IMG/VR virus record: IMGVR_UViG_3300042991_000632
Span: 91,036-148,025 of that record
Direction: 5' to 3' (one strand)
From: a virus
Lineage: Duplodnaviria > Heunggongvirae > Uroviricota > Caudoviricetes
DNA: 56,990 nt
In this document: piece after piece, positions 1-56,990 of the stretch
Numbering within the stretch: the first letter of the stretch is position 1
How the letters are laid out: every line of letters begins with the position of its first letter
Program-made: the position numbers and the translations under genes
Notes under the pieces: model-generated
Told to the model about the DNA's origin: nothing
The model's input: the letters and a program-made list of their open reading frames with translations, nothing else
Database searches by the model: none

Positions 1-204
1 TAACAATTTTTGATTCATATTAAATATTGTTGCAAACATTCCAACTAAAAATAAAACAATTGCCGGAATTGCAAAACAATTTCTCACCCATAAATCCTTT
101 TTAACTGTATTGGTTGAGAAATATCTAAATGCAAATCTTATCCAGAAATTTGGTGGATATTTGTCATATGCAGCCAAAAATTGTTCTTTTGTAATTGTAT
201 TCAT
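1..204 (-). CDS. Membrane protein, truncated at left window edge
   Basis: Not in ORF track. ATG at 204 directly follows the TAA of the 1105-aa ORF; open to position 1: MNTITKEQFLAAYDKYPPNFWIRFAFRYF...CFAIPAIVLFLVGMFATIFNMNQKLL, with a hydrophobic segment. Confidence 0.7.
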   Translation of the reverse strand, partial: MNTITKEQFLAAYDKYPPNFWIRFAFRYFSTNTVKKDLWVRNCFAIPAIVLFLVGMFATIFNMNQKLL

Positions 205-3200
205 TTAGAACCCTCTGTTCTTTTTTACATTTTTCGTATCAACAAAGTTATTTGGTTTGTAACCAGTTAAATGTTTCATTTTTTCAAATTGCTCATTTAT
301 TACTGGTTTTGTTTTTAATGCAGCCTCGTTTAAGTTTTGAAGGGGTGATTTAAACCTGTAAACAGTAATGCCATCGGTGTAGAATTTATATTTGTTCAAT
401 ACTTTTGAAACACCTTCCATTATTTCACCCTTATTATCATAAACATTTCCGAGTCCACTTAGATTGATTTCTGAATATTTTTCAGAGTCTTCTTCATTTA
501 CAATTTCAAGAGTTTCATTTAATCTGAAATCAATCAAACATCTCTTACCAAGTGCGCTATAATATCTGCCACTAACAACCGATTCACCAATGCCATCTCT
601 TCTGTTCCACATTGATTTTTCTCTATTGAACTGATCTTTATCAACTTCAGTATCTTCAACTGGTTGTGGGTCTTTATTATACATAGGTGCTTCACTACGC
701 CATACAAGTTTTTTCTGTCTTTCGGCATATAATTTATCGCCCATGTCTGCTTTCATGCGATCTTCAAAACGCTTACCCGGTTCATTATCATAAACTAAAT
801 CTTGCTGACCAAGACGATGCATATCAACATCATTTTGTTCATCATCAGTGCGATTACGTTTAGGTATTTCGTCACCTTTATCGTTGGCTGAATCGCCAAC
901 ATTTTTCAATGCGTTGCCATCAGTTACTTTAAGAACTTTCTTTTCGATATCCTGACCTAATTTTTGTGGATCATCACCAACATCTGTCTGCTGATCTTTC
1001 CATTGAAGTTCTTTTTCAACATCAATGATTTCTTTAGTACCGCTATGTTGTAAATCTTTTTTGAAATTCTTTTCATTTTCTCCACCAAGACGGTCTTTCA
1101 TCACTAATGATGAGGGTTTTTTATCTTCTGCCATAACTTTTAATTTATTATGATGAATTGAAAATGCTTCCAATTCTTTATTTAATTCTTCTAAGAGTCC
1201 CATTTCATTATTATTTACATATAAATAGTCTCCATTTTTAATAAAATCTTCATTCATTCCGCCACTTGCTTGCATACCCATTGGTACACCACTTCCCTGT
1301 TCACCTGCTGGTGTTGGTTTGTTTGACATCGAAGTACCATTGTTTTGTATCATTGTTTGTGTATCTTCTTTAATTCTACCAAATATTTGTTTATATAATC
1401 CTTCAGCATATGCCCTTAATTTATGTGTAGATGCACTACTTAATTGTGTATTGACAAAATCAACATTATCATCTCTCATATCTGCTTCAATATTGGCTGT
1501 CATCATTATTGGATATTTTTGTCTTAAATAACCTAACATAAATTCCATCGGAGAAACTTTTATTGTTGAACTAAAAATACTCTCTTTTATGTTTGACGCA
1601 TTTAATTTATTTTGTTCGGGAGTCATAGTTAATTTTTCATCAACCTTTTCAGGTAAATCTTCATGTTTGGTTGATGCAAAATCTTCAACATCATCAGGAT
1701 TTACTGTTTTAGCAATCTTCTTAACAGCACCGCCAACTTTACTTGGACTCAATTCACCCTTTTGAACAGCATGCGCCATACCGAATAAACGTTGCTGTGC
1801 TTTTGATGTTGCTTTTTCATTAACCATTTCGTTTAATTGTCTACCATTTTCAAAACTTATAACGGTTTTATCAGCATCATACCAATCAGAAACAGCATAA
1901 TTATTATGGGAGATTTGGTTTACGTGTTGTGCTACACCCTCTTCCTTGCTGATTCTTTGTGCTTCTGCTTTTACTTTCTCAAGATTATTTTTTGATTGTG
2001 AATTTTCATCGAGATCGAAATTAAATGGCATATCTTCGTTTGAAATTCTATCATTAACTGCTTCTTTTACAGCAGCCATGAAATCTTCATATGTCATCCC
2101 ACCGTTTTCATCAATGTAGTCCCACATGGAATTTGTGTCGCTTAAATCATCCCAACCTAAACCAACTTTATTTGATATTAATTTGTTTGCAACACCAATC
2201 GCCATTTTATGTAAAACTTCCCCGGCAAATAACGGAACATCTTCTTTGGTCATATTTCTACCAACAGATTGTTTCCATGCCATAAATTGTTCTTTTGTCT
2301 TTATCTTGCCAACATTTGCTTGTTCTGCAACATTAAAATTAGGTCTGTCCATTTGACCAGTTTTTATGGTATCCATTTGAACTTTTTTATCGTTACCATT
2401 CCAACTTTTTACAGTATCACTACTGAACGCTGCTGTTTTATCAATAATTTCGTTATCCATATTCTCAGCAAATTTTTCAAACCCAGATGGGTCGGTTAAA
2501 TAATTGGTTTCAGCAATTATTGTTCCACCGGGAAATATTGGTTTTCTCATAACTTTAGATTTTCCTTTTGATTTCATTAAATCTCCGCTACCCCAAGCAG
2601 CAGGACCGGCATAACCAACATAACTTTGTGAACCAGCAGCACTTCCAGCAGATGTTGTTTCATCAACCTTTTTATCATATCCTAATGGAGCAGCATATCC
2701 AACATAACCTGCAGCACCACCAGCACCGCCAGCACTTGTGGTTTCATTTGCTTGATTAATAACATCAAGTTCATAACCAATTTGATTTTCAAGTTCTGCT
2801 TTAAGATCAGCATATTCTTCTGGTGTTGCGGGTCTACTTTCTTCAGCATATTCGGGATGACATGATGAATGTTGTCCTATATGTGAATAACAATCACGAT
2901 ATTCACCATTATGTATATTATCCGGGAAATACGCAAATAAATCTGGATTTTCCGGGTCTTTTTCGTTAACCAAAAATTGAACTTTTGTTACTTCTTCATT
3001 AAGTTGATTTGATTTTTTATCTTGTTTTGGCAAACCAGATGGATCAAGTTTTTTTGGTTTAAATGTTGGATTTGTTTTTTTCATGGTTTCTTCTCCCGCT
3101 TTTTTTGCTTGATTTATGCCACTTTTATCTCTTCTTTTCTTTTCTTTTGGAATTGCCATTTTATATTTCTGTAAATATTTTGGACTATTAAGGACATAAT

Positions 3201-3522
3201 CATTAAATATCATATTCATAATGGTTTCATTATAATGATAACCATATTTTTCTTCACCATTTACTGACATTTCATCATAAACGGCTCTTAATTTCGGATC
3301 GGCAAATACCAATGCTTCCATTTTTGGAAGACTAAATATTTTCTTTTTTAATGAAAATTCTGCTTCTGACAGCATACCATCGATTTCATTTAATCTAATA
3401 TTCGGTGCAACTTGCGGTGCTTGACGAAGCATAGTCTTTTTAAAATTTTTCTCAAAATTTTTAGACTGATCGTTAACAGGCTTTTTCACTGTCGGTTTAA
3501 ATATTTGTTCTTCTTTAATCAT
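205..3522 (-). CDS. 1105-aa mosaic protein with DUF3008-like module; putative head/internal protein
   Basis: SKAQQRLFGMAHAVQKGE...VEDFASTKHEDLPEKV resembles DUF3008; duplicated ETTSAG..YVGYAxP motif; many LNE/VNE/IKE motifs. Confidence 0.6.
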   Translation of the reverse strand: MIKEEQIFKPTVKKPVNDQSKNFEKNFKKTMLRQAPQVAPNIRLNEIDGMLSEAEFSLKKKIFSLPKMEALVFADPKLRAVYDEMSVNGEEKYGYHYNETIMNMIFNDYVLNSPKYLQKYKMAIPKEKKRRDKSGINQAKKAGEETMKKTNPTFKPKKLDPSGLPKQDKKSNQLNEEVTKVQFLVNEKDPENPDLFAYFPDNIHNGEYRDCYSHIGQHSSCHPEYAEESRPATPEEYADLKAELENQIGYELDVINQANETTSAGGAGGAAGYVGYAAPLGYDKKVDETTSAGSAAGSQSYVGYAGPAAWGSGDLMKSKGKSKVMRKPIFPGGTIIAETNYLTDPSGFEKFAENMDNEIIDKTAAFSSDTVKSWNGNDKKVQMDTIKTGQMDRPNFNVAEQANVGKIKTKEQFMAWKQSVGRNMTKEDVPLFAGEVLHKMAIGVANKLISNKVGLGWDDLSDTNSMWDYIDENGGMTYEDFMAAVKEAVNDRISNEDMPFNFDLDENSQSKNNLEKVKAEAQRISKEEGVAQHVNQISHNNYAVSDWYDADKTVISFENGRQLNEMVNEKATSKAQQRLFGMAHAVQKGELSPSKVGGAVKKIAKTVNPDDVEDFASTKHEDLPEKVDEKLTMTPEQNKLNASNIKESIFSSTIKVSPMEFMLGYLRQKYPIMMTANIEADMRDDNVDFVNTQLSSASTHKLRAYAEGLYKQIFGRIKEDTQTMIQNNGTSMSNKPTPAGEQGSGVPMGMQASGGMNEDFIKNGDYLYVNNNEMGLLEELNKELEAFSIHHNKLKVMAEDKKPSSLVMKDRLGGENEKNFKKDLQHSGTKEIIDVEKELQWKDQQTDVGDDPQKLGQDIEKKVLKVTDGNALKNVGDSANDKGDEIPKRNRTDDEQNDVDMHRLGQQDLVYDNEPGKRFEDRMKADMGDKLYAERQKKLVWRSEAPMYNKDPQPVEDTEVDKDQFNREKSMWNRRDGIGESVVSGRYYSALGKRCLIDFRLNETLEIVNEEDSEKYSEINLSGLGNVYDNKGEIMEGVSKVLNKYKFYTDGITVYRFKSPLQNLNEAALKTKPVINEQFEKMKHLTGYKPNNFVDTKNVKKNRGF

Positions 3523-3728
3523 TACTTAATATCAGTTTTCCAAAAATCTTTCTTTTGCCATAATACTTTATACACAGAATCAAACGCATTTCTAATAATA
3601 TCAACCAATTCTGCTCTTGATTGGCTGTTAGAATTACGTAAGATTTTTTTAACTTCTTTATCTAAAGAATCGTTAACGAATTTACTGATTTCATCCTTAA
3701 CTATTTCCTTAATATCGTTCTTATCCAT
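3522..3728 (-). CDS. Small hypothetical protein (68 aa)
   Basis: Stop overlaps start of next ORF; upstream GTATTTATA motif. Confidence 0.75.
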   Translation of the reverse strand: MDKNDIKEIVKDEISKFVNDSLDKEVKKILRNSNSQSRAELVDIIRNAFDSVYKVLWQKKDFWKTDIK

Positions 3729-3747
3729 ATTATGTGTATCTGTTGTT

Positions 3748-3756
3748 TATAAATAC
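3748..3756 (-). promoter_or_regulatory. Putative phage late promoter motif GTATTTATA
   Basis: tataaatac on + strand, 20 nt upstream of ATG 3728; motif recurs before many genes. Confidence 0.65.
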
Positions 3757-3786
3757 TTAGATAACATAAAAAAACGATATTAAAGA

Positions 3787-3820
3787 AAAGAACGCATAAT
3801 ATATTACCCATGCGTTCTTT
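3787..3820 (-). terminator. Putative intrinsic terminator
   Basis: Inverted repeat aaagaacgcat / atgcgttcttt with T-rich tail on minus strand, downstream of ORF 3868-4416. Confidence 0.65.
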
Positions 3821-3867
3821 CAACATACAAAAATGTTCCTCACCAATAATTATGTTGTTTCCTTATT

Positions 3868-4416
3868 TTATTCTACGTTAGTTGTTGTTGGTTTTTCTTC
3901 GGATTTTTCCATTGTCGGCTCATTACCCAATATATTGTTTCTCCAATACTTATAGAATAAATCATAATATGATTCAACTCTTTTAATGATCACATCATTT
4001 TCTGGATTATCTGGTGAGAAATCTTCAACATAATTGAATTCAACGCCACTTGTTTTTTCATCGGGTGTTACCGTATATATAAATTGAATGACACCATCAA
4101 TCGTACCACCCCAAAATACTAAACTATCGTAAACTTCCAGATCAATAAATTTAACATTTACATTTAAGTCCCTGAAAAAATTATTAAATCTTTCTTCCTC
4201 TTTGCCTTGGTCATAAACGTTTTTTTTGTTTTCTGCTTTTTTTTTATCTTCCACATCAACCTGTTCATTCAAGTTACGTGTGATTTTGAGCATATCACGT
4301 ATAGTTAATGCTTTCTTGGGTTTCTCTTCTTTTGCTTCTTTTGCTTCCATAACATAACCCTCACGCATTCTGCGCAATAAAATTCTCATTTGATTTGGTG
4401 TGGATTTATCGTTCAT
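3868..4416 (-). CDS. Hypothetical protein (182 aa)
   Basis: ATG-start ORF with upstream late-type motif; no family recognised. Confidence 0.75.
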   Translation of the reverse strand: MNDKSTPNQMRILLRRMREGYVMEAKEAKEEKPKKALTIRDMLKITRNLNEQVDVEDKKKAENKKNVYDQGKEEERFNNFFRDLNVNVKFIDLEVYDSLVFWGGTIDGVIQFIYTVTPDEKTSGVEFNYVEDFSPDNPENDVIIKRVESYYDLFYKYWRNNILGNEPTMEKSEEKPTTTNVE

Positions 4417-4429
4417 TTTAATAATTTAA

Positions 4430-4438
4430 TATAAATAC
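4430..4438 (-). promoter_or_regulatory. Putative late promoter motif
   Basis: tataaatac upstream of ATG 4416. Confidence 0.65.
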
Positions 4439-4440
4439 TT

Positions 4441-5100
4441 TTAATCTGCAGAATCTTTGGGTTCAGTTAATTTTGTTTCCCTGTTGTCATCGTCAAGCAT
4501 CTCATGTCTTTCATTAATCACCTTTTCGAGCAATTTTGCGAGCCATTCCCATGCTTTGCGCTTATCACCATCGGTTATTCGAAGTTCTTTATCCTGTTCC
4601 TTGCTCATCTCACTATTTTGATAAGCATACCATTCAGACTTATCGTCTTTACTACCCTTTTGCAACTTATTACCCGCTTCATTTGGTGGAATAATAACAT
4701 AAGAACTCGATAAGCCACCAGCTTTTTTCTTTTCTAAATCCCAGACATATTCTACTTCACGTCCTTTACCAAAACGCACAATACCATAGTCATGAGTAAA
4801 TTCAAGTCTAAAATAAAGTACAGGAATTTCCCAATCACCCCCTGCACTAAATAATTCGGCATTGATTTCATATTTAATTGGTTGGTCTTTTCTGAGATTT
4901 TTCTTTACAAAAAATCTTTTCTTCTGACCAGTACTATCATCGTTCTCAAAATCAAAATGAATTTTTTGGAAGTCCTGCGCATTATGCTTCGGGTCACTCC
5001 ACGTATCTTCTGTAATAGAGTGATAATCAAAGATTTCTTCGTCTTTGTTTTTCGTTATTGCCGAAATTTCTTCTTTAATTATTTGAATTAATCTGTTCAT
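4441..5100 (-). CDS. Hypothetical protein (219 aa)
   Basis: N-terminal LIQIIKEEI motif; no family recognised. Confidence 0.75.
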   Translation of the reverse strand: MNRLIQIIKEEISAITKNKDEEIFDYHSITEDTWSDPKHNAQDFQKIHFDFENDDSTGQKKRFFVKKNLRKDQPIKYEINAELFSAGGDWEIPVLYFRLEFTHDYGIVRFGKGREVEYVWDLEKKKAGGLSSSYVIIPPNEAGNKLQKGSKDDKSEWYAYQNSEMSKEQDKELRITDGDKRKAWEWLAKLLEKVINERHEMLDDDNRETKLTEPKDSAD

Positions 5101-5105
5101 GTTTA

Positions 5106-5114
5106 TATAAATAC
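5106..5114 (-). promoter_or_regulatory. Putative late promoter motif
   Basis: tataaatac upstream of ATG 5100. Confidence 0.6.
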
Positions 5115-5735
5115 CTATTCACTATCAGTTTCGCCCTTTAACATTGCATTAAATTTCTCAATATCGAACAATGGATTAATGTCACTGCTGTCTTCAACAT
5201 AGTTACTTCTAAATAAAATTCCTCTAAATCTTGAGATATCCTTATGATAATGATGAAAATCAATACAGGCTTTGGGTATTTGATGCTTTTCACATAAATC
5301 TCTGCAGAGCAAAACCAAACTTTCAATTTGTTCATCATTAAATATTTCCCAATAACTATACCCTAACCAATTTTTCACAACAACTCTTTCTTCCGGGCAT
5401 GTTTCATTTAACCAATTGATGTATTTTCCATCTGGTGCTTTGAACAGATAACCCATATTCTCTAAGACTATTGATATTGATTGTTTATCACCTTCTTTAA
5501 TACCAAGAAAATCACTATGAAATTTAGTATCAAAATGTTGAAAAACAATACCGTCTCTGGAAATTGTGAAAGTGTTCCACTTTTTAGTTTTACCAAATTC
5601 TTTATGTAATAATCTGGTGATGTGATAACTATTTTTTCTCATGCTTGATGCAAGCACTATTTGGGTTTTAACACTTTGTGTTTTATGACGATTAATATCT
5701 TTTACAACATATGTGGTGTTATCAATTTCCATCAT
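5115..5735 (-). CDS. N-acetylmuramoyl-L-alanine amidase-like protein (Amidase_2 fold), zinc ligands apparently lost
   Basis: KTQIVLASS..FTISRDGIVFQHFD..KQSISIVLEN..EQIESLVLLCRDLCEKH..GILFRSN..DINP follows the amidase_2 pattern, but the usual His positions read ASS and FRS. Confidence 0.6.
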   Translation of the reverse strand: MMEIDNTTYVVKDINRHKTQSVKTQIVLASSMRKNSYHITRLLHKEFGKTKKWNTFTISRDGIVFQHFDTKFHSDFLGIKEGDKQSISIVLENMGYLFKAPDGKYINWLNETCPEERVVVKNWLGYSYWEIFNDEQIESLVLLCRDLCEKHQIPKACIDFHHYHKDISRFRGILFRSNYVEDSSDINPLFDIEKFNAMLKGETDSE

Positions 5736-5744
5736 TAATACATA

Positions 5745-6257
5745 CTAAAACGAATGTGAAAGTGTTATTAATGGCATGAATTTACCGTCAATATATCCAA
5801 CACCACCACCAATAAGTTTATTAAATATATCGGCAGTAATTGCACCACCAATTTTAACACCTTGAACATCACCAAACTTATATGATGATATTAATAATGC
5901 ATTTACTGAATATTCACAATATGCTTGATTATCTGCAGAAAATTTACCATACGATATCCCAACTCCGGCAATTTCAAGTGATTTAATAACTGCTGGTTTT
6001 TCATAAAAATCAATTGCAGCAAATGAGAGCATAAATGTTGGTCTAAAAAACATATATGCATCCGGTTTAACAATAATGCTATCGGGATTAAAACCATATT
6101 TTTCCATACGATTAAAATTTTCGACCTTAATTTCACTCAAGTCTTCAGCAACTACATGCTTAACTGGTTTAATAAAACCACGCCAAGGACTCTGCTGGGC
6201 GTTCAGCGATACCACAAAACATAGTAATGTGAATATCAATAAGATTCTTTTTTTCAT
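5745..6257 (-). CDS. Secreted, probable outer-membrane beta-barrel protein
   Basis: Start moved to second Met (6257): MKKRILLIFTLLCFVVSLNA|QQ signal peptide; Gly/aromatic alternating strands; C-terminal Phe (ITLSHSF). Confidence 0.6.
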   Translation of the reverse strand: MKKRILLIFTLLCFVVSLNAQQSPWRGFIKPVKHVVAEDLSEIKVENFNRMEKYGFNPDSIIVKPDAYMFFRPTFMLSFAAIDFYEKPAVIKSLEIAGVGISYGKFSADNQAYCEYSVNALLISSYKFGDVQGVKIGGAITADIFNKLIGGGVGYIDGKFMPLITLSHSF

Positions 6258-6267
6258 ATTTTTAATT

Positions 6268-6732
6268 TTATCTATGTGCTTCATAATTCATATATATAAC
6301 TTCAACCCCACCTTCCTGAAAAATAACCAACGCTCTTTTGAACGCTTCACCGAATTTGGGGTCAGTAAAATCCGGTTCTTTGTCAACAAAAACTCTTTTT
6401 ATACCTGCTTGTACAATAAATCCGGCACAAGTATCACATGGGAAAAGATTAACGTAAATATCACTGTTTAGTGTGCTTTTACCCTGCCTTGCTGCATTGA
6501 TAATCGCATTGGCTTCAGCATGAATAAACCAATGATACTTTTCAGGTCTCTCATGTCTTGCATCAATATCATCGTTACATCCTCTTGGCATACCGTTAAA
6601 GCCAGTTGATATCAGTTCCCTGTCTCTGACAATAGCAGCACCAATTTTTCTTGAACGATCTTTACTCCATTGAGCAACTTCCAAATCTGCAATTCTCATG
6701 AATCGCAAGTCCCATTTTGTAATTTCAGTCAT
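6268..6732 (-). CDS. dCMP deaminase
   Basis: HAEANAI and PCDTC zinc motifs; GFNG motif. Confidence 0.92.
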   Translation of the reverse strand: MTEITKWDLRFMRIADLEVAQWSKDRSRKIGAAIVRDRELISTGFNGMPRGCNDDIDARHERPEKYHWFIHAEANAIINAARQGKSTLNSDIYVNLFPCDTCAGFIVQAGIKRVFVDKEPDFTDPKFGEAFKRALVIFQEGGVEVIYMNYEAHR

Positions 6733-6739
6733 AATAATT

Positions 6740-6931
6740 TTATCTTAAATCCCACAAACCGCTTCGTTTTAATTCTCTTGCTTTCTGTATTAATTTCACT
6801 AATTTATCATAGTCAAATCCATCAACCATGAATGGATAATCTGCTTCAACCAAATCAGATTCAGCAAGTTTATCAACAATCCTCAAAGCATCTTTAATTA
6901 TTTTTGCTTTTTCCTTATTTAAATCACCCAT
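6740..6931 (-). CDS. Small hypothetical protein (63 aa)
   Basis: Fills gap between genes; upstream late-type motif. Confidence 0.7.
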   Translation of the reverse strand: MGDLNKEKAKIIKDALRIVDKLAESDLVEADYPFMVDGFDYDKLVKLIQKARELKRSGLWDLR

Positions 6932-6950
6932 GTTAATTATGTTTACTTAC

Positions 6951-6959
6951 AATAAATAC
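6951..6959 (-). promoter_or_regulatory. Putative late promoter motif
   Basis: aataaatac upstream of ATG 6931. Confidence 0.6.
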
Positions 6960-6960
6960 T

Positions 6961-9900
6961 TTATTCAACTGATAGTGTTGAAATACCATTATCACCCAAT
7001 GTTACGTTAATCAAATAGTCAGGATTGATCTCATGATTATGTTCAATGATTAATACCTTCTTAACATTTGATTTAATCATTTGAAGAATTTCAATAAATT
7101 CCTCAACACTGTTTTCATCCAGTTTACCCATGACTTCATCGAGTAGGAAAATCGTTGGTTTTGCCTTCACATTGATTTGGTTTAACGCAAATTTTAATAC
7201 AACACTTGCAAAAGTTCTTTCTTTACCACTGGCACTAATACAATCAATAATTGATGCTGGTCTATCATTATACGTCAATTTTGGTTTTAAATCGTCCTGA
7301 TCAAGCCATACCTTAAACGGTGCAACTGTTAGAATGTTCTGCAACGTAATATTGATTTTAGGTATTATGTAGTTGGCTAACATCTGTCTTGGAATACCAT
7401 CACGATGAACGCATTTCTTATAAAGAATCATAACTAAATCACGATGTTCTTGTGCCTTAAAATCTTCAATCAATTTATTGTTGGCTGTTATTCTTGCTTC
7501 CTTTTCAATAACGCTTGATTTCTTTATAAGAATGGTTTCTTTTTTTGTTGATTCTTCGGCTTCAAGTTCGGTTATTTTCAGTTTTGCTGCCGTAATGCCC
7601 TTTTCAATTTTTTGATTTTCTTCAATTTGTTTTAAACTGTTCTCATGATTATCAATTTTCTGTTGAAGAATATTAATCTTTAATTGTTCATTTTGAACTA
7701 AAGTTGGTATCTGATTTAATTCAGTTTGAAGTTCTTTACGCTTTTCAACATCATTCTTGTCATTAGTTAAGTCTCCGATTTCTTTCTGCACAGATTCCAT
7801 CTCAAGTGCAGCATCCTCAATCAGTATCTTTATTTTACCAATTTCAAGTTTTTTCTCATCAATAGTACGCTGATGTTCAGCCTTATTAACAGTCTCCTTA
7901 ATGTTAATCTTATTGGCAATTGCAAACATTTCTTTCTCTTTTTCACCAATAATTTTGGCAATATGATCAATATGTTCCTGCTTCTTTATTTCCTGACCAC
8001 ACTGACTACAAACCTTACTATTCTTTGCTTCCTGAATTTCTTTTTTTAGTTTAGCACCATCTTCTTTTAGTTTAAAAATATCACCATTGATAATTTCAAT
8101 TGCATGTTCTTCATCACGCACAACTTGTTCAATGTTTTTGATTTTTAATTTTTCATTGTATTCATTGGTTTTATGGTCATCCTTTTTTTGAATTAATTCA
8201 TTTAACCTTGCTTCGTCATATGTCTGTTTCAATGGTATGATACTTTGATCTAAAACCGATTTTCGTGCGTTATAATCAGTTATGTTCTTCTTATGATCAT
8301 CTATGTCACCCTGAACCTTATTAACGTCCAGAGAGTAGATTTCGGGGTCTATTTTGAATAATTTCTTTGTTAGTGTTTCAACATAATCTCTGCCGATCTT
8401 TAATCGGTTCTGTGTGTCGGGAAGACTCACAGTTTCGATTTCTTTAATTTCAACATCAAGAATGCGTATCTCATCATTTAATGTTGTATTCTGCAGTGTT
8501 GTTGCTTCAATATTACATGTGATTCTACTTAAATCATTAACCTTTTTCTGATATGCCTTTAACCCTTCAAGTTTTTTATCGAAAATATCCAAACCGCTAT
8601 CAAATAAAAGTGAATCAACAAACACTGCCATATCATTTGATAATATTCTGTTTAGTGTATCAGATGTTGTCATAACAATACGCATGAAGTTATCATATGA
8701 TCCAATGATTGCCTCAATTCTTTTTTGTGTTTTATTTCTTCTATCTTCATCAAGTTTTTCGAGTGATGTTTCATCGTTCATTTCATCATCCGGTGTTGGA
8801 AGAAGATAGTAACTTAATGTAGTTGGTGCACCATTAACTTCACCACTCCTTGTCTTGGTGATTTCAGTTCTTTTCTTTATTCCATAGTATTCACCATTTG
8901 CTTCCAATACAAGATATCCTTCGCAGAAAGTTGCACCATTTCGATTATTAACAAAACGAATATCACCATATTTCATTCTGGTCTCAGTTTCCAGTGTTTT
9001 GCCGAAAAGAATATATGATATGAGTTTCATGATTGTTGTTTTCCCGGCAGTATTCATCCCGGTTATCTGAAACAAACCATCCATATCACGCCAATCAACA
9101 TCTAATTCGGCATATGACATGAAATTTTTTCCACCGAATTTAATAATATTCCATTCAACACTTGCCTCATTCTCAATTTCAACCTCTTTTAATATTTCCT
9201 CATCAAGCAATAGAATATCGTTAATTATTTTTTCTTCAGTTCCAATTTTTTCCAAATATTCTTTGAAAATTTCATGTTGAACAGTATTTTCACTTATATT
9301 TTGTAATGTTATATCCTCATTTACTTCTAATTTTTCACTTTCGATAAATTCATTTTTATGTGAAATAACTATGTTTCCGTATTTTGTTTTAACATATTCA
9401 ATCACCTTTCTTTCATTATCTTTTGTTCTGGTTTGTGGTAATGTGCCCCAGACAAATCTTATCCTCATAAATTTAGTTGGATTTTCTATTTCAAAATCCA
9501 AGTCATCAAAGTCGGTATATGGTGTGATACGAACATTTTTAAATGAATATTCATTTTCGATTGGTATTAGTTCAGCGACTTTATTTTCAACATCCCAAAG
9601 CATGTAACCATGAAAATTATCATCACCCTCAGTAACATCTTGTGCTATCAACGAACCACAATATGCCTTAGTCATTTCCTTGTCTAAGAATTGCATGCGG
9701 TGTATGTCGCCAAACATTGAAATATCACCTTTGAAATCACTTATTTTATAAAGTGATTTACTTTTCATATCAAATCCGGTTGTGGTTTTACAACCATTTA
9801 CGGGGTCGTGAAATAAATCAATAGCAATATAATCACCATTGATTTTCAGTTTCTCATATATCTTTCCTTCTTTTGTCTTCCAAGGATTATTTTTTGGTTC

Positions 9901-10290
9901 ACCATGATGCCAAACAAACCAAGCAATGTTTTCATCATAATAAACATCACTTTTATCGTAATAAATAACATCTGGATTGTTTAATGTTTTAACAATAGCA
10001 CGAATACTATCAACACGTTTAAGATTCTTTTTTCTGCAATCATGATTACCTCTGGTAATGCGAACTGGTGCTATTTTACTCAGAGCATTGAGTAATTCGT
10101 TAGCCATGATTAATTGTTCACCCTGAAGATCAAGATAATCATGAACCAAATCACCAACAATAACAATTCTATCGGGTTTTTTTCCTTTTACTGATTTTAT
10201 TAGATTTTTAAATACTTTCTCATATTCATCGTTTCTTGTTGGGGTTTTGCGGATATGGATATCCGCAAGATGTACTATTGTTTTAATCAT
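6961..10290 (-). CDS. sbcCD: Fused SbcD (Mre11/gp47-like nuclease) - SbcC (Rad50/gp46-like ATPase)
   Basis: HLADIH, GDLVH, GNHD, GDIH phosphoesterase motifs; Walker A GMNTAGKT; coiled coil with CSQC hook; SGKE signature; LLDE Walker B; IIEH switch. Confidence 0.92.
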   Translation of the reverse strand: MIKTIVHLADIHIRKTPTRNDEYEKVFKNLIKSVKGKKPDRIVIVGDLVHDYLDLQGEQLIMANELLNALSKIAPVRITRGNHDCRKKNLKRVDSIRAIVKTLNNPDVIYYDKSDVYYDENIAWFVWHHGEPKNNPWKTKEGKIYEKLKINGDYIAIDLFHDPVNGCKTTTGFDMKSKSLYKISDFKGDISMFGDIHRMQFLDKEMTKAYCGSLIAQDVTEGDDNFHGYMLWDVENKVAELIPIENEYSFKNVRITPYTDFDDLDFEIENPTKFMRIRFVWGTLPQTRTKDNERKVIEYVKTKYGNIVISHKNEFIESEKLEVNEDITLQNISENTVQHEIFKEYLEKIGTEEKIINDILLLDEEILKEVEIENEASVEWNIIKFGGKNFMSYAELDVDWRDMDGLFQITGMNTAGKTTIMKLISYILFGKTLETETRMKYGDIRFVNNRNGATFCEGYLVLEANGEYYGIKKRTEITKTRSGEVNGAPTTLSYYLLPTPDDEMNDETSLEKLDEDRRNKTQKRIEAIIGSYDNFMRIVMTTSDTLNRILSNDMAVFVDSLLFDSGLDIFDKKLEGLKAYQKKVNDLSRITCNIEATTLQNTTLNDEIRILDVEIKEIETVSLPDTQNRLKIGRDYVETLTKKLFKIDPEIYSLDVNKVQGDIDDHKKNITDYNARKSVLDQSIIPLKQTYDEARLNELIQKKDDHKTNEYNEKLKIKNIEQVVRDEEHAIEIINGDIFKLKEDGAKLKKEIQEAKNSKVCSQCGQEIKKQEHIDHIAKIIGEKEKEMFAIANKINIKETVNKAEHQRTIDEKKLEIGKIKILIEDAALEMESVQKEIGDLTNDKNDVEKRKELQTELNQIPTLVQNEQLKINILQQKIDNHENSLKQIEENQKIEKGITAAKLKITELEAEESTKKETILIKKSSVIEKEARITANNKLIEDFKAQEHRDLVMILYKKCVHRDGIPRQMLANYIIPKINITLQNILTVAPFKVWLDQDDLKPKLTYNDRPASIIDCISASGKERTFASVVLKFALNQINVKAKPTIFLLDEVMGKLDENSVEEFIEILQMIKSNVKKVLIIEHNHEINPDYLINVTLGDNGISTLSVE

Positions 10291-10305
10291 ACATATAAAT
10301 TTTTA

Positions 10306-10336
10306 CAAATATAAATACAATCTGCCAAAATGTCAA
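10306..10336 (-). promoter_or_regulatory. Bacteroidota-type housekeeping promoter overlapping a late motif
   Basis: Minus strand TTGACA-N17-TATATTTG; GTATTTATA at 10310-10318 overlaps the -7 element. Confidence 0.7.
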
Positions 10337-10380
10337 GGTATTTTATAAACAATATGTCGAGGTTTCCGATTGATTAGTTT

Positions 10381-11040
10381 CTAATCATAAAATAAATCAC
10401 AATTGTTTTTTTTGAGTTTAGTTTTTAGATAATTCACACGATTACTAACTGTTGAACTTGTGAGTTCAAATTCTTTTCCAATTTCACAATATTCATATCC
10501 TTCCACATATTTCATATTTAATAGTGTGAAATCAGATGGTGATATTTGATTTGATATATGAGTAATTGAATTACAGATTTCAAAATCACAGGTGTTGCTT
10601 AATGTTATTGTGTTATTATCGCTTGAATATGTAAATGTATTCGGTGATGCTATAATGTTATTTGTCCATTCAGGTAAACCGTTTTCATCACTTTCATATT
10701 TGCAAGAACATGTGAGGCTAATCTGGTTATCACTGGAAACATTATTTGATAATGCAACATTACATCTCCACGCATCAATCATGTAATGTCTCGTGATTGT
10801 TAATACCCAAGATTTAAAACTTGCTTTTTCTGGATCGTATTTATCAAGATTGTAGAAAATTTTAATCAAAATATTTGAAACACAGTCATCAAAATCATCA
10901 TCATAAATTTTGGGAAATTTAGATTTCAAATAGTCTTCAATGATTTTTTTATATTTGTCGTAAAATTTTTCTTCAGCAACTCTATTTTTATTTAAAACAC
11001 CTTCAATTAATTCGAGTGTTTCTTTGTCTTCTTTCAACAT
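10381..11040 (-). CDS. Sigma-70 (ECF-like) RNA polymerase sigma factor
   Basis: Region 2-like FYNLDKYDPEKASFKSWVLTITRHYMIDAWR; region 4 HTH YVEGYEYCEIGKEFELTSSTVSNRV. ATG at 11040 preferred over the TTG at 11076. Confidence 0.8.
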   Translation of the reverse strand: MLKEDKETLELIEGVLNKNRVAEEKFYDKYKKIIEDYLKSKFPKIYDDDFDDCVSNILIKIFYNLDKYDPEKASFKSWVLTITRHYMIDAWRCNVALSNNVSSDNQISLTCSCKYESDENGLPEWTNNIIASPNTFTYSSDNNTITLSNTCDFEICNSITHISNQISPSDFTLLNMKYVEGYEYCEIGKEFELTSSTVSNRVNYLKTKLKKNNCDLFYD

Positions 11041-12031
11041 ACGGTTTCTGTAATTTTTGAATAAAATAATCTTCAACCGTTAAACTTCTTGCACTACGTA
11101 AACTTTTAATTACCTCATCAATGCCTTTATTTCTTCTTAGTTCATCCAAATCTTCATCTGTTGGGAGTTTAACGATCTTGACCCTATCCTCATAGCCGAC
11201 ATATATGTTATTCAACGTATAATATAATTGAACGGCATTTTTATAAGCATCCGGGTCTAATAATACAATAACTTCAGGTTTCAGTTCTTTCAATTTCAAA
11301 AATAGTAATGTTGACAGTGTTTTTCCCAGCATTGGTATTATATTTACCGGGAATGATAACATTTCAAATGCACCTTCAACAAGGTATACAGTAGAGTCCC
11401 AATTCACAAATCCCTCATTAAAAATGATCTTATCTTTATCCGCAAATGGATTCAGATATTTTCTTTTCTTTTCTGCGGGATCATAACTTCTTGCAACAAA
11501 ATAATTTATTTCGCCATTAATATCATATGACGGAATGATTATTCTTTTTGCATATTTTCCAGTAGTACAAAAACCAAGCCGATATTTTAGAATAATTTCT
11601 TTAGATATCTTTCGATTCAATAATAAATAACTATATGCTTCAAAATGTTCAATATTACCACTATCCATTTGTGAAAACAATATCATTTCACTTGGAAGTT
11701 TAACCTGAACATATTCCTTTTCATCTTCAGCATAATCATAATCATGAAATATACCAGCATATGATTTGTATAATTCATAATCGGCAGCACTCCCAAACAT
11801 TCTTATAAGTCTGCCTAATGATCCAGAAAATTTTGGTTCATCGCATTTCCAGCATCTGAACATGCGTTTGGCAGTATTGATCTCAAGATTGTATTTACCG
11901 TCAGGATATGCTAAACCATCTCTTTCTTGGCAACGAGGACAGTTAGTTTGCACTTGTTCAGACATATGCAAACCTTTAACATCGCTAAAGATGTTATTAA
12001 TGATCGAATGAAATTCTTGACCCCTAACCAT
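11003..12031 (-). CDS. dnaG: DNA primase (Zn-binding domain + TOPRIM)
   Basis: CPRC...CWKC zinc motif; YLVEGAFE and LLDPDA TOPRIM motifs. Start likely ATG 12031 (MVRGQEF), just downstream of a TATATTTG element. Confidence 0.85.
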   Translation of the reverse strand: MVRGQEFHSIINNIFSDVKGLHMSEQVQTNCPRCQERDGLAYPDGKYNLEINTAKRMFRCWKCDEPKFSGSLGRLIRMFGSAADYELYKSYAGIFHDYDYAEDEKEYVQVKLPSEMILFSQMDSGNIEHFEAYSYLLLNRKISKEIILKYRLGFCTTGKYAKRIIIPSYDINGEINYFVARSYDPAEKKRKYLNPFADKDKIIFNEGFVNWDSTVYLVEGAFEMLSFPVNIIPMLGKTLSTLLFLKLKELKPEVIVLLDPDAYKNAVQLYYTLNNIYVGYEDRVKIVKLPTDEDLDELRRNKGIDEVIKSLRSARSLTVEDYFIQKLQKPYVERRQRNTRIN

Positions 12032-12037
12032 GAGTAC

Positions 12038-12051
12038 AAATATAAGAAAAA
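12038..12051. repeat. 14-bp direct repeat, copy 1 (aaatataagaaaaa)
   Basis: Identical to 13600-13613; both lie 6 nt upstream of a minus-strand ATG. Confidence 0.7.
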
Positions 12052-12057
12052 TATAAA

Positions 12058-13593
12058 TTATATCAAAGAAATCGTTAACATATGTGTACATATTTCATTA
12101 AGCCAACCGTTTCTTTTTGCTGCATTATATGCGCTATTGAAACATAATTTAAATTCTTTTTTTGTTTTGCATTTCAATGCTGCCTCTTGACACTTTTCTT
12201 TTATCCAATAATTATTTGGTTTGTGCCATTCAATTGATATGTGTGAAAACATGTCATCAAGCCATCCATTTTTTTTTGCAGCACGATATGCTCCACTATA
12301 TTTTTCAATAAATTCTGTTCTTGTTTTACATAATAATGCTTTTTCCTTACATCTTTCTTTAGTGGTATAATATAATTTCCCACCTGTCATATGAGCACAT
12401 ACTTCAACAAGCCAACCATGTTTACATGTAGCACCATATGCTTTAGGACTTTTTTTATAAAATTCCATTCTTGAGTTATATTTTAATGCTTCTAACTTAC
12501 ACATTTCAAGAGTCCAAATCATCAGACCACCACCCGTTTCACCACCTCTTTTAATATTTAACATATTCCATCCATTTTCTCTATATTTCTTTATATACTC
12601 TCTTTCCAAAATAACAGCATTGTCAATTGGAATATATTCTGTTAATTGTTTTATGACTGGTTGTAAATTCGTTTCCTTTATGTGTTTGGTAACACCATCC
12701 TTTTCATTTGATTTTCTAATTAAATTTCTTCTTTTTATATCATATGTCAAACCAACATATGCAAAATTATCTGGAAATTCATACACATATACGCACCTAA
12801 ATACCCAATTTCCAATTCTTTTAAAATGTGTGGTAATTTCATCAAGCCATCCATTTAATGATGCTGAAGAATATGCAGATGAATGATTTTGATAAAATTC
12901 TTTTCTTGTTTTACATTTTAACGCTTCTTCATAGCACCTTTCTTTAGTCCAATAATTAAGTGGTTTATTTCCTTCTGTCATGTGTGAACACACGACATCA
13001 AGTAAATTATTTTTCTGTGCATAATCATAGGCTCGATGACAACCTTTAACAAAATCAACTCTTGTGTTATATTTTAACGCTTCTTCTTGGCATTTTTCTA
13101 TTGTCCAATTTCTACTAACCATATGAGAACAAATTTCTTCATACCACCCATTTTGTTTCGCAGACCAATATGCGCTCTTTTCATTTTGATGTAATTCATT
13201 TTTTGTTTTATATTTCAACGCAGTACTATGACATCTTTCTTTTGTCCAATATCCACTTGGTTTATGTAGTTCTATTATATGGGTACATATTTGATCTAAA
13301 ATACCCTTTCTTAAACTCCAATTATATGCACCATGACTATTAAGAGAAAATTCAGACCTACTATTATACTTCAACGCTTCTTGATGGCATGTTTCTTTAG
13401 TCCAATGAACGCTTACTGGTCTTAATCTTATCATGTGTGAACAAACATCATCTTGCCACCCATTTTTCATTGCTTTTCGAGCAGCACTTCCAGAAGATTC
13501 GCTAAATTCTTTTCTTGTTTTATATTTTAATGCTTCTTCTCGACATCTTTCCTTAGTCCAATAATTTGGTGATTTGCGTTTTTGTTTCATCAT
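12058..13593 (-). CDS. GIY-YIG homing-endonuclease-like protein with eight ~50-aa tandem repeats
   Basis: Central CVYVYEFPDNFAYVGLTYDIKRR GIY-YIG-type motif; five N-terminal and three C-terminal copies of WTxExCxxxALKYxxRxEF..AY..AxKNGWLDxICxHM. Start likely 13593/13590. Confidence 0.8.
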   Translation of the reverse strand: MMKQKRKSPNYWTKERCREEALKYKTRKEFSESSGSAARKAMKNGWQDDVCSHMIRLRPVSVHWTKETCHQEALKYNSRSEFSLNSHGAYNWSLRKGILDQICTHIIELHKPSGYWTKERCHSTALKYKTKNELHQNEKSAYWSAKQNGWYEEICSHMVSRNWTIEKCQEEALKYNTRVDFVKGCHRAYDYAQKNNLLDVVCSHMTEGNKPLNYWTKERCYEEALKCKTRKEFYQNHSSAYSSASLNGWLDEITTHFKRIGNWVFRCVYVYEFPDNFAYVGLTYDIKRRNLIRKSNEKDGVTKHIKETNLQPVIKQLTEYIPIDNAVILEREYIKKYRENGWNMLNIKRGGETGGGLMIWTLEMCKLEALKYNSRMEFYKKSPKAYGATCKHGWLVEVCAHMTGGKLYYTTKERCKEKALLCKTRTEFIEKYSGAYRAAKKNGWLDDMFSHISIEWHKPNNYWIKEKCQEAALKCKTKKEFKLCFNSAYNAAKRNGWLNEICTHMLTISLI

Positions 13594-13599
13594 ACAGGT

Positions 13600-13613
13600 A
13601 AATATAAGAAAAA
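13600..13613. repeat. 14-bp direct repeat, copy 2
   Basis: Identical to 12038-12051. Confidence 0.7.
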
Positions 13614-13666
13614 AATGCTCTAAAGCAAAACATTTTAGAGCAATTAATTTCAAATCAAGATTTAAA

Positions 13667-14185
13667 TTAAAACCTTTTAATTTTATTAACTTCAGGAAAC
13701 AAATCCATCATTCTATCCAACATGTATCTTACGAAAACAGTTGTTGAATTTCTTGTTTGCTGTGGATACTTCAAATAATTTGTTTGAAGTTCATTAAAAA
13801 GCATTAAAACACCATCGTTTGACACGTGAGGTGTATTTACACCTGCCCTTAGTTTCTGATTTTCATCGAAAATTTTTCGATAATCATTTTTGGCTATTTC
13901 AACTTCACTCTTTAACAATTCATTTTCCGATGTTAATGCTGTAACTTGCTCACTAAGCCATTCAACGTCTTGTGGCTTATTGTCGTCAAGTTCAAGAACA
14001 TTTTCATCTTTTTTTGATGTTAAATTAACATCGCTAAGTAATTCTTCAACTTTTTGTTTAGCCTTTACATCTCTTTCTTCTGCCGGAGTTAGTTGTTTTA
14101 CCTCTGCAGGTATTTTTGCTTCGGAAGATTTTTTTCCGGTTTTTACAAAACTCATTAATTTTTTAGTACTTGCCATTTTACTCAC
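13667..14185 (-). CDS. Hypothetical coiled-coil protein (172 aa)
   Basis: Heptad-like VTALTSENELLKSEVEIAK; overlaps the stop of the upstream gene. Confidence 0.7.
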   Translation of the reverse strand: MSKMASTKKLMSFVKTGKKSSEAKIPAEVKQLTPAEERDVKAKQKVEELLSDVNLTSKKDENVLELDDNKPQDVEWLSEQVTALTSENELLKSEVEIAKNDYRKIFDENQKLRAGVNTPHVSNDGVLMLFNELQTNYLKYPQQTRNSTTVFVRYMLDRMMDLFPEVNKIKRF

Positions 14186-15680
14186 TTATTATTTTCATAT
14201 TTGAATTTATGTGTGCAAGCAAACCTTTTTCATCATTCCAGATGAATCCGTCTGCACCCTTAACTGCACCAACAAAACCTTTTTTATGATGCCATTCTTC
14301 CGTACCAGTAAGACTTGAAAGATATCTAACCGTTACACCTAAATCCTCATTTAATGTTCTTATTTTATCAAGTGTTGCTGAATATTTCATATCTCTTTTT
14401 CTATGAATATGACCAACATGAAACTCATGATATATTGTTTCACTCCAATGAGGTTTTGATTCATGATCATTTGCCATAATCATAGGAAGTGAACCTTCTT
14501 TTTCTTCACTACCATGTGTAAATCCAAGCAATACCTTACCAAAACGATAATATTTTCTTGGTGATGCACCATTGATTATTGAAACAGTTTTATCGTTATT
14601 AAACCATGCTTCAAGATATTTACCCATGTAATAACTGCGTTCAAAATCATGATTACCGGGGATGACAATCACATCAACAGGAACACCTGTTTGTTTCAAC
14701 ATATTGATTGCATCAACAAGAAGTTGTACACCAACATTAAATGTTTTTTGCCAACGAAGGTCTTCGTCCTGCTGAGTTCCCTGTGTGGTTGTATTAAATA
14801 TTGTATCACTATTGAAGAAGTCGTTACCAACCGGGAACAGTATTCTGGAAAAATCAAATCTGCTTGCGGTGATCAGCAAATCGTTAATTGCATCCAAAAA
14901 TCTCCTGCGTGCTATTTTGGTGTCATAATTTTCACCAGTTTCACCACCCCACGCTAACTTACCTAAATGTAAATCGAAAATACATAATTCAAGAAGATTA
15001 TTTTCATCAGGTTTTATTTCAAAATTTGTTACATCAAGAATTGGTGGCTCATATCCTCTGATCATTTCAAGAAAAACTTCACCAGCAAGCCTATCTCTAA
15101 CAACTTGAAGTCGTCTTTCAAGGTCTGCTCTCACCTGAAAGTTCTGAATTGTTCTTGCAAATCCATCTTTCCAAGCAGTAACATCCCATTTATTGAGGCG
15201 AGTACGTGTAACTTTCCAAATTTGAGAATCTACATTACAATACTCAAGCAGGTCATCTAATGTTTTAATGTGATTTTTGGGGTAACTTTCAGTGCCTTCA
15301 AACACTGGTGTTTCCGTAAACAATGGTTTGTCGGTTATGATACTTAAAACTGCTTTATTGCCATGCTGATTGAAATCAAATTCGTCTTTCTTGTTTCCAA
15401 CTGGAATGTCAGCAGGTTTTTCTTTTTCAATTACAACAGTTTCTTCATTTTTCAATCCGAATGTTTTATTTTCAATGTATTTTGTGTATGTGGTGTCGAA
15501 CTGTGAAAAAAGTTCATCTTCAAGATTGCCCTGTTCATACTTTTCATAAACAACGGCTTTAATGTTTTTTACATACGTATCAGCATATCCATTTTTAACG
15601 GATGCTTCTTTAACTGATATTTGATTTTCGATTGCATAATTGATTATTTCTACCGCTTTTTCTATTCGTTCTTTTGTCAT
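14178..15680 (-). CDS. Calcineurin-like metallophosphoesterase with N-terminal extension
   Basis: DLHLGK, GNDFFNSD, PGNHD, THG, GHIH motifs. Confidence 0.85.
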   Translation of the reverse strand: MTKERIEKAVEIINYAIENQISVKEASVKNGYADTYVKNIKAVVYEKYEQGNLEDELFSQFDTTYTKYIENKTFGLKNEETVVIEKEKPADIPVGNKKDEFDFNQHGNKAVLSIITDKPLFTETPVFEGTESYPKNHIKTLDDLLEYCNVDSQIWKVTRTRLNKWDVTAWKDGFARTIQNFQVRADLERRLQVVRDRLAGEVFLEMIRGYEPPILDVTNFEIKPDENNLLELCIFDLHLGKLAWGGETGENYDTKIARRRFLDAINDLLITASRFDFSRILFPVGNDFFNSDTIFNTTTQGTQQDEDLRWQKTFNVGVQLLVDAINMLKQTGVPVDVIVIPGNHDFERSYYMGKYLEAWFNNDKTVSIINGASPRKYYRFGKVLLGFTHGSEEKEGSLPMIMANDHESKPHWSETIYHEFHVGHIHRKRDMKYSATLDKIRTLNEDLGVTVRYLSSLTGTEEWHHKKGFVGAVKGADGFIWNDEKGLLAHINSNMKIISE

Positions 15681-15720
15681 GTTAATATAAATTTATATAA
15701 ATATTATTTTAAAATTTTGT

Positions 15721-15751
15721 CAAACATATAACAAATATATCAAATTGTCAA
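15721..15751 (-). promoter_or_regulatory. Bacteroidota-type housekeeping promoter
   Basis: Minus strand TTGACA-N17-TATGTTTG upstream of ATG 15680. Confidence 0.7.
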
Positions 15752-15755
15752 GGTT

Positions 15756-16064
15756 TTATATAAATACACTGCTATTTTTTTTCAAGAAAACCAATGTTTC
15801 CTCGATCTGTTGACATTCTTTAAGAAACGAAACCTCATGGCTTATGCCCATATCAAACCACTCACCTTCTCTACGGAGATGTGAATATCTTCTTTGTAAA
15901 GTTTTTTCGATTTTATTGGCATATTCAGACTGATATGTTAAGACAAGCCTCAATTCTGAGGCATTACCCGTCTGTAACTGCTCAACCCTTTTTTTCGGAT
16001 GTTTCGATATGCCGATTTTATAATAACTGTTTTCTAAAGATTGAATTAAATATACATATTTCAT
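15756..16064 (-). CDS. T5orf172/GIY-YIG family protein
   Basis: YVYLIQ..YYKIGIS..KRVEQLQTGN..EKTLQ..GEWF. Confidence 0.85.
   Translation of the reverse strand: MKYVYLIQSLENSYYKIGISKHPKKRVEQLQTGNASELRLVLTYQSEYANKIEKTLQRRYSHLRREGEWFDMGISHEVSFLKECQQIEETLVFLKKNSSVFI
15759..15767 (-). promoter_or_regulatory. Putative late promoter motif
   Basis: tataaatac at the 3' end of the T5orf172 gene, upstream of the metallophosphoesterase. Confidence 0.45.
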
Positions 16065-16690
16065 TTAAGAATTCCAAGTTTTTTTAGTCCCGCAAATCCA
16101 ACAGCATAACTATCTGACATATCAAAACACATGTCTTTTGGTTCTTTGCTGTCTTTTTTATAAAACCATTCGATTTGGGGTTCTAATTTACAAACTTTTT
16201 TCCAGATATACAACTTTTTTTCTTTAATATATTCTGGTGGAAATGATAATGTTTCAGTTCTTTCTACTTGACCAGTCTTTTTATTCTTCTTCATTGAAAC
16301 ATTCACTAATTCAGAACAGAAAATTTTACGTGATTCATAAACAGATATTTTGATCGGATAAATTCCGAACATCATGTATAGTATGTATCGACAAATACCA
16401 TTAAATCCATATAGTAACGATACTGTATTTGCGTTATTGCTTCCACCAAGCGGTTCTTCAACAATAATGTGTGTTATTTCACCGTTTAATTCATTTAAAA
16501 TACGTTCTTTAAAATCAATAACATATTTTCTGAATATCTCGGCTTTATGAATATCACGTTCTTCAATTGGAACGTGTTTATCTGTTTTTAATTCAAGATG
16601 TTTAAGTTCAATTAACTTACCATTCGAATTCCATAACGCAAATCCAATGTTAGTCGTACTAATATCTAATGACCAAATATAATTTTCCAT
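16061..16690 (-). CDS. ruvC: RuvC-like Holliday junction resolvase
   Basis: SLDISTTNIGFA, IIVEEP and DMSDSYAVG acidic catalytic motifs of the RNase H fold. Confidence 0.75.
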   Translation of the reverse strand: MENYIWSLDISTTNIGFALWNSNGKLIELKHLELKTDKHVPIEERDIHKAEIFRKYVIDFKERILNELNGEITHIIVEEPLGGSNNANTVSLLYGFNGICRYILYMMFGIYPIKISVYESRKIFCSELVNVSMKKNKKTGQVERTETLSFPPEYIKEKKLYIWKKVCKLEPQIEWFYKKDSKEPKDMCFDMSDSYAVGFAGLKKLGILK

Positions 16691-16693
16691 AAA

Positions 16694-16945
16694 TTATTTT
16701 TTTACGACTTCACGAATGTATTTTGATCTTTCTGCTTCGTTTATTTCATCCTTAACAGCATTGATTACTTGTTGCATTCCGTTTGGATCACTTAGATATG
16801 CTCTAATGAGGTCTTCAATAACTCCACCAATTTTCATGCTCTTACCTCTGCAAAGCATTTTAAACCTACCATGTAATTCTCCATCAATTATGATGGATTT
16901 TGGTTTTGTTCCATTTTGTGAAAATAATTCTTTCATATGTATCAT
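16694..16945 (-). CDS. Ribbon-helix-helix DNA-binding protein
   Basis: KSIIIDGELHGRFKMLCRGKSMKIGGVIEDLI fits the RHH strand-helix-helix pattern. Confidence 0.65.
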   Translation of the reverse strand: MIHMKELFSQNGTKPKSIIIDGELHGRFKMLCRGKSMKIGGVIEDLIRAYLSDPNGMQQVINAVKDEINEAERSKYIREVVKK

Positions 16946-16967
16946 AAATATTTAAATCATAATTTAT

Positions 16968-16976
16968 AATAAATAC
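16968..16976 (-). promoter_or_regulatory. Putative late promoter motif
   Basis: aataaatac upstream of ATG 16945. Confidence 0.6.
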
Positions 16977-17018
16977 TAAGATTTTATAAAAAATTATAGA
17001 TTTTTACGATTTTTCTAA

Positions 17019-17777
17019 TTAAAAATCAATTGCGAACACAATTGTTCTGGAAATTGTTGAATCTTTTGTTATCGGATCATTTAACTTACCGATAGCAACA
17101 AGTTCTTTAGTGCCGTTAACATTAGCATATATACCAACTTCAGATATTGCAACCGAATTATCTCTTGAATTATCCCAAGTTGCATTTGTTGATGAATTAA
17201 ATTCATCCAATAATAAACTTATTGGAAGTTCCAACACATAAACATCTGCCTTAATATCGGTTGTAACATTTCCAAGGAAATATACTTCATCACCAAAACA
17301 TAATTTATCTGTTTCGGCAACAACCGGATATGTTAGATAGTCTAAATTATATTCACTAAATCCAGTAAAACCAGTAGTATCATAATTAAGTAATGGTATT
17401 TCAAATACAACACGCTTCATGTCTGCAGCAGATAATAATCTGGTTGTACCTGTTGGATATGTTGGGATTTGATGTGTTAAATCATATTTTTTCCATAATG
17501 CTGGGTCTGGTTTAACGTCCGATAGATCATCGACATTAGTGTAATGAACCAATTGAAGCAATGCATATATTTTATGTGCCGAATAACCTGTTGTAACACC
17601 AGTATTTGAATCTAAAAATTTGAAATCGTTAATATCCGAAAAGCCAAGTCTTATTTTTTCAATATAAGGATTAAGCGGATTTAATTCCAATCTATCAATG
17701 TAGTTACAATGAATTGCTTGTGAATATCCACTTAATGGCACAAATAAATATGATATGAAAACTGTATAACCGTTCAT
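17019..17777 (-). CDS. Probable virion structural (tail/baseplate) protein
   Basis: C-terminal ISEVGIYAN..ELVAIGKLNDPITK motif of a type I recall in large-phage structural genes; structural gene context. Confidence 0.55.
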   Translation of the reverse strand: MNGYTVFISYLFVPLSGYSQAIHCNYIDRLELNPLNPYIEKIRLGFSDINDFKFLDSNTGVTTGYSAHKIYALLQLVHYTNVDDLSDVKPDPALWKKYDLTHQIPTYPTGTTRLLSAADMKRVVFEIPLLNYDTTGFTGFSEYNLDYLTYPVVAETDKLCFGDEVYFLGNVTTDIKADVYVLELPISLLLDEFNSSTNATWDNSRDNSVAISEVGIYANVNGTKELVAIGKLNDPITKDSTISRTIVFAIDF

Positions 17778-17792
17778 TTTTTATTTTATTAA

Positions 17793-19436
17793 TTATTCTT
17801 CATCAATATTACCGTTAAAGCAATAGTTATTTGTATGATTAACATTAGTTAAACTCAAAGTGCCAGTACTATTAGTTAAAATATTACAAACGCCATCGGT
17901 TAAACAACAGCCATTAATATAATCACAAGCATTAAGATAAAGCCTACCGCCAATCGCTATTGATAATGCACATCCGGTAGCCTGATAACCAGTATTGACA
18001 ACATTGCTTAATGTAACCGTATTACCAACAGGGAATGATATCCATCCACTTGATGTTCCACCCGATTGATAACAATAGCATTGTGATACGATACAAACTT
18101 TTCCAACATCTTCAATAGTCGGTGTTTTCCAAGTTACTTCAGGTGCTGCTGGCGGACATGGTATTAAATCAGTCATATCAGCAAGAAAATCTGGAAGCGT
18201 CCAAGACCTGTTTGATTTATATGATAAAGCAAATAATAATTCCTGATCTTCAATCACAAATATTTTTAAATCTGGAAATACTTTACCAACAACATTTCCA
18301 TCTAAATCTGCTAAATCATAATATGCTTCATCTAATGATGCTGTTGCACCACTTGATATTTTTACATTACCTGTTGGAACGAATCTTGCACCTAATTTTG
18401 TGTTGCTTGATTTATGCCACATTATTGTTGGAATATCCAATATTGTGGTTTTTAAATAAAAACCCTCACCATAAACATTTGCTGGTGATGAATTCGTATA
18501 GTGAATAATTCCCAATTTCTTATAAACTGGTGCTTGGTTTTGAATGTATGAAACAAAACCACCATATTTTGCCGTGTCAAATTGACTGTATTTTAATTTA
18601 TTTGCTGCAACACCAGCGATTTCTTCGGTAAATACAATACTCATATTCCAGAATGGAAATATTATTGTTGGACATTGACTATTTTCTAAAAATGATAATA
18701 CGCTTTCATCAAGATATTCTGTTGATGACATATTAAATACGGTACTACCTGAGAAGTTAATGTAATCATAATATATTAAAGCACCAGCCATACTGGTTGC
18801 TGAATATCCACTGAAGTTTGGTAAATTCCTATCTACGATAACCACTAAATTATTGGCTGCTAAAGAACCGGATGAATATCCAACAATTTTATACATTAAA
18901 TATGGTGTTGGACAATTTGGTGTAATCGTATGTCCCGTTGTACTTGTATTGCATGCCCACTTAATCAACACAATATCACCAATTGCTGGTTCTTGAGCAC
19001 TTGCACCATAAGTTGGTGCTTTTAGTAGATATAATGTTGTTTCACCAGTCATACCACTCATTGCAACCATTGCATCAGGTTGTTTAACATGATTGCTATC
19101 AGTAATAAATGTTGTAGCACTATTTGTGAAAAATCCAATTGGATCAATAGAATTAATTACCTGATACGTGCTTGGTGCACTTGAAATTATGTTATATGGA
19201 TCACCTGATAATGTTTTTGGTATGAATGATAATATACTTGGATTTTTATCTGCTGATCTTAAAATTGATGAGTTAAATGGCACGAAACCTGTATCTGCAA
19301 TGAAATTATAATCAATTTCACTATCGCCAATAGCATAATAATCAAAACTCAAATTTCCTGCAGATAATAATTCTCTACCTTTTGAGGTTAACTTAATATT
19401 AATTACAACAGGGTCTTTTTTATCAATGAATGCCAT
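17793..19436 (-). CDS. Probable virion structural protein with Cys-rich C-terminus
   Basis: N-terminal INIKLTSKGRELL..YYAIGDSEIDY motif recalled from large-phage structural proteins; Thr/Ser/Gly-rich. Confidence 0.55.
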   Translation of the reverse strand: MAFIDKKDPVVINIKLTSKGRELLSAGNLSFDYYAIGDSEIDYNFIADTGFVPFNSSILRSADKNPSILSFIPKTLSGDPYNIISSAPSTYQVINSIDPIGFFTNSATTFITDSNHVKQPDAMVAMSGMTGETTLYLLKAPTYGASAQEPAIGDIVLIKWACNTSTTGHTITPNCPTPYLMYKIVGYSSGSLAANNLVVIVDRNLPNFSGYSATSMAGALIYYDYINFSGSTVFNMSSTEYLDESVLSFLENSQCPTIIFPFWNMSIVFTEEIAGVAANKLKYSQFDTAKYGGFVSYIQNQAPVYKKLGIIHYTNSSPANVYGEGFYLKTTILDIPTIMWHKSSNTKLGARFVPTGNVKISSGATASLDEAYYDLADLDGNVVGKVFPDLKIFVIEDQELLFALSYKSNRSWTLPDFLADMTDLIPCPPAAPEVTWKTPTIEDVGKVCIVSQCYCYQSGGTSSGWISFPVGNTVTLSNVVNTGYQATGCALSIAIGGRLYLNACDYINGCCLTDGVCNILTNSTGTLSLTNVNHTNNYCFNGNIDEE

Positions 19437-19474
19437 TTTTTATTCTTTAAACATAAATACTGATTATAAAAAAT

Positions 19475-20485
19475 TTAACCACTATAAGCACATGAACTTT
19501 GACATGTCGTACCAATATCAAATGTGCCAGCACCAGAAATTGATGTAACTGCTTTAATACATGCACAACTATTTGTACCACCTTGACCCATCTCACCTGA
19601 AAGTGTAACTGCTTTTTGATAGATACGAATAATATCACCATAACACATTTTTATTGATACATTTGAAATTGTGTCTGGTGAACATGATGTTTGATAAAGA
19701 TCACAACTTTGAAGCATTACAAAACCCAGCATACTAACACCTTTACAATACACACAATAAGAAGAACATGATGTGGTTAAACTAACACCATCCCAAACCA
19801 AGGCAGGTGCAACATATAGTGGAACACCCAAGCAAAGGCAGTAACATTCACCTGAAACCATTGGTGGTGTTGTTACAATACAATGGCATTCAAATCTTGA
19901 TGCCAAACCATCAGTGCCCGTGCTACCATATAAACATAAATTAACATCCTTTGCGTTTGCAGTTTGTTGGGTACAAACATCACCATATCCAGAACCAATT
20001 GCATTTCTCGCAAATGCCCTATAATATGTTATAGTATTTTCACTAAGTCCGGTAAGCGGTGTTAAATATTGTGTATCGTTAGCAATTGTAGCAAAATTTG
20101 ATGATTTACAAACAAGTGATGGAACATTCTCGTAACATAATGATGCTAATGTTCCAAATGTCGGATTCTGTGTGTATAATGCACCATATTCTGCAATTGG
20201 AGCACCATTATTATTACACATCTTATTAAATTTCAACAACATTGAATCACTTGTGATTGAAATAGCACCAGAAGCGGTGCAGACAGTTGGAATTCCTGCG
20301 GGTACTGCCTCAGTACAACCAGTTAAAACATTTCCATAGTATGGAACACCACTAATAACAGCATATGCTCTATATTCATAGATTGTACTTGCTGATAATG
20401 AATTAATATCCATATCATATGTATCACTAATAAGTGATCCTGTACATAATGGTGTTAAAACCCAAGGTGTTGGAAATGTTGGCAT
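19475..20485 (-). CDS. Structural protein with FN3-like repeats and Cys-rich C-terminal domain
   Basis: INSLSASTIYEYRAYA and LTGLSENTITYYRAFARNAIGSGYG FN3-like motifs; more than 20 Cys. Confidence 0.55.
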   Translation of the reverse strand: MPTFPTPWVLTPLCTGSLISDTYDMDINSLSASTIYEYRAYAVISGVPYYGNVLTGCTEAVPAGIPTVCTASGAISITSDSMLLKFNKMCNNNGAPIAEYGALYTQNPTFGTLASLCYENVPSLVCKSSNFATIANDTQYLTPLTGLSENTITYYRAFARNAIGSGYGDVCTQQTANAKDVNLCLYGSTGTDGLASRFECHCIVTTPPMVSGECYCLCLGVPLYVAPALVWDGVSLTTSCSSYCVYCKGVSMLGFVMLQSCDLYQTSCSPDTISNVSIKMCYGDIIRIYQKAVTLSGEMGQGGTNSCACIKAVTSISGAGTFDIGTTCQSSCAYSG

Positions 20486-20507
20486 TTTTTATTTAATTTT
20501 CATTTTT

Positions 20508-20516
20508 CATAAATAC
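20508..20516 (-). promoter_or_regulatory. Putative late promoter motif
   Basis: cataaatac upstream of ATG 20485. Confidence 0.6.
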
Positions 20517-20525
20517 ATTTTATTT

Positions 20526-23500
20526 TTATGGAAGTAGTGGCATATTACTACATGTTATACTACTACTGAATGGAGATACACCAATGCTAAAACTACCAAC
20601 ACCAGCACCAATACTTGATATATGAATTGATGCTCTACTTGGTTTTGCCTGACCGCCCCAAGTATCTTCTTGTGCTGATGCATATGTGATAACTTCAATA
20701 CAATCGCCATATAAAAGTGATGTGTTCCAAGTACCACCACAAGTACATTCTGCTTTTGAACTCACTGATTTAGTATTAATTGTAATTCCATTACGTTTCA
20801 ATTCAACGCATTGTACGTATGGCGCATGTGCTGTACTTGGTTTACAAATACACCAGCAGAATGTAGGATAAAAACATTCACCCGGTGACATTGATGGATT
20901 TATACCACCAATACTGCTACCAAACGCACCACATGCACATATTATTTCATCAATATAATTAGTTCCGCTACCACCCGGTGAACAAAGAATACATACAGAT
21001 TTTGACGTTGGCACATATGCTGCTTGTGTTACGCAAACACATTTTGTTGTACCAACAGTTGGTGTATAGCATATTAATGTTGATCTTGCTACACCAGCAT
21101 TTCCAGTAACATCAATTCTATGTGATACTCCTAATGGTGCTGGTGGTTCAGGTGCTTCAGTATTTATCCACGATGGCAACGGATATGGAAGTATTGAATA
21201 TGTGTTTGTTGGATCGCCACATATTGTAATAAATTGTGAACCACCTGCTGAAGTAAACGTTAATGCTGTTGGACTTAATGTTAGATCGCCAAACTCACCT
21301 ATTGTTCCAATTGCTCTATACATCATTCCATAATATTCAACATCAGCACCACAACCAGCAGGTGTTACAATACCACCAGTGCTACATATACCAGTATAAC
21401 TCATAATTCCAACACATGTTTCAATTGTAATTGGAACTGGTGGCGGTGTAAAAGGTATTATTGTCGATAATGTGTTGCCATATGCTGTTAATGCACTTGA
21501 AATTACCATTGCTCTGTAATTATAAGTACATCCTTCTGTTAATCCAGTAATTGATGCTGGATATGTGTTTATTATAAGTGGTATTGTGCATAATGGTGTC
21601 GGTTGATTTAACCATGTACCGCTTGAATTAACTTTGTATTGCATACCATATTGTGTGACGGTTGTATATCCACTAATATTTAAACCACCTGTTGATTGAA
21701 CATACCCTAATCCAATACCATAAGTTCCAGATGATCCAGTTATTGTTCTCAATGATAATACTATTGGTGCTGGTGCTTCGCTTTGTGGAATTGAGAATTC
21801 ACTACCATCATCACCTAAATATTGATACATAGCATTACCTCTCATATCAATAGTTGTTGATCCATCGGCATATAAATTCACACCCCTTTTGTATGTAAAT
21901 TTTTGTTTTGTAAACACTGTGTTCCTAACCAAAAGACCAGACTTTCTTAATATTATTGTTGCAGAAAGTAATTGGTCAACAAATCTTTGGAAGAATGCAT
22001 TATATTTGCTCAAGAATGAATATAAATTTTCAAAAGTATAACCATTTGATTGTAATGGATTACTTGAGTCAAGTTCTGCTCTTTGTAAATATTGTATATA
22101 AACATTTAGTAATGTTGGATACCAACCACCTTTAAAATCACTAATTGTTTTTCTATTTCTAACGTTTATCATTCTTCTTTGAATTAACTCAATAAATTCA
22201 AGGAATGATAATTGACTGATATCACCAACGCCAAAAGTATCTCCAATAACCGGAGTAAAATAATCACTACCACCAACAAGATAATAAGCACTAATTACGC
22301 TACCATATTTTAATCCGGCTGGTAAGAAAATTTCATATGGATTACTAACGTTAATACTATAATCCATTCCCGGTTCTAATCCAATACCATCTATTAATAT
22401 TTTAACTTCTTTTGCGTCATTTACCTTATAATTGAGTTTATACACAAATTTACCAGCCAAACTATTATAATAAACTTTCCCACCAGAAAAACTATTAATT
22501 TTATATATTTCGTTTCTTGCAGCAATACTTGTACTTCCAATAACATTAACATATGCTACTTGTATATACGCATTTGTCACCGATTGATTCATTACTGCCA
22601 AATAAGAAATAACCTCTGGATTGGAAATAATGATTTCGCTGGTGTTGCTTGGATTAACTGTGTAGTCGCCAGTAAAAACACCATTATTTTTTGTCAAAGC
22701 AATACCATTGATTGTGACCTGAACATCACCACTTGCTGGTGATGGTAATGGTATTGTTGTTCCAACAAGATTTGGTTTTATTCTTGTTACCATATATTGA
22801 ACAGATATCCCGGTAACAGGACTTGTCATTGCCGAATAAATATATGTTGCTTGAATTACATCTCTACGATATGGATTATTTACAGCACTTGCCGTTAATA
22901 ATGTAAATGTATTTGCCGTGTAATCAATACTATAATCTGCTTCTGCTGTTGTATAATATGTGCCACCAGTTGTTCCACTATATTCTCTTGGTGCATTTAA
23001 TAAAATACCATTGAAACGAACCTCTAATTCACCTTCTGCTTTAGAATATGGTGCGGGTAGTGGAAATGTTGTTTGTGTTGCCCTAACACCCAATGATATG
23101 TTAATGAATTTATATGGTAATGTATATCCGCTTGAATTTGCCGGAAAGTCAGTATTCTTTATATAATCAAAAACATCGTATTCAATACCACGTGCCGTAT
23201 CGAGTGAGATATCAACTTCTTTTGTATTTAAAACTAACCTACTATCCTGTTGATAATATTGTGGTGTTGTATCATCGAGTCTCATTGTAGCACCTGTTTG
23301 AATCCACGATTTTTTGTTATCAACAGTTTGCATCAAATTAAAGCCAGCCATGCGGAACACATCCATGTATGCCTGACCACTATCAGTATCACCAGAAATC
23401 TGGAAATAAAAACTGTTTATTTCTTCTGGCGCAACAGGATAACCACTCGTATCATAAGGTAATGAGTTCGATGGAAAATCCAGTTGTGTTAATGTGACTG

Positions 23501-25001
23501 AATCGGGATCAATTTTACCGTCAACAGTATAAACATATTCTGTGATATTAATAAAAGGTTCTGGAATACCGATCAATAAAAACATTGATTTTATTGCCTC
23601 ACGTGTACCCTTTGATTTCCAGAAATAATTTGTATTGATTAAAATTCTTCTCCAGAGTTCAATATCAATTTCGGCTGGCATTAAATCAGTATGCAAGTTT
23701 CTTTCGTCCTCATCAATAGTTAAAAAACTTTCAACTAATTCATCTTCATTGATTAATGAAAAATAATTCCAACCAAATGTTCTTGCAAGGTTTTTTACTA
23801 ATTGGTCAGGAAGATTATTGATTTTATCGTATGTAACATGATTAATATAAACCAATGAATCAATAAATTCTCTCATTTGATCGAATTCCCAACCATATAA
23901 CCTTAATAGTTTCGTCATTTTACCTTCTTCGGTAAGGTCATATGTTTTAATTGATGTTGGTGTTAAAAATCTGGCAATTAAATCTGTTTTAATTGAATCG
24001 TATTTGCTTCCAATTGTTAAAAGACTATCTAAAAAATTTCGATAATTGGCGGTATCAATATCAATATTATAATCATCTGCTGTTTTCCAAAGTAAATATG
24101 TATCAGAATAAATTATTGATCCATCATCAAGTAAGGTAGGTTCTTTAATTTTAAATCTAAATCCACTTGTAGCACCGGAAATTCTTTCAGAAACAATATA
24201 TTTCTGATAATCATCCAATAATTCTCTGAATTCCTCAAAAACTTTATTGTTCGGTTTAATATGAAAATTAATTGAACCTGATGTGCCAGTAACAATTGGA
24301 AATGGATTGCCAACCACTTTCAAAATAAGATTATTGTAATTTTCTTTAGTTGGTTCAGTTATTGTGAATCCAGTAAATCCAATTACTGAAAATGAATTTC
24401 CGGTTGGATAATCTAAAGACCAAACAATATAATCCTCATAGGATAAATTTAAATTTTTTAATTTAATATCATCAGGTTCAGTTAAATTTCCGTCATTATA
24501 CACCAACCCAAATTTATTAACGAGATATGCTATTGGTACTCTGAATGTTGTTGTATTTGCTGTTGAATCATATTTATAATTATTTACGGTATATACACCA
24601 GTACCTGTTTTTGAGTTTGCAAATAAACTTCCCGGATAATTTAAAATAATTGTTTCAATACAATTACGTAAAAATTCATATGCTGAACCGTATCTAACAA
24701 AAGTATTTAAATCTGATTTATCTAAATTTAAAACAGCATTTACCGCTTTGTCATAGATTATTTCTGATTGCACATCAGATAATTCCATTGTTTCCAACGT
24801 AATTGGACGAACAAATGAACTTAATTCATTGGAATAATCAATATATCGTCTTCCTTCAAGATTTGATGTTACTACAAACTTACCAAATGAAAATACTGTT
24901 TGTGATGCAGTGTTGTTGAAATTTGTACCATTTAAATTTGAATCGAGACTTCCATACAATCGTATTTTGTCTATGTCAATTATAGATTTTACTTTTGCCA
25001 C
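20526..25001 (-). CDS. Large baseplate/tail structural protein (~1490 aa)
   Basis: KSKGTREAIKSMFLLIG motif typical of baseplate/tail proteins; FN3-like and Cys-rich C-terminus. GTG at 25001 preferred because the late motif and a terminator lie inside the track's longer N-terminus. Confidence 0.65.
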   Translation of the reverse strand: MAKVKSIIDIDKIRLYGSLDSNLNGTNFNNTASQTVFSFGKFVVTSNLEGRRYIDYSNELSSFVRPITLETMELSDVQSEIIYDKAVNAVLNLDKSDLNTFVRYGSAYEFLRNCIETIILNYPGSLFANSKTGTGVYTVNNYKYDSTANTTTFRVPIAYLVNKFGLVYNDGNLTEPDDIKLKNLNLSYEDYIVWSLDYPTGNSFSVIGFTGFTITEPTKENYNNLILKVVGNPFPIVTGTSGSINFHIKPNNKVFEEFRELLDDYQKYIVSERISGATSGFRFKIKEPTLLDDGSIIYSDTYLLWKTADDYNIDIDTANYRNFLDSLLTIGSKYDSIKTDLIARFLTPTSIKTYDLTEEGKMTKLLRLYGWEFDQMREFIDSLVYINHVTYDKINNLPDQLVKNLARTFGWNYFSLINEDELVESFLTIDEDERNLHTDLMPAEIDIELWRRILINTNYFWKSKGTREAIKSMFLLIGIPEPFINITEYVYTVDGKIDPDSVTLTQLDFPSNSLPYDTSGYPVAPEEINSFYFQISGDTDSGQAYMDVFRMAGFNLMQTVDNKKSWIQTGATMRLDDTTPQYYQQDSRLVLNTKEVDISLDTARGIEYDVFDYIKNTDFPANSSGYTLPYKFINISLGVRATQTTFPLPAPYSKAEGELEVRFNGILLNAPREYSGTTGGTYYTTAEADYSIDYTANTFTLLTASAVNNPYRRDVIQATYIYSAMTSPVTGISVQYMVTRIKPNLVGTTIPLPSPASGDVQVTINGIALTKNNGVFTGDYTVNPSNTSEIIISNPEVISYLAVMNQSVTNAYIQVAYVNVIGSTSIAARNEIYKINSFSGGKVYYNSLAGKFVYKLNYKVNDAKEVKILIDGIGLEPGMDYSINVSNPYEIFLPAGLKYGSVISAYYLVGGSDYFTPVIGDTFGVGDISQLSFLEFIELIQRRMINVRNRKTISDFKGGWYPTLLNVYIQYLQRAELDSSNPLQSNGYTFENLYSFLSKYNAFFQRFVDQLLSATIILRKSGLLVRNTVFTKQKFTYKRGVNLYADGSTTIDMRGNAMYQYLGDDGSEFSIPQSEAPAPIVLSLRTITGSSGTYGIGLGYVQSTGGLNISGYTTVTQYGMQYKVNSSGTWLNQPTPLCTIPLIINTYPASITGLTEGCTYNYRAMVISSALTAYGNTLSTIIPFTPPPVPITIETCVGIMSYTGICSTGGIVTPAGCGADVEYYGMMYRAIGTIGEFGDLTLSPTALTFTSAGGSQFITICGDPTNTYSILPYPLPSWINTEAPEPPAPLGVSHRIDVTGNAGVARSTLICYTPTVGTTKCVCVTQAAYVPTSKSVCILCSPGGSGTNYIDEIICACGAFGSSIGGINPSMSPGECFYPTFCWCICKPSTAHAPYVQCVELKRNGITINTKSVSSKAECTCGGTWNTSLLYGDCIEVITYASAQEDTWGGQAKPSRASIHISSIGAGVGSFSIGVSPFSSSITCSNMPLLP

Positions 25002-25016
25002 AAGTTTTACATTTAC

Positions 25017-25025
25017 TATAAATAC
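25017..25025 (-). promoter_or_regulatory. Putative late promoter motif
   Basis: tataaatac upstream of GTG 25001. Confidence 0.65.
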
Positions 25026-25033
25026 GATAATAT

Positions 25034-25063
25034 AAAAAAATCCCAATACGGATATTGGGATTT
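25034..25063 (-). terminator. Intrinsic terminator
   Basis: aaatcccaata-cgga-tattgggattt hairpin followed by a T run on the minus strand. Confidence 0.8.
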
Positions 25064-25092
25064 ATCTGTCAAGACCGTCTTTGCTTTTTGAT

Positions 25093-25209
25093 TTAGTTAT
25101 TTTTTCTATCTCTACTAATATCAAACAGCATTTTAATAAATGCGCCAACAAAAATAACTAATGGAAGTGTTTTTGGCTCACCGAATAAATCTTTTAAATC
25201 ATTTAACAT
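25093..25209 (-). CDS. Small (38 aa) putative membrane peptide
   Basis: Not in track: MLNDLKDLFGEPKTLPLVIFVGAFIKMLFDISRDRKNN*, starting 10 nt after the upstream stop and ending before the terminator. Confidence 0.5.
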   Translation of the reverse strand: MLNDLKDLFGEPKTLPLVIFVGAFIKMLFDISRDRKNN

Positions 25210-25219
25210 ATTACTTTTT

Positions 25220-26131
25220 TTAACTAATCTCGCTTATTATTTCATCAAAGTCCTGTGTTTCATCAATGTTTTCACGTTTCTCCTTAACCTCATATAATGG
25301 AACATCAGTAACGTCATCTTTTATTTCAAACAAATTAAATTGTTTGGTTATTATTCTTTCCTTATCATAGTATGTCAATATACCCTTCTGTATATCTTTA
25401 ACTTGTTCACCAGCAATTATATCAACAATCGTATCTATCGTATTTTCAACTAATTCAACTTCCATAACCAATGGTGTAAAGAATGTATTTGACAGTAACA
25501 TAACATCACCCGGATTACCAATAAACGGTAATGCATTTGGTTTAACATCCGATGAACTGCTTGGTGTGAGTTGTAAAAACACTAATGATCCGGCATCATC
25601 AAAGCGATACCTTACTGCTTTCTGCGATGTGTTACCTACGTTTTCGCTAACGGGAACAACTCTGTTTGATGTTACAACATAACGAACAACATTTCTTAAT
25701 TTAGTGCCATCTGAGTTCAAATATTCAACACGATATCCCTGTAATGCGTTGTTTGTTCTAAATCCTTCCGGTAATGAATTAATATCAACAATAATACCTT
25801 TAATGCTTGGTAGTGATGATAAAACACTACAATCAACAATAACAACAGGTGTTAGTTTAGGTTTGATATATATCGTGTAAATTCCTAATTGATTAAAAAT
25901 GTCAGCAGGTAATCTTAAATTATACATACCTTCTAACAAATTCTCATTACCAACAATATAATTATTATCATCATCAGGTAAATAACAGTATTCCAATAAT
26001 TCTGTTGGGTCTTCGATTTTTATTATATCATCATTTCTTGTTTCTCTGTTTGGCGTATAATTATAATAGATATCAATATCATTGATATTTACGTCTGAAG
26101 GTCTTGATATGCCATATGTTCCTATTGCCAT
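25220..26131 (-). CDS. Probable virion structural protein (303 aa)
   Basis: Located in the baseplate operon; beta-rich; no family recognised. Confidence 0.55.
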   Translation of the reverse strand: MAIGTYGISRPSDVNINDIDIYYNYTPNRETRNDDIIKIEDPTELLEYCYLPDDDNNYIVGNENLLEGMYNLRLPADIFNQLGIYTIYIKPKLTPVVIVDCSVLSSLPSIKGIIVDINSLPEGFRTNNALQGYRVEYLNSDGTKLRNVVRYVVTSNRVVPVSENVGNTSQKAVRYRFDDAGSLVFLQLTPSSSSDVKPNALPFIGNPGDVMLLSNTFFTPLVMEVELVENTIDTIVDIIAGEQVKDIQKGILTYYDKERIITKQFNLFEIKDDVTDVPLYEVKEKRENIDETQDFDEIISEIS

Positions 26132-26134
26132 TTT

Positions 26135-26728
26135 TTAACTATTTTTTACAATATTAAAATATTTACCACCCGCATATGTTTCCAGATCATTTAAATTTCT
26201 AATGTGTTCTAACCTGTAATTTTTTTCAAATGCGGATAATTCTTGTCTGATTATAAATACATCATTAGTGATTTTAGGATTGCTAATAATATTTTCTTTT
26301 TTCGGGTCTTTATATATAGGGTTATTAATAAAACTTGGACCCAGTATGCCAACTGTTGTGAAATCAAATGTTGTTGTTGCTGATGTTCCGGTTAATACAT
26401 CCAAATAACGTATTCCACCAAGATAATAAACCACACTAACACCGGAAATTGAATTTACATAATCAACACCATCAATAGTATATGATCCACCGCCAGTATA
26501 TTGTTGGCTAAATGGAACATTAACCGCAAATTTTTTCAATTCACTTAATCTGCTGATTGAATATCCGGTAACGACATCTGAACTTAATATAATATCTGAG
26601 TAGTCTGCATCATTGGTTGTGCCAGATATAATACCTGTTGAAACTGCTGTATCCAGATCATTTATTGATGTTCCACCAGTTAAGTATGAATAAAATTTAT
26701 TATTCGCTATGATATACGTATAACCCAT
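26135..26728 (-). CDS. Probable structural protein (197 aa)
   Basis: Thr/Gly/Ser-rich; baseplate operon context. Confidence 0.5.
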   Translation of the reverse strand: MGYTYIIANNKFYSYLTGGTSINDLDTAVSTGIISGTTNDADYSDIILSSDVVTGYSISRLSELKKFAVNVPFSQQYTGGGSYTIDGVDYVNSISGVSVVYYLGGIRYLDVLTGTSATTTFDFTTVGILGPSFINNPIYKDPKKENIISNPKITNDVFIIRQELSAFEKNYRLEHIRNLNDLETYAGGKYFNIVKNS

Positions 26729-26738
26729 ATTTAATTAA

Positions 26739-27203
26739 TTAAGGAATATAACTCAACGTAATCCACCCTCTATTCCAACTTGAACAATTAAATGCTGATT
26801 GTGCGAAAAAATAATCTGCTTTTCTTGAAAGTGCAATAACCGCATTTGTTTTTGGGGTGCAGCATAGTTTCCAATAACCCGATATTTCCTCATTACTATG
26901 AGGATATACTAACGGAAACATTTCACAAGCATCAGACCTTATTAACACATCAACACTTCTTATTTGGCATAAACAAACACCCAAACTAACACTTACTCCG
27001 GGTGTACCACACATATTCCAATTGCCAATACATACCGATTTTGTACATAGTGTTACTGGTGCTGTTGTGCCAGTTATCCAAGTTTTTAATGCACTGAGCG
27101 TCATATTCTGTGTTTCAGTTGAATCATCACCTAATGCAATTCTTTTTGTACCTAATGGTGATGTTACCATTGGATTCCCACTAAATAATTTTTTATTTGC
27201 CAT
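26739..27203 (-). CDS. Probable structural protein, Cys-rich (154 aa)
   Basis: Nine Cys in the C-terminal ~100 aa; IGNWNM..IRSVDVLIRSD beta-rich motif. Confidence 0.5.
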   Translation of the reverse strand: MANKKLFSGNPMVTSPLGTKRIALGDDSTETQNMTLSALKTWITGTTAPVTLCTKSVCIGNWNMCGTPGVSVSLGVCLCQIRSVDVLIRSDACEMFPLVYPHSNEEISGYWKLCCTPKTNAVIALSRKADYFFAQSAFNCSSWNRGWITLSYIP

Positions 27204-27217
27204 AATTTTAAATTTTA

Positions 27218-27541
27218 TTAATATAAATAATATGTGCCCTCACTATCGGTATATATATTATCTTCATTATCTTCATAGTAGAAAGTTTCTACTGGTATTG
27301 GTGGTGCTGGTGGTTCGGATTCTTGTTCATATTCGGGATATGGATCAAAAAATCCGATATCATCAACTACTGTTGTAAGACCAATTTTAAAATTATATAC
27401 AGCATTTAAATCTGGCACAAGAAGATAGCAAGTCCCGGTACAACCTGTAATGAGTTCACCAGTTTCAATATCTCTTAGTGTGCATGGAACAATATTTCCC
27501 TTTGTTAATGCTTGTAATACACTTTTTTTTATTGTTTCCAT
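27218..27541 (-). CDS. Hypothetical protein (107 aa)
   Basis: Start overlaps the stop of the wedge gene. Confidence 0.65.
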   Translation of the reverse strand: METIKKSVLQALTKGNIVPCTLRDIETGELITGCTGTCYLLVPDLNAVYNFKIGLTTVVDDIGFFDPYPEYEQESEPPAPPIPVETFYYEDNEDNIYTDSEGTYYLY

Positions 27542-29385
27542 TAACCAACCTTTTTCCTTAAAAATACTCTGATATCTTTTTCTGGGTATTTTATTTCAAA
27601 CATTGAGTCTTCGGTTGAATGGATTGTATTATTAATAATTTGTATTTCACCAGTTGTTGTATCTGCAAATTCTTGTGAAATTACGTTACTTGAATACTGT
27701 CCACCAACTTTATTATATACTTTAACATCAATAATATTTATAACACCATTTGCTTCAAGAATTTGTCTTTCAAGTCTGCCAAGAAATACATCTTGGTTCA
27801 TTTCATAATCGTTGATATCGAAATATTCTCTAACAAGAGTAATTATGTTATTTGCTATCGTATTATCGCTAATATTTTCAACATAAACATCAATATCAAA
27901 TGCCAAATTAAATATCTTGCCGTCTTTAATCTCAACATAATCATTAATCATTCGATATTGACTAAGATACTCTGCAATATTTTCCTTTAATAATGTATTA
28001 CTTGTGTTTGATAATTTACCTGTTTCACCATTAAGACTAAGAATAGAAATGACAACTTTGTTATGTTCCTTAAATGCATTTGCACGGAATGGTGAACCAA
28101 ACTTACCCGGTATTTTATAAACCTGAAGTAAGTAATCGGTTAATGTTACATCTCTGAACTGACTTGAAAAATTATATTTAATTAATTGCCTGATTTGTTC
28201 TGTACTTAAACCATCATTACCACCAATTGCTGGAATTGGATTGGTTACTTTAAGACTTCTTTTAACAGTTTGATTAAAATCAGAACGTGATCCAAGAACA
28301 TTTAGATTATAGTTACCAAGTTGCGTTAGTGTTCTTGCACCAATATTTGAATTACTTCCACCACCAGTACGATATTTTACGAATAATGTGTATCCTGCTT
28401 TAAGTTTTTCACCTAATGCTGTATTATTCAAGAAATTTTCAAGAAAAGCACGATTACTAACACCTTCTTTTAAAAATCCTTCTCTGAATGCATTAACGTC
28501 TGCATCACCAGAACCAAAAGTTAATTTACAATAACCATTTGGTGTGTATTCCTTAATGAATTTTCTTGTTATGTCAAGCCAGCGTGCTGCTTTAACTAAT
28601 GTTGTATTTTGTGAACTTTGTGTATCCTCAACAAATATTCTTTGTTGTGCTAAATATTCAACCTCATAATATCTGTTGTCATCCTTATAGAATTCACTTA
28701 TTGCCGGATTAGATGAATAATTAGTACCTTCCAATAATATTACACTATCTATTTCAAGCACATCAGCGTCAGGTAATGTTACAGTAAAGAATGGAACAAT
28801 ATCTGCTGATGTTATAATTTTCTTATAGATATTTGACGAACCATTGATTACAACTTCTCTTTTAGTAACACTATAATTTACAATGATTCCATTTGAATTT
28901 AAATTAGGAATAATTGAACGGTTTGGATCACCAAGATTGCTGACCGGGGAATTCCAATCAATAATATCTTGTGTTTCAAAGGTTTTGCCAGCACCAATAA
29001 CTTGTGCACCAATATCTAATACCGGATAATATGATGCATCGGGTCTGTCGCCAAGAACAGGAATAGTAACAGTAAAATCAACAACGGTAACAGATGGTCT
29101 ACGTGCAGGAATATTAAATCCCATGTTTTTCGCAATATTCAATATTGACGTTCTTTGCTGTGCATATTCCAGTTGTGTTTCTTGAAATACCCTATCGGTA
29201 TTAATCGCCAAATTGTTACCAACACCAGCATTGAGGTCAATAAGCATTGCACCAACGCTTGAATCAGTAAAGTCACTGAGTACTTCAGGATATGCTTGTC
29301 TGATGTACGCAATCAGGTCTGTTCTGATCTCTCCGAAAGTTCTACTTCCGTATCTGATAATGTTTGTTACTGTATCTGTTGCCAT
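27541..29385 (-). CDS. Baseplate wedge subunit (T4 gp6 / baseplate J-like)
   Basis: SRTFGEIRTDLIAYIRQAYP..DFTDSSVGAMLIDL; YRTGGGSNSNI; GGNDGLSTEQIR; VTLTDY motifs. Confidence 0.85.
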   Translation of the reverse strand: MATDTVTNIIRYGSRTFGEIRTDLIAYIRQAYPEVLSDFTDSSVGAMLIDLNAGVGNNLAINTDRVFQETQLEYAQQRTSILNIAKNMGFNIPARRPSVTVVDFTVTIPVLGDRPDASYYPVLDIGAQVIGAGKTFETQDIIDWNSPVSNLGDPNRSIIPNLNSNGIIVNYSVTKREVVINGSSNIYKKIITSADIVPFFTVTLPDADVLEIDSVILLEGTNYSSNPAISEFYKDDNRYYEVEYLAQQRIFVEDTQSSQNTTLVKAARWLDITRKFIKEYTPNGYCKLTFGSGDADVNAFREGFLKEGVSNRAFLENFLNNTALGEKLKAGYTLFVKYRTGGGSNSNIGARTLTQLGNYNLNVLGSRSDFNQTVKRSLKVTNPIPAIGGNDGLSTEQIRQLIKYNFSSQFRDVTLTDYLLQVYKIPGKFGSPFRANAFKEHNKVVISILSLNGETGKLSNTSNTLLKENIAEYLSQYRMINDYVEIKDGKIFNLAFDIDVYVENISDNTIANNIITLVREYFDINDYEMNQDVFLGRLERQILEANGVINIIDVKVYNKVGGQYSSNVISQEFADTTTGEIQIINNTIHSTEDSMFEIKYPEKDIRVFLRKKVG

Positions 29386-29395
29386 GTTCTATATC

Positions 29396-29794
29396 TTAAA
29401 AGTTTAAATCTAATTCACCTTGTTCACTAAACGCATCTTCACTATATGTGAATTTAATCTTTACGTTTAATTGATTATCTGATATTGGTTGTCCTTCATT
29501 GTCTTCATTATAATTAAATTCAACCATTTCAATTGTAAGTGCTGGAATATATAATGAAACTGTTCTTTTTATTTCCTGTTCAATATCACTTGCCGTTAAA
29601 TTATCGTTAGGTTCAAAAATGAACTTCAATAGATTTGTACCATAATCAGGCTCATAATATCTTTCGCCTCTTTGTGTTAGCAAAAGTAAAAGCAAATCAG
29701 AACTAAATGCGTCTTTAGTTACATTACTCATCGCAAAATAAGTATTCGTAACTACGTTATCGTTAAGCGGAAACTTGATATTATATGAAATCAT
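29396..29794 (-). CDS. Baseplate wedge / sheath-initiator protein (gp25/GPW-like)
   Basis: LLLTQRGERYYEPDYGTNLLKFIFEP..IEQEIKRTVSLYIP. Start moved to ATG 29794. Confidence 0.88.
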   Translation of the reverse strand: MISYNIKFPLNDNVVTNTYFAMSNVTKDAFSSDLLLLLLTQRGERYYEPDYGTNLLKFIFEPNDNLTASDIEQEIKRTVSLYIPALTIEMVEFNYNEDNEGQPISDNQLNVKIKFTYSEDAFSEQGELDLNF

Positions 29795-29809
29795 TATAAA
29801 ACAGTTTTC

Positions 29810-29818
29810 TATAAATAC
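29810..29818 (-). promoter_or_regulatory. Putative late promoter motif
   Basis: tataaatac upstream of ATG 29794. Confidence 0.65.
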
Positions 29819-29826
29819 TAATAAAC

Positions 29827-29857
29827 AAAAAAATCCCGACATTACCTGCCGGGATTT
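29827..29857 (-). terminator. Intrinsic terminator
   Basis: aaatcccgac...gccgggattt GC hairpin with T run on the minus strand. Confidence 0.75.
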
Positions 29858-29874
29858 CTTCTACGATATTATTG

Positions 29875-30348
29875 TTATGCGAAAACGTCTTTTTTCTTTC
29901 TTCCACGTTTACCTTTAGTCGCTGCTTTTTCTTCGGCTTCTTTCTGCTTTTGAACATCAAAGATGCTTTTGATTGATTCATGTAGTGTGAGAATTGAATT
30001 ATCACCGTATTTTTGTAACACACCACTATACGTATTAAAATCAGGTTTTTCATATCCAACAGCATCAGTTTCGGATACTGTAACACCAGCAAGACATTCA
30101 TCAATTACCATTCTTTTCATATCATCTGGTAACTGATTAAAAACATCCTCATTGATAATGATTGCGAAATTTACGCCTTCTGCAAGTGCTTGTACAAGAT
30201 CATTTGCTCTCCAAGGTTTGCATACTTCTTTCTTTTGTTTATTGTTGCAGAGAACTCTGAACTCAACCCACTGAGGGATTGACGATTTATCTCTGACTTC
30301 ATCAAAAATTTTTACTACGTCTTCAGACGCTTCTTCGAATTTTGCCAT
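29875..30348 (-). CDS. Phage metallopeptidase-like protein, HExxH apparently degenerate
   Basis: FAIIINEDVFNQLPDDMKRMVIDECLAG..PDFNTYSGVLQKYG resembles the phage putative-metallopeptidase family, but DECLA replaces HELxH. Confidence 0.45.
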   Translation of the reverse strand: MAKFEEASEDVVKIFDEVRDKSSIPQWVEFRVLCNNKQKKEVCKPWRANDLVQALAEGVNFAIIINEDVFNQLPDDMKRMVIDECLAGVTVSETDAVGYEKPDFNTYSGVLQKYGDNSILTLHESIKSIFDVQKQKEAEEKAATKGKRGRKKKDVFA

Positions 30349-30377
30349 AATTTTTCAGTTTTTAATTATTAATTGAA

Positions 30378-30839
30378 TTATATTTTCTTGTGTGCATACT
30401 TCTGTGCATATTGTATTAATGTCGGTTCATATTTGTTCTTAACCTCTTCGATTTTCAAACTAAGATCACCAAACATCGGGTCTTCTGCTTCAAATTCTTT
30501 TTCGAATTTTTGTTCAAGTTCTTGTGCAAATGAAAGCATGTCCTCGATGCTTGCCTTTACCATATCCTCAACCTCAATCAATGTTGCAAGTTGTCTGTTT
30601 ATCGCATCTTGTTTTTTAATTTCTTCCATTTTTTTCTCATAATCAGAATTGAGTTCGATTGCTTCTTCAGTAACCAGTTTTACCATACCAGCCTCTTCAA
30701 GTCGCTTTTCAATTAATTTTTCGGCATTCTTTTTTTCGTCTGCCAATTTATCAATATCTTTAATTTTTTTCGCTGCTTCTGAATTAAATTCACCATTATC
30801 GACAGCATTTTTTAATTTTTCTAAAAATTCTTTTGCCAT
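30378..30839 (-). CDS. Hypothetical acidic helical protein (153 aa)
   Basis: ATG ORF in the operon; no family recognised. Confidence 0.7.
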   Translation of the reverse strand: MAKEFLEKLKNAVDNGEFNSEAAKKIKDIDKLADEKKNAEKLIEKRLEEAGMVKLVTEEAIELNSDYEKKMEEIKKQDAINRQLATLIEVEDMVKASIEDMLSFAQELEQKFEKEFEAEDPMFGDLSLKIEEVKNKYEPTLIQYAQKYAHKKI

Positions 30840-30850
30840 ATTAGTTAAAT

Positions 30851-31774
30851 TTATATTCCCATTTGTTTCATTTCAATTCCTTGAAATTTCCAAACCTCAT
30901 GGGTATTGTTATGTATTATTCTTTTTAAAAATTTCGTAACACCAAATCCGATTACTGTACCATATTGATCCTTAACATAAACTTCCTTAACATCAATAAG
31001 TTCATTGAACACTTCGGATTGGTCAGTCACGCCTGACGTTTTGAATTTCAAAGGTACGAAAAATTCCAATTGCCTATGCTCAAAACCAATTTTTTTTACA
31101 TGTAAAAATTCAGTGAGTTGTTCGATTTTATTCACAATATTTTCGTTATTGTGTCCGACCCTTATTGGAAATTCAAATTGCTTTGATTTCTTAAACATGT
31201 CTTGAACTTCGTATTCAAAATCGGCATTATTCTTCTCACTCTTTTCAAGAACATCAAACACTTTCACAAATCCAACCTCAATTGGTTTATTGTCAAACAT
31301 ATAAAGCAATTTTAGATCATCATCCTTCGTTCTTCGTTCTTCCATTTCAAGTTCAAGAACCTCACCTAATGTTTTTCCGGCATGTTTATGTGATTCATCA
31401 AAAAATCCGGTATAATTATATCTCCTGCCATACTGATCTTTTTCTTCCATCTCATTATTTAAATGACGCATGTGTTTGTCAATTGCCAATAATCTTTGAT
31501 TTGGTAATGCAGTACGTATGAACTTATCTGCCTTTTTTAAAACATCATAGTATTCACGAACATACTTTTCATCCGTTTTCCCGGCATAAAACTTTTCAAG
31601 CAATGGATTGTGATGTAATTTACGTTGAACCCTTTTGTCACGTTCCTGTAAATTGTTTGGGTCTGCTTTAAGTATTTCAATTTCAGTATTGTATAATGCA
31701 ATACTTATTGAAACCATAATTGTATGGTATTTAACATAAATCCAGAGAAGTATCTTCTGAAAGAATTTCTTCAT
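30851..31774 (-). CDS. Hypothetical protein (307 aa)
   Basis: ORF tightly packed between neighbours; no family recognised. Confidence 0.7.
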   Translation of the reverse strand: MKKFFQKILLWIYVKYHTIMVSISIALYNTEIEILKADPNNLQERDKRVQRKLHHNPLLEKFYAGKTDEKYVREYYDVLKKADKFIRTALPNQRLLAIDKHMRHLNNEMEEKDQYGRRYNYTGFFDESHKHAGKTLGEVLELEMEERRTKDDDLKLLYMFDNKPIEVGFVKVFDVLEKSEKNNADFEYEVQDMFKKSKQFEFPIRVGHNNENIVNKIEQLTEFLHVKKIGFEHRQLEFFVPLKFKTSGVTDQSEVFNELIDVKEVYVKDQYGTVIGFGVTKFLKRIIHNNTHEVWKFQGIEMKQMGI

Positions 31775-31775
31775 T

Positions 31776-33158
31776 TTATACCACCGCTAATATTTTTGCT
31801 ACTGCTGCTTTATAGAATTCAGCACGTTTCTTTGTTACTTCAGCAAGATTATATTCAACCTTAAAATCTTCGTACAACTGTTCGCCAAGTTGTTTCCTTA
31901 AATCAGCATCAAGTATAAGTTTCTTTAGATATTTCTTCCAATACTTATGTGCATTCTTTTCATTAGGAATCAACACACAGTTTTCCATATGTCTACCATC
32001 AATATTATATGGTGCAACATCACTACAAACAATTGGAAGTTTTCTTGACCAGCATTCAACTTGTTTCAAGTTTGATTTCATTCTGTTGAATGAATTATCG
32101 GCAAGCGGAGCAATCTCAATATCTGTTTCATCAAGAACTTGTGCATAAATATTTGCCTTCTGAGTCCAACGTCTGGCAAAATTACCTTCATTTTCGTATC
32201 TAACGTTTCTTTCGAAGTTCATAAGCCACTGAAGATAGTCAGGATTGGTTATTATTCTATGATTATCCGTGAGAATCTTTTCATAGTGCAAATAAACACT
32301 TTCAATTGATTTAATATCTCTTTGCTTTTGATCGAAAACCTTTCCTCTATATTTTTCTCTAAGATCATCCGGTAAGTTCGGTAATACATCAACATTTCCT
32401 CTTGATCTGTTTATTGCCTTCACCATTTGGTTTGTCCATAAACCTTTTTTTTGAAGTTCAGCACCAAAGTCCTGATTGAATGTAATATCTGTTGTATTAC
32501 CTTCAGTGTCCCATCCGGCAATAATAACTTTGAATTTACCATGTGTTTGAGGATCGGCATCAAGCCAGTTCACAACACCTTCAAGTTGTTCAACGTCAAC
32601 CATGTGAGAAGAACCAGCCATGTAAGTAATCCTTACAAGTCCATTTGGGTCTGGCTTCCAGTTATTTTGAAACTGTTTCATCCATGTCGGGTCAACTGAG
32701 TTATATAGCACATTAACATTATCTTTACCTGTTACTTTACGAATTTCTTCGGCAAATAAATCCGTTGTTGTTGTAACATAATCGGCAATTTTAAGGTTTT
32801 CCATTATTGGAACATGCATTTTTCTTTCAAGATTCAACGCATAGAATGGATGTTTCTTATGTAACTCCCAATAGTCATCAATGTCAACAATCAAGATTGT
32901 TCCTGATTTTCTTAATTCATTTGCAAGATTCAACATCTGCTTAGTGTCACCTAAGAATTGACGATGATAATGTATTATGTGAAATGTTTTCAAATAATCA
33001 ACAAATTTCGGATCATTGAAGTCGATTTTTGGGTTTATCTCAACATAAAATTCGTCTGAGTGATTTCTTTCAAGTTCCATCGCTGGCGTTAATGTTCTAA
33101 AGTAATTAACACCTGCACCATCAAGGTTGTAGAATAAAATTCTGATTTTTCCGTCCAT
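31776..33158 (-). CDS. Glycosyltransferase (GT-B fold, GT4-like)
   Basis: GVNYFR, VDIDDYW, ADYVTTTT, DIEIAPL..FNRMKSNLK, LPIVCSDVAPY, LRKQLGE motifs. Confidence 0.85.
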   Translation of the reverse strand: MDGKIRILFYNLDGAGVNYFRTLTPAMELERNHSDEFYVEINPKIDFNDPKFVDYLKTFHIIHYHRQFLGDTKQMLNLANELRKSGTILIVDIDDYWELHKKHPFYALNLERKMHVPIMENLKIADYVTTTTDLFAEEIRKVTGKDNVNVLYNSVDPTWMKQFQNNWKPDPNGLVRITYMAGSSHMVDVEQLEGVVNWLDADPQTHGKFKVIIAGWDTEGNTTDITFNQDFGAELQKKGLWTNQMVKAINRSRGNVDVLPNLPDDLREKYRGKVFDQKQRDIKSIESVYLHYEKILTDNHRIITNPDYLQWLMNFERNVRYENEGNFARRWTQKANIYAQVLDETDIEIAPLADNSFNRMKSNLKQVECWSRKLPIVCSDVAPYNIDGRHMENCVLIPNEKNAHKYWKKYLKKLILDADLRKQLGEQLYEDFKVEYNLAEVTKKRAEFYKAAVAKILAVV

Positions 33159-33194
33159 AAAAATTATAAAAATTTATAAAATAATGTAATTTCT

Positions 33195-33203
33195 TATAAA
33201 TAC
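33195..33203 (-). promoter_or_regulatory. Putative late promoter motif
   Basis: tataaatac upstream of ATG 33158. Confidence 0.6.
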
Positions 33204-33243
33204 GTAAAAATAAGGTAAAGTCATCAAAGATGAAAGAGTTTTT

Positions 33244-33271
33244 AAAAAAAAAGCCAACATTTTGTTGGCTT
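33244..33271 (-). terminator. Intrinsic terminator
   Basis: aagccaaca-ttt-tgttggctt hairpin with T run on the minus strand. Confidence 0.75.
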
Positions 33272-33296
33272 CATTGAATAGATCAAATATTTGAGG

Positions 33297-33689
33297 TTAT
33301 TCTACTTCTTCCTTTTCGTCTTTTTTTACAACTTTCTTCTTACCGTATTTCTTATCCTCGTCTTCTTCTACTTTGGGTTCAACGATCTTTTTAAAACTCT
33401 TGAAAAATCCTTTTTTTTCTTCTACCTTTGGTTTTGGTTGTTCTGGTTTTTTTATTAATTTCGCTAATTCGGATTCACTAATTTCTTCAACAATAACCAA
33501 TCCCTTTACTCTCAATCTATGAACAGATAATGGTAACGCATCTGCGTTTAGAAAAATATTATTGCCCGGTTTAACCTTAACAATTTTTTTAACCATGTGA
33601 TCAATAAATTCAACATCCAATATTGAATTATATTTTGGCTCACGCTTTCCTATCGAATTTGTAATATTCGTAATTTTGTATGTACTCAT
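33297..33689 (-). CDS. Hypothetical protein with Lys/Glu-rich tail (130 aa)
   Basis: ATG ORF; no family recognised. Confidence 0.7.
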   Translation of the reverse strand: MSTYKITNITNSIGKREPKYNSILDVEFIDHMVKKIVKVKPGNNIFLNADALPLSVHRLRVKGLVIVEEISESELAKLIKKPEQPKPKVEEKKGFFKSFKKIVEPKVEEDEDKKYGKKKVVKKDEKEEVE

Positions 33690-33697
33690 AATTTTAA

Positions 33698-34531
33698 TTA
33701 TTTTAGTCCTTGAATTAATTTATCACCATATTTGATGCCGTCATAACCCATTTTCATTGCTTTTTCGGCAATTGCTTTATTTTTTAAATTTAACACATCA
33801 AGATTATATTTTTCCGCTAATTTTTCAAAATTAACATTTGGAAACCATATTTTTGCCATAATATCAACAGGTTGTTGACTGTCTTTATATGTAACGCCTA
33901 ATGCATTCGTATCAAGAAGATTTTCGAAATCAATTTGAAACTTGGAGAAACCATTTAATGGTTCTAATGTAAAGAAGTTTCCAACAACTGAATTTTCTTT
34001 TATCGGTTCTTTTCGATATGCAACAATTGATTGTGGATTTACGCTTGGCTTTTCGGATTGAACTTCAGCATTATCTTCTTCTAATGATGATAAAAATTCA
34101 CTTCTGTCAGTATAATTATTATTAATATCATTTTCATCATTAATAACATCATTGTTAACAATCTCTTCTACGTTATGTGCTTGTTCGTATTCAAAAATAT
34201 CTTCGATCTTATTTAATAATCTACAAGCATCTTTGTCACCCAAGTCAATTTTAATTGCTTTAATTGGTGTACCACTTTGCATTGCTTTGACCCATCTGTG
34301 ATGACCATCAAGAATTTTATTATCGTTACTAAGCCAAATTGGATTCATATCATCAAGACTTACACCTTCAACCTCATCAGAAAATGTTATCCCCTGTGAT
34401 GGTTCTAATTCGTTTGGATCAATCTCAATTAAATTATAATCCACTTCTTCCTCATCAAGTTTTTCCAATATAATATCATATGGTGCACTTATCTGTGGGA
34501 GAAAACGTGGTTTATATCTCATATCAATCAT
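33698..34531 (-). CDS. ParB/Srx-like domain protein with possible C-terminal ART-like domain
   Basis: PIWLSNDNKILDGHHRW (ParB/Srx); C-terminal VAYRK..FFT..GYDGIKY pattern (tentative). Confidence 0.65.
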   Translation of the reverse strand: MIDMRYKPRFLPQISAPYDIILEKLDEEEVDYNLIEIDPNELEPSQGITFSDEVEGVSLDDMNPIWLSNDNKILDGHHRWVKAMQSGTPIKAIKIDLGDKDACRLLNKIEDIFEYEQAHNVEEIVNNDVINDENDINNNYTDRSEFLSSLEEDNAEVQSEKPSVNPQSIVAYRKEPIKENSVVGNFFTLEPLNGFSKFQIDFENLLDTNALGVTYKDSQQPVDIMAKIWFPNVNFEKLAEKYNLDVLNLKNKAIAEKAMKMGYDGIKYGDKLIQGLK

Positions 34532-34546
34532 TGATTTATAATTTTA

Positions 34547-34555
34547 TATAAATAC
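34547..34555 (-). promoter_or_regulatory. Putative late promoter motif
   Basis: tataaatac upstream of ATG 34531. Confidence 0.6.
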
Positions 34556-34557
34556 GT

Positions 34558-35118
34558 TTAAATTATTTTTTGAATTTCATCACGAATAATGTCAATTAAT
34601 TTGAAATTTGATTCAACTAACGTTAATTTACCATTATTTGAATGATAAACATTAAATGTTATGTGTTCAGGAATCTGACTTTTAATTGTTTGGTATGCAA
34701 TTATATGTTCTTCCATGTCATCATAAACATTAATTTCGGTTATATCAGGAAATTGTTGAATATAATTTAAAATCTTTTGACCCTTATCTTTCCAATCATA
34801 TTTCATGTCAAGTTTATCAACATGAATGTTATTTTTATCTAAAACAGCCTGAACATATGGGCGTAACTTCTCCTGTCTGGATGTTAAAACAATAACATAA
34901 CTATCGGGTATTGACTGTTCTCTTTCTAATTGGTGTAATACAACCGGGAATGGTTTTATATCGAAAACATCCAAATCCAAACTTTCTGGTCTGCCCCACC
35001 AACCCTGATGTGGATATTGATATCCCATTTTATCCTGCCAAAACTGTTTTCCGTTTTCTTTTTCGGGAGAATTTATTAATGTACCATCAAAATCAAATGC
35101 TGCTAATCGTTTTATCAT
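34558..35118 (-). CDS. HAD-superfamily phosphatase (Swiss-army-knife RNA-repair HAD-like)
   Basis: AFDFDGTL motif I, WW, VLTSR motif II, K, YDD motif IV. ATG 35118 lies 1 nt after the upstream TAA. Confidence 0.8.
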   Translation of the reverse strand: MIKRLAAFDFDGTLINSPEKENGKQFWQDKMGYQYPHQGWWGRPESLDLDVFDIKPFPVVLHQLEREQSIPDSYVIVLTSRQEKLRPYVQAVLDKNNIHVDKLDMKYDWKDKGQKILNYIQQFPDITEINVYDDMEEHIIAYQTIKSQIPEHITFNVYHSNNGKLTLVESNFKLIDIIRDEIQKII

Positions 35119-35119
35119 A

Positions 35120-35515
35120 TTATCTAAATTCAACTTCAGTTACTTTTCCTGTTAGTTTTAATGGAAACGGTATGGGTTTCCAGTCGGTTAATTGATTTGA
35201 CATTACTGGTTTACCGCCTTCAGCAGCATTTACCGCTAATGTAATATGTGGCTTTATGTTTACTGATTCATAACCATTAACACCAACAGCAATTACCTTA
35301 TCATTAATTGCATAATCCTCAACATTCAATACAATCTCACTACCATTTATCAAATCATTTTTCGCCTGAGATTCTGGATCAAGTGCACCTGTCATTATTG
35401 TCATATGATGTGCAAATATTTTCCAGCCTTCAGGTATCATTGACTTGAAAACCTTAACTAATTTCTGATGAGACTCATCATCAAGAATAACTGCACTATA
35501 TGAAATATCTGCCAT
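35120..35515 (-). CDS. 2H phosphoesterase (2',3'-cyclic phosphodiesterase-like)
   Basis: Two HxT motifs: AHHMTI and KPHITL; ends LTGKV as in tRNA-ligase CPDase-like domains. Confidence 0.8.
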   Translation of the reverse strand: MADISYSAVILDDESHQKLVKVFKSMIPEGWKIFAHHMTIMTGALDPESQAKNDLINGSEIVLNVEDYAINDKVIAVGVNGYESVNIKPHITLAVNAAEGGKPVMSNQLTDWKPIPFPLKLTGKVTEVEFR

Positions 35516-38500
35516 TAGAGTAATTTATTGTTTTCGTTTAACATTTGTGTATCGTTCACAAAAGTAGATAATTCTTTTTTATTATTCTGTAATTTATCGG
35601 AATATATTTTTAACAATAACATTTTTTTTATCTTACCAACTTCCTCACCCTTTGGAATGCCAAGATTAATAATATCATTACCATTAATTGCTAATTCATT
35701 AACAGTTTTGGGATATTTACCCGATAATAATTCTTGTGCAGCAACATCAATTACGTGTGGTAAAATCTTACTTTGAAGTGATTCAATATATTTAACATAC
35801 ATATTATGTGCTACCGATCTTGCTTCAATCTTTGTTGTTGCTTCACTACTATCATAAGCAATTTGCAATGCCTGTATTTCTTTATAAATTTTAGTTCCTG
35901 TCGCATCTTCTGTTGCAAATCTTTTTAAGAAATATTCTGCTGGGTTTGGAAATAAACGTATTAATAAAAATATAAATTCACCAATCGTATTAACATCTTC
36001 AAATGGACTCCTATCGATTACTGATTGGTTTAATTCCGTACCAAATATTTGAGTATAAAGTCCGGTATTTTTCAATAACTGTGCTCCAATCCTTGGCTCA
36101 CCCTTCTCAACGATTTTACCAAACTCTGTTAATATTCTATCGGCAGGTTCTTTTTTTATCATTTCAGCATTGTCAATAATCATTTGCATTGTCTTTGGTT
36201 CAATTGAGAAACCAAAACGACTTGAAAATTGAACAGCACGTAACATCCTTAATGGATCATCACTAAATGCTTCAGGATTAACAGCACGGATAATTTTATT
36301 CTTTAAATCTTCCTGACCGTTATATGGATCAATAATATTCCCATCAATATCTTTTGCAATTGCATTTATTGTAAAATCTCTGCGTTCCAAATCTTTTTCA
36401 ATTGGTAATGTATGATCTGAGGTTATTTTAAAATCCTTATGTCCACCACCACCTGTTGGTTTTTCTGTTCTTGGAACTGCAATGTCTATGCTTTCAGTTG
36501 AACCATCTGGTGTAAATATTATCACACTAAATGATTGACCCTCAATGCTTGCTCTACCATATTTTGATAATATATTTTTTAGTTCTTCAATTGGTATACC
36601 AGCAATAAGTAAATCCAAATCTTTTGATTCTTTACCTAAGAAACCATCACGTACAGCACCACCAACTGAATATATCTTACCGCCACGTTCTTCAACCTCT
36701 TTTTTGAACGGTAAATCGTCCAACGACATTAGTTGTGCTTCATTTAGATTATTTTTAATTAAAACAAGATAGCCACCATCACCATCTTCAGCAATAACAT
36801 CACCATTAAAATCAAATTCCTCAATATCCGAAAAATCGGATTCGTTTGAATATCTTTTAGCATCTTCAAATGTTTTTGTAACCCAAACAATACTTTTTGC
36901 CGGGTATTTATCGAGTTCTGCTAATTTTTCATCAGTAATGTGTGCGAAATCATCAGTGTTTTCCAATTCATCTCTTTCATGTCTGACAACATCACCTGCA
37001 GTTGTTCCACGTTCATGCCAAAATCCACTATCAACACGATATGCTTTTCCAGAATACGCTTCTTCATTCAAATTCCCACTATTTGGTAATCTATACATCA
37101 ACTGCATCGTTTTAAAATCTTTATTTTTTCCTTTGTTCATTACAAATCCCAGAGAACTATACCATGCCTTTAACTTAGGTACGCTTGCTCCCCAAACATT
37201 ATCGGGGGTCAAGGTAATAATTTTATTTTGTTTATCAGCATAATCAAACAATGATTTTATTGCATCATTAGCATATCCTTTACCTCTGAATGATTTATAA
37301 ATAAAAATTTTATCTAATGTAAGATATTCTTTATTTCGATTCATAATTTCGATCTCACCAACAACCTGACCATTATCCGTTATTTTATATGAACCCCAGC
37401 CACCCTGTATATCACTACTTGGTAAATCAACGGTTGTTGTTTCGTGCACCATGCTTTTAACGCCACCCAATAATTCATCATAATCTGTGTTTTGAAACAC
37501 TTCACTATATTCTTCATTGGGTTCATCGTATGCATCCAAACCAGTCATTTCATAAAATGCTCTTAATCTTTTTTTCATATCATCAGTAATTGTTACCTTA
37601 CCTTTGTATGTACCCTGCACTGGTCTTCTATATCTAACCTCTTTTAAATGAGCGAAGTCACCAATATCCCAATGTGAAATATCCACATCCGGTTTTTCTG
37701 AGATTTCATAAATATAAAATACTTCTGGATTTTTATTGTGTTGTAGGAACATTGAATATAATCCCATCACTGCACCACCAATGCTTTTACTTGCAGCAAC
37801 CTCTGGTTTATCACTAATCCAGAATGTATCGTATTTCCACACAGGACTACCGGAATCATCAATTGCCTCATAAAAACCTTCAGGTTCAAATTCTACGGTT
37901 TCACCCATGTTCTTTTCAACAGCACGATAATATTTTTGAGTATTTGCTACTTCACCCAATACAAATTTATTGTCGTCACTAACATTTGCAACATAATCTG
38001 ACCACATATCAGAATATATATTAACTGGAATTGTTGTTTCTTTATTAAGATATGCTTGAGCAACCCTATGATAACCATCTTCAACCAAAAATTTTTGTTT
38101 TTCTATGTTATAAAACACTAAAACTGGTTCATCAGTTTGAGAGGGTTTTCCTTGTTTAATATCCTGAATAGCACCAAAGATACCACGCTTACTTACGGTT
38201 AAATCTTTTAATGGAAAATCAGGAATTGATAACATTTCATCTTTTCCAACACCACGATTTAATTTATTATAATCAATTCCTTCACTTATTTTTTTTAATT
38301 CTAAATTATTAATATCGCCTTGATTGCATGCAACACTGGTATTACCCAATCCACCCAACCTGCATTTTTTCTTAACATTAACAGATTGTGCTCCGGGCAT
38401 ATATGATAACTTTCTTTCTGTCATCATATATTCATCATCAGTTGCATCACCAACGACATGATTATATTCTAAATCTTCATCAACGGGTGGCACATTATTG

Positions 38501-40959
38501 TCTGTCAACGGTGATGTATCATTTTGATTATATGTTGGAAATCCATCCTGACCTAAATCACTATCGGTTGAAAATTTCGATGATCCATCTTCAGCAACCA
38601 TAATTTCTTTTGCACCCACCGGATTTTGAAGTGCATTACCAAAACCAACATCAAAAAATCCTAATGCACCACTTTTCTTATATCCAAGATTTTCTTTATT
38701 TACGAAATCAATACTTTCAACACCATATTGTTGCAATTCTTCAGCAATTCTTATTAATCCATAGAAAAATTCAGAATCTTGTGAATTCTTTTTTAAATAT
38801 GCATCAATTTTTCGTTTATCAACAACACCATCACGCCACCAGCCAAGATAAAATTCGATTGCGTCTGGAATTGTAATATTTAATATTTTATTAAAAGCAA
38901 AATCTAATCTCGAATATTGTTGTGCAATACTTGGATCGGTATCAAGTTTTTCAAGTACAATTACATATGTTTCCGGTATTGTGTCATCAGATTTTGATTT
39001 AACTCTATAAACACCATATGGTTGTGCAATATATTTTAATTGCTTATCAATAAGTTTTAAGTTTTCAACGGCTTCTGTTTTATCTTTTGTTACTTTTAGT
39101 ATTTTATCATCACCAATATCATAAGCAACACCAAAATTACCACCAGCAATATATTTAGGCTGTTCATATCCAAGTTTATCGGCTACTTGCTGTGCAATTT
39201 TATCGGCAATTGTTTTATCATAAACTTCAATTAGGTTAGACATATTTTCTGGTAGAAATACCGTATTGCTATCATTAAAATATGGCTCTGTTGCGCTATA
39301 ACCGCCAACATCAAAATATTTTAATACACCATCCTTATATCCAAGATTTCTCGGTTCAACAATATAATCATGTGATTTAATTTCTAAACTAATCAGATCA
39401 TTTCTGATGTTTAATAAATCCATTATATATTTATACGCAAGTTTTCGATCATCCTCAGATACCTTGGCTTCTGGGTTATTGGTTAAAATCTTTTTTGCAA
39501 TTTCTGCGATTTGTTCTGATGTGTATTTTTTCTTAACAAAATAAAAAGCAAAATCACCAAAATTTAAACCGTCTGGTTTTATTTCTTCTATGATTTTTTC
39601 AAGTCTATAAAATTCCTGTGTTGGTTTATCGATAATATTTTCTTGTAATATTCCATAGAATGATGCATTATTATTTTCAGTATCAACAATTTTATATAAA
39701 CCAAACACATCTGCAATATGCATAGGATGTCCTCTCATCACTTTGGTTGCAGAATCCGCTTCACTAACATCAGATGTTATTTTAAAAACATTCTCACTAT
39801 CTAATTCATATGCATAACCAAAGCCACCAGAACCTAAAAATTTTGGTGTGTTTGGTGATAAATTTATTTTCTTAATAGTAGCATTTGCTAATTTTAATGC
39901 ATATTCAGGATTCAAATCATTGATACGTGAAAGTCCTGATCTTGAATTTGGTTTTGTTGTTTCGTCAATTTCACGTACTTCTTTTTGTAAAAGATCACGA
40001 TTGTACCAACCTTGCTCTACAAGATATTCCTGAAGAATTAGTAAATTATCATAAAATTTCTTTTTATTTGGAACACGTTCTAATGTTTCTTTAAGATTGT
40101 TTACACATTCATGAAACATATCAACAATATATGGCATGCTTGGTAACTTTCTTGTTGGATATTTATTCCTATTTAAAATAAATGAGATGAAACCTTCATT
40201 AACAACATCATTGCCATCGCCAACACCATAAGGTATTAATCCCCACATACCATGTCTAACCTCATCGCCACTTCCAATGTCTGAAAGTATATCGTCATTA
40301 CCATCATTAAAACCATAAAGTTCATATAGTTGATATTTATTTTGTTTTCTTTGTGGACTATAATATGTATCAAACACCTCATCATTTAAACCATAATCGG
40401 TTAAAACAATTATTGGTTGACCATCACGAAGAACTTCACCATATGAACTTGGTCTGTTCATATCCCCGGCAGATTGATCATGATTTGCTATGAAATTTTG
40501 TAACTCCTGTGCAAATTCGTTATCGTTTAATTTTTCGACAACACTTTGATCTTGTCCAAATATTGCCCTACGACCTTTATTACTATCAGAAAAATTTCTG
40601 AGATACATGTATAATTCGCTTAAATTTGGTATTTCGGTTAGTTGTATGATTCTTTTTTCATTAACCTTCTTACCCTTCTCAGCAATTATCCACGTGTAAT
40701 CATCAGCAGATTCAAATATTTTTGTGACAATACTATGATTATATGAATAATACCCAATATTTATTTCGGCTTCATTTTGAGCAACACCTTTTGCATTCTT
40801 AGCAACCTTAAAAACTTTAGTGCCGTCAATGTCATACACAACCCTGCCACTACCACTACCAATTCGTGTTAGATTATCATTGGCTGCATTTATTTTTCCC
40901 GAAAAAGATTTAATTTCTTCAAAATCATCCAGAAAGACTAAAAATTCATCGTATGTCAT
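35515..40959 (-). CDS. cca: 1814-aa polyvalent protein: 3x kinase-like, ParB/Srx-like, ART-like, GNAT, ART-like, CCA-adding tRNA nucleotidyltransferase
   Basis: IGSGSGRVVY/TDYG, LGSGGFGYAY/HD..NLG/FDVG, IAGGNFGVAY/D..NLG/FDVG; VEDGYHRV; YYRA..WISD..KEVRY; LDKIFIYKSFRGKGYA; AYRV..WVT..AKRY; VGGAVRD..KDLD, DLERRDFTINAIA, FSDDPLRMLR. The symbol applies only to the C-terminal domain. Confidence 0.8.
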   Translation of the reverse strand: MTYDEFLVFLDDFEEIKSFSGKINAANDNLTRIGSGSGRVVYDIDGTKVFKVAKNAKGVAQNEAEINIGYYSYNHSIVTKIFESADDYTWIIAEKGKKVNEKRIIQLTEIPNLSELYMYLRNFSDSNKGRRAIFGQDQSVVEKLNDNEFAQELQNFIANHDQSAGDMNRPSSYGEVLRDGQPIIVLTDYGLNDEVFDTYYSPQRKQNKYQLYELYGFNDGNDDILSDIGSGDEVRHGMWGLIPYGVGDGNDVVNEGFISFILNRNKYPTRKLPSMPYIVDMFHECVNNLKETLERVPNKKKFYDNLLILQEYLVEQGWYNRDLLQKEVREIDETTKPNSRSGLSRINDLNPEYALKLANATIKKINLSPNTPKFLGSGGFGYAYELDSENVFKITSDVSEADSATKVMRGHPMHIADVFGLYKIVDTENNNASFYGILQENIIDKPTQEFYRLEKIIEEIKPDGLNFGDFAFYFVKKKYTSEQIAEIAKKILTNNPEAKVSEDDRKLAYKYIMDLLNIRNDLISLEIKSHDYIVEPRNLGYKDGVLKYFDVGGYSATEPYFNDSNTVFLPENMSNLIEVYDKTIADKIAQQVADKLGYEQPKYIAGGNFGVAYDIGDDKILKVTKDKTEAVENLKLIDKQLKYIAQPYGVYRVKSKSDDTIPETYVIVLEKLDTDPSIAQQYSRLDFAFNKILNITIPDAIEFYLGWWRDGVVDKRKIDAYLKKNSQDSEFFYGLIRIAEELQQYGVESIDFVNKENLGYKKSGALGFFDVGFGNALQNPVGAKEIMVAEDGSSKFSTDSDLGQDGFPTYNQNDTSPLTDNNVPPVDEDLEYNHVVGDATDDEYMMTERKLSYMPGAQSVNVKKKCRLGGLGNTSVACNQGDINNLELKKISEGIDYNKLNRGVGKDEMLSIPDFPLKDLTVSKRGIFGAIQDIKQGKPSQTDEPVLVFYNIEKQKFLVEDGYHRVAQAYLNKETTIPVNIYSDMWSDYVANVSDDNKFVLGEVANTQKYYRAVEKNMGETVEFEPEGFYEAIDDSGSPVWKYDTFWISDKPEVAASKSIGGAVMGLYSMFLQHNKNPEVFYIYEISEKPDVDISHWDIGDFAHLKEVRYRRPVQGTYKGKVTITDDMKKRLRAFYEMTGLDAYDEPNEEYSEVFQNTDYDELLGGVKSMVHETTTVDLPSSDIQGGWGSYKITDNGQVVGEIEIMNRNKEYLTLDKIFIYKSFRGKGYANDAIKSLFDYADKQNKIITLTPDNVWGASVPKLKAWYSSLGFVMNKGKNKDFKTMQLMYRLPNSGNLNEEAYSGKAYRVDSGFWHERGTTAGDVVRHERDELENTDDFAHITDEKLAELDKYPAKSIVWVTKTFEDAKRYSNESDFSDIEEFDFNGDVIAEDGDGGYLVLIKNNLNEAQLMSLDDLPFKKEVEERGGKIYSVGGAVRDGFLGKESKDLDLLIAGIPIEELKNILSKYGRASIEGQSFSVIIFTPDGSTESIDIAVPRTEKPTGGGGHKDFKITSDHTLPIEKDLERRDFTINAIAKDIDGNIIDPYNGQEDLKNKIIRAVNPEAFSDDPLRMLRAVQFSSRFGFSIEPKTMQMIIDNAEMIKKEPADRILTEFGKIVEKGEPRIGAQLLKNTGLYTQIFGTELNQSVIDRSPFEDVNTIGEFIFLLIRLFPNPAEYFLKRFATEDATGTKIYKEIQALQIAYDSSEATTKIEARSVAHNMYVKYIESLQSKILPHVIDVAAQELLSGKYPKTVNELAINGNDIINLGIPKGEEVGKIKKMLLLKIYSDKLQNNKKELSTFVNDTQMLNENNKLL

Positions 40960-40978
40960 GGCAAGAATATAGTATATC

Positions 40979-40987
40979 CATAAATAC
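40979..40987 (-). promoter_or_regulatory. Putative late promoter motif
   Basis: cataaatac upstream of ATG 40959. Confidence 0.6.
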
Positions 40988-40999
40988 AGAATTAACCGT

Positions 41000-41024
41000 A
41001 AAAAAAGCGCAACTATTGTTGCGC
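41000..41024 (-). terminator. Intrinsic terminator
   Basis: gcgcaac-tatt-gttgcgc hairpin with T run on the minus strand; contains the TAG of ORF 41013-41693. Confidence 0.75.
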
Positions 41025-41693
41025 CTTATTTTGCTTTGATTTTGCTTGAATCTCTCGAATTGTTTCGATAACGATTGTTCGAATAAGGTCTTTATTTTCA
41101 GTAAGTACCGATTTGATCCTATCAACAGCATACATTTCAAGTATGGTATCCTTGATTGCTTCTTCGAATATTGGACTCAGGCTTTCTGCCAAATAATTAT
41201 TAACAATTTTCTTCACATTTTCAGTGAGATACTGTTCATTTAAATTCATTGGTTGTGCTGGTGGTTGATTTTTCATTGGAGCACCAACTGCTGGCATTTT
41301 AGAAAACTCTGACATTGATTCAGTCAATGTTTGTTTTCTTTTTGACTCCATGTCACGATATAACTGTTCATCCCTTTCGGGCGACATGTCAACATCTTGT
41401 GCTGGCATTGGAATATGACCACGTTGTGGTTGTGCGACAGGTGTTTCATTAATACGCATTCTTAGACTTTCGCCTTTCTTTTCAGCCACCCTACCGTCAA
41501 CAACTTTAACCAAACTTGTTGCTGCGTTTTCTTTTCCGGTTCTTAGTGATTCAAGTAATCCATTTAAAAAAACATCTCTTGGTGCGACACCAGCACCAAC
41601 TGACTCTCCTAACGGAGATTGAGTCATGTTTCTTTCTCTTTTACGACTATCAATTTCGGTTTTTAATTTATTTAAATCGACACTTTTTGCCAT
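41013..41693 (-). CDS. Hypothetical protein (226 aa)
   Basis: Several INE/LTE/LNE motifs; helical C-terminus; late motif upstream. Confidence 0.75.
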   Translation of the reverse strand: MAKSVDLNKLKTEIDSRKRERNMTQSPLGESVGAGVAPRDVFLNGLLESLRTGKENAATSLVKVVDGRVAEKKGESLRMRINETPVAQPQRGHIPMPAQDVDMSPERDEQLYRDMESKRKQTLTESMSEFSKMPAVGAPMKNQPPAQPMNLNEQYLTENVKKIVNNYLAESLSPIFEEAIKDTILEMYAVDRIKSVLTENKDLIRTIVIETIREIQAKSKQNKAQQ

Positions 41694-41715
41694 TTTATAA
41701 AAATTTATATTTTTT

Positions 41716-41724
41716 TATAAATAC
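41716..41724 (-). promoter_or_regulatory. Putative late promoter motif
   Basis: tataaatac upstream of ATG 41693. Confidence 0.65.
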
Positions 41725-41728
41725 TACA

Positions 41729-42688
41729 TTATTTGAAAAAAGTCTTTCTTTCAACAGGAGTATTTGATAAATTATCTTTTGGAAGTTTACTTTTTAAATT
41801 ATTTTTTGTTTTATCAACAAATCTTCTCATTTCAATATCGCTTGATATTGGTGGTCGAACCATTTTATCATACAATGACATTAAATTTCCAACAAAAACT
41901 TCTTTGGGATATTTGTCTTTCTGACTAATATGTATTGTTCTGAAATTACCATTTCTATCGATGGCAACCATATAATCATTTGGCGATTTTTTCTTTTGTT
42001 TTCGTATCAAATCATATAAGCCACCAACAGTATCTTTTGTGATTTTTTTATTTTGTTTGGTAACATTATGAAAATCTCTGAATTTTTTTGCTTGTGATGC
42101 GAATGTTGATTTATCAACCTTTTGTGCTATTTTATCAGGTTCGTTAACTGAATCAGTTCCCTTAACCATCATTTCCTTTTCTTTTGATATTGAAACATGT
42201 GCAATCGCTGTTGGTATAAACTTATCTTCCTCACTATATTTGGGTGGTATGTCTACTTTTCCATCTTTATCAACAAATCGTTGACCGTTACCAATTGGCA
42301 ATACCTCAGTGATGTTATTAACTAAAAATAATCTCCATCCCGGCTTATTACCCCAATACTCATGTTCTGATCTGCGTCTTCCTTTTTTATCACCCCATTT
42401 ATAAGAATCACTATCACCCTTTTCTTGCCACGCCCTGAGTGCTAATTCACCGTTATGATTCTCAATTGGATTACCTTTTTTATCAGTTGTTTTCGTTTGT
42501 AACAAGCCTAAACGCATAGGTCTGACTGTTCGATATCCTTTTGAAATTGTCTCATCACCAGCATAATAGATATAGATATACTGATAGTTATTGATTGCAT
42601 CCACAAGTCGCTTATCAACAACACTTTCAGTTATAAGATAACGAAAAGTATCAATATTATCACGCAATATTTTAGTTTCTGATTGCAT
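41729..42688 (-). CDS. WYL-like domain protein
   Basis: YIYYAGD..GYRTVRPMRLG..LRAWQ..WRLFLVNNI follows the WYL (R-x-V-x-P ... R-x-F-x-x-x-x-I) pattern. Confidence 0.65.
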   Translation of the reverse strand: MQSETKILRDNIDTFRYLITESVVDKRLVDAINNYQYIYIYYAGDETISKGYRTVRPMRLGLLQTKTTDKKGNPIENHNGELALRAWQEKGDSDSYKWGDKKGRRRSEHEYWGNKPGWRLFLVNNITEVLPIGNGQRFVDKDGKVDIPPKYSEEDKFIPTAIAHVSISKEKEMMVKGTDSVNEPDKIAQKVDKSTFASQAKKFRDFHNVTKQNKKITKDTVGGLYDLIRKQKKKSPNDYMVAIDRNGNFRTIHISQKDKYPKEVFVGNLMSLYDKMVRPPISSDIEMRRFVDKTKNNLKSKLPKDNLSNTPVERKTFFK

Positions 42689-42927
42689 TATGCAGTCGCA
42701 TCGTTATATTCTTTGTTTCTGTTATACTTGTTTCTTACCACTGATTTTTCTCTGGTTCTGATATCGGTTAAACCACCAACCTGACCATCAACTTCGCCTT
42801 TACCCGGCTCATCACCATTCGATAATGCATTTGAGTGACCAACTTCATATTTGTCGTTTTCATCGTATGCGTTTCTGGCAATATGTTTTACTCTAAACGG
42901 TAAACTAATTCCTTCTAATCTGCTCAT
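42688..42927 (-). CDS. Small hypothetical protein (79 aa)
   Basis: Stop overlaps the WYL start; late motif upstream. Confidence 0.7.
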   Translation of the reverse strand: MSRLEGISLPFRVKHIARNAYDENDKYEVGHSNALSNGDEPGKGEVDGQVGGLTDIRTREKSVVRNKYNRNKEYNDATA

Positions 42928-42959
42928 TTTTGTATGTTTTAGTTTTTCATGTTATTTTT

Positions 42960-42968
42960 AATAAATAC
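42960..42968 (-). promoter_or_regulatory. Putative late promoter motif
   Basis: aataaatac upstream of ATG 42927. Confidence 0.55.
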
Positions 42969-43757
42969 CTACTTATCATAATTTTTAAATGCAAGTGTTA
43001 TATATTCCATAAGATGCGGAACAGTATTTAAAAATCTAATCTCTTCAACATTAAACCAACCATAATTGGTGTTTTCTTCATTTAATGTTATTTCCGTAGG
43101 TTCACCATCATATCTGCATGCAAATATGTGTTCAATGCTATCTGGGTTTTTTTGGATTGCGAATGTTTTAATAAATTTATCAATCTCCAATCCAATTTCT
43201 TCAGTAATTTCTCTTTTAACTGCTTTTTCAGGTGTTTCACCCTTTTCAATACCACCGCCAACTAACGCCCATTTGCTTGGTTGCCATATCTTCGGATCAT
43301 CCGATCTTTTTAATAATAAAAATTTATTATCGGCATTAACAATTATAGCAACAGCATTTTTTGTTAATTCTTTCTTCTCTTTTTTTTCTTCGTTTAATTC
43401 CGGTGATGCATCGTATGGTCTTGTTCCAAGATTAACATTAACGTTAGCATCTCTATTTACTTCCTGTGATCTTTCAACGGATGCTCTTTCTGAATTCAAT
43501 TTACTATCAACAAAAGATTTCATTAAATTACCACCAGCAAGTTCATACTGTGCCTTGTTACCAGTTTGCATGTTAAACGTATCAAAGAAATGTTTTAATC
43601 CCTTTAATTCCTGATAACTTAAAACACCATTTTTAACGATGAATTTTGCCCTTTTAACGCCCTCACCTGTTGGATTGGATACCAGTACCGCTTGGACATA
43701 TTTAATCACGTCTGGGGGCACGCTATACGTTTTATTGTATAATTCTGAGTTAGCCAT
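42969..43757 (-). CDS. NUDIX hydrolase with N-terminal extra domain
   Basis: GGGIEKGETPEKAVKREITEEIGL Nudix box. Confidence 0.9.
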   Translation of the reverse strand: MANSELYNKTYSVPPDVIKYVQAVLVSNPTGEGVKRAKFIVKNGVLSYQELKGLKHFFDTFNMQTGNKAQYELAGGNLMKSFVDSKLNSERASVERSQEVNRDANVNVNLGTRPYDASPELNEEKKEKKELTKNAVAIIVNADNKFLLLKRSDDPKIWQPSKWALVGGGIEKGETPEKAVKREITEEIGLEIDKFIKTFAIQKNPDSIEHIFACRYDGEPTEITLNEENTNYGWFNVEEIRFLNTVPHLMEYITLAFKNYDK

Positions 43758-44622
43758 TATCTCTTTCCAATAAATTTATCAACTTATCAATATCTTTCTT
43801 ATCAAATTTCTTATTAATCAAACCAGCAATTTTTTGAAGATTCTTTTCACGAACACCCTTATCATCACTTTTTTTCGATATTTCATCTTCGGTTTTTTTA
43901 TCAACAACCTTATCTTCAATCACTGCTACTTCATTCAATGAATTATCAACTAAATAAAATTCAGGATATTTTCTTCTAAAAAAATTAATAATGTCTGTCT
44001 CTGGAACTTCTAATCCCCACCAATCAGGAAAGCCAATATCCCATTTATTATCAACACTACTTAATCTTTCATTATCATCAAATTTAAATGTAATGTAAAA
44101 CAAATCATTCTTTCTGCTTTTAAATGTTATCGGTTTTTTTGATGAAATTTCTTCATCAACAGGTTTCTTTTCAACATCCTTATCTTCTAAATATGGATGT
44201 ATTAAAGCAATAACTTTTTTTGCCCAATCAAAATCTACTTTTCTTTTATCTTCCGGCTGGCTTTCAAAATCATGTTCAGAATGTATTCTGAAATCAGATT
44301 TTAATTTATTGGGATTACGATAATAATATTCTAATGTTTCCATATATTTATCGTACATTAACTTAGCCAAATCTTTAAGTATTGGAACATCATTGGGATC
44401 AACATCATCAGCATCTTTACCTTCAAAGAATGGTAATAATGTGAATCCAAAACGACCAAGCATGTCATATCTAAATGGTTGCATACCTATTTTAGCATTA
44501 ATATCTGTAGTGTTACTTGCTTGTGTTTCTAAATTACCACCACTTTTAGGTATATCGTCCTTGCCAATTAAATCATCATTTGAGTCAATTATTTCTTTTA
44601 ATTGTCTTTTTGTCAATTTCAT
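43750..44622 (-). CDS. Hypothetical protein (290 aa)
   Basis: Starts MKLTKRQLKEII; coupled to the NUDIX gene. Confidence 0.75.
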   Translation of the reverse strand: MKLTKRQLKEIIDSNDDLIGKDDIPKSGGNLETQASNTTDINAKIGMQPFRYDMLGRFGFTLLPFFEGKDADDVDPNDVPILKDLAKLMYDKYMETLEYYYRNPNKLKSDFRIHSEHDFESQPEDKRKVDFDWAKKVIALIHPYLEDKDVEKKPVDEEISSKKPITFKSRKNDLFYITFKFDDNERLSSVDNKWDIGFPDWWGLEVPETDIINFFRRKYPEFYLVDNSLNEVAVIEDKVVDKKTEDEISKKSDDKGVREKNLQKIAGLINKKFDKKDIDKLINLLERDNG

Positions 44623-44637
44623 AATTGCATATTTTTA

Positions 44638-44646
44638 TATAAATAC
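44638..44646 (-). promoter_or_regulatory. Putative late promoter motif
   Basis: tataaatac upstream of ATG 44622. Confidence 0.65.
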
Positions 44647-44661
44647 TAAATAGTTTCGATA

Positions 44662-47600
44662 TTAATCGTTACTATCATCTTCATCGTCCAAATATTCATC
44701 ATATTCATCCAAATCCTCAAGATTAATATTTTTTTCTATTTCATGTATGAATAAGTCAAATGTCTTACTTGCTGTTTCTTCCAACGCAAACAATTCATCC
44801 ATTGTCATTTGAGCAGGAATCTTGAAGCGTTTCTTAAATCTGTCGAAGTATTTAATACGATTATATTGTAAGTAATCTAATTGTTTCTCTCTTTCTGATT
44901 TGTTAGCAGATGCAATTTCAAGTTCTCTAAGTTTTGCCATTTCTGCTTCATGTTTACGATCAAGTTCGATTTCAATTTCACTTTTGGGTACATCAATATT
45001 TTCTCTGACAATTTCCATATAAACGCCATTAAATGCTGCCACATTATATTCACTACCATTTTTAATTAAAACCAAATCACCATCTTTATAATCATCATTT
45101 ATTGATTTAATGCGTGGCTTATTGGCTGCAGTCATTTTTTCATTAAGAAAATTCAATGCATTATCATAAATTTCATAATGTATCTTTAAATCATCAAAAA
45201 CTTTAAAACCATCCCACACCTTTTTTGGTTCATAACCAGTTCTATTCCAGAAATTAACTTCCATTTCTTCAAGATACATTGATTCATCAAGATCATTTAA
45301 GTCAAAACTTTTTAGTTCCAACTGATATGACGGAAAATCTGCTTGTATAAATTCATATTCTTTTGATTTTTTGATTTTAACAACCTTTGATAACATTTTT
45401 TTTGCAACTTCCGGGTCAAAACCAACTAATATTGTTGAAACCCTCTCATTAAATGCTGACAAATATTTAATAGCATTATAATCACCAGTCATGTTTGGAT
45501 TTTCAAGTAATTCATCGGCAGTTATTATTTTCGAATTGTATATTTTCTTTCCTGTTTCCGGGTCTACTATTGCACTTGAACTACCAGCAGATTTTTTTGT
45601 ACCAGTATTATAATAATAAATAACACTGTCGAGTTCCGGTTCAGGTGGCATATAATTCGCAACCAATTTCATTTTAACATCAATATTCAAATTCTTAATT
45701 TTTGTTAAATCAAATTCATGCTTATGTTCTTCAAACAACTTTTCAGCAAGTTCCTCACGTTGTTGTATTATTAGTTCCATATGTGCTTGCATGCCCTTAT
45801 CCCTGCCATTTTTATCCTTACCCCTCTTTTTGTATGCAGCAATTGTTGTTTTTATCCTGTTCTTGTTTGCTATCTTTTTTAACGGTATTTGTTGATAGTA
45901 TATATTCGCAGCATAATCATTATAATAATCAAAGAATTCTTTACCCTTACCATTAAGGATCAATTTAAATCCATTATTGATAAATTCTTCGATATATTCA
46001 GGCATCACTTTCGATTTAATCGTATTACCAGTGAGTTTAATCTTCTCCTTTAACTCACCAGTTTTCTTGTCAGGCACTAATGCCAATGTAGCATAGTTAA
46101 TTCTTGCAAGGTTCAAACAAGACACAAATTCACCATCATCATCAACAGACATAAATGGTGGTTTCATTTCTTCTTTATTAAATTTCTCAATAAGTGCTGC
46201 AACACCTGTCTTACCACCATACTTCCACATAGTTTCGATAGGTCCGTCTTCCTGCATTACTGTTTGAAATGCTTCATTTTCATATAAAGTATCATCCACA
46301 TAGATATTCGTTCTTTCGGGAAAATGAAAGTTAACGCCATCAGTTACTGCAAGTAGTGGTGTACAACCATAACCATTGAACCAAGATATGGCATGACGCA
46401 AATGTAGTCTACCAGTACAAGTTATCCTTGATGCACAAATATTGTCAGACCAGTTAAACGATATATGTGAACCCAAAGCACCATATAGTGAGTTGTTCAA
46501 AATTTTAATAGGTAATTGTTTGATTTTGAACGATGATGTATCTGTTGATTTTAATTCCTTATTTATATATTTAACATGTGCTTCATGATCTATTTGTCTT
46601 AATAGCGTAACTTCTTCATTGTTTAGTTCACTGCCATTAGCCATTTTCTTATAAATGTTACGAGTTGTTGTAAGATACAAAAGCAATTTCTTTAATACAC
46701 CAGTAATATCAAATATTGGAAATACACCTTCAGTTAATTGAACCATAGGATAAAGAGATGCATAGTCAATCTTTTTTATTCTTTTCACGTATCCAGATTT
46801 GTATGTTCTTACCAACCCACCAGAAAATTTTTGATATGTATCAGGATACGGTATTGCCAAATCATTCTCATAACTCCAAGCAGTCATAAGCAAGTTCCAT
46901 ACACCTGCAGTTCCCATTGTACATATTCTTTGATATGTTGTTGGAACTATTTTAGCAAGCAAAAATGATGATTGATTATACAATTCATCAACCTGTTCAG
47001 TTTCCCACAAGTCATCAAGAAGATATTGTTTAACAAGTTTCTTACCGCTTATAAGACTAATCATTGATTTTGGTAACGCCTCTTTTTTAAACCATTCATA
47101 AAATGTTGGCGTACCATCTAAATATTTTTTTCTCGTTGCCTTATATTCTTCATCAATGAATTGTTGTTTATTTGCCTGAAGAATATATAAGTTTCTTGTA
47201 ACATACTGAAATTCTTCAGGTATCTGCATGTAATTGTTTTTTTCATCAATCACAAACATTTTGTTTTCTGAGTAGAACCTACCAATAGAATTATCTTCTC
47301 CGGGAATATATGTTCTGTTGGGTTTTGCAATTTTCTCTAATTTTGCAATATATTTTAATTTGTTTTCCTTGATCTCACTATTAACAGCAGCAGTTCTTTT
47401 AACAGCATGAAGAATGTCAATAATTGAATATCCCCACATTTCAGTTGCCGTATATCTGTCAGGGGTATTGCCATATTTAACCGATGTGTTAGGTCTTCTT
47501 CTTAAATGTACATCATTTCTTAATCCAGTTGGAATTGCTTCCAAGTTCATCTTCAATAATTTAGCACGACCAATAATAAAGTCAAAGTCGAACATTTCTG

Positions 47601-48354
47601 AGTTATATCCACAAATTACAGCAGGTTTTATATGGTCAATAACGTTAAAAAAGTCCTGAATTAATTTTATTTCACATTCATCGTCATCAAGTTTTTTCGG
47701 TTCAAGTGTTACTTCAAAACCTCTGTTGTCACGAATACCAATTGAAATTATTCTGCTTATTTGATATCTCAATCCGGTTGTTTCAATGTCAAACGTTAAT
47801 TTATGTATATTCTTATATTCTTCAATACCTTTGTAAAGTCGTGTTTGTGTTGAAACAAAAAATTGTTCGGCTAATCTTAGGTTATAAAAAAGATCACCAT
47901 TTACAAATTTAACTTTACCCTTACTATCCTTAATATCACGACCTTCATGATCTTTTAATTTTTGAAAAGGGTTGATACCACCATCACCAAAATAATCAAC
48001 AATACTATTAAATGATTTATGACTTGTTACTTTATAACAAAAACCATTAACCAATCTCTTCTGATTTCCAGTTTTTAATTTGGTAATGGTTATTCCGTGC
48101 TTTACTTTAAGACTTTCTTTAAGTGTTTCAGATTTTCCGGGATACAAAAAATGATTTAGTTTCTCTAAATCCTTCGTATACATGAACGGCTCATATTGAA
48201 TTTTGACTATTTTTGGGTCAGTACCGGGTTCATGTATAATGCATTCTGCATAATTTGTGTTTGGGTCGGTTTCTACGTTTACAAGATACTTCAAGTCTTG
48301 ATTATATCCTTCGAGAAACGCTTTAATTTCACCTAACATAGTTAATTTATCCAC
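44662..48354 (-). CDS. polB: Family B DNA polymerase with 3'-5' exonuclease
   Basis: FDIETTGL (ExoI), YNSEMFDF (ExoII), YLLDD (ExoIII), DYASLYP (A), KILNNSLYG (B), AVTDG (C variant). Confidence 0.92.
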   Translation of the reverse strand: MDKLTMLGEIKAFLEGYNQDLKYLVNVETDPNTNYAECIIHEPGTDPKIVKIQYEPFMYTKDLEKLNHFLYPGKSETLKESLKVKHGITITKLKTGNQKRLVNGFCYKVTSHKSFNSIVDYFGDGGINPFQKLKDHEGRDIKDSKGKVKFVNGDLFYNLRLAEQFFVSTQTRLYKGIEEYKNIHKLTFDIETTGLRYQISRIISIGIRDNRGFEVTLEPKKLDDDECEIKLIQDFFNVIDHIKPAVICGYNSEMFDFDFIIGRAKLLKMNLEAIPTGLRNDVHLRRRPNTSVKYGNTPDRYTATEMWGYSIIDILHAVKRTAAVNSEIKENKLKYIAKLEKIAKPNRTYIPGEDNSIGRFYSENKMFVIDEKNNYMQIPEEFQYVTRNLYILQANKQQFIDEEYKATRKKYLDGTPTFYEWFKKEALPKSMISLISGKKLVKQYLLDDLWETEQVDELYNQSSFLLAKIVPTTYQRICTMGTAGVWNLLMTAWSYENDLAIPYPDTYQKFSGGLVRTYKSGYVKRIKKIDYASLYPMVQLTEGVFPIFDITGVLKKLLLYLTTTRNIYKKMANGSELNNEEVTLLRQIDHEAHVKYINKELKSTDTSSFKIKQLPIKILNNSLYGALGSHISFNWSDNICASRITCTGRLHLRHAISWFNGYGCTPLLAVTDGVNFHFPERTNIYVDDTLYENEAFQTVMQEDGPIETMWKYGGKTGVAALIEKFNKEEMKPPFMSVDDDGEFVSCLNLARINYATLALVPDKKTGELKEKIKLTGNTIKSKVMPEYIEEFINNGFKLILNGKGKEFFDYYNDYAANIYYQQIPLKKIANKNRIKTTIAAYKKRGKDKNGRDKGMQAHMELIIQQREELAEKLFEEHKHEFDLTKIKNLNIDVKMKLVANYMPPEPELDSVIYYYNTGTKKSAGSSSAIVDPETGKKIYNSKIITADELLENPNMTGDYNAIKYLSAFNERVSTILVGFDPEVAKKMLSKVVKIKKSKEYEFIQADFPSYQLELKSFDLNDLDESMYLEEMEVNFWNRTGYEPKKVWDGFKVFDDLKIHYEIYDNALNFLNEKMTAANKPRIKSINDDYKDGDLVLIKNGSEYNVAAFNGVYMEIVRENIDVPKSEIEIELDRKHEAEMAKLRELEIASANKSEREKQLDYLQYNRIKYFDRFKKRFKIPAQMTMDELFALEETASKTFDLFIHEIEKNINLEDLDEYDEYLDDEDDSND

Positions 48355-49202
48355 TATATTCCTTTTTTTTCTATTTCAATTTTCTGTTCTATTTTATTAC
48401 AACCGCATTCCATATCACACATTAGTTCGAAATTAATTTCAAGTTGATATGGCTCATTCTTGGGTTCTAATGTACTGCAATTGACTTCAAAATAATCTTT
48501 TCCATTTGCATCAATTATCTTATATCCGTTCCAATGTAATGAACGTGCGTGTTGCATTAAGATTTTCTTTTTATATATCTCAGGAAAGCTTCTGGTATTA
48601 TAATAATCTGTTGCTATAATATTCTTACATGGAACACATTCACAACACGGTTCATATTCTATAAATGCTGCCGTTTCCGAACCAATAATTCTTGCATTTT
48701 CACAACTGAAAATAAGTTTACGATATTGTTCTGGAAGTTCATCTGCCATTTTCCATTTCTTTGTTTTAATCAATGGAAATACAAGTGGCTTCATTGGCTC
48801 ACAAATCGGTTGATACGACTTATAGATATTCTGTATATCATCGAGATATGAAATAGCATCATCATTTGAAACATAACCAATTTGAATTTCATCAACATCC
48901 ATGCCTTGCAGAAATACCATTCCAAATATCCAAATAGGCATTTGTTTAAAGTACAAACTATCTTCATTTGCATTAACACCAACGCTTACAGCATATTGAA
49001 TATTGTTGATTTTTCTATTGAATTCTTTTCGATATTCTTCCAATAATAATTCAATACGATTTTTTTCAATAGTTGATTTGGTTTTATTGTTTTCAATTTC
49101 TATGTAAACCGGGGTAACTTCATTACCATCTTTAAGATTTTTCCAGACTAAATATGTGGAATCCAAACCACCGGAAAACAAAACAGCTACTTTTTTACTC
49201 AT
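48354..49202 (-). CDS. QueC-like PP-loop ATP pyrophosphatase (divergent)
   Basis: VAVLFSGGLDST PP-loop; FPL..K; SCEN...PCCECVPC zinc cluster. Canonical QueC YGQ/RN/YPDC motifs not seen. Confidence 0.7.
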   Translation of the reverse strand: MSKKVAVLFSGGLDSTYLVWKNLKDGNEVTPVYIEIENNKTKSTIEKNRIELLLEEYRKEFNRKINNIQYAVSVGVNANEDSLYFKQMPIWIFGMVFLQGMDVDEIQIGYVSNDDAISYLDDIQNIYKSYQPICEPMKPLVFPLIKTKKWKMADELPEQYRKLIFSCENARIIGSETAAFIEYEPCCECVPCKNIIATDYYNTRSFPEIYKKKILMQHARSLHWNGYKIIDANGKDYFEVNCSTLEPKNEPYQLEINFELMCDMECGCNKIEQKIEIEKKGI

Positions 49203-49557
49203 AGATTTTTGTATGTGTCAATTCATATGTCTTATTATTGAAATGATATTTTCTATTACCAATAACGAATGTATTATTTTTCATTATAAGTTCTGTATTA
49301 TCAACCAATATACCACTTAACCATAAAGCACTAAGTGCATTTTTACCCAAGACTTTATAATATTCACCTTCACGCTTTATTTCGAAATCCAAAAGTAATG
49401 CATCTTTTCTATTATTCAAAACATTTTCCAAAATATATGTGAAATATGCACTAAGTTCATTTTTAATTTTTTGTCTGATATATCTAACATCAAATTCAAT
49501 TGATTTTAGTAAAAAATCCTGAAAAGGATTCCTGCCAAACTTATAAAGACTTCCCAT
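49195..49557 (-). CDS. Hypothetical protein (120 aa)
   Basis: Overlaps both neighbours in the replication operon. Confidence 0.65.
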   Translation of the reverse strand: MGSLYKFGRNPFQDFLLKSIEFDVRYIRQKIKNELSAYFTYILENVLNNRKDALLLDFEIKREGEYYKVLGKNALSALWLSGILVDNTELIMKNNTFVIGNRKYHFNNKTYELTHTKIYE

Positions 49558-51340
49558 GCTTTTCTTTAATTTTTTGTATTACATCACTTAGTACAGACTC
49601 GTTTACATTTGACGTATAGTCCTCATTATCAATAACTTTGACTATTTCTTTTCTCTTGCTCTCAATTGCGGAAAATACATAATCATCAATAGTGTCCCTG
49701 AAAATCAATGGATATATATTAACGACTGCTTTTTGTCCAATACGATGCAATCTGTCACTCACTTGGTCATAATCACCAACAGAATATGGTAATGTTGTAA
49801 TAAATAATTTACTTGCTGCAGTCAATGTTAATCCATATCCACAGGTTTGTATTGACCCAAGAAACACCTTTAAATCACTGTTAGGGTCTTGAAATTTCTT
49901 AACTATGTCTGCACGTTCATCATCCTTCTGGTCGCCAGTATGAAGTGCTGCTACATCGCCAAGTTTTTCTTTTAACTGATATAGTGCATCTTTAAAGAAG
50001 TCAACGATTACTACTTTTTCGCCAGTTTCAAGAATATTTTCAACCAGTTCAATCATATCTTTAACTTTTAAAGAGGCGGTATATTGCCTTAATCGAAGCA
50101 TAATTGTTAATGGATTGCGTGTTGGATGTTCGAGAAATTCGTTTGCAACCCCTTCCTCAATCTTATCGTAGGTGTCATATTCCTTATCATCCATTTCAAG
50201 AACAACACGCTGGTATATTTTGTCAGGCAAATCTGTTAATACTTCGAATTTCCTTTTTCTGTGTGCATAGGGCGCAATCTTATGATAAAGTTCTTCAAGC
50301 CTTTGCTCTGCAGTATCAGTGATATATCCCCATCCACCATTGTAGTCATACGTCATTCCACAATAATATTCATAAAAATATTTCTTTGTGCTGAAATCGG
50401 TTGGAGATATTTGATTTAAAATTGTATAGAGTTCATATGCCCTATTTGGTGCAGGCGTACCGGACAAAAATATTTTACTTGTCTTATCGCCCTTAAATAT
50501 TGACTTATTGAAAGTTTTCTTGAAATTCTTATATGTGTTTGCTTTAGTATTCTTCAGTTTCTGAGATTCATCACAAATAACTGCATCAATCTTATCAATC
50601 TTTAATTTCTTCCACTTCGCCAAGAACTTTTCCTGACTTTTAGAATTAAAATAATCGTAATTGACAATCACATATTTTGCATGCTCGACATCGCATTTAT
50701 TCTTTTTCCAGTTTACGATATAGTATGTGCTATTTGTAAACTTTTCAACCTCATTTCCATAATTGAATTTTAATGAATTAGGCGTGATTACAACAACCTT
50801 ATTGAAACCATTCATTTCAACATAAAGTATTGAAGATAAGGTTTTTCCAAGTCCCATTTCATGTGAAATCAACGTATTTTTTGTGACATTCATGAACATA
50901 GCTGCCACAATCTGATGCGGATAAAGTTTCACCCCTTCGTTAAGTAATGCATGTAGCTTATCTGAATATTGGGCATAGGTTTCTTCAAGTTCTTTTTTAT
51001 ATTGAACCCAATGCTCTTTTTTGATATCTAATTCGGCAATAAATTTGCGTTTTTCTGCTTCAGTAACTTCAATTTTCTTTATTTGTTCAATAAAGACTTT
51101 ACGACTATCTTCATTGCCAAAGTCAAAATGTATCTTATTAGAACCCTTATATTTTTTAATTAATGAATATAAAGCAGGTGTCGCTAATATCCATACACGA
51201 TTCAAAGCATCCCATTTTCTTTGGTCATCGGGAAGTTCTCTTATTCTTTGAACTAATTGGTCGTTGATAGGAAAACGTACTTCATACGCTGCTCTTTTGG
51301 CAATTCTGTTACAATGGACAACAAAAACAATTTCCTGCAT
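49541..51340 (-). CDS. SNF2/SMARCAL1-like helicase with HARP-like N-terminus
   Basis: HEMGLGKT, ICDESQ, LSGTP, GYGLTLTAA, QVSDRLHRIGQ motifs. Confidence 0.9.
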   Translation of the reverse strand: MQEIVFVVHCNRIAKRAAYEVRFPINDQLVQRIRELPDDQRKWDALNRVWILATPALYSLIKKYKGSNKIHFDFGNEDSRKVFIEQIKKIEVTEAEKRKFIAELDIKKEHWVQYKKELEETYAQYSDKLHALLNEGVKLYPHQIVAAMFMNVTKNTLISHEMGLGKTLSSILYVEMNGFNKVVVITPNSLKFNYGNEVEKFTNSTYYIVNWKKNKCDVEHAKYVIVNYDYFNSKSQEKFLAKWKKLKIDKIDAVICDESQKLKNTKANTYKNFKKTFNKSIFKGDKTSKIFLSGTPAPNRAYELYTILNQISPTDFSTKKYFYEYYCGMTYDYNGGWGYITDTAEQRLEELYHKIAPYAHRKRKFEVLTDLPDKIYQRVVLEMDDKEYDTYDKIEEGVANEFLEHPTRNPLTIMLRLRQYTASLKVKDMIELVENILETGEKVVIVDFFKDALYQLKEKLGDVAALHTGDQKDDERADIVKKFQDPNSDLKVFLGSIQTCGYGLTLTAASKLFITTLPYSVGDYDQVSDRLHRIGQKAVVNIYPLIFRDTIDDYVFSAIESKRKEIVKVIDNEDYTSNVNESVLSDVIQKIKEKHGKSL

Positions 51341-51360
51341 GATGATGTGACAATATCATG

Positions 51361-51391
51361 CAAAGATAAATAAAAAAAATATGATTGTCAA
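51361..51391 (-). promoter_or_regulatory. Bacteroidota-type housekeeping promoter
   Basis: Minus strand TTTGACA-N17-TATCTTTG upstream of the helicase ATG 51340. Confidence 0.75.
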
Positions 51392-51431
51392 ATATTTTCC
51401 ACAATATGATTTATAGAAAATCAAATATAAA

Positions 51432-51440
51432 GTATTTATA
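51432..51440 (+). promoter_or_regulatory. Putative late promoter motif on plus strand
   Basis: GTATTTATA directly before the only plus-strand gene. Confidence 0.65.
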
Positions 51441-52273
51441 TGAAAAATATTATGAAATCTGGAATATATGTAATTGAAAATCTTCTTAATAGAAAAAAAT
51501 ATGTTGGGAGTGCCAAAAACATTGATAAAAGATGGTATCAACATAAATATACTCTCAATAATAACATACACGATAATTTATATTTGCAAAAGGCATGGAA
51601 TAAATATGGTGAGAATAATTTTAAATTTATGATTATTGAAAATGTTGATTTCCAAAAATTAATTGAGCGAGAACAATATTATATTAAATTATATGATGTT
51701 TGTAATAGAAAATGTGGTTATAATTTAGCACCAAATGCTGGTAGTTCATTAGGATTTAAATTTTCTAATGAGAGTAGAATTAAAATGAGTAATGCTAAAA
51801 AAAATAAACCATCAACACGAAAAAACTATATAATGTCTGATGAAACTAAGAGGAAAATTGGTGAAGCAAATAAATTAAGTCAACTTGGAAGAACACATAC
51901 TGATGAGACTAAAAATAAAATGAAAAAACCTCATGGTGCTATGTCTGAAATTACAAAGAAAAAATTAAGTGACTGGAGAATGGGGTTGATACCATCTGAA
52001 AAAAACGGTCAATGGATGATAAAATCAGAAAAATCAACAAGATCAACAAAATTGAATGATGATCCAATGAAAAATAGAAACATAAAGAATAGGGGTGAAG
52101 GGAATGGTATGTCTATTTCAAATAAAAATGAAGTTATTGCAATACGAAATGATTATGATAATGGTGTTCCAATATCAGAATTACAAATAAAGTATAATAA
52201 AAAATATATATTTATATATAAAATAGTGAAACGATTAAGATGGCAATGGTTAGATAACAGTAGTCTTTGTTAA
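51440..52273 (+). CDS. Free-standing GIY-YIG homing endonuclease (I-TevI/Seg-like) with NUMOD3-type repeats
   Basis: SGIYVIEN..YVGSAKNIDKRW; repeats SNESRIKMS, SDETKRKIG, TDETKNKM, SEITKKKLS; C-terminal HTH-like region. Start may be ATG 51452. Confidence 0.88.
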   Translation: MKNIMKSGIYVIENLLNRKKYVGSAKNIDKRWYQHKYTLNNNIHDNLYLQKAWNKYGENNFKFMIIENVDFQKLIEREQYYIKLYDVCNRKCGYNLAPNAGSSLGFKFSNESRIKMSNAKKNKPSTRKNYIMSDETKRKIGEANKLSQLGRTHTDETKNKMKKPHGAMSEITKKKLSDWRMGLIPSEKNGQWMIKSEKSTRSTKLNDDPMKNRNIKNRGEGNGMSISNKNEVIAIRNDYDNGVPISELQIKYNKKYIFIYKIVKRLRWQWLDNSSLC

Positions 52274-52666
52274 GGAATCTGATATTATAATATTAATGTA
52301 TTCATTAACAGGTAATTTTATTTTACCACAATGTCCTTCTGATAATATATCAACAACAAATTCCCCCAAAAATCTTCCTGCTTTTTTTGTGTCACGTAAT
52401 GTAAATCTGTAAACAAGTGTATATTTTATTTCATCAGGATAACCGGGTCTATCATTATTAACAACAAGATTTGCCGGAACGTTAGCGATATGATATATGC
52501 CAGTATCAGCATCCATCATTGAAAATGTAACAGCAACATCTTCCATCATATCATCAGTAAGATCATATTTCTCTCTCAATCTCTGAACAAGCGGAAATTT
52601 CAATTCGGGAAGCGTGCTATCCTTCTTTATGAAAAAATTATTAAGATTAAATGTTGAGTAATCCAT
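52250..52666 (-). CDS. BppU-like baseplate upper protein N-terminal domain
   Basis: FFIKKDSTLPELKFPL..VTFSM..YRF..DT..AGRFLGEF pattern. Confidence 0.6.
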   Translation of the reverse strand: MDYSTFNLNNFFIKKDSTLPELKFPLVQRLREKYDLTDDMMEDVAVTFSMMDADTGIYHIANVPANLVVNNDRPGYPDEIKYTLVYRFTLRDTKKAGRFLGEFVVDILSEGHCGKIKLPVNEYINIIISDSLTKTTVI

Positions 52667-53082
52667 TATCCTATATCATCATTACCAGAATTATTATTTT
52701 TTTCTTCATTCTCAACAATATCAGTCATTATTTTGATCCTGTTTGCACCAACTGCCTTTACCCTCTCCTTCAATATTGCTGCAACGCCATCACCAATTAA
52801 ACCTATCGTCACAGCATCAATATTACTGAATGGATGACCACTAAGTTCATTATAAAATCTAAAAAGAATGTATGAACATAAAATTGTTATTATATACCTA
52901 CGCCAGTTATCAAAAAACCAGAATTTCCAACTCCATTTTTTTGGAGTATTTAAACTATCAACATCACGACCAGTCGTTTCGGTAAGTCCATAAACAAAAT
53001 AACCAATTATGAAAAACCACATAAAACCAAATAATTGTGCTGTGGTATAATCACCAAAAATTATATTTAAAAATTCTGTCAT
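52666..53082 (-). CDS. Membrane protein, holin-like
   Basis: Three hydrophobic segments and a charged C-terminus. Confidence 0.45.
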   Translation of the reverse strand: MTEFLNIIFGDYTTAQLFGFMWFFIIGYFVYGLTETTGRDVDSLNTPKKWSWKFWFFDNWRRYIITILCSYILFRFYNELSGHPFSNIDAVTIGLIGDGVAAILKERVKAVGANRIKIMTDIVENEEKNNNSGNDDIG

Positions 53083-53096
53083 AGTTTTTAGTTTCT

Positions 53097-53105
53097 TATA
53101 AATAC
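53097..53105 (-). promoter_or_regulatory. Putative late promoter motif
   Basis: tataaatac upstream of ATG 53082. Confidence 0.65.
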
Positions 53106-53125
53106 AAAATAATTCTTATTTCACT

Positions 53126-54373
53126 TTATAATACTTTAAGTAATGTTAAATATCTATTAGTATTTGCCGTAGCAGTACCTGTTGTTGTTCTCCAACGAAT
53201 ATCAACAGTTTGTGTTGATGCCAATGTTATCACAAAATTAGAATAACCATGAACAGTTGTAATATTACCTTGACTACTACCTCTTGTCCAAGTTAACGAA
53301 CTATTCGAAACAATAGTATTATTTGCATATATTGATGTCACAATACTTGCACTGGCAGAACCATGTGATAGCGAAGTGCCAAAACCAACTAAATATTTTC
53401 CTGCAGGTATGTTTGTCAACTGCATACCAGTCATTAATGTATCTGAAGTAGATGTTGTGGTAATATTACCAGTAGCACTTGTTTCATATGTTGTTATTGT
53501 AGTACCAGTACCACCGCCTAATGCAGAAATTGTAATATAATTACCATTTGGCGTTATGGTTACATTGCTGCCACCACTTAATGACTTGAATTGTAAGTTA
53601 CTATTTACAGTGTTTACATAAATTCCAGCACCTGTTCCAAGATTTGTAGCACCAGTTATTCCACCCGATGCACCACCACTTGCATTAATTGTAATTGTTG
53701 TACCATCGGAACTAAGCGTAACATTTGTGCCACCACTTAATGACTTCAATTGTATTTTTTGTGCACTTAAACTCGTATAAATTCCCTCTCCTGTTCCAAG
53801 ATTTGTCGCACCATTAACCACACCACTATTGGTTATTGCTCCAGCAACGATTAAGTTACCACCCATCGTAGTATTACCACCAATTGCAGCACTACCACCT
53901 AAATTAAAATTACCACCGACATCCAATGTACCATCAACACCACATATTGTACCAGTTGTTTTTATATCACCATTAACAGTACCACCAGTAACATTAAATT
54001 TAATGTCGGTTACACCAGTAAGAGAAGTATCATTTACAGATACACTACCCAGAATAGCGGTAGCACCTATTTTAGTCATGCTGTTTATACCAACGGTGGC
54101 ATATTTTTCCAAAATCAAATATTGTTCAGGTGTTGGTACGTCAGGTATTAATTTAATAATTTCTTCCTTTATCTGTGCAGGTGTTAATAATGTGTTCCAA
54201 CCAAAATTATCCCAATAATTAACCGATGAAATATCAGTATAATTATTTGGAGTACTGCCTGTATCGGGAATAGTCATAAACGCAGTATTTCCACTCAGCA
54301 TGTCTTGTGTCCATGTTTGAATGTCAATACCGATTATTTGACCACCAATTGTATATGCTAATAATTTACTCAT
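53126..54373 (-). CDS. Tail fibre-like protein
   Basis: Gly/Thr-rich; two copies of GATNLGTGxGIY..KSLSGGxNVT..ITI; beta-rich C-terminal domain. Confidence 0.6.
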   Translation of the reverse strand: MSKLLAYTIGGQIIGIDIQTWTQDMLSGNTAFMTIPDTGSTPNNYTDISSVNYWDNFGWNTLLTPAQIKEEIIKLIPDVPTPEQYLILEKYATVGINSMTKIGATAILGSVSVNDTSLTGVTDIKFNVTGGTVNGDIKTTGTICGVDGTLDVGGNFNLGGSAAIGGNTTMGGNLIVAGAITNSGVVNGATNLGTGEGIYTSLSAQKIQLKSLSGGTNVTLSSDGTTITINASGGASGGITGATNLGTGAGIYVNTVNSNLQFKSLSGGSNVTITPNGNYITISALGGGTGTTITTYETSATGNITTTSTSDTLMTGMQLTNIPAGKYLVGFGTSLSHGSASASIVTSIYANNTIVSNSSLTWTRGSSQGNITTVHGYSNFVITLASTQTVDIRWRTTTGTATANTNRYLTLLKVL

Positions 54374-54377
54374 TTCA

Positions 54378-56990: not shown

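Follow-up and report, generated by a model that had tools for sequence, protein, structure and literature searches.

What one phage gene with a string of unrelated enzyme-like segments encodes, and whether its product is meant to remain in one piece, is the question raised by an open reading frame in the DNA analyzed here, a window of 56,990 nucleotides (positions 91,036 to 148,025 of the IMG/VR record IMGVR_UViG_3300042991_000632). The initial annotation, made from the sequence alone, described the product as an eight-domain enzyme polyprotein with a protease-type motif at its domain junctions, and proposed that it is packaged, cut by the prohead protease and injected.

Family and modular architecture

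The ORF (P0001; 35515–40959, minus strand) is intact and encodes a polyvalent modular protein of 1,814 aa with no internal stops, and its base composition is even along its whole length. In IMG/VR, it belongs to a large family with >270 loci in the genomes of 320–366 kb phages, in which >100 members from independent samples have a common backbone. One full-length homologue, also from an independent sample, has 76% identity and the identical domain order. Because other samples yielded this homologue and ~200 family members, the polyprotein is not an assembly chimera, and we consider it extremely improbable that the frame is an artefact of assembly or of several genes read through; apart from the unusual length of the gene, no point in favor of such an artefact was found.

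In the ~200 protein matches, the block of residues 1–900 and the CCA domain were conserved and the middle was variable. The layout is a kinase block with a Cys-motif linker, a shuffled cassette, and a CCA enzyme at the C-terminus. The multi-enzyme string of the initial annotation was recovered, but not as a single fixed order, because the family consists of a conserved backbone with a shuffled middle. Modules reappear at other positions in relatives with 70–80% identity, and are also found as small stand-alone proteins; the small effector domains of the cassette are shuffled by recombination. Homology breakpoints located without the use of any motif (aa 255, 575, 790, 894, 1004, 1171, 1300, and 1404) agreed to within a few residues with the eight segment boundaries proposed initially. 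That a single polypeptide combines a number of unrelated catalytic domains of the conflict type, in architectures that vary among relatives, supports the view that this is a polyvalent-type multi-enzyme phage protein. The genome also encodes a second polyvalent protein, which contains an ART-PolyVal domain (36.3 bits) and shares both the junction grammar and the promoter motif with this one.

No cultured relative of the polyprotein was found, and the relatives among GenBank phages were limited to those of the CCA and GNAT parts. A megablast search with the gene gave no match in cultured phages, and tblastn searches of cultured phages gave no match for the N-terminal 24 aa and no meaningful match for the conserved linker motif. 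The Atlas contained no model of the polyprotein or of a stand-alone M2 homologue. Sequencing runs pointed to a cave metagenome as the likely source, with partial shares in runs from sediment, biofilm, and soil, and no RNA run was listed among them.

Kinase block, cassette and predicted tRNA-repair end

All of the features below lie on the minus strand. In the family, the N-terminal block of the backbone consists of one to three protein-kinase-like domains without a C-lobe, followed by the conserved Cys-motif linker. The first kinase-like domain of this phage, K1 (aa 1–203; 40351–40959), has a GSGSGR loop and the conserved residues G34, G36, G38, K51, E65, D166, and D188, and matched the SteC kinase in a profile search (E 7e-4); the support for K1 is this sequence profile, and the fold matches listed concern other domains. 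In the AlphaFold model, K1 is followed by an acidic linker of low confidence (aa 204–251; 40195–40350), which ends in the junction VVNE255, and by a small helical domain (aa 256–325; 39985–40194). K2 (aa 345–571; 39247–39927), which has no C-lobe, precedes the junction LIE578, and its paralogue K3 (aa 579–786; 38602–39225) precedes the junction MVAE790. These two domains are 28–30% identical and conserve G33, G36, K48, E55, D177, N183, and D196; they gave matches to the kinase fold, in which the structural alignment runs over the N-lobe and ends at the DFG motif. The three kinase assignments of the initial annotation were borne out by conservation of the Gly-rich loop, the Lys, the Glu, and both Asp, by the SteC profile match of K1, and by the kinase fold of K2 and K3. 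The conserved linker that closes the block (aa 791–893; 38281–38589) was modeled mostly at low confidence, contains the motifs EDLEYNHVVGDAT and VxVKKKCRLGG..TSxACNQGD, and ends in the junction ISE893.

The polyprotein starts with MTYDEF, a form (M-T-Y-x-E-F) that hardly varies across the family. The segment T-Y-x-E-F matches the capsid-targeting peptide of T4 IPII/IPIII. In five relatives, no other gene had a start of the form M-(x)-T-Y-x-E-F, so that the polyprotein gene stands alone in each genome, and the pentapeptide was modeled inside a confident helix of K1. For these two reasons, the resemblance to T4 may be a coincidence.

The cassette of this phage comprises a ParB-like domain, M2, a mini-GNAT, and M4. 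The ParB/Srx-like module (aa 894–1003; 37951–38280), which ends in the junction LGE1003, has an invariant DGYHR motif. With hhalign, it matched a relative's module that has a precomputed PF02195 match (74% probability, E 3e-5) and, at 34% probability (E 4e-4), the ParB-type module of another relative. No Pfam match was found for the module itself or for its 21 members; the ParB/Srx identity proposed initially is thus moderately supported by the motif and the alignment, and has no Pfam match of its own. The mini-GNAT acetyltransferase module (aa 1174–1299; 37063–37440), ending in the junction LNE1299, agreed with the initial assignment, because it exceeded the Pfam cut-off (PF00583, 22.5 bits vs. 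20.7) and gave a fold match (Foldseek, E 5e-6). Its best fold match was AcrVA5, with other GNATs within about 1–2 Z units.

The two modules that flank the mini-GNAT, M2 (aa 1004–1173; 37441–37950; ending in the junction VHE1173) and M4 (aa 1300–1407; 36739–37062; ending in the junction LNE1407), had both been called ART-like. Their models are of high confidence (pLDDT about 90). Neither had a Pfam match or a PDB sequence match, and the ART-like assignment was not confirmed for either of them and is retained as a lead only. Against an ART-PolyVal module, hhalign gave probabilities of 9–12%, and the language-model neighbors of M2 and M4 include Arr and PARP clusters, at only 0.86–0.89. No relation between M2 and M4 was detected with hhalign, and alignments of each with the second polyprotein's first module had probabilities ≤5%. 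Pfam searches with single segments, the 21 ParB-module members, and stand-alone homologues gave no match for the ParB-like module, M2, or M4, and profile searches of PDB sequences with these three modules gave only chance-level matches, one of them a designed repetitive TIM barrel. Fold searches with a three-domain model (aa 1001–1404; pTM 0.65) in pdb_via_wide, pdb, atlas, and BFVD were uninformative on M2 and M4, because GNAT matches filled every list. The ADP-ribosylation of targets suggested in the initial annotation depended on the two ART assignments, and is thus not supported for this polyprotein. The modules of relatives include ART-PolyVal, 2H/Acb1-like, and NleE.

The C-terminal domain (aa 1408–1814; 35518–36738) was confirmed as a predicted class II CCA-adding tRNA nucleotidyltransferase, as originally called, by profiles of the head and of the neck and body: PF01743 (80.8 bits, cut-off 23), PF12627 (49.4 bits, cut-off 22), and phrog_2244 (E 2e-63), with PF13735 (22.8 bits) under its cut-off of 27. 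No terminator follows the gene; its stop overlaps the start of the next ORF (TAATG), which encodes a 131-aa 2H, or tRNA-ligase-CPD-like, phosphodiesterase (35120–35515). The ORF after that encodes a 191-aa HAD phosphatase of the RNA-repair "SAK"/PNK3P type (34558–35133). The 2H enzyme is a fused C-terminal domain in most polyprotein homologues, and the HAD phosphatase is fused to the polyprotein in two; in this phage, both are separate, translationally coupled genes. Judged by its sequence relationships, this set of CCA, 2H, and HAD enzymes fits the repair of tRNA 3′ ends, in line with the initial suggestion. Enzymes of tRNA repair are required at all stages of infection and function well as ordinary cytoplasmic proteins, which counts against packaging.

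Junction motif, prohead protease and alternative readings

All eight motifs that had been noted at the domain junctions are present, and a ninth (MLNE1809) occurs in the tail of the CCA domain, five residues before the stop. Their placement at the junctions is far above chance. We compared the positions of the motif with 1,073 breakpoints that were defined by homology, independently of the motif: [LIVMF]-x-E lay ≤6 residues from 82% of the breakpoints vs. 32% of random positions, and the distribution of distances peaked at 0. The control motifs h-x-D, h-x-K, h-x-Q, and [AGS]-x-E were not enriched at the breakpoints. In the motif logo, in which Glu at P1 was set by the selection of sites and is not an outcome, P3 was L (45%), I (29%), V (14%), or M (9%), and P2 was N in 35%. 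Of the GNAT modules with another domain after them, 52 of 55 carried the motif in their tail, compared with 1 of 15 C-terminal ones, and the same motif is found at the CCA–2H and 2H–HAD junctions of fused homologues. The motif thus acts as a junction-specific feature. In the AlphaFold models, the motifs fall in low-confidence linkers or in coil between domains. [LIVM]xE is common by itself (49 in the polyprotein vs. 33 expected), and this frequency counts against a reading in terms of cleavage.

T4-type prohead proteases, such as T4 gp21, act in the prohead. The form of the junction motif, with a hydrophobic P3, any P2, and Glu at P1, is that of T4-type prohead protease sites, as the initial annotation had suggested; substrates of these proteases are cut at exposed sites with an aliphatic or small P3. 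As expected from that proposal, a protease of this type is encoded in complete relatives (Peptidase_S77, T4 gp21 type; above the cut-off in five of five). In one relative, the portal, protease, scaffold-like, and major capsid proteins are encoded in one module, and hxE occurs 5.9 times per 100 aa in the scaffold-like protein vs. 2.5 expected. Neither a prohead protease nor a major capsid protein of the families searched was found in the phage's own 148-kb record, which is 45% complete, and both genes are therefore extrapolated from relatives. The cut made by T4-type proteases follows the Glu of an x-X-E motif, and both Alt and the internal proteins of T4 undergo cleavage and ejection (PMC5694885, PMC7411985).

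The spacer upstream of the gene (40960–41024) contains a hairpin (41007–41024) and a promoter-like GTATTTATG located 27 nt before the ATG. The initial annotation had given the gene its own terminator plus a late motif; the promoter-like motif was verified, but the hairpin is the terminator of the preceding gene. The upstream motif, TATTTAT[AG], belongs to the class that precedes head genes: TATTTATA lies upstream of the portal, protease, scaffold-like, and other head-module genes in one relative, and TATTTAT[AGT] precedes 46 of the 48 homologous polyprotein genes vs. 3.4% of random windows. This motif differs from the TATAAATA of T4 and is also found before SbcCD-type nuclease, glycosyltransferase, and other non-structural genes, so late timing is something that we infer. 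The polyprotein gene itself sits between DNA polymerase/NUDIX and RNA-repair genes, outside the head module. Both this position and the sharing of the promoter motif with non-structural genes count against packaging.

Every joint carries the motif that T4-type capsid proteases cut, and the polyprotein is therefore probably chopped into separate enzymes within the head and delivered with the DNA. In this scheme, the gene would be transcribed from the promoter class of the head genes, its product would be incorporated into the prohead, and a gp21-type protease would cut after the junction glutamates to give about nine separate enzymes. These would exit with the DNA; the kinases and the acetyltransferase would then alter host or defense proteins, and the CCA, 2H, and HAD enzymes would restore damaged tRNA 3′ ends. 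We infer the packaging, cleavage, ejection, and targets of these enzymes. As a whole, the best explanation, to which we give about an even chance, is that the protein belongs to a large, undescribed polyvalent-protein family of ~330-kb uncultured phages and is packaged and cleaved.

Two other readings deserve weight. In the first, which we regard as rather unlikely, the polyprotein is not packaged but is cytoplasmic and wholly or partly cut at the h-x-E joints by a protease outside the capsid, so that one transcript would yield stoichiometric anti-defense and tRNA-repair enzymes. The location of the gene among DNA polymerase, NUDIX, and RNA-repair genes, the same promoter motif at nuclease and glycosyltransferase genes, and the separate, coupled 2H and HAD genes favor this reading, as do the free-standing copies of the modules, which indicate that the modules function without delivery by a capsid. 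However, the prohead protease is the only protease matching P1 Glu that was found in relatives, no peptidase domain was detected in the polyprotein or its neighbors, and the precedent of polyvalent proteins is delivery together with DNA (PMC5512222).

In the second reading, which is less probable still, the protein remains an uncleaved "Swiss-army-knife" enzyme whose h-x-E tails are a linker or module-boundary signature that tolerates domain swaps, and the tethered domains act jointly, with tRNA or the translation apparatus as one possible target. Intact multi-domain RNA-repair proteins are known, as the family name HAD_SAK_1 attests, polyvalent proteins of the N4 vRNAP type are packaged without processing (PMC5512222), and the pTM of the three-domain model hints at packing between domains. 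Nevertheless, a passive linker gives no cause for a fixed Glu, the rejection of Asp, L/I/V/M at P3, or the loss of the motif in terminal modules, and the activities of the modules are unrelated and their order is freely permuted.

Relation to known systems and implications

The packaged-and-cleaved reading can be set against three groups of known systems. The first is the polyvalent proteins described by Iyer, Burroughs, Anand, de Souza, and Aravind in 2017 (PMC5512222). Shared with them are the many conflict-type domains on one phage polypeptide, the hallmark GNAT, ParB-like, ART-PolyVal (in relatives and the second polyprotein), and 2H modules, the variable architectures with stand-alone cassette copies, and a kinase lacking the whole C-terminal subdomain, which was reported mainly from (pro)phages of Bacteroidetes and Verrucomicrobia (PMC5512222). 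In contrast, their processing is credited to an embedded zincin-like (MPTase) peptidase, a feature that is common in the class but not essential to it, whereas Pfam and PHROGs detected no peptidase family in this polyprotein, which instead has a prohead-protease-type motif at every junction. The conserved kinase … CCA–2H(–HAD) backbone is absent from that description, in which the CCA-adding enzyme and the word "linker" have no occurrences and junction motifs are unmentioned (PMC5512222). What is new relative to known polyvalent proteins is therefore the cleavage-type junction motifs and this backbone.

The second group consists of T4 IPI–III and Alt and the ejection proteins of phiKZ and SPN3US. 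The gp21-type protease family is encoded here by relatives, and cleavage after Glu at x-X-E matches the junctions at the level of the motif. The T4 Alt ADP-ribosyltransferase is an enzyme delivered with DNA, as is proposed for the enzymes of the polyprotein. The known substrates differ in that they lose an N-terminal propeptide or are cut into scaffold fragments, whereas cleavage of the polyprotein is predicted from its motifs. We know of no prohead-protease substrate in which about ten enzymes are strung together in order to be separated. The third group is the phage tRNA repair sets (T4 Pnk/Rnl1; jumbo-phage CCA, 2H, and HAD; Iyer et al., 2021, PMC7824862), which share with this family a class II CCA enzyme that adjoins, or is joined in one protein with, a 2H cyclic phosphodiesterase and a HAD 3′-phosphatase; the repair enzymes are separate genes there, whereas here they make up the end of a polyvalent effector protein. 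The resemblance of the mini-GNAT to AcrVA5, an anti-CRISPR protein that acetylates Cas12a, is one of fold only.

A broader reading, which we hold at somewhat less than even confidence, is that the capsid protease serves as a universal "can-opener": effector genes that gain a C-terminal [LIVM]-x-E would recombine into a packaged carrier polyprotein and be released and injected, the carrier being the kinases at the front and the CCA/2H/HAD unit at the back, in widespread ~330-kb environmental phages. If so, anti-defense enzymes would be delivered in a plug-and-play manner. Should the polyprotein not be packaged, the strictness of its junction grammar would still be a sign of dedicated processing. 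If prohead proteases do cut at the joints, very large phages would have a simple rule for loading and exchanging many capsid enzymes from one gene, and the family would provide a catalogue of small modules that are likely counter-defense effectors: M2, M4, the ParB-like module, and the mini-GNAT of AcrVA5-like fold, and in relatives NleE-like, Acb1-like, and ART-PolyVal modules. The enzymes of tRNA 3′-end repair would then arrive with the genome ready-made, which to our knowledge would be the first such case.

Modular architecture of the polyprotein family

The window covers the last 57 kb of an IMG/VR viral record that is 148 kb long (CheckV completeness, 45%), has a GC content of ~32%, and carries nearly all of its genes on one strand. 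The polyprotein ORF (35515–40959, minus strand) is intact and encodes 1,814 aa, arranged from the N-terminus as three kinase-like units (K1–K3), a linker, a ParB-like module, module M2, a mini-GNAT, module M4, and a CCA-adding enzyme. Among 5.8 billion proteins searched, 198 relatives of 1,000–2,900 aa were recovered, one of them 76% identical over its entire length. In IMG/VR, at least 270 loci were found, and the complete genomes were 320–366 kb. Along the query, the N-terminal 900 and C-terminal 400 residues were conserved and the middle was poorly shared. Each of the four middle segments was found at varying positions across the relatives, with 70–80% identity and sharp ends. Small proteins made up of one such segment alone were found for all four in a library of 1.8 billion representatives. 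Among the relatives, the N-terminus has between one and three kinase-like units. In these sequence comparisons, the polyprotein consists of a backbone and a cassette that can be exchanged.

The possibility that the ORF is an assembly chimera was ruled out by the family search, the recurring modules, and the variable kinase number. When 31-mers of the gene (36000–40959) were sampled, metagenome runs of other studies (sediment, biofilm, freshwater sediment, and soil) contained 0.22–0.42 of the words, and the full set was present only in a cave metagenome. One explanation of this apparent partial sharing may be that related phages have near-identical modules in circulation.

Identity of the domains and the predicted repair tail

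The model of aa 1–905 (pLDDT 80.5) contained three compact domains with low-confidence linkers in between. The kinase assignments made in the initial annotation held. The best 50 Foldseek matches in the PDB were all protein kinases, aminoglycoside phosphotransferases, or methylthioribose kinase. These matches began in the N-lobe and stopped at the DFG motif (residues 1–153 of CDK2), and the domains are therefore kinase-like domains without a C-lobe. Such truncated kinases are already known from (pro)phages of Bacteroidetes and Verrucomicrobia, as parts of polyvalent proteins (PMC5512222). The paralogues K2 and K3 both conserve the Gly loop, Lys, Glu, Asp, Asn, and DFG-Asp. K1, which lay outside the Foldseek matches listed, is of a different subtype, with a profile match to the Salmonella kinase SteC (E = 7e-4), weaker matches to the catalytic region of PKC-iota, and an hhalign match to K2/K3 across the Gly loop; its conserved residues are the G-loop, K51, E65, D166, and D188. 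A small helical domain (aa 256–325) was not among the units listed initially.

Neither was the linker (aa 791–893), which is strongly conserved and poorly modelled, with the motifs EDLEYNHVVGDAT and VxVKKKCRLGG..TSxACNQGD. Two short near-invariant linear motifs (38290–38394, aa 856–890, and 38440–38500), EDLEYNHVVGDATxDxY and VxVKKKCRLGGxGNTSxACNQGD, stand out in this otherwise disordered region, and both were found again ahead of other modules in relatives. They had no match in Pfam, the PDB, or cultured phages, and could be a docking or targeting element.

The ParB-like module had no Pfam match; its DGYHR motif is invariant, and hhalign aligned it with ParB-type modules of relatives at probabilities of 74% and 34%. 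M2 and M4 were both confidently modelled and showed no mutual relation. Both had been called ART-like, a call that we could not confirm: neither matched any Pfam family or PDB sequence, and hhalign against the family's ART-PolyVal module gave a probability of 9–12%. Their language-model neighbours were mostly unnamed viral clusters, with Arr and PARP clusters at 0.86–0.89 only, and in four fold searches with the model containing M2, GNAT, and M4, GNAT matches filled all result lists. By eye, the first strand of M2 and of M4 is of an aromatic-Arg type (YYR, AYR), and each also contains a W-x-[ST] strand, compared with YHG and IWFSS in the ART-PolyVal module; we regard this apparent likeness as a lead.

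The CCA-adding enzyme was matched clearly, as first annotated (PF01743, 80.8 bits; PF12627, 49.4 bits; phrog_2244, E = 2e-63). Two ORFs follow within 34558–35515, both overlapping the stop or start codons of their neighbours. The first (131 aa), whose ATG overlaps the polyprotein stop (TAATG), encodes a 2H phosphodiesterase-like protein that shares 58–66% identity with the domain found at the C-terminus in most of the family; it matched the fungal-tRNA-ligase-type 2H cyclic phosphodiesterase profile below the cut-off (E = 3e-4), and the homologous domain in relatives matched 2_5_RNA_ligase2 and Acb1. The second (191 aa) encodes a HAD phosphatase of the RNA-repair "SAK" or PNK3P type, which two relatives carry as a fusion with the polyprotein. 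Given these C-terminal fusions, the conserved tail of the family consists of a CCA-adding enzyme and 3'-end healing enzymes, and its predicted function is tRNA 3'-end repair. Judged against the relatives, the tail in this phage is split precisely at junction motifs, giving three genes that are coupled. A 2021 survey of jumbo phages covered their CCA-adding and healing enzymes (PMC7824862).

Downstream of these two small RNA-end-healing genes are a glycosyltransferase gene and then baseplate and tail genes. Upstream of the polyprotein gene are genes for a family-B-type DNA polymerase and a NUDIX hydrolase (42969–43757, two genes upstream; phrog_1198, E = 2e-22) and genes without an assigned function. 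With the NUDIX, CCA, 2H, and HAD genes, the surroundings are rich in nucleotide and RNA-end chemistry.

The junction motif

Module borders were set without reference to any motif, as the ends of BLAST alignments between family members (≥ 55% identity) at which both proteins continue. The motif [LIVMF]-x-E (h-x-E) lay within six residues of 82% of 1,073 breakpoint clusters, compared with 32% of random positions; these counts come from related sequences and are not independent events, and the effect is large and extends across many different module pairs. The distribution of breakpoint-to-motif distances peaked at zero. In the polyprotein, breakpoints fell at aa 255, 324, 575, 790, 894, 1004, 1171, 1300, 1379, and 1404, and each of the eight junction motifs proposed from the sequence at the outset coincided with one of its breakpoints. 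Within three residues of breakpoints, h-x-E was enriched (66% vs. 20%), and h-x-D, h-x-K, h-x-Q, and [AGS]-x-E were not. Among 797 distinct junctions, P3 was Leu (45%), Ile (29%), Val (14%), or Met (9%), P2 was Asn in 35%, and P1' was Glu, Asp, Gly, or Asn. Cleavage in T4 shows a P3 preference for Leu or Ile. The GNAT module ended with h-x-E in 52 of 55 cases when at least 40 residues followed and in 1 of 15 when it was protein-terminal; this contrast was weaker for the other modules. The models placed the motifs in low-confidence linkers or inter-domain coil.

A second polyvalent protein (1,192 aa) is encoded outside the window in the same genome (G000:C1:5185–8763; L098:186–3764). It has an ART-PolyVal match (36.3 bits; cut-off, 31.2), two DGxHR ParB-like modules, and modules in common with the family, including a duplicated C-terminal module. 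Its module borders carry INE, IEE, INE, LTE, and LNE, and the junction grammar therefore belongs to the phage group as a whole and is not confined to a single gene.

Head genes, gene regulation, and a putative route of delivery

In the window's own record, which is 45% complete, no Peptidase_S77 or major capsid gene was found. All five complete relatives examined had a match to Peptidase_S77 (the T4 gp21 family) above the Pfam cut-off, and their major capsid proteins were 83–87% identical among themselves. In one relative the gene order runs from portal through protease (phrog_207, E = 2e-37) and a scaffold-like protein of 543 aa, which is highly charged, to major capsid protein. The scaffold-like protein contained 32 h-x-E sites (5.9 per 100 aa vs. 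2.5 expected). The gp21-family proteases of T4, phiKZ, 201phi2-1, and SPN3US all cut after Glu at an x-X-E motif, and in T4 both Alt and the internal proteins undergo cleavage and ejection (PMC5694885, PMC7411985).

In three complete relatives (G001:C1:302742–304442, G002:C1:214260–215930, and G005:C1:63143–64738; L083–L088), the protease match was in two pieces ~1.2 kb apart within one open frame of 615–651 aa, and the two others had a plain protease gene (~233–234 aa). The split match suggests that an intein or an additional domain has been inserted into the protease gene. Inside the head-gene module of relative G003, on the opposite strand, was a gene for a 1,798-aa protein with a C-terminal endolysin-type domain (L090:11041–16437, plus strand), with its own TATTTATA motif and scarce h-x-E (0.7 per 100 aa); the virion may deliver this giant protein as well.

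A phage-wide promoter-like motif, GTATTTATA, lies 21–44 nt ahead of many starts in the window (e.g., at 4430, 5106, 10310, 15696, 33195, 34547, 41716, 44638, and 53097; TATAAATA on the plus strand is TATTTATA on the gene strand), where the 8-mer occurs 23 times (12 expected). The ECF-type TGCAAT-N16-CGTA promoters elsewhere in the genome (21 forward-strand matches) form a separate class. The polyprotein gene has GTATTTATG at -27, past the terminator of the preceding gene, and an exact copy of GTATTTATA lies 27 nt ahead of the start of the second polyvalent protein gene. TATTTAT[AGT] was present within 70 nt upstream of 46 of 48 homologous genes, compared with 3.4% of random windows. In a relative, GTATTTATA lies ahead of the genes for portal, protease, and the scaffold-like protein and of other head-module genes; the motif also stands before SbcCD-type nuclease genes. 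Co-regulation of the polyprotein gene with the head genes is therefore plausible but unproven. The family N-terminus, M-T-Y-[DAE]-E-F, is nearly invariant, is found in this gene only in each genome, and was modelled as part of K1. It has T-Y-x-E-F in common with the T4 IPII/IPIII targeting peptide MKTYQEFIAE, and we take this analogy as a weak lead.

A 2017 paper described polyvalent proteins, their delivery with the DNA, and their truncated-kinase, GNAT, ParB-like, ART, and 2H modules (PMC5512222). For those proteins, processing was attributed to a proposed embedded metallopeptidase, which was not detected in the polyprotein here, and the prohead protease was not invoked; that paper mentions neither a CCA-adding enzyme nor motifs at junctions, and its text contains neither "CCA" nor "linker". 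Our literature search found no paper on such polyproteins.

We consider it rather unlikely that the protein is a cytoplasmic polyprotein cut elsewhere, and somewhat less likely still that it acts uncleaved as a tethered multi-enzyme. That the motifs are passive linkers is disfavoured because their grammar, Glu at P1 and an aliphatic residue at P3, is strict and is lost at protein ends. To the reading that we favour, in which the protein is a putative carrier, we give an even chance: it would be packaged in the phage head, the prohead protease would cut it at each joint, and the freed enzymes would leave the capsid along with the DNA.
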